Of a stretch of DNA of 41,227 nucleotides, positions 1 to 41,227 are shown in pieces (positions within the stretch are counted from its first letter, which is position 1; each line of letters begins with the position of its first letter). The stretch comes from a virus (Duplodnaviria > Heunggongvirae > Uroviricota > Caudoviricetes), in IMG/VR virus record IMGVR_UViG_2541047931_000011, positions 1 through 41,227 of that record, one strand, 5' to 3'. The position numbers and the translations under genes were made by a program. The notes under the pieces are model-generated. The model did not search any database and was not told the origin of the DNA. It saw only the letters and a program-made list of their open reading frames with translations.

Positions 1-28299: not shown

Positions 28300-28739
28300 G
28301 CAGCCCGATCTCCCCATCGCGCTTTCCATTCGAGAGCCAGTCGCGCTTCGTCTGACCACTTAACGCCACGCTCTGTACCGAATGCCTGTATAAGCTCTAA
28401 TAGCTCCGCAAATTCGCTTACACGCATCCTGCTGGTTGACTGGCCTATTACAACAAAGCCATTACCGGCAAGGTTAGGAACAACGTCCTGCTGCTTTAAT
28501 GCTGCGGTAAACACACACTTCCAGCTTTCTGCATCCAGCCAGCGACCATGCCATTCAACCTGACGAGAGACGTCACCTAAGCAGGCCCATAGCTTCCTGT
28601 TTTGGTCTAAGCTGCGGTTGCGTTCCTGAATGGTTACTACGATTGGTTTGGTTGGGTCTGGAAGGATTTGCTGGATAGCTTGAATGGCGTTCTGCTGATG
28701 GATGGGGCTTCTTAGTTCAAACGTTAGTTTCCTCACCAT
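28296..28739 (-). CDS. ninB: Recombination protein NinB
   Basis: 147-aa protein matching lambda NinB from memory (...IVVTIQERNRSLDQNRKLWACLGDVSRQVEWHGRWLDAESWKCVFTAALKQQDVVPNL...). Confidence 0.85.
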   Translation of the reverse strand: MVRKLTFELRSPIHQQNAIQAIQQILPDPTKPIVVTIQERNRSLDQNRKLWACLGDVSRQVEWHGRWLDAESWKCVFTAALKQQDVVPNLAGNGFVVIGQSTSRMRVSEFAELLELIQAFGTERGVKWSDEARLALEWKARWGDRAA

Positions 28740-28881
28740 TTACGCTCCTGTAATCGTCAAGTGCAGCTGCAATAGTCCCTATCGGGTCATGGTCTTGCCC
28801 GATAATCTCATTTACGTTTTCATCTTCTTCCACACCGAAAAAGAATCGCAGGGCTAACATGATTTCTTCGTATGCGCTCAT
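28717..28881 (-). CDS. Small hypothetical protein (54 aa)
   Basis: ORF not in the supplied track (MSAYEEIMLALRFFFGVEEDENVNEIIGQDHDPIGTIAAALDDYRSV...), SD GGAG upstream, overlaps the NinB start. Confidence 0.3.
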   Translation of the reverse strand: MSAYEEIMLALRFFFGVEEDENVNEIIGQDHDPIGTIAAALDDYRSVNGEETNV

Positions 28882-28883
28882 AC

Positions 28884-29126
28884 TCACTCCTTCACTTTGA
28901 CTCCAGCGTCGCTTAGCTCTTTTCTCATGTCATCTCTGCGGTGGTAAGTCCCGCCATAAACGTCTATTCCATGAGATGGCCATTTAATTTCGATAGATGC
29001 GCGAGACATAACCCATGACTGCCAGGCAATCATCTTGATGGCCTGAACGTGAAGTTCTTCGCTGTTGTTAATAGACTCGAACTCTTCACCAAACCACTCC
29101 AAAAACTGTTTTCTTGATTCGTTCAT
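28884..29126 (-). CDS. Hypothetical protein (80 aa)
   Basis: ORF in the ren/nin-left position, tightly packed. Confidence 0.45.
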   Translation of the reverse strand: MNESRKQFLEWFGEEFESINNSEELHVQAIKMIAWQSWVMSRASIEIKWPSHGIDVYGGTYHRRDDMRKELSDAGVKVKE

Positions 29127-29137
29127 ATCAATCCCCG

Positions 29138-29338
29138 TTATGACAGGTTAATTTTCACCCAACCCTTCCCACGCACATTTGCAACAAGCCCTTTCTTTCT
29201 CAGGTATTGCATACGGCGATCGATGGTTTCGATATACATTCCATTGCTCCGCCATTTAAGCCAGATATCAAAAACAGGTGTTGGTCTTTCACTCAGGATT
29301 GAAAGAATGTTTTGATCTAATTTTTCGTACTTGCTCAC
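29138..29338 (-). CDS. Small winged-helix-like protein (possibly Ren-like)
   Basis: 66-aa basic ORF in the position that ren occupies in lambda. Confidence 0.4.
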   Translation of the reverse strand: MSKYEKLDQNILSILSERPTPVFDIWLKWRSNGMYIETIDRRMQYLRKKGLVANVRGKGWVKINLS

Positions 29339-29661
29339 AAATACCCTCTCTCACTTAATCGCGCCCACGCTTCGTTAAACTCTTCTCGGGTTGCGCCGGA
29401 TTTTCTTTCTTCAAACATCATGCATTCGCTGATGTCTCCCCATGACTTTGGTCGCTTTTCAGCGAACAGATCATCCCATTCGAATACCCAGCGGCCTGAT
29501 TTTCGGTAGTGGTAAATGATCAGCCATGTTGTGCTGTTCGCTGGATACCCATAGAGAACTTCGACTTTTTGATCACGGTCTTTATGCTTTTTCAGCAGGA
29601 TAAAGCCAGCAACCAGCGAAGCTCCGGCAAGAATGATGATTGGAATTTGCCAGTCAGCCAC
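29335..29661 (-). CDS. Membrane-anchored hypothetical protein (108 aa)
   Basis: N-terminal hydrophobic helix (IPIIILAGASLVAGFILL) followed by a soluble domain; first gene after the tR2-like terminator. Confidence 0.45.
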   Translation of the reverse strand: MADWQIPIIILAGASLVAGFILLKKHKDRDQKVEVLYGYPANSTTWLIIYHYRKSGRWVFEWDDLFAEKRPKSWGDISECMMFEERKSGATREEFNEAWARLSERGYL

Positions 29662-29675
29662 ACTTCCCTCTCCCC

Positions 29676-29708
29676 CAAATAAAAAGGCCTGCGATTACCA
29701 GCAGGCCT
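29676..29708 (-). terminator. Rho-independent terminator downstream of the helicase gene (tR2-like)
   Basis: Minus-strand CAGGCCTGC-tggtaatc-GCAGGCCT followed by TTTTTATTT. Confidence 0.55.
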
Positions 29709-29733
29709 GTTATTAGCTCAGTGATGTAGATGG

Positions 29734-31110
29734 TCATACGTCAGCCCCTTGTGCATATCGCCTGCCACGTGCAGCGGGTGCATTTGATGTTGTGCAAATC
29801 TGTCTGGCTTCATCCTGGTCACATGCAACAAAGTGTCCGTTACAGAACCGCTGGTAAACCGTACCAAGCGAGCCAAAACGGTTTTTCGTCACAATGATTT
29901 CAGCAAATGGCGCGGCGCTACTGTTCTCGTCATATACCGCTTCCCGATAGAGCATGATGATTGAGTCTGCGTCCTGCTCAATGCTTCCTGAATCACGCAA
30001 ATCTGCGTTTGTCGGGCGTTTGTTTGGTCGCTTCTCAACATCGCGCGAAAGCTGACTCAGGGAGATAACCGGTGTTTTCAGGTCTTTCGCCATCGCCTTC
30101 AGGCTTCCGGAGATGTGAGCAATTGCGAGGTCGTTGCGGTCTGCTTTCGGCTTCTCAATCAGGCCAAGATAATCCGCCATGATGAGTGAGAGGTTTGGAT
30201 TTTCCTGTTTGTGCCGTTCTGCGATTGAGCGTATTTCTTCGACCGATAACCGCGAGGCATCGACTACCCATACATCCAAATCTGCAAGCTGACTCATGCC
30301 GTTAGCAACACGCGCCCAGCCTTCGTCATCCATCGATGCAGGATTTCGCAGTACGCTAACCGACATCCTCCCGGCGTTGGCAATGCTTCGCTCTGCAATC
30401 TGCAATGCGCTCATTTCCATCGAGAAAATCAACACTCCTCGCCGGACGTCAGAACCAGGAATAACGCGGCTTGCAACGCCTTCGGCAATCTTCAGCGCCA
30501 GCTCGGTTTTCCCCATACCAGGACGAGCAGCGATTATCACCAGGTCTTCTGCGTTCATCCCTCCGGTGATGGCGTCAAGTTCTTCTATTCCGGTCTTCAG
30601 GGTATCTGACTCTTCTCCGTTCCTCAGACGCCTGTCAAGCGTGTCGGTGTAGTCAGTGATGATTTTCCCTAAGCGTACCGGTTTAACCTCGTCACGGGGC
30701 TTTCTGATGGCTGAGAGACGCTTTACAAGTTCATCCATCGCCTGACTCGATGCGTCGATGGTTCCGCTTTGGATTGGTTCACGCATTTCATCCATGATTT
30801 CCAGCACCAGACGGCGGTGATAGTTATCCGCGACCATTCCGGCATATCCCTTCAGGTTTGCGGCACTCGGGCAGTTTTTGCTGGTCATCAGGATTGACGT
30901 GAAATGCTCCTCTCCGCACTCCTCGGCAACCATCAGCGCGTCGATTAGGTTTCTGTTTCGCGCCTGCTTGCGGATAACCTCGAAGGCTTTCCGGTAGAGC
31001 GGAATTGAAAACGCTTCCGGCTCCAGCGTTGCCAGAACGTCGCTGGCGGTTGGTGTTAATCCACCAATCAGCAGGCCACCGATAACGCTCGCTTCGATAT
31101 CCTGTCTCAT
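29734..31110 (-). CDS. Replicative DNA helicase, DnaB family
   Basis: 458-aa protein with Walker A (ARPGMGKT) and DnaB C-terminal domain pattern; ATGA overlap with the O-like gene stop. Confidence 0.85.
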
Positions 31111-32054
31111 GCAATCCCCCTGTCTGCAAACTTCCCTTCCCGTACTCCCGTTAACGAATCTTCCCTCAGCAGGTAATCAAAATCAGCCGTCCAGCCCGTG
31201 TCGTTGTCTCCGAAGTAAAACGGCTTGGCCTGATGCACAAACGCCCTGACATACGCTCTGAAACCGTCCACATTTGGCGTTTTCAGTTGCGGGATGATTT
31301 TCTTCAGGCGGCGTTTGCGTTTCTCGTTGACCGCAACAGCGTGTGGAAGTCTGTCACCGACTTCGGTGTTGTAGGCGTTCAGGAAGGATTCGTAGTCGAT
31401 TCGTTCTGCCTTGCGACGTTCAGGTTTAACCTGCCCATCGCCTCCCCCATTGGGGGGTAGGGGGGTATTATTTATATTCTTGTTAATACCTTCTTGTTCA
31501 TGATGTGCGGTTGTTTGTGCGGCTTCATGTGCGCTTTCATGTGCGGAACGTACGCTGAAAGCCGCGCCATTACTGGCTTCATCATGTGCGGCATCATGTG
31601 CGGTTGTTTGTGCGGCTTCATGTGCGGGTGAATTGTCCATTTTTTGAGCATATTCATGGTAATTTGTGATGGTGATCACACGACCTTTTTGCTTCTCCCC
31701 ATCAATAGAGATCATCCCCTCTTTCACAAAAACCTGAAGCATCCGCTCAACCTGATCACGGCTTGCCGGCTTGCCATGTCTGTCGCATAACTGAAGACCT
31801 AAATCAGCTGCTGTCACAACCAGTTGACCGGGTTGCAGATGCCATTCATGACCTTTGAAATTCGATTTGTATGGCTTTCTGGCGGCATTCAGGAGAAGGT
31901 TTTCCCACAGGGTGCGAAGATAAACATCTTTCGCCCATGACTGTTTCAGAATGCTCCGGTACAACGGAATGTAACCAGTTTTCTGGTTCTCCATCCTGTT
32001 GCTCCTGCGCTCGTGTGCGGCGCTGAAATCGTAGATTTTTGCTGTATTGCTCAT
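31107..32054 (-). CDS. Replication initiator, O-like
   Basis: 315-aa ORF upstream of the helicase; central [14 protein letters not shown] repeats encoded by the iteron array. Confidence 0.7.
31500..31630. repeat. Iteron array (about 8 copies of core TGTGCGG at roughly 11-12 bp spacing, two blocks of four) = putative ori
   Basis: Copies at about 31504, 31516, 31528 (variant), 31540, 31586, 31597, 31609, 31621; adjacent AT-rich tract at about 31465-31495; lies inside the O-like gene as ori-lambda lies inside O. Confidence 0.6.
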
Positions 32055-32056
32055 AA

Positions 32057-32329
32057 CTACCTGCCTTGACGAAAGACCTTAAGAACATCGTTAAACTGAC
32101 TTACGGATATGTCTTCTTTGAGCAGCTTTTCCAGAAATGCGTTTGGAATGAACGTATATCCCTCCTCTTTTGGTAGAGACGGGAGCAACGCCCTCGCCTC
32201 AGCCTTCAGAAGCTCAGTTCTGGCAACTTTCACAAAAGAGATTTGAGTTCTTTCATCAATGGAACGAAGGAAGCGCAAACGCTTAGCTTCTTTGTGTGTA
32301 TCAGGTGGATTAAAGCCTTTGTTTCGCAT
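32057..32329 (-). CDS. Hypothetical protein (90 aa) between cII and the O-like gene
   Basis: Start MRNKGFNPPDTHKEAKRLRF... with SD GAGGT; the track ORF extends upstream in a frame overlapping cII, which I discount. Confidence 0.4.
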   Translation of the reverse strand: MRNKGFNPPDTHKEAKRLRFLRSIDERTQISFVKVARTELLKAEARALLPSLPKEEGYTFIPNAFLEKLLKEDISVSQFNDVLKVFRQGR

Positions 32330-32406
32330 ATAATTACCTCGCTGGATGTTGTTAAAATTCCATTTGTATTTGATCAGAACGCTCGGTTGCCGCCGGGCGT
32401 TTTTTA
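32330..32406 (+). ncRNA. oop: oop antisense RNA (overlaps the 3' end of cII)
   Basis: Plus-strand 3' end GTTCAGAACGCTCGGTTGCCGCCGGGCGTTTTTTATT matches the lambda oop terminator as I recall it; 5' end inferred from the 77-nt lambda length. Confidence 0.55.
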
Positions 32407-32645
32407 TTGGTGAGAATCGAAGCAACTTGTCGTGCCAATCGGGCCATGTCGTCGTCAACGACACCCCATTCAAGAACAGCAAGCAGCATTGAGAACTTTG
32501 GAATCCAGTCCCTCTTCCACCTGCTGATCTGCGACTTATCAACTCCCACAGCTTCCGCTGTCTTCTCAGTTCCAAGCATTGCGATTTTGTTAAGCAACGC
32601 ACTCTCGATTCTTAGAGCCTCGTTGCGTTTGTTTGCACGAACCAT
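32352..32645 (-). CDS. cII: Transcriptional activator cII (lambda)
   Basis: 97-aa protein matching lambda cII from memory (MVRANKRNEALRIESALLNKIAMLGTEKTAEAVGVDKSQISRWKRDWIPKF...); the track ORF has a 20-codon spurious N-terminal extension. Confidence 0.9.
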   Translation of the reverse strand: MVRANKRNEALRIESALLNKIAMLGTEKTAEAVGVDKSQISRWKRDWIPKFSMLLAVLEWGVVDDDMARLARQVASILTNKKRPAATERSDQIQMEF

Positions 32646-32724
32646 ATGTAAGTATTTCCTTAGATAACAATTGATTGAATGTATGCAAATAAATGCATAC
32701 ACCATAGGTGTGGTTTAATTTGAT

Positions 32725-32756
32725 GCCCTTTTTCAGGGCTGGGATGTGTAAGAGCG
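32725..32756 (-). promoter_or_regulatory. nutR (boxA CGCTCTTAC and boxB GCCCTGAAAAAGGGC)
   Basis: Minus-strand boxB hairpin at 32725-32739 and boxA at 32748-32756, between cro and cII; flanking sequence matches the lambda nutR/tR1 region. Confidence 0.75.
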
Positions 32757-32764
32757 GGAATGTC

Positions 32765-34117
<1,353 letters not shown>

Positions 34118-34167
34118 TCCCCACCTCAATCTCAGTAACCCAAAAACAAACTATTTTCCGTTTAAAA

Positions 34168-34235
34168 ACAATGGAGTTTGTTTTTTGCACCTCCATTTAC
34201 AATATTTCTTGTTTACAACATACAATCTTTCTTGT
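34168..34235. promoter_or_regulatory. Left operator region: three 434-type operators, with pL
   Basis: acaatggagtttgt 34168-34181, acaatatttcttgt 34199-34212, acaatctttcttgt 34222-34235, upstream of nutL and N. Confidence 0.7.
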
Positions 34236-34269
34236 AATTTTAAGCCATCAGCAGGACGCACTAACCACC

Positions 34270-34300
34270 ATGAAGGTGATGCTCTTAAAAATTTAGCCCT
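34270..34300 (+). promoter_or_regulatory. nutL (boxA-like TGCTCTTAA and boxB GCCCTGAAGAAGGGC)
   Basis: boxB hairpin at 34286-34300 and boxA-like element at 34270-34278, about 120 nt upstream of N. Confidence 0.75.
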
Positions 34301-34420
34301 GAAGAAGGGCAGCATTCAAAGCAGAAGGCTTTGAGTAGCGCGAAATGCAGCTGCAAGACAGCAACCGTGGAGATAAGCATCACGGCGCGTTACTCAAAGC
34401 TAACTGACAGGAGAATCCAG

Positions 34421-34747
34421 ATGGATGCACAAACACGCCGCCGCGAACGTCGCGCAGATAAACAGGCTCAATGGAAAGCAGCAAATCCCCTGTTGGTTGG
34501 GGTAAGCGCAAAGCCAGTTAACCGCCCTATTCTCTCGCTGAATCGCAAACCGAAATCACGAGTAGAAAGCGCACTGAATCCAATAGACCTTACAGTGCTG
34601 GCTGAATACCACGAACAGATTGAAAGCAACCTGCAACGTATTGAGCGCAAGAATCAGCGCACATGGTACAGCAAGCCACGCAGTGAAATGGGGGTGACTT
34701 GTGTTGGTCGCCAGAAAATGAAATTAGGCAGCAAACCACTTATTTGA
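34421..34747 (+). CDS. N: Antitermination protein N (lambda)
   Basis: Protein begins MDAQTRRRERRADKQAQWKAANPLLVGVSAKPVNRPILSLNRKPKSRVESALNPIDLTVLAEYH, matching lambda N including the arginine-rich boxB-binding motif; the track ORF has a 30-codon upstream extension. Confidence 0.9.
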   Translation: MDAQTRRRERRADKQAQWKAANPLLVGVSAKPVNRPILSLNRKPKSRVESALNPIDLTVLAEYHEQIESNLQRIERKNQRTWYSKPRSEMGVTCVGRQKMKLGSKPLI

Positions 34748-34825
34748 GGTGATATATGGAAGAAGAATTTGAAGAGTTCGAAGAGCATCCGCAGGATGTG
34801 ATGGAACAATACCAGGACTATCCGT

Positions 34826-35026
34826 ATGACTACGACTATTGATAAGAATCAATGGTGTGGACAATTCAAACGATGCAATGGATGCAAGCTGCAATCGGAA
34901 TGCATGGTTAAGCCTGAAGAAATGTTTCCTGTAATGGAAGATGGGAAATATGTCGATAAATGGGCAATACGAACGACGGCAATGATTGCCAGAGAACTTG
35001 GTAAACAGAATAACAAGGCTGCCTGA
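34826..35026 (+). CDS. ral: Restriction alleviation protein Ral-like
   Basis: 66-aa ORF immediately downstream of N; sequence recalled as lambda Ral (not verified); SD AGGA upstream. Confidence 0.55.
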   Translation: MTTTIDKNQWCGQFKRCNGCKLQSECMVKPEEMFPVMEDGKYVDKWAIRTTAMIARELGKQNNKAA

Positions 35027-35091
35027 TGGTGGCCTTTATTTTTGGCATAAACAACAGAATAAACACTGCACTGAATTATTTGAGGTGAGAT

Positions 35092-35562
35092 ATGACAAAA
35101 TCATGGAGCGTACCTTTTCCTGAATCAGAAACTGAACATGATGGAATGCCTGTTTTCTGGAGATTCCAAGCGACAGTTGAAGAAGATGGAATCAAAATAT
35201 TCGCACTTCAATATATAGCTTTTCATCAGACAGAGCATTATGCATGGTTGGTTCCTGCGCATTGGATTGTTGATTTTAAACCAGCACCAAATCAGTGGTT
35301 ACGGGAATGGAAACAAAGGAGAAATAGATATGCAATTAAGAAAGTAGCAAAAAATGCAGAAAGATCTTTTGCATTCCCAACGAAGAAACTTGCCATTGAG
35401 AGTTTATTGCGCCGGAAGAAATACCGTTTAATGAGAATCAAACAAGATTTGGCTGTTGTATCAACTCTTGTTGATGGGATGAAGAATATTGATACATCAA
35501 CACCAGATATTGAATATAACTTTGGACACAACCAAGAAACAGAAAATTGGGTATTTTATTAG
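35092..35562 (+). CDS. Hypothetical cargo protein (156 aa) in the pL operon
   Basis: Strong SD GAGGTGAG; AT-rich coding sequence; no TM segment or recognised motif; sits where lambda carries superinfection-exclusion/early accessory genes. Confidence 0.5.
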   Translation: MTKSWSVPFPESETEHDGMPVFWRFQATVEEDGIKIFALQYIAFHQTEHYAWLVPAHWIVDFKPAPNQWLREWKQRRNRYAIKKVAKNAERSFAFPTKKLAIESLLRRKKYRLMRIKQDLAVVSTLVDGMKNIDTSTPDIEYNFGHNQETENWVFY

Positions 35563-35666
35563 TACGAATAAGCACTGTGTATTCATTCCCACGAGTGAAT
35601 ACACGGAGCAATGTCGCTCGTAACTAAACAGGAGCCGACTTGTTCTGATTATTGGAAATCTTCTTT

Positions 35667-35693
35667 GCCCTCCAGTGTGAGGGCGATTTTTTT
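35667..35693 (+). terminator. Rho-independent terminator in the early-left operon
   Basis: GCCCTC-cagtgt-GAGGGC followed by GATTTTTTT. Confidence 0.5.
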
Positions 35694-35705
35694 GACGGAG
35701 GAAAT

Positions 35706-36017
35706 ATGAAATTACGTGTCTGGCATATCCCGCAAGTACCTATGAAACCGTTCATTGTAGAAGTGGCAAGTGTTGAAGAGGGTGTTCGCCTGATGGATGC
35801 ACTGGCTGATTATGACGCCTTTCAGTATGACAACAACATCAAGCCTGACTACTGCAATGCTAACGGCCTTGAGATGTGGGATGAGAGCCTTACCGATGAA
35901 GATTTATCAGAAATGGGGCTTACTGATCGCTGGGTGGATTGGTACAGCGAATGCCAATGTTACGACGACCCACGTAAATATCTCGAAAGCCTGAAAGAAG
36001 AAACATCAGCCGCCTAA
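35706..36017 (+). CDS. Hypothetical acidic protein (103 aa)
   Basis: ATG at 35706 with SD GGAGGAA; the track ORF starts 18 codons upstream, across the terminator. Confidence 0.5.
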   Translation: MKLRVWHIPQVPMKPFIVEVASVEEGVRLMDALADYDAFQYDNNIKPDYCNANGLEMWDESLTDEDLSEMGLTDRWVDWYSECQCYDDPRKYLESLKEETSAA

Positions 36018-36092
36018 GCGCGGCTTTACCGCATACCAATAACGCTTCACTCGAGGCGTTTTCGTTATGCAATCAAATATAAGGAGTTACCC

Positions 36093-36227
36093 ATGATGCA
36101 CTTTCAGCTCGCGGGTAGCGGCGTCATGTCCGCTTTCTACCCGCACGAATCTGAATTATCACGCCGAGTTAAACAATTAATCAGAGCAGCAAAGAAACAA
36201 CTGGAGGCGTTATGCGCAATGAAATAG
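36093..36227 (+). CDS. cIII: cIII-like protein (44 aa)
   Basis: ORF not in the supplied track; SD AAGGAG at 6-nt spacing; MMHFQLAGSGV...ESELSRRVKQLIR resembles lambda cIII MQYAIAGWPV...ESLLERITRKLRD. Confidence 0.45.
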   Translation: MMHFQLAGSGVMSAFYPHESELSRRVKQLIRAAKKQLEALCAMK

Positions 36228-36364
36228 CCATCAATCACCAGATGCTTCGTGCTGCACAGAACAAAGCAGTAATAGCCAGATTTATTGGTGATTCCAAAAT
36301 GTGGCTTGAAGCAAATAAAGCGATGAAATCAGCGATCAACATTCCGTGGTATCGCAGGAAATGA
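36212..36364 (+). CDS. kil: Kil-like host-killing protein (50 aa)
   Basis: ORF not in the supplied track; SD GGAGG; ...AVIARFIGDSKMWLEANKAMK resembles lambda Kil ...ATFIGDEKMFREAVDAYK. Confidence 0.45.
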   Translation: MRNEIAINHQMLRAAQNKAVIARFIGDSKMWLEANKAMKSAINIPWYRRK

Positions 36365-36618
36365 GTTTTACAGATAACTGGTCAGACGAAGAATTCATTC
36401 GTCAGATGAAAGATTTAATCGGTAACGAAGGAGATATTCATGTCACTTGCAACCACAGTGAAGGAGAGCAAGTTACAGAGACGCATGTACACGCAGAAAG
36501 CTCTCTGGTATCGCCATAATGGCGACCGCGAAGGAATGCGGGTATGCCTTAATTTGTCCCGAGTCGAAGTATTAAATCAGCGTTATTTCCTTGGGCCATG
36601 TCCATTCTGAGGTGAATT

Positions 36619-37326
36619 ATGGATTTGAATAAATTCGATGAGCCATTCAGCCCTGAAGATATCGAATGGCGAATACAGCAAAGCGGTAAAACACGCGATG
36701 GAAAGGTGTGGGCTATGGTGCTGGCTTATGTCACGAACAGGGCAATCATGAAACGCCTGGACGATGTTTGCGGCAAAGCAGGATGGCGCAATGAATACCG
36801 CGATATTCCCAACAACGGCGGAGTTGAATGCGGCATATCAATCAAGATTGATTCCGAATGGGTAACCAAATGGGATGCTGCTGAAAACACGCAGGTAGAA
36901 GCCGTCAAAGGTGGTCGTTCAGGTGCAATGAAGCGTGCTGCCGTTCAGTGGGGAATCGGTCGGTATCTGTATAACCTTGAGGAAGGTTTCGCACAAACAT
37001 CTCTCGATAAAAAGCAGGGGTGGCACAGGGCAAAACTGAAGGATGGAACAGGATTTTACTGGCTCCCTCCATCGCTGCCGGGCTGGGCAATGCCAGTATC
37101 AGATAACAAACCATCACCAGAAAATACCAACCAGAAATCTCCATCGGTTGACTGCGAACAAATCCTGAAAGACTTCAGCGATTATGCTTCAACAGAAACT
37201 GACAAGAAAAAACTCATCGAGCGTTATCAGCGTGACTGGCAATTAATGGCTGGCAACGAGGAGGCGCAGGCTAAATGCGTTCAGGTAATGAACATCAGAG
37301 TTAACGAACTAAAACAGGCGGCATAA
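36619..37326 (+). CDS. Rad52/Sak-like single-strand annealing protein
   Basis: 235-aa ORF immediately upstream of ssb in the position of lambda bet; central conserved-looking block (KGGRSGAMKRAAVQWGIGRYLY). Confidence 0.55.
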   Translation: MDLNKFDEPFSPEDIEWRIQQSGKTRDGKVWAMVLAYVTNRAIMKRLDDVCGKAGWRNEYRDIPNNGGVECGISIKIDSEWVTKWDAAENTQVEAVKGGRSGAMKRAAVQWGIGRYLYNLEEGFAQTSLDKKQGWHRAKLKDGTGFYWLPPSLPGWAMPVSDNKPSPENTNQKSPSVDCEQILKDFSDYASTETDKKKLIERYQRDWQLMAGNEEAQAKCVQVMNIRVNELKQAA

Positions 37327-37833
37327 ATGGCAAGCAGAGGCGTAAATAAGGTGATTATCCTTGGTCGGGTAGGACAAGACCCGGAAGTTCGATACTCACC
37401 ATCAGGAACAGCGTTCGCTAACCTGACAATAGCCACGTCAGAACAATGGCGAGATAAAAATACTGGCGAGCAAAAGGAATTGACTGAATGGCATCGTGTT
37501 GCTGTATCCGGGAAACTGGCTGAGGTCGTGGGGCAGTATGTGAAAAAAGGTGATCAGATTTATTTCGAGGGAATGCTGAGAACCAGAAAGTGGAAAGACC
37601 AGTCAGGGCAAGACCGTTACACAACCGAGGTTCATGTCGGAATTAATGGCGTGATGCAAATGCTTGGCGGCATTGGCGACAGCAAACAACAAGCAGCCAG
37701 CAGGCAATCACAGAAGCCACAGCAGCAATCATCACCAGCACAACACAACGAACCTCCGATGGATTTTGACGACGATATACCCTTTGCACCAGTAACTCTC
37801 CCCTTCCCTCGTCACGCTATTCACGCAATTTAA
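37327..37833 (+). CDS. ssb: Single-stranded DNA-binding protein with C-terminal extension
   Basis: N-terminal OB-fold region typical of E. coli-type SSB, Gln/Pro-rich linker, acidic tip DFDDDIPF followed by 15 extra residues before the stop. Confidence 0.85.
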
Positions 37834-37846
37834 TCAGGAGAAAATC

Positions 37847-41227: not shown

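What the first reader, a model, noticed from the sequence alone, without database searches (positions are those of the whole stretch)
31496..31630. Iteron array and AT-rich tract inside the O-like gene: probable replication origin
About eight direct copies of a TGTGCGG-core repeat at roughly 11-12 bp periodicity form two blocks of four, with an AT-rich tract immediately downstream in the direction of O transcription. This mirrors ori-lambda embedded in O, but with unrelated iteron sequence. The repeats also generate the [10 protein letters not shown] peptide repeats in the O-like protein and a mirror-image His/Met-rich artefact ORF.
Basis: seen in the sequence. Interest (0 to 1): 0.35.

Follow-up and report, generated by a model that had tools for sequence, protein, structure and literature searches.

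The report
Replication origin inside phage O gene
The repeats are real and are almost certainly the phage's replication origin, sitting inside its own initiator gene as in phage lambda; equivalent origins are already annotated in phages HK620 and L, so this is an ordinary, useful annotation rather than a discovery.

Summary
Eight 12-bp direct repeats (coding strand CCGCACATGAnn) lie at 31499-31627 in two blocks of four. A 33-bp spacer separates the blocks, and an 81% A+T tract (31467-31498) follows them.

The array lies in the predicted disordered linker of a lambda-O-like initiator (31107-32054, minus strand). A DnaB-type helicase gene follows.

Comparison with 24 homologues supports the origin reading:
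- All share the same layout: 3-4 repeats, a 33-bp spacer with a conserved core, 3-4 repeats, then an AT tract.
- The repeat sequence changes with the N-terminal DNA-binding domain, giving about six classes.
- C-terminal domains are shuffled independently of the repeats.
- Exchange breakpoints fall exactly at the end of the AT tract.
- The linker lacks the third-codon-position relaxation seen in the N-terminal domain.
- In phages L and HK620 the repeat period is 11 bp, out of reading frame.

GenBank records for HK620 and L already annotate the homologous segment as an origin. Lambda's iterons occupy the same interdomain slot.

Verdict: new member of a known kind, with no experimental proof. Still unexplained are the conserved spacer core and the natural variation from 3 to 18 repeats.

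The parts
31107..32054 (-). O-like replication initiator gene (315 aa). The N-terminal Phage_rep_O domain spans aa 20-132. The linker, about aa 140-215, is predicted disordered. The C-terminal domain is of the P22 gp18 / HK97 type.
   Evidence: ORF. Pfam PF04492, E 3e-15. AlphaFold pLDDT is below 50 for residues 140-215. The C-terminal domain is 97% identical to mEp213/HK544/ST104 and 60% to P22 gp18.
31580..31627 (-). Iteron block 1. Four 12-bp direct repeats on the coding strand: CCGCACATGAAG, CCGCACAAACAA, CCGCACATGATG, CCGCACATGATG (31616-27, 31604-15, 31592-603, 31580-91).
   Evidence: Units sit at the same offsets (12, 24, 36, 48) in the diverged class A/A' homologues.
31547..31579 (-). 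33-bp spacer between the blocks. Its conserved core, CCAGTAATGGCGCGGCT, lies at 31560-31576.
   Evidence: The length is exactly 33 bp in all 24 homologues and the core is recognisable in all of them (0-6 of 17 mismatches). This includes the annotated ori of phage L. No conserved hairpin was found. Its role is unknown.
31499..31546 (-). Iteron block 2. Four 12-bp direct repeats: CCGCACATGAAA, GCGCACATGAAG, CCGCACAAACAA, CCGCACATCATG (31535-46, 31523-34, 31511-22, 31499-510).
   Evidence: Offsets 93, 105, 117 and 129 are conserved.
31467..31498 (-). AT-rich tract, the putative DNA unwinding element. Coding strand: AACAAGAAGGTATTAACAAGAATATAAATAAT. The last 18 nt (31467-31484) are conserved across iteron classes.
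   Evidence: 81% A+T. It contains the least stable 30-mer of the replication region, in the top 0.11% of the window. AACAAGAATATAAAT-like sequence follows the array in every iteron class and in phage L.
31440..31466 (-). Module junction. The C/G-run sequence ACCCCCCTACCCCCCAATGGGGGAGGC encodes TPLPPNGGG and is the first part of the C-terminal module.
   Evidence: DNA identity to mEp213 (HK97-type) and to E. coli class B genes starts exactly here. Identity to Klebsiella phage Mulock ends exactly here.
29734..31110 (-). DnaB-type replicative helicase gene (458 aa), overlapping the end of O. It is the presumed partner recruited by the O C-terminal domain.
   Evidence: Pfam DnaB_C, E 9e-78, and DnaB N-terminal domain. 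Hits under the match are annotated 'replicative DNA helicase'. The same pairing is seen in related loci.

Best explanation
The segment 31467-31627 is the phage's vegetative replication origin, embedded in the disordered linker-coding part of its own initiator gene.

Inferred mechanism:
1. The winged-helix N-terminal domain of the O-like protein binds the eight 12-bp direct repeats (CCGCACATGA). Because the sites are direct repeats without dyad symmetry, binding is probably head to tail.
2. The nucleoprotein complex strains the DNA and opens the adjacent 32-bp AT-rich tract.
3. The C-terminal domain, which is of the P22 gp18 type, brings in the phage's own DnaB-type helicase encoded by the next gene. 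Host primase and polymerase then start replication.
4. The origin lies in the rightward early (pR-type) operon, downstream of cro and cII, so that transcript should cross it as in lambda.

What is shown here: the anatomy, the homology, the covariation and the modular inheritance.

What is inferred: binding, unwinding and helicase loading. These rest on analogy with lambda O/ori-lambda and P22 gp18/gp12.
For: 1. Real, phased repeats plus the least stable duplex of the replication region next to them.

2. The host gene has Phage_rep_O. Weak fold matches (E 0.03 and above) are all to winged-helix DNA binders. The linker is predicted disordered.

3. Position matches lambda. The experimentally defined lambda iterons 1-4 and AT region, annotated in NC_001416, occupy the same interdomain slot. 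In Klebsiella phage Mulock the same repeats and AT tract abut a lambda-O-type C-terminal domain.

4. Covariation. In 24 homologues the layout is constant while the repeat core changes: CCGCACA, CCGCGCA, CGATGAACC, CGATACAC, GGTAACAAA, TGTCCAACGGA. N-terminal domain identity is 0.73 or more within a major class and 0.68 or less between major classes. C-terminal domain types are mixed within classes.

5. Exchange breakpoints lie at the 3' edge of the AT tract from both sides.

6. Constraint at the DNA level. Pairwise identity by codon position is 0.84/0.90/0.61 in the N-terminal domain but 0.94/0.79/0.77 in the repeat cores. Unit offsets are identical in the class A/A' homologues compared, although synonymous-codon identity in the domain is only about 0.5. 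In phages L and HK620 the period is 11 bp, out of frame.

7. The homologous segments are annotated rep_origin in HK620 (AF335538) and phage L (MW013503). The phage L paper predicts this for L and reports that P22 gene 18 has four ~20-bp repeats.
Against: - No experiment exists for this repeat class. The HK620 and L annotations are themselves predictions.
- A 12-bp period equals four codons, so from the window alone a peptide-repeat origin could not be excluded. Only the comparative data argue against it.
- The repeats are direct, short and lack the dyad symmetry of lambda iterons. The binding mode is therefore not covered by the lambda precedent.
- Natural variants with only 3-5 repeats and no spacer exist. 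Either much of the array is dispensable or those prophages are defective.
- The sequence cannot say whether unwinding happens at the downstream AT tract or at the weaker upstream one.
Confidence: 0.85

Rival explanations
1. The repeats are initiator-binding sites used mainly for control, such as autoregulation, titration or handcuffing of O, or exclusion of related phages. Actual strand opening and initiation would happen elsewhere.
For: In iteron plasmids and in lambda, cloned iterons titrate the initiator and inhibit replication (PMC3349717). Copy number varies from 3 to 18 repeats in nature, which would suit a dosage element.
Against: The array is always followed by a conserved AT tract, which here contains the least stable 30-mer of the replication region. 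It is inherited with that tract as one module. No second cluster of the motif exists in the window. Control and origin roles are not mutually exclusive.
Confidence: 0.07
2. The repeats matter only at the protein level. They would encode a flexible Ala/His/Gln-rich linker, possibly metal-binding, made by replication slippage, and the DNA would have no cis-acting role.
For: The 12-bp period is in frame and yields AH(E/D)A-type peptide repeats. The linker is predicted disordered. Copy number is variable.
Against: - Third codon positions are as conserved as second positions in the cores (0.77 against 0.79), unlike the N-terminal domain (0.61 against 0.90).
- All repeat Ala codons are GCA in the window, and GCG is the only Ala codon used in the CCGCGCA class.
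- Other classes encode unrelated peptides (PDEP, EVTN, CPTDVQR) with the same DNA geometry.
- The 11-bp repeats of L and HK620 are read in three frames.
- The repeat core tracks the DNA-binding domain.
Confidence: 0.03
3. The array is a neutral minisatellite, a 93-bp higher-order repeat, kept only by unequal crossing-over and without function.
For: Variants differ by whole 93-bp units, giving 3, 8, 13 or 18 repeats. The first and second blocks share a 24-nt identical stretch.
Against: A neutral repeat would not keep identical unit offsets and a 33-bp spacer across genera whose domains have about 50% synonymous-codon identity. It would also not switch sequence in step with the DNA-binding domain.
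Confidence: 0.02

Closest known systems
Putative origins annotated inside the O genes of coliphage HK620 (AF335538, rep_origin 10369-10464, two joined pieces) and Salmonella phage L (MW013503, rep_origin 31650-31726; Zaworski et al. 2020, PMC8022706)
   Same: - The initiator is homologous, at 22-26% identity (E 6e-11 and 7e-10).
- The position in the gene is the same.
- The bipartite layout is the same: 3 + 3 short direct repeats around a 33-bp spacer, followed by an AT tract of the AACAATAATATAAATAAT type.
- Phage L has the same spacer core, CCAGTAATGACGCGGCT.
- A DnaB-type helicase gene follows.
   Different: - The repeat sequences are unrelated: TGTCCAACGGA and TACCAGCAnAT against CCGCACATGA.
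- The period is 11 bp there and 12 bp here. The blocks are therefore in one 11-bp register in L and HK620 (66 bp) but not in a 12-bp register here (81 bp).
- There are 4 + 4 repeats here.
- The C-terminal domain type differs.
- Both annotations are predictions, not experiments.
ori-lambda in gene O of phage lambda (iterons 1-4 plus AT-rich region)
   Same: - The origin lies inside the initiator gene, in the linker between the DNA-binding and partner-binding domains.
- Repeated sites are followed, in the direction of transcription, by an AT-rich tract.
- The initiator N-terminal domain is Pfam Phage_rep_O.
- Klebsiella phage Mulock joins this window's N-terminal domain and repeats to a lambda-type C-terminal domain, with a gene annotated as replication protein P next to it.
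   Different: - Lambda has four 18-bp sites about 20-24 bp apart, each an inverted repeat (visible in the lambda sequence printed). Here there are eight 12-bp direct repeats in two blocks with a conserved spacer.
- The partner here is a phage DnaB-type helicase, not a P-type loader of host DnaB.
P22 gene 18 / gene 12 replication module
   Same: - The C-terminal domain is 60% identical to P22 gp18, including the TPLPP(N/K)GG junction.
- The next gene is a DnaB-type helicase like gp12.
- P22 gene 18 is reported to contain four ~20-bp repeats at the equivalent place. TCGGTAAAA recurs at coding positions 362, 382 and 406.
   Different: P22 has a lambda-like N-terminal domain and about 20-bp repeats. 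It does not have the short-period bipartite array or the conserved spacer.
Iteron origins of theta plasmids (RepA, pi, TrfA, RepE types)
   Same: Direct repeats are bound by a winged-helix initiator next to an AT-rich unwinding element. Repeat copy number affects control. This comparison rests on established knowledge and the reviews listed.
   Different: Plasmid iterons are about 17-22 bp at about 22-bp spacing, lie outside the rep gene, and usually come with DnaA boxes. Here the period is 12 bp, the location is intragenic, and no DnaA box lies within 31440-31680.

Membership tests
Lambdoid origin embedded in the initiator gene (ori-lambda type) | Initiator carries the Phage_rep_O N-terminal DNA-binding domain | tested here: met
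   PF04492, E 3.2e-15, 56.9 bits against a cutoff of 28.7, aa 20-132.
Lambdoid origin embedded in the initiator gene (ori-lambda type) | Repeats and AT tract lie inside the gene, in the linker between the N- and C-terminal domains | tested here: met
   Alignment with lambda O, with the annotated iterons mapped onto it. The linker is predicted disordered.
Lambdoid origin embedded in the initiator gene (ori-lambda type) | AT-rich, easily melted tract immediately downstream of the repeats | tested here: met
   31467-31498 is 81% A+T. It contains the least stable 30-mer in 29734-32705.
Lambdoid origin embedded in the initiator gene (ori-lambda type) | Iterons of about 18-19 bp with internal dyad symmetry, about 20-24 bp apart | tested here: not met
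   The units are 12-bp direct repeats. The only palindrome is CATG.
Lambdoid origin embedded in the initiator gene (ori-lambda type) | Partner is a lambda P-type loader of host DnaB | tested here: not met
   The next gene is a DnaB-type helicase. A P-annotated partner does occur with the same N-terminal/repeat module in phage Mulock.
Lambdoid origin embedded in the initiator gene (ori-lambda type) | Initiator binds the repeats and the fragment supports replication | not testable with these tools
   Only indirect support is available: covariation of the repeat core with the N-terminal domain and modular inheritance.
HK620 / phage L type bipartite short-repeat origin | Two blocks of 3-4 short direct repeats separated by a 33-bp spacer | tested here: met
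   The window has 4 + 4 units and a 33-bp spacer. The same spacer length is seen in all 24 homologues and in L and HK620.
HK620 / phage L type bipartite short-repeat origin | Conserved spacer core CCAG(T/C)AATG(G/A)CGCGGCT and an AACAA(G/T)AATATAAAT AT tract | tested here: met
   The window has 0 mismatches to the consensus core, which was derived with this window included. Phage L has 1 mismatch.
HK620 / phage L type bipartite short-repeat origin | Homologous initiator protein | tested here: met
   BLASTP gives 26% identity, E 6e-11, to HK620 O, and 22% identity, E 6.6e-10, to L gp18.
HK620 / phage L type bipartite short-repeat origin | 11-bp repeat period | tested here: not met
   The period is 12 bp here and in classes A, A', B and C. 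It is 11 bp in L and HK620.
Plasmid-type iteron origin | DnaA boxes next to the iterons | tested here: not met
   No TTWTNCACA match with up to 1 mismatch falls in 31440-31680. The nearest 1-mismatch site is at 31720.

The most novel reading that the evidence does not exclude
This would be a distinct origin design rather than a lambda look-alike. Two arrays of short (11-12 bp) direct initiator sites flank an invariant 33-bp spacer, whose conserved core (CCAGTAATGGCGCGGCT) would be a docking site for a factor common to all members. That factor could be a host protein or a specificity-independent surface of the initiator or helicase. In addition, natural copy-number changes of the 93-bp unit (3, 8, 13 or 18 repeats) would tune replication vigour, and hence induction or toxin dose, in E. 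coli prophages including Stx2a phages.
Probability: 0.2. Interest if true: 0.45.

Novelty: new member of a known kind. Interest (0 to 1): 0.25.

Why it matters
This gives a precise, testable origin annotation for a replication module that is common in E. coli. It was found in 281 of 5,426 complete genomes, in K1 phage CUS-3 and in many Stx2a-converting phages, and their records carry no origin feature. None of the terms searched for (origin of replication, iterons, repeats) occurs in the paper on 'Eru' replication types of Stx phages.

The family comparison is also a clean natural experiment. About six repeat specificities sit on one fixed scaffold, which could guide work on how O-type initiators read DNA and help build orthogonal phage or plasmid replicons.

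The concept itself, an origin inside O, has been textbook knowledge since lambda.

Tried and rejected
- Known RNA: no Rfam hit in 29500-33500 at E up to 1.
- Promoter inside the origin: no sigma-70-like site in 31000-32800.
- DnaA boxes: none in the origin.
- Conserved hairpin in the spacer: RNAalifold on 20 spacers gave 0 pairs.
- Conserved alternative-frame ORF through the repeats: the His/Met-rich and Cys/Met-rich ORFs exist only because of this repeat class. They cannot be preserved in classes with other cores or with an 11-bp period. I rejected them as by-products.
- Solved-structure relatives by sequence: none. The fold search gave only weak winged-helix matches, E 0.03 and above. I use these as consistency only.
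- Natural mini-replicon as proof of self-sufficiency: PLSDB hits are circularised phage genomes plus one 5.5-kb record with a truncated O and no helicase. This is uninformative.
- A functional phage with only 3 repeats: none in the phage collection.
- A ninth repeat at the 5' end of O (32011-32020): it has one mismatch and is absent in Mulock. I treat it as chance.
- Literature: I found no description of this particular repeat class in the searchable library. Older subscription papers could not be read.

Full report
**1. What is in the sequence**

On the + strand, TGTGCGG occurs at 31504, 31516, 31540, 31585, 31597, 31609 and 31621, and the variant TGTGCGC occurs at 31528. These eight sites form two blocks of four with an exact 12-bp period. 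Seven of the twelve exact matches in the whole 41-kb window, counting both strands, lie in this 124-bp stretch, on one strand and in register. Dinucleotide shuffles give about 6.9 matches for the entire window.

On the coding (-) strand the unit is CCGCACATGAnn. The units run 31616-31627, 31604-31615, 31592-31603 and 31580-31591, then a 33-bp spacer (31547-31579), then 31535-31546, 31523-31534, 31511-31522 and 31499-31510.

Directly downstream in the sense of transcription lies a 32-bp tract at 31467-31498. Its coding strand reads AACAAGAAGGTATTAACAAGAATATAAATAAT, and 26 of its 32 bases are A or T. By nearest-neighbour energies it contains the least stable 30-mer of the replication region 29734-32705 and ranks in the top 0.11% of the window. 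A weaker AT-rich stretch lies upstream at about 31630-31670, in the top 2%.

Two corrections apply: the period is exactly 12 bp, and the AT tract lies mostly just outside the stated coordinates.

**2. Gene context**

The array sits inside ORF 31107-32054 (-), which encodes 315 aa. Residues 20-132 match Pfam Phage_rep_O (E 3e-15). The next gene, 29734-31110 (-), is a DnaB-type helicase (DnaB_C, E 9e-78). Upstream on the same strand lie cII and a cro-like HTH gene, and a cI-like repressor (HTH plus Peptidase_S24) is divergently oriented.

An AlphaFold model built from a shallow alignment shows two folded domains: about aa 32-137 and about aa 216-310, mostly at pLDDT 70-87. Residues 140-215 have pLDDT below 50. 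The repeats, spacer and AT tract all fall in the DNA for this predicted linker. Fold matches are weak (E 0.03 and above), but all are winged-helix DNA binders.

The gene is 98% identical to the O genes of CUS-3, Gally, JEP4 and HF4s, and 98-99% identical to those of many Stx2a-converting phages. None of the hit rows or records inspected shows an origin feature there. The window's virion genes resemble myovirus-type phages (vB_EcoM-611R5, SEN34), so the replication module is a mosaic piece. The origin segment occurs in 281 of 5,426 complete E. coli genomes.

**3. Comparative test: a fixed scaffold with changing repeats**

I compared 24 homologous genes from GTDB genomes, phages and assemblies. 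All share one layout on the coding strand:
- 3-4 short direct repeats;
- a spacer of exactly 33 bp, with consensus ACaAAcCCAGtaaTGgCGcGGCtTc;
- 3-4 more repeats;
- an AT-rich tract containing AACAAGAATATAAAT-like sequence.

Within the CCGC(A/G)CA group, the homologues compared carry their units at identical offsets after the end of the N-terminal domain. The offsets are 12, 24, 36, 48 and 93, 105, 117, 129, or the 3 + 3 version 12, 24, 36 and 81, 93, 105. This holds even though synonymous-codon identity to the window in the N-terminal domain is only 0.48-0.59.

The repeat core differs between groups:

| Class | Repeat core | Members |
|---|---|---|
| A | CCGCACA | window, Klebsiella phage Mulock, Trabulsiella, Sodalis |
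| A' | CCGCGCA | Citrobacter, Enterobacter, Phytobacter and others |
| B | CGATGAACC | E. coli class B, Pantoea |
| B' | CGATACAC | a Sodalis MAG |
| C | GGTAACAAA | Xenorhabdus, Photorhabdus, Pantoea |
| D | TGTCCAACGGA | phage L |

HK620 adds TACCAGCAnAT.

N-terminal domain identity is 0.73 or more within a major class and 0.68 or less between major classes. A against B is 0.44-0.48, A against C is 0.40-0.46, and anything against D is 0.27 or less. The one-base pair A and A' sit at 0.69-0.77. The repeat sequence therefore follows the DNA-binding domain.

**4. The module is inherited as a unit**

C-terminal domains are shuffled independently of the repeats. Class A occurs with a P22-gp18-type C-terminus (the window) and with a lambda-O-type C-terminus (Mulock, L083, L089). 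Class B occurs with gp18-type, L-type and another type.

At the DNA level, the window and mEp213 (HK97-type N-terminus) share no similarity up to the AT tract. From ACCCCCCTACCCCCC (window 31466) onward they are nearly identical. The same holds for an E. coli class B gene. Conversely, the window and Mulock are similar through the N-terminal domain, the repeats and the AT tract, and diverge at exactly that point.

The exchange unit is therefore the N-terminal domain plus the repeats plus the AT tract. That is what one expects if the domain and its sites must stay together.

**5. DNA constraint rather than peptide constraint**

Across ten gap-free class A/A' genes, mean pairwise identity by codon position is:

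| Region | Position 1 | Position 2 | Position 3 |
|---|---|---|---|
| N-terminal domain | 0.84 | 0.90 | 0.61 |
| Repeat cores | 0.94 | 0.79 | 0.77 |
| First 23 nt of the spacer | 0.81 | 0.68 | 0.77 |
| AT tract | 0.79 | 0.68 | 0.66 |
| Four variable bases of each unit (all positions) | 0.53 | | |

The N-terminal domain shows the usual signature of protein-level selection, and the linker elements do not.

All eight repeat Ala codons in the window are GCA, and GCG is the only Ala codon used in the CCGCGCA class. Other classes encode unrelated peptides. In phages L and HK620 the period is 11 bp, so successive units are read in three frames. A peptide-repeat explanation therefore fails for the family.

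**6. Relation to known origins**

The lambda RefSeq record annotates iterons 1-4 at 39034-39118. PMC3349717 places the AT-rich region at about 39128-39172. In a protein alignment these fall in the same interdomain slot as the window's array and AT tract. In Mulock the AT tract abuts the same SSENS.ESSD sequence as in lambda.

The P22 gp18 C-terminal domain is 60% identical to the window's. The phage L paper reports that P22 gene 18 has four ~20-bp repeats and predicts that six 11-bp repeats are the origin of L.

The GenBank record of phage L annotates 'putative origin of replication' at 31650-31726. That segment reads TGTCCAACGGA x3, then AACACCAGTAATGACGCGGCTCACAGCAAATGT (33 bp), then the first repeat of a second set of three. 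An AACAATAATATAAATAAT tract follows just beyond the annotated end. HK620's 2001 record annotates a two-piece rep_origin at the homologous place. The L and HK620 initiators are distant homologues of the window's: 22% identity (E 6.6e-10) for L and 26% (E 6e-11) for HK620.

The window's array is thus a new sequence class of an origin design that is already recognised, though only by prediction.

**7. Differences from lambda**

The units are 12-bp direct repeats with no dyad beyond CATG. They number eight, in two blocks. There is a conserved spacer that lambda and P22 lack. The partner is a phage DnaB-type helicase. No DnaA box lies in 31440-31680, no sigma-70-like promoter lies in 31000-32800, and there is no Rfam match.

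**8. Most likely mechanism**

Confidence is about 0.85. O binds the eight sites through its winged-helix domain, probably head to tail. The complex destabilises the adjacent AT tract. The gp18-type C-terminal domain then loads the phage helicase. Binding, melting and loading are inferred by analogy with lambda O and P22 gp18/gp12. The comparative genetics is what is shown here.

The rivals are a control-only binding array (0.07), a purely peptide-level repeat (0.03) and a neutral minisatellite (0.02). The evidence for and against each is given in the rival explanations.

**9. Unexplained points**

*The spacer.* It is always 33 bp and keeps a recognisable core across repeat classes. It forms no conserved hairpin and matches no site I could name. 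In the 11-bp classes the two blocks are in one register (66 bp, six periods of 11 bp). In the 12-bp classes they are not (81 or 69 bp). What is conserved is therefore the spacer itself, not the phasing.

*Copy number.* Close relatives differ by whole 93-bp units, giving 3, 8, 13 or 18 repeats. The corresponding proteins are 284, 315, 346 and 377 aa, or 20 aa less from the internal start. The 8-repeat form dominates: clusters of 409, 294 and 1,458 member sequences, against tens for the other forms. No phage record encodes the 3-repeat form, and every close relative whose linker was read has the 8-unit layout.

**10. Verdict**

The finding is real and correctly interpreted. It is an ordinary but useful annotation: a new member of a known kind. 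Interest is 0.25. The modest extra value lies in the family-wide scaffold, the repeat/domain covariation and the unexplained spacer.

Noticed in passing
window 32376-32403 (+): Strong intrinsic-terminator-like hairpin (12-bp stem followed by a T run) on the strand opposite cII, overlapping the cII 3' end. It resembles the terminator of an oop-type antisense RNA as in lambda. Rfam gave no match.
   Followed up: no
window 1-24000: The virion genes are 93% like myovirus-type Escherichia phages vB_EcoM-611R5/683R1 and 83% like Salmonella phage SEN34. The replication module is shared with P22-like podoviruses (CUS-3, Gally, JEP4) and Stx2a phages. This is a clear mosaic.
   Followed up: partly
window 31547-31579 (core 31560-31576); also L118:4184-4216: The 33-bp spacer between the repeat blocks has invariant length and a conserved core, CCAGTAATGGCGCGGCT, in all 24 homologues despite different repeat sequences. 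There is no hairpin and no DnaA box, and I recognised no known site. Its function is unknown.
   Followed up: partly
proteins P0001-P0072; L111:2501-3574: Close relatives carry 3, 4, 5, 8, 13 or 18 repeats through gain or loss of a 93-bp unit. No phage record encodes the 3-repeat form.
   Followed up: partly
L119 (NZ_CP148879.1, 5,555 bp circular, Salmonella Infantis): A small 'plasmid' record consisting of cI, cro, cII, a small ORF and the first 618 nt of this O gene (repeats and AT tract included), with no helicase. It may be an assembly artefact or a lambda-dv-like mini-circle.
   Followed up: no
L112 (mEp213), L121 (VT2-Sakai), L120 (HK620): The 'non-lambdoid' Eru2A and Eru3A replication proteins of Stx phages (Llarena 2021) appear to correspond to HK97-type and HK620/L-type O proteins. 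This rests on matching length and description (273 aa with Phage_rep_O; 300 aa in the VT2-Sakai-type phage), not on a direct sequence comparison. The HK97-type C-terminal domain, including that of Stx2c phage 2851, is 97% identical to this window's. HK620's record has carried an origin annotation since 2001.
   Followed up: partly
window 31440-31466 (-): The C/G-run sequence ACCCCCCTACCCCCCAATGGGGG, a short inverted repeat encoding TPLPPNGGG, marks the exact recombination junction between origin modules and the gp18-type C-terminal module. It is also present in P22 gene 18 and HK97-type genes.
   Followed up: partly
window 32011-32020 (-): An isolated near-copy of the repeat (GCCGCACACGAG, one mismatch) lies in the 5' end of O, upstream of the internal Met21. 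No exact copy of the core occurs there in phage Mulock, so it is probably chance.
   Followed up: partly

Follow-up and report, generated by a model that had tools for sequence, protein, structure and literature searches.

An AT-rich early gene of the HK97 gp45 family carried as a cassette in the leftward operon of a lambdoid phage

What is an AT-rich gene of 156 codons, situated between ral and the cIII/kil block of a lambdoid leftward early operon, and what might its protein do there? The gene, termed ORF156 here, belongs to a stretch of viral DNA of 41,227 nucleotides (IMGVR_UViG_2541047931_000011), which was analysed at its full length and is called the window below. The features of the operon around it are the following.

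33084-33716, + strand: cI-type repressor
33641-34117, + strand: ORF of 158 aa, PHROG 2651, overlapping the 3' end of the cI repressor gene
34418-34747, + strand: N, PHROG N-like
34756-34842, + strand: lambda orf28 homologue
34826-35026, + strand: Ral, Pfam Ral 1.6e-48
34756-35026, + strand: orf28-ral cassette, same slot, 5' of ORF156
35092-35562, + strand: ORF156, ATG start, TAG stop at 35560-35562; 156 aa, 18.7 kDa, pI 9.3; HK97 gp45 / 933W L0079 family, PHROG 1636
35563-35705, + strand: structured non-coding stretch
35706-36017, + strand: gp17-like superinfection-exclusion gene, PF17420, E = 7e-56
36093-36227, + strand: cIII
36212-36364, + strand: Kil
36346-36610, + strand: two small ORFs
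36619-37326, + strand: Erf-like annealing protein
37327-37833, + strand: SSB
37847-38140, + strand: Abc2

ORF156 lies in the leftward early operon, 3' of N and 5' of cIII/kil, which is the position of the gp45 family. The initial annotation, made from the sequence, had placed it between N- and Ral-like genes upstream and cIII- and Kil-like genes downstream; all four are present, and the gp17-like gene that precedes cIII had been omitted. This gp17-like gene takes the position held by ea10 in lambda and 933W. At the upstream end of the region, the cI-type repressor has an N-terminus that we take to be that of phage 434, and the neighbouring ORF of 158 aa sits where lambda has rexAB. The latter begins with a hydrophobic stretch of 20 residues that resembles a signal or lipoprotein sequence, and it is a candidate lysogen-expressed gene.

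ORF156 is preceded by a Shine-Dalgarno (SD) sequence, GAGGTGAG at 35082-35089, whose GAGGT is separated from the ATG by five bases. Its GC content is 36.5% (GC3, 27%) as compared with 49.7% for the whole window, which corresponds to the 2nd percentile among all 471-bp windows, and the adjoining genes have 41-50%. The chance of a stop-free run of 156 codons at the base composition of ORF156 is P = 3.8e-6. When ORF156 is compared with the 62%-identical homologue of Salmonella phage NX263, pN is 0.21, far under the saturated pS of 0.78; the gene is therefore under purifying selection. These values bear out the initial description of a 156-aa gene with a distinctly AT-rich composition and a very strong SD, and ORF156 is a genuine protein-coding gene. 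The alternative, that it is a chance ORF or a decaying remnant and not a functional gene, is favoured by nothing except the missing annotation. It is opposed by the ORF length and the strong SD, by a pN well under pS, by hundreds of full-length copies within a deep and diverse family, and by a co-variation-driven AF2 model with a pLDDT of 95.8. For practical purposes this alternative is refuted, and we assign it a negligible probability.

Judged by sequence identity, ORF156 is already known as HK97 gp45 and 933W L0079. It shares ~98% nucleotide and 97-98% protein identity with HK97 gp45 (AAF31125.1) and 933W L0079 (AAD25424.1) over the full length, and both phages also share its 5' junction, downstream hairpin and terminator. 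The match to phrog_1636 has E = 2.5e-110 over residues 1-156 of 156. The distribution, whose examination the initial annotation had proposed, proved to be wide: the gene occurs in 80 phage records, mostly Stx1 or Stx2 converting phages, and in 598 of 5426 complete E. coli genomes (~11%), with up to four copies per genome. The E. coli copies are 95-99% identical. In all sources the gene is annotated as "hypothetical" or "prophage protein", and a literature search on HK97 gp45, L0079 and phrog_1636 found no paper mentioning it.

Thirty close homologues were found (49-98% identity), confined to Enterobacterales. A profile search that covered 1.84 billion cluster representatives extended the family to 106 representatives at 50% clustering, nearly all of 130-160 aa, and the distant members were linked to HK97 gp45 by reciprocal tblastn. 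Among the relatives are temperate phages and prophages (Pseudomonas Medea1, a Marinobacterium prophage and Vibrio phages) as well as the Ackermannviridae Erwinia phage phiEa2809 and Pantoea LIET2. Relatives recognised by fold occur in Ackermannviridae and in Achromobacter, Delftia, Rhizobium, Cellulophaga and Tenacibaculum phages, of which the Achromobacter and Delftia phages are N4-like. The family is phage-only and widespread, reaching far beyond the lambdoids into both temperate and virulent phages. An association with plasmid leading regions was considered and ruled out: no member was found on conjugative plasmids, and the plasmid matches were just 11 non-mobilizable phage-like records. 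A locus search with a five-sequence ORF156 alignment yielded six loci, and a scan of genome contigs yielded one E. coli locus. Two apparent multidomain relatives (P0057 and P0122) were repeat-protein false positives, and no informative domain fusions were found in the family.

How ORF156 is inserted can be read from the alignment with the lambda ral-ea10 interval, which defines the following elements.

35074-35577, + strand: ORF156 cassette, 504 bp inserted relative to lambda
35068-35073 (left) and 35572-35577 (right), + strand: direct repeat GCACTG, 6 bp, bracketing the insertion
35076-35094, + strand: junction TTATTTGAGGTGAGATATG, containing the SD and the start codon of ORF156
34740-34758, + strand: second junction copy, covering the stop codon of N and the start of orf28

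The 504-bp cassette comprises the junction with the SD, ORF156, nine bases of 3' flank and the second GCACTG. At the corresponding point lambda reads ...AATAAACACTGCACTG|TGTATTCATTCC..., where the ral flank joins the downstream hairpin at a single GCACTG. The 19-nt junction, TTATTTGAGGTGA(T/G)ATATG, is present in two copies in the window, one before orf28-ral and the other before ORF156. Because each stands behind its own junction copy, the window carries two tandem cassettes, orf28-ral and then ORF156. HK97 and 933W have the same junction (TTATTTGAGGTGAxATATG) in front of gp45, and Sakai Sp5 has it in front of ECs1180. It resembles a common linker for the exchange of alternative early cassettes.

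The homology of the cassette to HK97 and 933W begins 18 nt 5' of the ATG and runs through the hairpin and the terminator. In both phages gp45 / L0079 directly follows N, whereas in the window the orf28-ral cassette intervenes. The ~40 nt before gp45 in HK97 (L001, 3400-3500) and 933W (L002, 2900-3000) match the 3' end of the lambda-type N of the window (...GGTCGCCAGAAAATGAAATTAGGCAGCAAACCACTTATTTGA), and the annotated N of HK97 ends earlier, at an upstream TGA. This ~40-nt stretch seems to be left over from a lambda-type N and to have travelled with the cassette. In Sakai Sp5 and mEp234, the same junction and right flank surround a different gene of 83 aa.

3721-3972 of the Sakai Sp5 locus (L023): ECs1180 (ECs_1180), 83 aa, PHROG 2471, VT2-Sa p20-like

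The last three residues of ECs1180 (KAA) and its 3' flank are common to ral, which suggests that recombination inside the 3' end of ral may have produced the shared segment. In lambda, HK140 and 2G7b the slot is occupied by ral itself. The initial proposal that ORF156 is cargo in a variable accessory segment is thus shown to be correct by the empty site in lambda, by the 83-aa gene in Sp5 and mEp234 and by the place of the gene directly after N in HK97 and 933W. By comparison with lambda and the many lambdoid phages that go without it on the same backbone, ORF156 is dispensable.

Since the gene has neither a promoter-like site nor a terminator of its own, it is an operon-embedded accessory cassette in a defined slot and not a classic moron; the alignment fixes both the cassette and its slot with single-base precision. 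A + strand scan of 34000 to 36366 gave no sigma-70-like promoter. A minus-strand promoter-like match at 35553-35581 (TACACA, 17 nt, TAAAAT; 9/12) starts within the first downstream hairpin and points antisense into the 3' end of ORF156. It is likely to be a chance match, because the region contains fewer promoter-like matches than its shuffled versions (2 as compared with a mean of 4.2). Overlapping the stop codon of ral, at 35015-35036, is a hairpin with a T-run that resembles a terminator; lambda and Sp5 share it, and mEp234 has it annotated as a terminator. ORF156 therefore stands behind a possible terminator in the window, unlike its counterparts in HK97 and 933W. In those two phages no terminator separates N from gp45, and tL2a comes behind gp45, so that gp45 would belong to the very first pL transcript. 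Situated after N and before the first terminator, its product is probably among the first two pL proteins, a timing typical of counter-defence and host-takeover factors.

Distant relatives hold comparable positions, usually in early operons, and often stand beside DNA methylases and genes of recombination or replication. In NX263 (vB_SpuS_NX263; L005, 3431-5901), the 62%-identical homologue opens an operon that follows a sigma-70-like promoter with a 10/12 match, and at locus L015 and in Vibrio phage PvVp04 the relative is first or second in an early operon. The annotation of another gene in the NX263 operon, DNA polymerase III beta subunit, is curious beside the up-regulation of host DnaN by PreS, a neighbour of the E. 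coli copies of ORF156. A Pfam scan of neighbouring genes identified DNA methyltransferases near the relatives in at least 6 of ~17 contexts. Other neighbours in the family include Ral (in the window), a gp5.9-like RecBCD inhibitor, RdgC, SSB, exonucleases and primases, and no fixed partner gene was found across the contexts.

The stretch behind ORF156 was resolved into three elements.

35577-35604, + strand: hairpin with a 12-bp stem, 35577-35588 / 35593-35604 (GUGUAUUCAUUC / GAGUGAAUACAC), one G-U pair, loop CCAC
35605-35693, + strand: PreS/LPR1 homologue, ~88 nt; approximate, with the 3' end set where the tL2a U-tail stops and the 5' end estimated from the published length
35665-35693, + strand: intrinsic terminator equivalent to lambda tL2a, stem 35665-35686 followed by T7

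The inverted repeat first described as having a 9-bp stem does contain nine perfect core pairs, and its full stem has 12 bp with one G-U pair. It lies directly 5' of the PreS region and differs from its counterparts in lambda, HK97 and 933W by one loop base alone. Positions 35572-35692 of the window are 99.2% identical to lambda 33925-34045, and the sole difference falls in this loop, outside the ~88-nt sRNA. The region occurs in 327 phage records, the majority of which do not contain ORF156, and the tL2a-equivalent terminator is annotated in HK97 and mEp234. The repeat and the terminator noted at the outset are thus present after the gene; by their near-identity to lambda, however, they are lambda backbone (the PreS/tL2a region) and lie outside the cargo. 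RNA folding of the stretch, in agreement with the terminator scan, gives two hairpins, the first of them the 12-bp one, and then a single-stranded linker that leads to the terminator hairpin, with a folding energy in the 3' PreS region that is 4 SD better than that of shuffled sequences (z = -4.0). A search of Rfam 15 at E <=1 returned no family either for the whole window or for 34950-35800, and Rfam 15 contains no PreS model.

In lambda, LPR1/PreS lies between ral and ea10 and ends at tL2a. It is an Hfq-dependent sRNA of ~88 nt, processed to ~68 nt and made in the lytic cycle; it represses alaS, raises the translation of dnaN and aids the replication of phage DNA (bioRxiv 10.1101/2024.10.31.621285). 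Because the PreS/tL2a region follows directly, the mRNA of ORF156 would carry PreS at its 3' end in the window, HK97 and 933W alike. The gene upstream of PreS is ral in lambda and ORF156 in the window. The cassettes of the slot would therefore constitute the upstream mRNA of PreS, which is relevant to sRNA production in Stx phages.

The ORF156 protein is hydrophilic (GRAVY -0.60) and has no hydrophobic stretch. The protein is acidic at its two ends, and its residues 57-130 contain 19 K/R as compared with 6 D/E. G33, T47, K87 and A101 are the only positions that are (nearly) unchanged throughout the wide family. The consensus, YR..GV.I...F..HETxC ... VKRxxK...RFAFxTKxxAxxxLxxRKxxQLxHLxR, retains a basic stripe, and the conserved positions concentrate on the basic strand 83-87 and on a basic/polar stripe along the long helix. 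No conserved catalytic set was found across the wide family. The idea of a metal site at the "HETxC" turn was dropped, since the Cys and His positions vary across the family.

The AF2 model built from 20 close homologues was poor (pLDDT 61), and that from 89 diverse family sequences was the confident one mentioned above (pTM 0.83; five models, pLDDT 91-96). In the predicted fold, a long three-stranded beta-sheet at residues 19-55 (strands 19-30, 33-46 and 50-55) is followed by short helices at 58-61 and 66-74, a beta-beta unit at 83-96 that includes the basic strand (83-86 in the model), a 33-residue helix at 98-130 and an ordered C-terminal tail. A PDB fold search with the model found no analogue, and a BFVD fold search returned 13 uncharacterised phage proteins at E <1e-3. 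On present evidence the predicted fold is specific to phages, with no solved analogue.

Sequence searches agree with this picture. Neither Pfam nor NCBIfam matched the protein, and Pfam at E <=10 on 89 relatives gave no consistent match and no HTH or known regulator domain. PDB sequence searches with the protein and the family profile returned chance matches only (twinfilin, IF1; E >=0.23), and PADLOC-DB v2 returned only a chance-level match to Cas1_II (E = 0.018, 12 bits). No SieB match was found in Pfam or PHROG, and the protein has no membrane-type segment. Two candidate relationships were examined by hhalign and rejected: an AP2 / integrase arm-type DNA-binding domain of three strands plus a helix, suggested by the RFAFxTKxxA motif, scored <1% probability against AP2 and the lambda Int arm, and Rha/Bro-N homology, suggested by one weak Pfam match, scored <1% against Rha protein. 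The initial annotation had called the protein soluble and free of recognisable motifs, and had named homology to a characterised housekeeping protein of lambda as the finding that would overturn its view. The composition and the empty Pfam, NCBIfam, PADLOC and PDB sequence and fold searches agree with the former description, no homology of the latter kind was found, and the structure prediction that it had proposed gave a confident fold.

From these features we offer a tentative reading of the role of the protein. ORF156 would be transcribed from pL together with N, and the transcript through it would stop at the backbone tL2a, with PreS as its 3' end. The protein would act stoichiometrically and not as an enzyme. 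Its conserved basic patch, formed by strand 83-87 and one face of the long helix, may bind nucleic acid or one of the host enzymes that act on it, and such binding very early in infection could aid the incoming or replicating phage DNA, either as counter-defence or in host takeover. The exclusion or anti-defence role considered in the initial annotation is likewise a hypothesis. We infer the binding of a polyanion (DNA or RNA), or of a protein that handles one, from the basic core, the conserved basic strand and helix stripe and the lack of a catalytic set. We thus favour the possibility, although we would not call it probable, that ORF156 is dispensable and encodes an early factor without enzymatic activity that targets nucleic acid in the service of counter-defence or host takeover. 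Besides the basic core, the place in the early operon and the methyltransferase and RecBCD-inhibitor neighbours point in this direction; the neighbourhood evidence is weak, however, since early operons are mixed bags and there is no fixed partner. Several observations count against it. No homology between ORF156 and a known DNA- or RNA-binding domain was detected. Arms-race proteins often diversify rapidly, and such divergence is not seen among the E. coli copies (95-99% identity). Unlike the known anti-defence proteins that mimic DNA, which are acidic, the ORF156 protein is basic. In addition, several general anti-restriction proteins occur on conjugative plasmids, and the ORF156 family does not.

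The same basic core would also suit a regulator of the phage itself, that is, a sequence-specific DNA or RNA binder that tunes early transcription or the lysis-lysogeny decision and is not directed at the host. The relatives in NX263, L015 and PvVp04, which stand at the start of early operons beside divergent control regions, are consistent with such a role, as is the proximity to N, cIII and Kil in the lambdoid phages. However, lambda and many lambdoids of the same backbone dispense with the gene, and it is found with different N types, immunity regions and recombination modules, so that no fixed cis target in the phage can be assigned to it. The presence of the family in virulent phages and the lack of an HTH or known regulator domain argue in the same direction, and we consider a regulator unlikely. 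Somewhat less probable still is an accessory of replication or recombination that loads, protects or remodels DNA intermediates together with SSB, Erf/RecT or the sliding clamp. The protein is basic, its family has SSB, Erf, RdgC, exonucleases, primases, a replication initiator and a DnaN-like gene among its neighbours, and the E. coli phage copies adjoin PreS, the sRNA that boosts DnaN. Nevertheless, none of these neighbours is a fixed partner, and the gene is not linked to one module, being accompanied by Red in 933W and by Erf in HK97 and the window. The adjacency to PreS, moreover, follows from the insertion slot and is missing in distant homologues.

The AT-rich, foreign-looking composition and a location shared with sieB and gp17-type exclusion genes might instead suggest an exclusion or defence moron that is expressed in the lysogen and protects the host, like sieB or rex in the same lambdoid region. 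The gene, however, has no upstream promoter-like site, abuts N in HK97 and 933W and lacks its own terminator; its product is soluble and not a membrane protein, and its PADLOC match is at chance level. Homologues also occur in strictly virulent phages, where a function in the lysogen would be senseless. Such a role is accordingly the least expected of these, with only a slight chance of being correct. We therefore favour the counter-defence or takeover factor, followed by the regulator, the replication or recombination accessory and lysogen exclusion, in that order, and leave part of the probability unassigned. A much broader proposal, which we put forward as speculation and regard as doubtful, is that the gp45-like proteins are the founding family of a new fold class of non-enzymatic basic immediate-early effectors, common to temperate and virulent phages that infect Proteobacteria and Bacteroidota. 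By binding DNA, RNA or a conserved host nucleic-acid enzyme, these effectors would neutralise a widespread host barrier, and the E. coli gene would also serve as the mRNA body that releases PreS.

HK97 and 933W, both among the best-studied lambdoid phages, carry the gene, as do many Shiga-toxin prophages, and yet it has no Pfam family. With a confident model, a broad family and easy genetics, for which lambda provides a natural empty site, it is a good target in the search for a new early phage function. ORF156 is in this sense a worthwhile experimental target and not a surprise.

The comparison with known systems delimits what kind of gene it is. Classic lambdoid morons, such as HK97 gp15, were reportedly defined by Juhala et al. 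in 2000. ORF156 is like them in being extra, AT-rich and atypical, and missing from collinear relatives, as the empty site in lambda illustrates. It differs from them in lying inside an early lytic operon without a promoter or terminator of its own, and therefore expression from the prophage is not expected. Ral has a role in anti-restriction; it is, however, a protein of 66 aa with its own Pfam family, has no sequence similarity to ORF156 and is unrelated to the predicted fold of the 156-aa protein, and its role is not transferable to ORF156. What Ral and ECs1180 do have in common with ORF156 is the site: all three are small, dispensable early genes that occupy the same pL slot behind the same junction and are followed by PreS/tL2a.

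Follow-up and report, generated by a model that had tools for sequence, protein, structure and literature searches.

A hairpin with compensatory base changes adjoins the 5' end of the small RNA PreS in the early-left operon of lambdoid phages

Organisation of the early-left region and identity of the locus

The stretch of DNA analysed here (the window) comprises 41,227 nucleotides of a virus of the class Caudoviricetes (IMG/VR record IMGVR_UViG_2541047931_000011, positions 1 to 41,227); its plus strand, at the locus described, represents the early-left (pL) operon of a lambdoid phage. The region encodes a 434-type cI (33084-33716), a lambda-type N (ending at 34747), ral (35026 being its last position and 34826 its first; plus strand), a 156-aa ORF (35092-35562, plus strand) that matches phrog_1636 and is a homologue of HK97 gp45 and 933W L0079, the superinfection-exclusion gene gp17 (PF17420; 35706-36017), cIII (36093-36227), and kil (36212-36364). 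No Pfam, PADLOC or NCBIfam match was obtained for the 156-aa protein. A terminator-like hairpin with a T-run (35015-35045) overlaps the ral stop codon, also in lambda, and the terminator scan predicted an intrinsic terminator at 35665-35693 on the plus strand (stem, 35665-35686; T-run, 35687-35693), tL2a; the 156-aa gene is therefore flanked by terminators on both sides. A second terminator (36041-36060), homologous to tL2B of HK620, lies beyond gp17; tL2a and the second terminator are adjacent in HK97 and HK620, and gp17, which is found between them in the window, is therefore an insertion. In lambda and 933W, ea10 is found in place of gp17.

Between the stop codon of the 156-aa ORF (35092-35562) and the terminator (35665-35692), a perfect 9-bp inverted repeat is read directly in the plus strand and is recovered by repeat search: its left arm (GTGTATTCA) occupies 35577-35585 and its right arm (TGAATACAC) 35596-35604, separated by a 10-nt spacer (TTCCCACGAG, 35586-35595), and the bases directly after the right arm are GGAGCAATG, with no T-run. 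The coordinates and description given in the first-pass annotation match the sequence exactly. Four distinct perfect inverted repeats (stem of at least 9 bp, loop of 3-12 nt), corresponding to eight nested hits, are present in the window, and 100 dinucleotide-preserving shuffles contained a mean of 1.66 such hits (sd 1.7, maximum 9); the bare 9-bp repeat is therefore not significant by itself. The repeat search extends the arms to 17 nt at 82% complementarity.

The locus itself is already known. Positions 35572-35692 of the window are near-identical to the ral-ea10 intergenic region of phage lambda and represent the same locus, lambda PreS/tL2a, in which the hairpin formed by the repeat corresponds to lambda 34013-34040; the window differs by the addition of the 156-aa gene between ral and the hairpin and by the replacement of ea10 by gp17 downstream. 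By megablast, positions 35076-36095 were found at 97-98% identity in H-19B, HK97, 933W and many Stx phages, and in those phages the stretch from the hairpin to the terminator equals that of the window except for one loop base.

In lambda, the ral-ea10 intergenic region encodes an Hfq-dependent small RNA, LPR1, renamed PreS, of about 88 nt, which is processed to a form of about 68 nt (LPR1-S) and whose 3' end is the terminator tL2a; PreS is made in the lytic cycle only, from 10 min post-induction, is absent in lysogens, and activates the translation of dnaN (Silverman et al., bioRxiv 10.1101/2024.10.31.621285). The ends of LPR1 were taken from the published primers P810, P1103, P1104 and P969: the cloning and T7 primers (P810, P1103) begin LPR1 at GAGCAATGTCGC, and the homology arm for the full lpr1 deletion (P969) ends in ...GTGAATACACG (bioRxiv 10.1101/2024.10.31.621285). 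PreS +1 was therefore mapped to position 35606 of the window (lambda 34011), the last paired base of the hairpin, the published +1 being possibly accurate to a few nucleotides only. Based on the near-identity to lambda and these primers, the 88-nt PreS homologue extends from G35606 to 35693 on the plus strand; the processed form of about 68 nt would begin near 35626, and the step from 88 to 68 nt falls in an A/U-rich single-stranded stretch. The core of the PreS seed (TGTTCTGATTATTGGAAA, 35641-35658, plus strand), which is the 18 nt of the published seed deletion (primers P970 and P971), is 100% conserved among the lambda-type loci, and the counterpart of tL2a carries a terminator annotation in HK97 and the name tL2A in HK620. 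A 32-aa ORF (35611-35709) opens at an ATG within PreS (in GAGCAATGTCGC); this ATG is ATA in the P22-type homologues, and the ORF, which is not conserved, is probably non-coding.

The hairpin is not within the published 88-nt PreS (GAGCAAUG to the U-tail of tL2a), which it overlaps by 1-4 nt through its closing pairs, and it is intact in the full lpr1 deletion mutant (P969). The preprint does not discuss the hairpin and gives no route to the 88-nt 5' end (bioRxiv 10.1101/2024.10.31.621285). In the searchable literature, no account was found of a hairpin next to PreS +1 that is under selection for its structure, nor were reports of pL processing sites or a later PreS paper found in the literature searched.

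By comparison with lambda, the 156-aa gene is inserted, its right junction lying exactly at the 5' foot of the hairpin. Lambda reads ...GAATAAACACTGCACTG followed directly by TGTATTCA, with a single copy and no gene; the window reads ...GAATAAACACTGCACTG, then aattat... and the gene, then GAATAAGCACTG and TGTATTCA. The two copies form an imperfect direct repeat on the plus strand: lambda homology breaks after the left copy (35057-35073) and resumes at the right copy (35565-35576), which is directly 5' of the inverted repeat. The GAATAAGC flank is conserved in P22-like contexts, in which it ends a small ORF, and this motif may be an old ORF terminus that was reused as a recombination joint. The proposal in the first-pass annotation that the repeat marks the boundary of the inserted gene thus holds for the comparison with lambda, but the repeat is not tied to the gene and did not arrive with it, since it is present in lambda without the gene and belongs to a cassette that is found behind about 38 upstream sequence clusters.

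RNA fold and covariation of the hairpin

When folded as plus-strand RNA, the repeat is part of a stem-loop of 14 contiguous pairs, C35575-G35606 to C35588-G35593 (35575-35606), which includes G-U pairs at 35576/35605 and 35586/35595 and a 4-nt loop (CCAC, 35589-35592); the stem is A/U-rich. Outside an A-A mismatch (35574/35607), folding and alignment place two further closing pairs, G35572-C35609 and C35573-G35608, which enclose PreS +1 to +4. These outer pairs are invariant (G-C in 32 and C-G in 31 of 32 sequences), hence compatible with pairing and uninformative on covariation. With the outer pairs included (35572-35609), the plus strand folds at -20.2 kcal/mol (z of -6.3), and none of 200 shuffles folds as well. 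The stem is present in the minimum-free-energy (MFE) and centroid structures of 38-, 61- and 146-nt contexts, and the reverse strand of the window hairpin folds more weakly than the plus strand. Loop base 35590 is C in the window; other copies of the same allele read A (CAAC, with variants CAGT and CAAT), rare variants with a different loop excepted, and no effect of this base on the fold is predicted.

Locus scans and blastn searches for distant homologues revealed at least five alleles of the hairpin, all of them located directly 5' of GAGCAAT(G/A)TCGCTCG. Allele V1 (CTGTGTATTCATTC-CAAC-GAGTGAATACACG) is found in lambda, the window, HK97, 933W and HK620; V2 (CTATAGCAGATT-TACG-AGTCTGCTATG) includes a compensated variant in which CAGA/TCTG is changed to CTGA/TCAG; V3 (TAATGACCATT-TTAAT-AGTGGTCATTG) occurs in ST104 and other P22-like phages, V4 (TAATGCGGA...TCCGCATTG) in SEN22, and V5 (TTATCGACTTT-CAC-AGAGAGTCGATAG) at two further loci (L333 and L245). 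In the P22-like Salmonella phages, blastn homology starts exactly at PreS +1 (query position 47, i.e. 35606), and a different hairpin lies ahead of it. Every allele folds well alone (z of -2.6 to -6.3). The helix measures 14+2 bp in V1, and V2-V5 have 11-12 bp and a short set of invariant lower pairs; lambda, in its own context, does not form the lowest helix (CGA/UCG). All alleles share position 35604 as the 3' foot of the main stem, and the 3' foot of the hairpin is never more than 2 nt away from PreS +1.

Most of the loci are more than 95% identical, so that simple conservation carries little information. In independent MFE folds of 49 unique sequences, positions 35596-35604 were paired in 96-98%, with two to five canonical pair types per position. 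A MAFFT alignment that included the conserved flanks (A4) reached the structural register without being fitted to structure, the right arm (35596-35604) corresponding to its columns 38-46; another MAFFT alignment, of 42-mers of equal length (A3), missed that register and was set aside. In alignment A4, 92.3% of cells pair, compared with 63.5% in shuffles, and the covariation score is 0.633 versus 0.151 in shuffles; none of 500 shuffles reached the observed value for either measure. When the partner was slid by 1-3 columns as a control, pairing was 28-47%. Both sides are changed in nine of the 14 pairs (113 cells), and single-site variants are mostly pair-preserving (e.g., U-A to U-G, and U-G to U-A or C-G). 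With about five alleles, the number of independent events behind the covariation is small, and the comparison with shuffles should not be read as a probability; the compensatory changes mark the hairpin as a structured RNA element under selection.

The element is strand-specific. G-U pairs account for 63 of the 393 paired cells in alignment A4, positions that are A-C mismatches on the opposite strand, and most alleles are more stable as plus-strand RNA; the functional form is therefore the pL-sense RNA. The apical pairs A-U, U-G and U-A (35585-35587 with 35594-35596) are almost invariant, and the eight pairs below them are wholly exchanged between alleles; the near-invariance of the apical pairs could mark a determinant of recognition, or could simply reflect common descent. 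The first-pass annotation had offered a protein-binding site or an RNA processing/stability element as alternatives. Covariation, together with G-U pairing only on the pL-sense strand, supports the RNA option, and the protein-binding option is disfavoured as far as a sequence-specific DNA site is concerned, the arms being fully replaced between alleles with pairing kept.

A mobile cassette of hairpin, PreS and terminator

The limits of the conserved unit were determined with the PreS seed as anchor in IMG/VR, by comparison of 102 unique loci. Columns between 35572 and about 35692 have an identity of at least 0.92, those on either side less than about 0.7; the left edge (35572) is the 5' foot of the extended hairpin. 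From this identity step at both edges it follows that the hairpin, PreS and tL2a constitute one conserved cassette of 121 bp (35572-35692, plus strand), and gp17 in the window is inserted at the right edge of it. At about 330 phage loci overall, the cassette is sharply bounded and lies between highly variable genes; a rough clustering of 307 loci gave about 38 upstream and about 25 downstream sequence clusters, and allele V1 alone is joined to 26 of the upstream clusters.

In the window, the main stem ends 2 nt before GAGCAAT and is followed by the seed GUUCUGRUUA and the terminator, and this architecture is the same in all seed-anchored loci. With anchoring on the seed only, the hairpin was found in the same register at 115 of 115 lambda-type and 120 of 120 P22-type loci, and every copy of the hairpin seen elsewhere adjoins PreS; no V1 hairpin was found next to anything but the start of PreS. 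A single locus (L274) that was considered as PreS without a hairpin is a chance 19-mer match, the body of which is not PreS-like. The linkage of the hairpin to PreS is thus obligate among the loci examined. The hairpin alleles and the types of PreS body assort partly independently.

Of 5426 complete E. coli genomes, 2233 (about 41%) carry the cassette, with up to six copies per genome, and it also occurs in P22-like Salmonella phages; in E. coli RefSeq genomes its copies are unannotated or lie under "hypothetical protein". PreS-like sRNAs form a wider family that comprises the lambda type, the P22 type and at least two other body types (e.g., L224 701-800 and L226 701-800). The family has a second, covarying stem (ACAGG/CUUGU, ACGAG/CUCGU, ACAGG/CCUGU) and a conserved core, GUUCUGRUUA, and is not represented by an Rfam model. 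About 17 unrelated bacterial assemblies (loci L347-L372), including Pseudoxanthomonas, Shewanella, Neobacillus, Kitasatospora and Bradyrhizobium, carry the lambda sequence at this locus, with a single-base exception in L347, and several of them on contigs of about 48.5 kb or of low coverage; these lambda-identical loci are almost certainly contamination with lambda DNA. No more hairpin alleles were found in the wider set of genome contigs, in which the matches were mostly lambda contamination and a few chance 19-mer matches.

Proposed role of the hairpin and alternative explanations

Several known classes of element do not describe the hairpin. The statement in the first-pass annotation that the repeat is not an intrinsic terminator is confirmed, for no U-tract is present in any of the five alleles; the A/U-rich stem is followed by GGAGCAAUG in V1 or UGAGCAAU in the other alleles, and it was not reported by the terminator scan. 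A nut site (boxA followed by boxB, a 5-bp stem with a GNRA-like pentaloop) was rejected as well, the stem here being 11-14 bp and the loops variable (CCAC, UACG, UUAAU and others). An Rfam cmscan of 34000-37000 with E up to 10 gave only sub-threshold chance matches, the best near the locus being RyhB with 18.3 bits versus a gathering score of 55. Neither is the hairpin a REP or other dispersed repeat: besides its own arms, the window contains one weak match with two mismatches, within chance. The RalA/RalR system of the rac prophage, which was considered for the adjacency of ral, is unrelated, RalA being antisense-oriented and within ydaC (PMC4041452), and the EHEC anti-sRNAs AgvB and AsxR (EcOnc01-03) are located downstream of PR', outside the pL operon, and have different sequences (PMC4104026). 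Masking of the seed in the precursor, by pairing of a conserved upstream GAAUAA(G) with CUUGUUC of PreS, is not supported: it appears in the 146-nt MFE structure of the window (ensemble frequency of 0.004) and not in the centroid, and this pairing is missing in the contexts of lambda, HK620, ST104 and SEN22.

A search of the window, lambda and ST104 contexts for a sigma-70-like promoter (-35 and -10 hexamers 16-18 bp apart, upstream of +1) gave no sense-strand match. Given this result and the restriction of PreS to the lytic cycle, the simplest origin of the sRNA is its release from the pL transcript. A weak promoter-like site on the minus strand (35581 to 35553; TACACA-17-TAAAAT, 9/12), transcription from which would run antisense into the 156-aa gene, was dismissed: shuffles contained more sites of this kind than the scanned sequence, and the -10 of the site falls in gp45-specific sequence missing from lambda.

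On balance we lean, by a little, towards a role of the hairpin as a cis-acting boundary or processing element for PreS. In this model, transcripts that read through from upstream in the pL operon (from the 156-aa gp45 homologue here, from ral in lambda) would carry the hairpin, which would fold autonomously and reach into nucleotide 1 of PreS; its structure would direct an endonuclease to cut at the 3' foot of the hairpin, which would define where PreS begins, and the hairpin would insulate the folding of PreS from whichever mRNA is upstream. After such a cut, that mRNA would retain the hairpin at its 3' end, or would have none if both arms are cut.

As for the cutting enzyme, the geometry favours RNase III over RNase E as the candidate. 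RNase E prefers a single-stranded, A/U-rich segment with a U two nucleotides after the cut, whereas the 88-nt 5' end reads CACG/GAGC or UGU/GAGC (the slash marking the end) and is predicted to be paired, at variance with this consensus. PreS +1 lies inside the helix (C35575-G35606), with two invariant G-C pairs below it and, in all alleles, 12-13 stacked positions between it and the loop, and a double-strand-specific enzyme such as RNase III would therefore fit better. Against RNase III stand the short helix (11-14 bp with two to three weak outer pairs), which in all alleles is shorter than classical E. coli sites (about two helical turns or 20 bp of double-stranded RNA, in which internal loops may occur), and the absence of the CGA/UCG helix in the lambda context.

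Structures of this kind are already known as intergenic processing and stability stem-loops of phage early transcripts, and mechanistically nothing in the proposed role is unprecedented. At RNase III signals of the T7 R1.1 type, the hairpin is cut near its base, on the 3' side, so that the downstream RNA gains its 5' end and the upstream mRNA retains the hairpin. The PreS hairpin resembles these in being an intergenic hairpin of a phage early polycistronic transcript, with PreS +1 on the 3' side by the A-A mismatch; the T7 signals, however, have about 20 bp, an internal loop and a substantial lower stem, whereas only two to five weak pairs lie below the presumed cut here. Lambda sib, a longer helix over a true terminator (tI), is an established RNase III site through which int mRNA is destabilised; it is likewise an RNA hairpin of the pL transcript, and its fate decides the stability of the upstream mRNA, whereas the PreS hairpin lacks a U-tract, has a shorter helix and goes with a downstream sRNA. 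Hfq-dependent sRNAs of the CpxQ/SroC type, which are released by RNase E, share the terminator of a longer mRNA and are freed by processing, as proposed here for PreS, but the 88-nt 5' end of PreS abuts a helix and has no A/U-rich single-stranded context.

A more specific version of this role is possible, though we regard it as doubtful: the hairpin may be a dedicated, portable signal for sRNA release, the apex of which is recognised by a specific nuclease or RNA-binding protein that licenses the excision of PreS from antiterminated pL transcripts, and the 121-bp unit would then move between lambdoid and P22-like phages as a self-contained module, functional whatever gene is upstream.

Somewhat less probable, but the foremost of the competing explanations, is a passive hairpin with no cutting role, which would protect or insulate by blocking 3'-to-5' exonucleases at the ends of upstream mRNA fragments or the scanning of RNase E into PreS, the PreS 5' end being made independently. 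A stable stem-loop without U-tract just past the stop codon of an ORF, the lower stem of which conserves pairing only and not sequence, agrees with such a function, and REP and intercistronic stabilisers (malE-malF) are comparable post-ORF stem-loops without U-tract that are able to block 3' exonucleases. The PreS hairpin differs from these in that it is not dispersed (one full-length copy in the window) and is co-inherited with the downstream sRNA: it travels with PreS and not with the upstream gene, as is evident from the 26 upstream clusters joined to V1, and its 3' foot is always within 2 nt of PreS +1, a fixed register that an mRNA stabiliser does not need.

It is improbable that the repeat acts as a DNA palindrome, either as the operator of a dimeric protein or as a recombination or cruciform hotspot at which junctions of lambdoid modules arise. 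The repeat is perfect in DNA, and its 5' foot coincides exactly with the left limit of the conserved block and with the point at which, in comparison with lambda, the 156-aa gene is joined; this junction, however, is equally explained by selection for an intact cassette. The arms of the alleles are wholly different and no variable binding protein is linked to them, and the conserved G-U positions are mismatches in DNA or on the other strand.

A signal at the level of transcription, i.e. a PreS promoter that overlaps the repeat, or a pause or antitermination hairpin that acts on RNA polymerase, is slightly more improbable still. PreS +1 is only 2 nt beyond the repeat, and hairpins in nascent RNA can pause polymerase. 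Against this reading, a sense-strand sigma-70-like site is missing in all three contexts named above, a shared -10/-35 is not possible across five unrelated arm sequences, the absence of PreS in lysogens is as expected of a pL-dependent RNA, and no likeness to boxA/boxB is present. A fortuitous, functionless repeat that is conserved only by hitch-hiking with PreS is very improbable and largely refuted by the covariation: although about 1.7 perfect 9-bp repeats are expected by chance per window and most loci are more than 95% identical, five sequence-unrelated alleles fold in the same register and their variants are mostly pair-preserving.

PreS is among the first phage sRNAs shown to reprogram an essential gene of the host (dnaN). 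The covarying hairpin that ends at PreS +1, and that is spared by the published deletion, represents a concrete and easily mutated candidate for a signal in the biogenesis of this sRNA. What had been taken for the boundary of a cargo gene is in fact the edge of the PreS cassette, and PreS appears as a compact mobile unit of 121 bp that is widespread yet unannotated.

What the first reader, a model, noticed from the sequence alone, without database searches (positions are those of the whole stretch)
37327..37833. Phage SSB whose conserved acidic tip DDDIPF is followed by a 15-residue extension
In E. coli-type SSB the C-terminal ...DDDIPF must be the free terminus to recruit partner proteins. 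Here the ORF reads through into [15 protein letters not shown] before stopping. Either the stop was lost (a decaying gene) or this SSB has altered partner specificity, for example favouring phage recombination proteins.
Basis: partly seen in the sequence, partly recalled or inferred. Interest (0 to 1): 0.4.

Follow-up and report, generated by a model that had tools for sequence, protein, structure and literature searches.

The report
Capped SSB tail in mobile elements
This phage copy of the bacterial single-stranded-DNA-binding protein carries a conserved 15-residue cap over the tail tip that normally has to be the free end to recruit host enzymes. The cap is intact, under selection and widespread in phages and plasmids, but what it does is not known.

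Summary
Window 37327-37833 encodes a 168-aa SSB ending ...[24 protein letters not shown].

It is not decay or a sequencing error:
- The same junction occurs in viable phages (HK75, mEp235, mEpX2, epsilon34, ECP1) and in 297 of 5,426 complete E. coli genomes.
- 111 of the 120 closest protein clusters carry a cap of exactly 15 residues, with conservative variation.
- Related 14-15-aa caps occur in Proteus, Providencia, Vibrio, Pseudoalteromonas and Chromobacterium elements and on 87 IncN-type conjugative plasmids.
- pN/pS of the cap is 0.28-0.35.
- Cap anatomy: [AS]-P-φ-[GT]-L-[PQ]-[FYH]-P followed by a non-polar end.

The tip/cap boundary is also the insertion site of an ssb-specific endonuclease gene (PHROG 2340). 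In Sf6 and Huey this gene gives SSB a free ...DIPF end, and its own product reads on into the displaced cap. The window holds the empty allele.

By analogy with E. coli SSB+Gly, which loses χ binding, the cap should block canonical tip docking. The cap's own function is unresolved: partner docking, a degron, or a removable pro-peptide. No constant neighbouring gene was found, so a phage-recombinase-specific role is not supported. I found no description of this cap in the searchable literature.

The parts
37327..37833 (+). ssb gene, 168 codons plus stop. This is the endonuclease-free ('empty site') allele.
   Evidence: ORF. Pfam SSB 1.6e-36. PHROG 44 1.6e-66. 99.8% DNA identity to HK75 ssb.
37327..37671 (+). 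OB-fold ssDNA-binding and tetramerisation domain (aa 1-115).
   Evidence: phmmer against E. coli SSB structures: 1eyg 2e-53, 1eqq 6.6e-58. AlphaFold2 block pLDDT 73-90 for residues 11-110, 55 for residues 1-10 (residues 1-5 below 50) and 52 for 111-120, with OB-type strands.
37672..37752 (+). Q/P/S-rich disordered linker (aa 116-142).
   Evidence: pLDDT <50 for residues 115-154. Highly variable among homologues. Rough pN/pS 0.59.
37753..37785 (+). Canonical SSB tip [11 protein letters not shown] (aa 143-153), here internal rather than terminal.
   Evidence: Identical to the E. coli SSB C-terminus in the alignment. Nearly invariant in 112 capped homologues. pN/pS 0.085.
37786..37830 (+). 15-residue cap [15 protein letters not shown] (aa 154-168).
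   Evidence: Length-invariant and conservatively varying in 111/120 clusters. 60 distinct versions share [AS]-P-phi-[GT]-L-[PQ]-[FYH]-P plus a non-polar end. pN/pS 0.28-0.35. Weakly predicted beta-hairpin 156-159/164-167, pLDDT about 48-56.
37758..37788 (+). Tract that differs between endonuclease-free and endonuclease-bearing alleles. It is the presumed homing/recognition site. The insertion point lies after the Phe153 codon, and homology resumes at 37789.
   Evidence: Window versus phage Huey: ssb nt 1-431 identical, 10 mismatches in nt 432-461, a 438-nt insert, then 6 mismatches in the next 350 nt. None of 69 endonuclease-bearing loci has the canonical DFDDDIPF tip.
36619..37326 (+). Rad52/22-family single-strand annealing protein gene. 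Its TAA stop overlaps the ssb ATG start by one base (TAATG).
   Evidence: Pfam Rad52_Rad22 4.9e-26.
37847..38140 (+). abc2 (anti-RecBCD) gene downstream of ssb.
   Evidence: Pfam Anti-RecBCD_p2 4.9e-62.

Best explanation
This is an intact bacterial-type SSB of a mobile-element lineage. Its canonical acidic tip (…DFDDDIPF) is permanently followed by a conserved, selected 14-15-residue cap: AP-φ-[GT]-L-[PQ]-aromatic-P plus a non-polar end.

Shown here:
- The cap is translated sequence under purifying selection.
- It is old and widespread in phages, prophages and IncN-type conjugative plasmids of Gamma- and Betaproteobacteria.
- It is independent of the neighbouring genes.
- The codon boundary between tip and cap is the insertion site of an ssb-specific endonuclease gene. 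The window carries the uninvaded allele.
- Invaded alleles have a recoded tip with its own stop, so SSB ends in a free …DIPF. There the endonuclease ORF runs into the displaced cap.

Inferred:
- Phe153 has no free alpha-carboxylate, so this SSB cannot dock in the canonical way into the tip-binding pockets of host partners (chi, ExoI, RecO, RecQ, PriA and others).
- It would therefore coat the element's ssDNA without recruiting the host SSB interactome.
- The cap itself would supply a sequence-specific function that is probably host-directed or acts in cis. This function is unidentified.
For: - ORF and cap.
- SSB family and OB fold. The family models end at IPF.
- Identical cap on ssb bodies that are only 72-89% identical in DNA, in viable phages.
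- 297 of 5,426 E. coli genomes carry the capped junction.
- 90 of 119 IMG/VR loci holding the cap DNA have it fused to ssb.
- 111 of 120 nearest protein clusters have a cap of exactly 15 aa, from Klebsiella, Citrobacter, Enterobacter, Salmonella, Kluyvera and others.
- 14-15-aa caps also occur in Proteus, Providencia, Moellerella, Tatumella, Vibrio, Pseudoalteromonas, Oceanisphaera, Rheinheimera and Chromobacterium.
- IncN plasmid pTR4 and 86 other conjugative plasmids carry it.
- pN/pS: cap 0.28 and 0.35, tip 0.085.
- Invariant Pro2 and Leu5 are written with several codons each.
- Cap anatomy from 60 distinct versions.
- The downstream genes differ (abc2, exonuclease, RdgC-like, a convergent SprT-family gene), so no shared overlapping DNA element explains the conservation.
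- SSB+Gly loses chi binding (PMC3045619).
- Endonuclease-plus/minus allele pair.
- Relatives of the endonuclease in Vibrio and Pectobacterium phages and in diverged IMG/VR loci sit right after an SSB tip but lack the cap tail.
- In locus L207 the endonuclease gene follows the stop of a capped ssb.
- The cap segment is disordered in the confident endonuclease model (pLDDT 92 overall, <50 for residues 150-159).
Against: - No experiment bears on this protein. Loss of host-partner binding is extrapolated from one E. coli mutant and one partner.
- The tip is very strongly conserved although internal (pN/pS 0.085). That is unexpected if the tip were simply disabled, and it fits removal of the cap or a composite tip+cap motif equally well.
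- Phages with an invaded allele (Sf6, Huey, IME10, N7) have an uncapped SSB and are viable, so the cap is dispensable for growth in the laboratory.
- The cap is as conserved when fused to the endonuclease (pN/pS 0.19). This may only reflect repeated homing into selected alleles.
- The AlphaFold2 hairpin in the cap is of low confidence.
- No partner was identified.
Confidence: 0.6

Rival explanations
1. The cap is mainly a C-terminal instability tag. Its non-polar end would deliver the element's SSB to a cytoplasmic AAA+ protease (ClpXP, ClpAP, FtsH or Lon), so that a potentially harmful SSB, which can probably mix into host tetramers, is short-lived after the early burst of expression.
For: In 60 distinct caps the last residue is I/M/L/V in 57. 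Only 1 has a charged residue among the last five and only 3 have any acidic residue. From my own knowledge, not tested here: non-polar C-terminal pentapeptides destabilise proteins in E. coli (Parsell, Silber and Sauer 1990), and ClpX recognises C-terminal tags such as ssrA (…YALAA) and MuA (…RRKKAI). Many lambdoid early proteins are unstable by design. The same tail on the endonuclease would also make sense as a tag limiting a toxic nuclease.
Against: A degron alone does not explain the invariant AP-φ-[GT]-L-x-aromatic-P core or the fixed length, unless an adaptor reads the core. There is no sequence match to a defined tag, and no stability data exist.
Confidence: 0.2
2. The cap is a pro-peptide. 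It is cut off after Phe153 in the cell, releasing a canonical free …DDDIPF tip, for instance only at a certain time or on ssDNA.
For: This would explain why the internal tip is conserved as strongly as in host SSB (pN/pS 0.085; near-invariant [11 protein letters not shown]). IncN plasmids have a SprT-family metalloprotease gene next to ssb.
Against: No protease is encoded near ssb in the phage loci. I know of no cytoplasmic endopeptidase that cuts Phe|Ala-Pro. The cap core would then have to be a protease recognition site shared by very different hosts.
Confidence: 0.1
3. The cap is an adaptor for the element's own recombination protein. The cognate annealase would bind tip+cap rather than the free tip.
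For: There is precedent. The last six residues of HK620 SSB are needed for Sak4 to bind SSB-coated ssDNA and for stimulation of recombineering (PMC5928155). In the window ssb is translationally coupled to a Rad52-family annealase gene.
Against: The same cap is found next to Rad52-like, Erf, RecT and Sak4-like genes, and in the IncN leading region no annealase gene lay within the stretch examined around ssb. No gene family other than ssb is shared by more than 8 of 37 loci.
Confidence: 0.07
4. The extension is a neutral scar: either a lost stop codon, or the remnant left when an endonuclease gene was deleted from an Sf6-like arrangement, fusing ssb to the endonuclease's tail. A sequencing error is a further variant of this.
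For: The same 14 residues end the endonuclease of Sf6 and Huey. Decaying endonuclease genes and deletion chimeras do exist (phiKp_30; P0131, P0134, P0144 and P0173).
Against: - Endonuclease relatives in other settings end soon after '…PIY' and lack the tail.
- The tail is disordered and outside the fold in the endonuclease model.
- Caps occur in lineages and plasmids without this endonuclease.
- Real deletion products have heterogeneous junctions, whereas the tip|cap junction is uniform.
- pN/pS is 0.28-0.35 and the length is invariant.
- The junction is identical in hundreds of independent assemblies.
Confidence: 0.03

Closest known systems
E. coli SSB (PF00436 / TIGR00621) and its engineered variant SSB+Gly
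   Same: OB domain highly similar to E. coli SSB (phmmer E 6.6e-58 to 1eqq), a disordered linker, and an identical [11 protein letters not shown] tip. SSB+Gly shows that a C-terminal addition abolishes detectable chi binding (PMC3045619).
   Different: Here the addition is natural, 15 residues long, conserved and selected. The protein is encoded by mobile elements, not by the housekeeping gene. The family models end at IPF.
Phage HK620 SSB and its partner Sak4
   Same: A phage SSB in the same genomic module (annealase - ssb - abc2). Its C-terminal residues mediate a specific interaction with a recombination protein (PMC5928155).
   Different: HK620 SSB is a distant homologue that ends in a free NDYPPF. 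It has no cap after the tip, and its partner is the neighbouring gene product.
Leading-region SSBs of conjugative plasmids (F-like pED208)
   Same: An element-encoded SSB expressed early. Deletion of pED208 ssb raises SOS induction in recipients (PMC8406263), so element SSBs manage the host response to foreign ssDNA. IncN plasmids carry the capped type in their leading region.
   Different: I did not check whether the F-type SSB is capped. No functional data exist for a capped plasmid SSB.
Free-standing HNH homing endonuclease genes of phages, and mobile ORFs that replace the 3' end of their target gene (for example the atp6 insertion of Allomyces macrogynus). Both comparisons are from my own knowledge.
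   Same: Presence/absence polymorphism at one exact site between otherwise near-identical genomes, with a short recoded tract beside the insert. The insert brings its own copy of the end of the target gene, so the target stays functional, and it displaces the original 3' end downstream.
Acidic C-terminal tails of T7 gp2.5 and T4 gp32 (own knowledge)
   Same: Phage ssDNA-binding proteins that use an acidic C-terminal tail, ending in Phe in gp2.5, to recruit replication and recombination partners.
   Different: Those tails are free termini of unrelated or distantly related proteins. No conserved cap follows them.

Membership tests
Bacterial-type homotetrameric SSB (PF00436, TIGR00621) | N-terminal OB-fold ssDNA-binding domain | tested here: met
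   Pfam SSB 1.6e-36 over residues 6-104. TIGR00621 4.5e-49. E. coli SSB structures 1eyg and 1eqq at 2e-53 and 6.6e-58. AlphaFold2 OB strands, block pLDDT 73-90 for residues 11-110.
Bacterial-type homotetrameric SSB (PF00436, TIGR00621) | Disordered linker followed by an acidic tip …D-F-D-D-D-I-P-F | tested here: met
   Residues 115-154 have pLDDT <50. The tip [11 protein letters not shown] is at residues 143-153.
Bacterial-type homotetrameric SSB (PF00436, TIGR00621) | The tip Phe is the C-terminal residue, with the free alpha-carboxylate used by partner pockets | tested here: not met
   15 further codons follow Phe153 before the stop. This holds in 111/120 nearest clusters.
Bacterial-type homotetrameric SSB (PF00436, TIGR00621) | Tetramer formation and ssDNA binding | not testable with these tools
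   Inferred only from similarity to E. coli SSB across the OB domain.
Free-standing homing endonuclease locus (empty versus occupied alleles) | Insert present or absent at one exact site between near-identical genomes, with flanking recoding | tested here: met
   Window versus Huey: 0 mismatches in ssb nt 1-431, 10 in nt 432-461, a 438-nt insert, then 6 in the next 350 nt. The window has the empty allele.
Free-standing homing endonuclease locus (empty versus occupied alleles) | The insert encodes a nuclease of a known homing family (HNH / ββα-Me) | tested here: inconclusive
Free-standing homing endonuclease locus (empty versus occupied alleles) | Consistent association with one target gene across unrelated genomes | tested here: met
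   In 29 of 29 sampled loci an ORF ending in an SSB-type tip, or in two cases (L206, L207) a truncated or capped version of one, stops upstream of or overlapping the endonuclease start, mostly within 9-19 nt. The same holds in Vibrio and Pectobacterium phages.
Free-standing homing endonuclease locus (empty versus occupied alleles) | The enzyme cleaves the empty allele and the gene spreads by repair | not testable with these tools
   No biochemical or co-infection data are available.
C-terminal degradation tag (ssrA-like / non-polar C-terminus) | Non-polar last residues with a free carboxylate | tested here: met
   57/60 caps end in I/M/L/V, and 1/60 has a charged residue in the last five.
C-terminal degradation tag (ssrA-like / non-polar C-terminus) | Protease-dependent instability conferred by the tail | not testable with these tools
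   No expression or stability data.
Beta-clamp-binding motif (QL[SD]LF / QLxLx[LF]) - considered only | Gln at position 1, with hydrophobic residues at positions 2, 4 and 5 or 6 | tested here: not met
   The cap core P-[VIL]-[GT]-L-[PQ]-[FY] has the hydrophobic pattern, but position 1 is Pro in 60/60 caps. It is therefore not filed as a clamp-binding motif.

The most novel reading that the evidence does not exclude
Capped SSBs would be a distinct, undescribed class of mobile-element SSB. The cap would turn the central hub of host genome maintenance into a 'stealth coat'. Such an SSB covers the element's ssDNA, and may poison mixed tetramers with host SSB. It would deny ExoI, RecQ/RecJ and RecO-RecA access, which protects recombination and conjugation intermediates and mutes SOS. 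The conserved AP-φ-G/T-L-x-aromatic-P peptide would recruit one specific conserved host factor, or time the protein's destruction. In parallel, a dedicated endonuclease family would use the near-universal tip codons as its homing site and un-cap the SSB whenever it invades.
Probability: 0.3. Interest if true: 0.75.

Novelty: new variant of a known kind. Interest (0 to 1): 0.58.

Why it matters
The free …DDDIPF carboxyl end of SSB is treated as the universal handle by which more than a dozen replication, repair and recombination enzymes find ssDNA. A large natural family of SSBs has that handle covered by a conserved peptide. The family is present in about 5% of complete E. coli genomes, in model phages (HK75, epsilon34) and in IncN resistance plasmids. 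This suggests that mobile elements deliberately change what their ssDNA recruits. The idea is directly testable with peptides, cap-deletion phages and cap-deletion plasmids.

It bears on three practical points:
- How plasmids and phages avoid SOS induction and host nucleases.
- The portability of recombineering systems, which depends on annealase-SSB tail compatibility.
- Annotation, since these proteins are currently all labelled plain 'ssb'.

Nature also supplies the control. Phages invaded by the endonuclease gene (Sf6, Huey) have an otherwise near-identical but uncapped SSB.

Tried and rejected
- **Recoding to give a free IPF end.** There is no stop directly after the Phe codon in any frame. 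The -1 frame reads …YPLHQ* and that stop is not conserved across cap variants. Rejected.
- **Conservation due to an overlapping DNA element or the downstream gene's signals.** Homology ends exactly at the stop codon where the next gene differs (epsilon34, phiKp_30). The downstream genes vary and synonymous sites vary. Rejected.
- **Constant neighbouring partner gene.** Clustering of same-strand ORFs around 37 capped loci found nothing shared by more than 8 loci apart from ssb.
- **Relaxed constraint on the cap when it is fused to the endonuclease.** Not seen (pN/pS 0.19). The expected support for 'the function is tied to SSB' did not appear.
- **Structure.** AlphaFold2 gives only a low-confidence hairpin for the cap.
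- **Literature.** Full-text searches for the cap sequences (PVTLPF, DIPFAP, APIGLQY and others) and for SSB plus extension plus phage found no description. Most subscription-journal papers are outside the library.
- **Clamp-binding motif.** The hydrophobic pattern fits, but the defining Gln is replaced by an invariant Pro.
- **Short 'extensions' after DDIPF-AP** in a Pseudomonas (9 aa) and two alphaproteobacterial genomes (5-6 aa). I did not count these as caps.

Full report
**Observation**

Window 37327-37833 (+) is an ATG-to-TAA ORF of 168 codons.
- Residues 6-104 match Pfam SSB (1.6e-36).
- The protein aligns with E. coli SSB structures from residue 1 to residue 153 (1eqq, 6.6e-58), where the E. 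coli chain ends.
- The TIGR00621 model also ends at residue 153.
- The sequence then continues for 15 codons, [15 protein letters not shown] (37786-37830), before the stop.
- ssb lies between a Rad52/22-family annealase gene (36619-37326, stop and start overlapping as TAATG) and abc2 (37847-38140).
- The window as a whole is a mosaic temperate phage. It has myovirus-type tail genes on the left and a lambdoid early region on the right.

**Not an error and not decay**
- The gene is 99.4-99.8% identical in DNA to ssb of the plaque-forming phages HK75, mEp235 and mEpX2.
- It is 89% identical to ssb of Salmonella phages epsilon34 and g341c, and 72-75% identical to ECP1, HZ41 and CP-1639. All of those translated (HK75, epsilon34, ECP1, CP-1639) end in the same 15 residues.
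- A 101-nt probe across the junction finds 406 of 5,426 complete E. coli genomes. In 297 of them the match spans tip and cap.
- Among the 120 best 90%-identity clusters in the 5.8-billion-protein collection, 111 carry an extension of exactly 15 residues. The variation is conservative, for example [60 protein letters not shown] and SPVGLQYGKHRVYAL. Hosts include Klebsiella, Citrobacter, Enterobacter, Salmonella, Kluyvera, Pluralibacter and Phytobacter.

**Breadth**

A degenerate scan of one genome per GTDB species for DDIPF-[AS]-P gave 51 SSB-like ORFs.
- 15-residue caps occur in Enterobacteriaceae, Morganellaceae (Proteus, Providencia, Moellerella: APIGLPYPRHAIYVI) and Tatumella.
- 14-residue caps occur in Vibrio, Pseudoalteromonas, Oceanisphaera, Rheinheimera, Idiomarina and Chromobacterium (APIGLQYPALLLAM, APLGLQHPSLMNCV, APMGLECRRMLHCI).
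- A protein search of PLSDB showed the cap on IncN conjugative plasmids, for example pTR4: …[25 protein letters not shown]. There ssb lies among antirestriction genes. It also showed the cap on a 374-kb Vibrio maritimus plasmid.
- 87 conjugative plasmids share the IncN version.
- From 60 distinct caps the anatomy is [AS]-P-[VIL]-[GT]-L-[PQ]-[FYH]-P followed by six or seven non-polar residues. Pro2 and Leu5 are invariant. The last residue is I/M/L/V in 57 of 60. A charged residue occurs in the last five positions in 1 of 60.

**Selection**
- On 54 unique 3' ends, pairwise Nei-Gojobori counts give pN/pS 0.28 for the cap and 0.085 for the 11-codon tip. The 20 linker codens before the tip give about 0.59, a rough figure because that stretch was not gap-aligned.
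- On the set found without using the cap sequence, the cap gives 0.35 with pS 0.71.
- Invariant residues are written with three or four different codons.
- Homology ends at the stop codon where the next gene differs (epsilon34 and phiKp_30 versus abc2-type loci), and the downstream genes vary widely. An overlapping DNA signal is therefore not the cause.
- The cap is translated and constrained. The 'common and neutral' escape is not met.

**The boundary is a homing site**

In Sf6, IME10, N7, CurroJimenez and Huey the match to the window's ssb is split in two.
- There SSB ends …MNFDD(S)[DE]IPF*.
- An endonuclease gene follows within 9-16 nt.
- That gene's product ends …[23 protein letters not shown]. 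This is the same 14 residues written in the same DNA.

Window versus Huey is a clean pair:
- ssb nt 1-431 are identical.
- There are 10 mismatches in nt 432-461. These are mostly synonymous, plus D146N, D150E and GCA changed to TAA.
- A 438-nt insert follows.
- The next 350 nt have 6 mismatches.

The enzyme belongs to PHROG 2340 (2.6e-47).
- It has invariant Cys pairs and an HH-x-DY…H-x3-H motif.
- It folds confidently in AlphaFold2 (pLDDT 92).
- Pfam, NCBIfam, the PDB sequence search and Foldseek are silent.

The family is tied to ssb.
- In 29 of 29 sampled IMG/VR loci an ORF ending in an SSB-type tip stops upstream of or overlapping the endonuclease start, mostly within 9-19 nt. Two loci differ. 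In L206 the tip is truncated and ends 132 nt upstream. In L207 the SSB is capped.
- The same arrangement is seen in a Vibrio podovirus and in a 145-kb Pectobacterium phage, where the upstream 405-aa protein ends VDFDLDIPF.
- None of 69 occupied loci keeps the canonical DFDDDIPF. They read DDSDIPF, DDEIPF or DSDIPF.
- I read this as donor-flank co-conversion and/or immunity of the occupied allele to its own enzyme. That reading is inference.

**Which came first**

The cap belongs to ssb, not to the endonuclease.
- Diverged family members end shortly after '…PIY' (…PIYV*, …PIYGEAA*, …PSYPEDLEAA*, …NNDPVY*) and lack the tail.
- The tail is disordered in the endonuclease model (pLDDT <50 for residues 150-159).
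- In L207 the endonuclease gene starts at the stop codon of a capped ssb (…DSIPFAYVGLQYANHTIHCI*).
- Caps occur in lineages and plasmids where this arrangement was not seen.
- Genuine deletion products have irregular junctions, for example P0134, which is SSB residues 1-103 joined to the enzyme at a shared IVG. The tip|cap junction is uniform.

So the window's gene is the ancestral, uninvaded form. Invasion gives the phage an uncapped SSB and hands the cap to the endonuclease ORF. The tail stays conserved there (pN/pS 0.19). This may simply reflect repeated homing into alleles that had evolved under selection, so it cannot be used either way.

**Mechanism**

What follows from established knowledge is this. 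SSB partners hold the last Phe in a hydrophobic pocket and its alpha-carboxylate with a basic residue. In E. coli, adding a single Gly abolishes detectable chi binding and allows complementation only under slow growth (PMC3045619).

If the cap stays on, this SSB cannot use the canonical docking mode. That is the most secure functional inference, and it makes the protein a coat that does not recruit the host interactome.
- The OB domain is highly similar to that of E. coli SSB. From my own knowledge of SSB variants co-expressed in E. coli, mixed tetramers with host SSB are therefore plausible. I did not test this.
- Element-encoded SSBs do modulate host responses. Deleting ssb from pED208 raises SOS induction in recipients (PMC8406263).
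- Phage SSB tails can be partner-specific (HK620 SSB and Sak4, PMC5928155).

The cap's own sequence-specific role is open.
- No gene family other than ssb is shared by more than 8 of 37 capped loci. The annealases are Rad52-like, Erf, RecT or Sak4-like, and the stretch of IncN plasmid examined held none. A host-encoded or cis target is therefore more likely than the neighbouring recombinase.
- The non-polar end fits a C-terminal degron (own knowledge: Parsell et al. 1990; ClpX tags).
- The very strong conservation of the internal tip fits either removal of the cap or a composite tip+cap motif.
- AlphaFold2 suggests a small hairpin (156-159 and 164-167), but at pLDDT about 50.
- The core resembles the hydrophobic pattern of clamp-binding hexapeptides but lacks their Gln. 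I do not file it there.

**Comparison and novelty**

The protein is a member of the bacterial SSB family in fold, linker and tip. It fails the one feature on which the family's hub function depends, a terminal Phe. I found no paper in the searchable library that contains the cap sequence or describes a capped SSB tip. Most subscription-journal papers are not covered, so prior description cannot be excluded. I rate the cap a new variant of a known kind. As a by-product, the ssb-tip-specific endonuclease family is a new member of the free-standing homing endonuclease kind. It also resembles mobile ORFs that bring a replacement 3' end for their target gene (own knowledge).

**Verdict**
- Decay is refuted.
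- Altered partner usage is plausible but unproven.
- The phage-recombinase version of that idea is not supported.
- Confidence that the cap is a functional, selected module is about 0.9.
- Confidence that it works by blocking canonical tip docking while adding a specific function is about 0.6.

Noticed in passing
L010 1372-1920 (Vibrio phage 252E42.2; about 200 'Vibrio phage D…' records match the endonuclease at the same identity, but their ssb ends were not examined): The ssb reads …DFDDD-RS-stop, and the next 12 nt in the same frame encode DIPF-stop. A 9-nt insert carrying a stop codon splits the tip, directly upstream of a PHROG-2340 endonuclease gene. This SSB would lack IPF altogether.
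   Followed up: partly
L007 1501-2531 (Salmonella phage ES18): A different endonuclease (gp47, Pfam HNH_3 8.6e-13) follows ssb. The 30-nt tip tract ATGAACTTCGACGATGAGATCCCATTTTAA is identical to that of Huey, which carries the unrelated PHROG-2340 enzyme. Two endonuclease families therefore share one recoded tip. No cap remnant is left in ES18.
   Followed up: partly
L207 about 2040-3030 (IMG/VR 3300028186_000124): A capped ssb (…DSIPFAYVGLQYANHTIHCI*) is followed by the endonuclease gene, which starts at its stop codon. Here the insertion is after the cap rather than between tip and cap.
   Followed up: partly
L008 1350-1555 (Klebsiella phage phiKp_30); proteins P0131, P0134, P0144, P0173: These are decaying endonuclease genes. 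phiKp_30 has a remnant with a large internal deletion that still ends …[14 protein letters not shown]. The listed proteins are SSB-endonuclease and endonuclease-exonuclease chimeras with irregular junctions.
   Followed up: partly
L006 1461-1973 (CP-1639) and several clusters: Capped, endonuclease-free ssb alleles whose tip is of the 'occupied' type ([16 protein letters not shown]…). They could be recombinants, or alleles resistant to the endonuclease.
   Followed up: no
L328 2005-3353 (IncN plasmid pTR4): The capped ssb is convergent with a SprT-family zinc metalloprotease gene and sits among antirestriction genes (ardA/ardR-type) in the leading region.
   Followed up: no
L233 5191-6730 (Rheinheimera MAG): Tandem duplication of the ssb 3' end (tip plus cap) together with the downstream 129-aa gene. 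The second copy of the tip plus cap sits on a 58-aa remnant ORF.
   Followed up: no
L009 769-2426 (Pectobacterium phage DU_PP_I): A 405-aa protein of unknown function (PHROG 4477, no Pfam hit) ends in an SSB-like tip VDFDLDIPF and is followed by the same endonuclease family. It may be an unrecognised ssDNA-binding protein of Vequintavirinae.
   Followed up: no
window 1-16300 versus 23600-41227: The window is a mosaic temperate phage. The left part has myovirus-type baseplate and tail genes (93% identity to vB_EcoM-611R5, 81% to Salmonella SEN34). The right part is a lambdoid early region (about 96% identity to HK446, HK544, Sf101 and Huey).
   Followed up: partly
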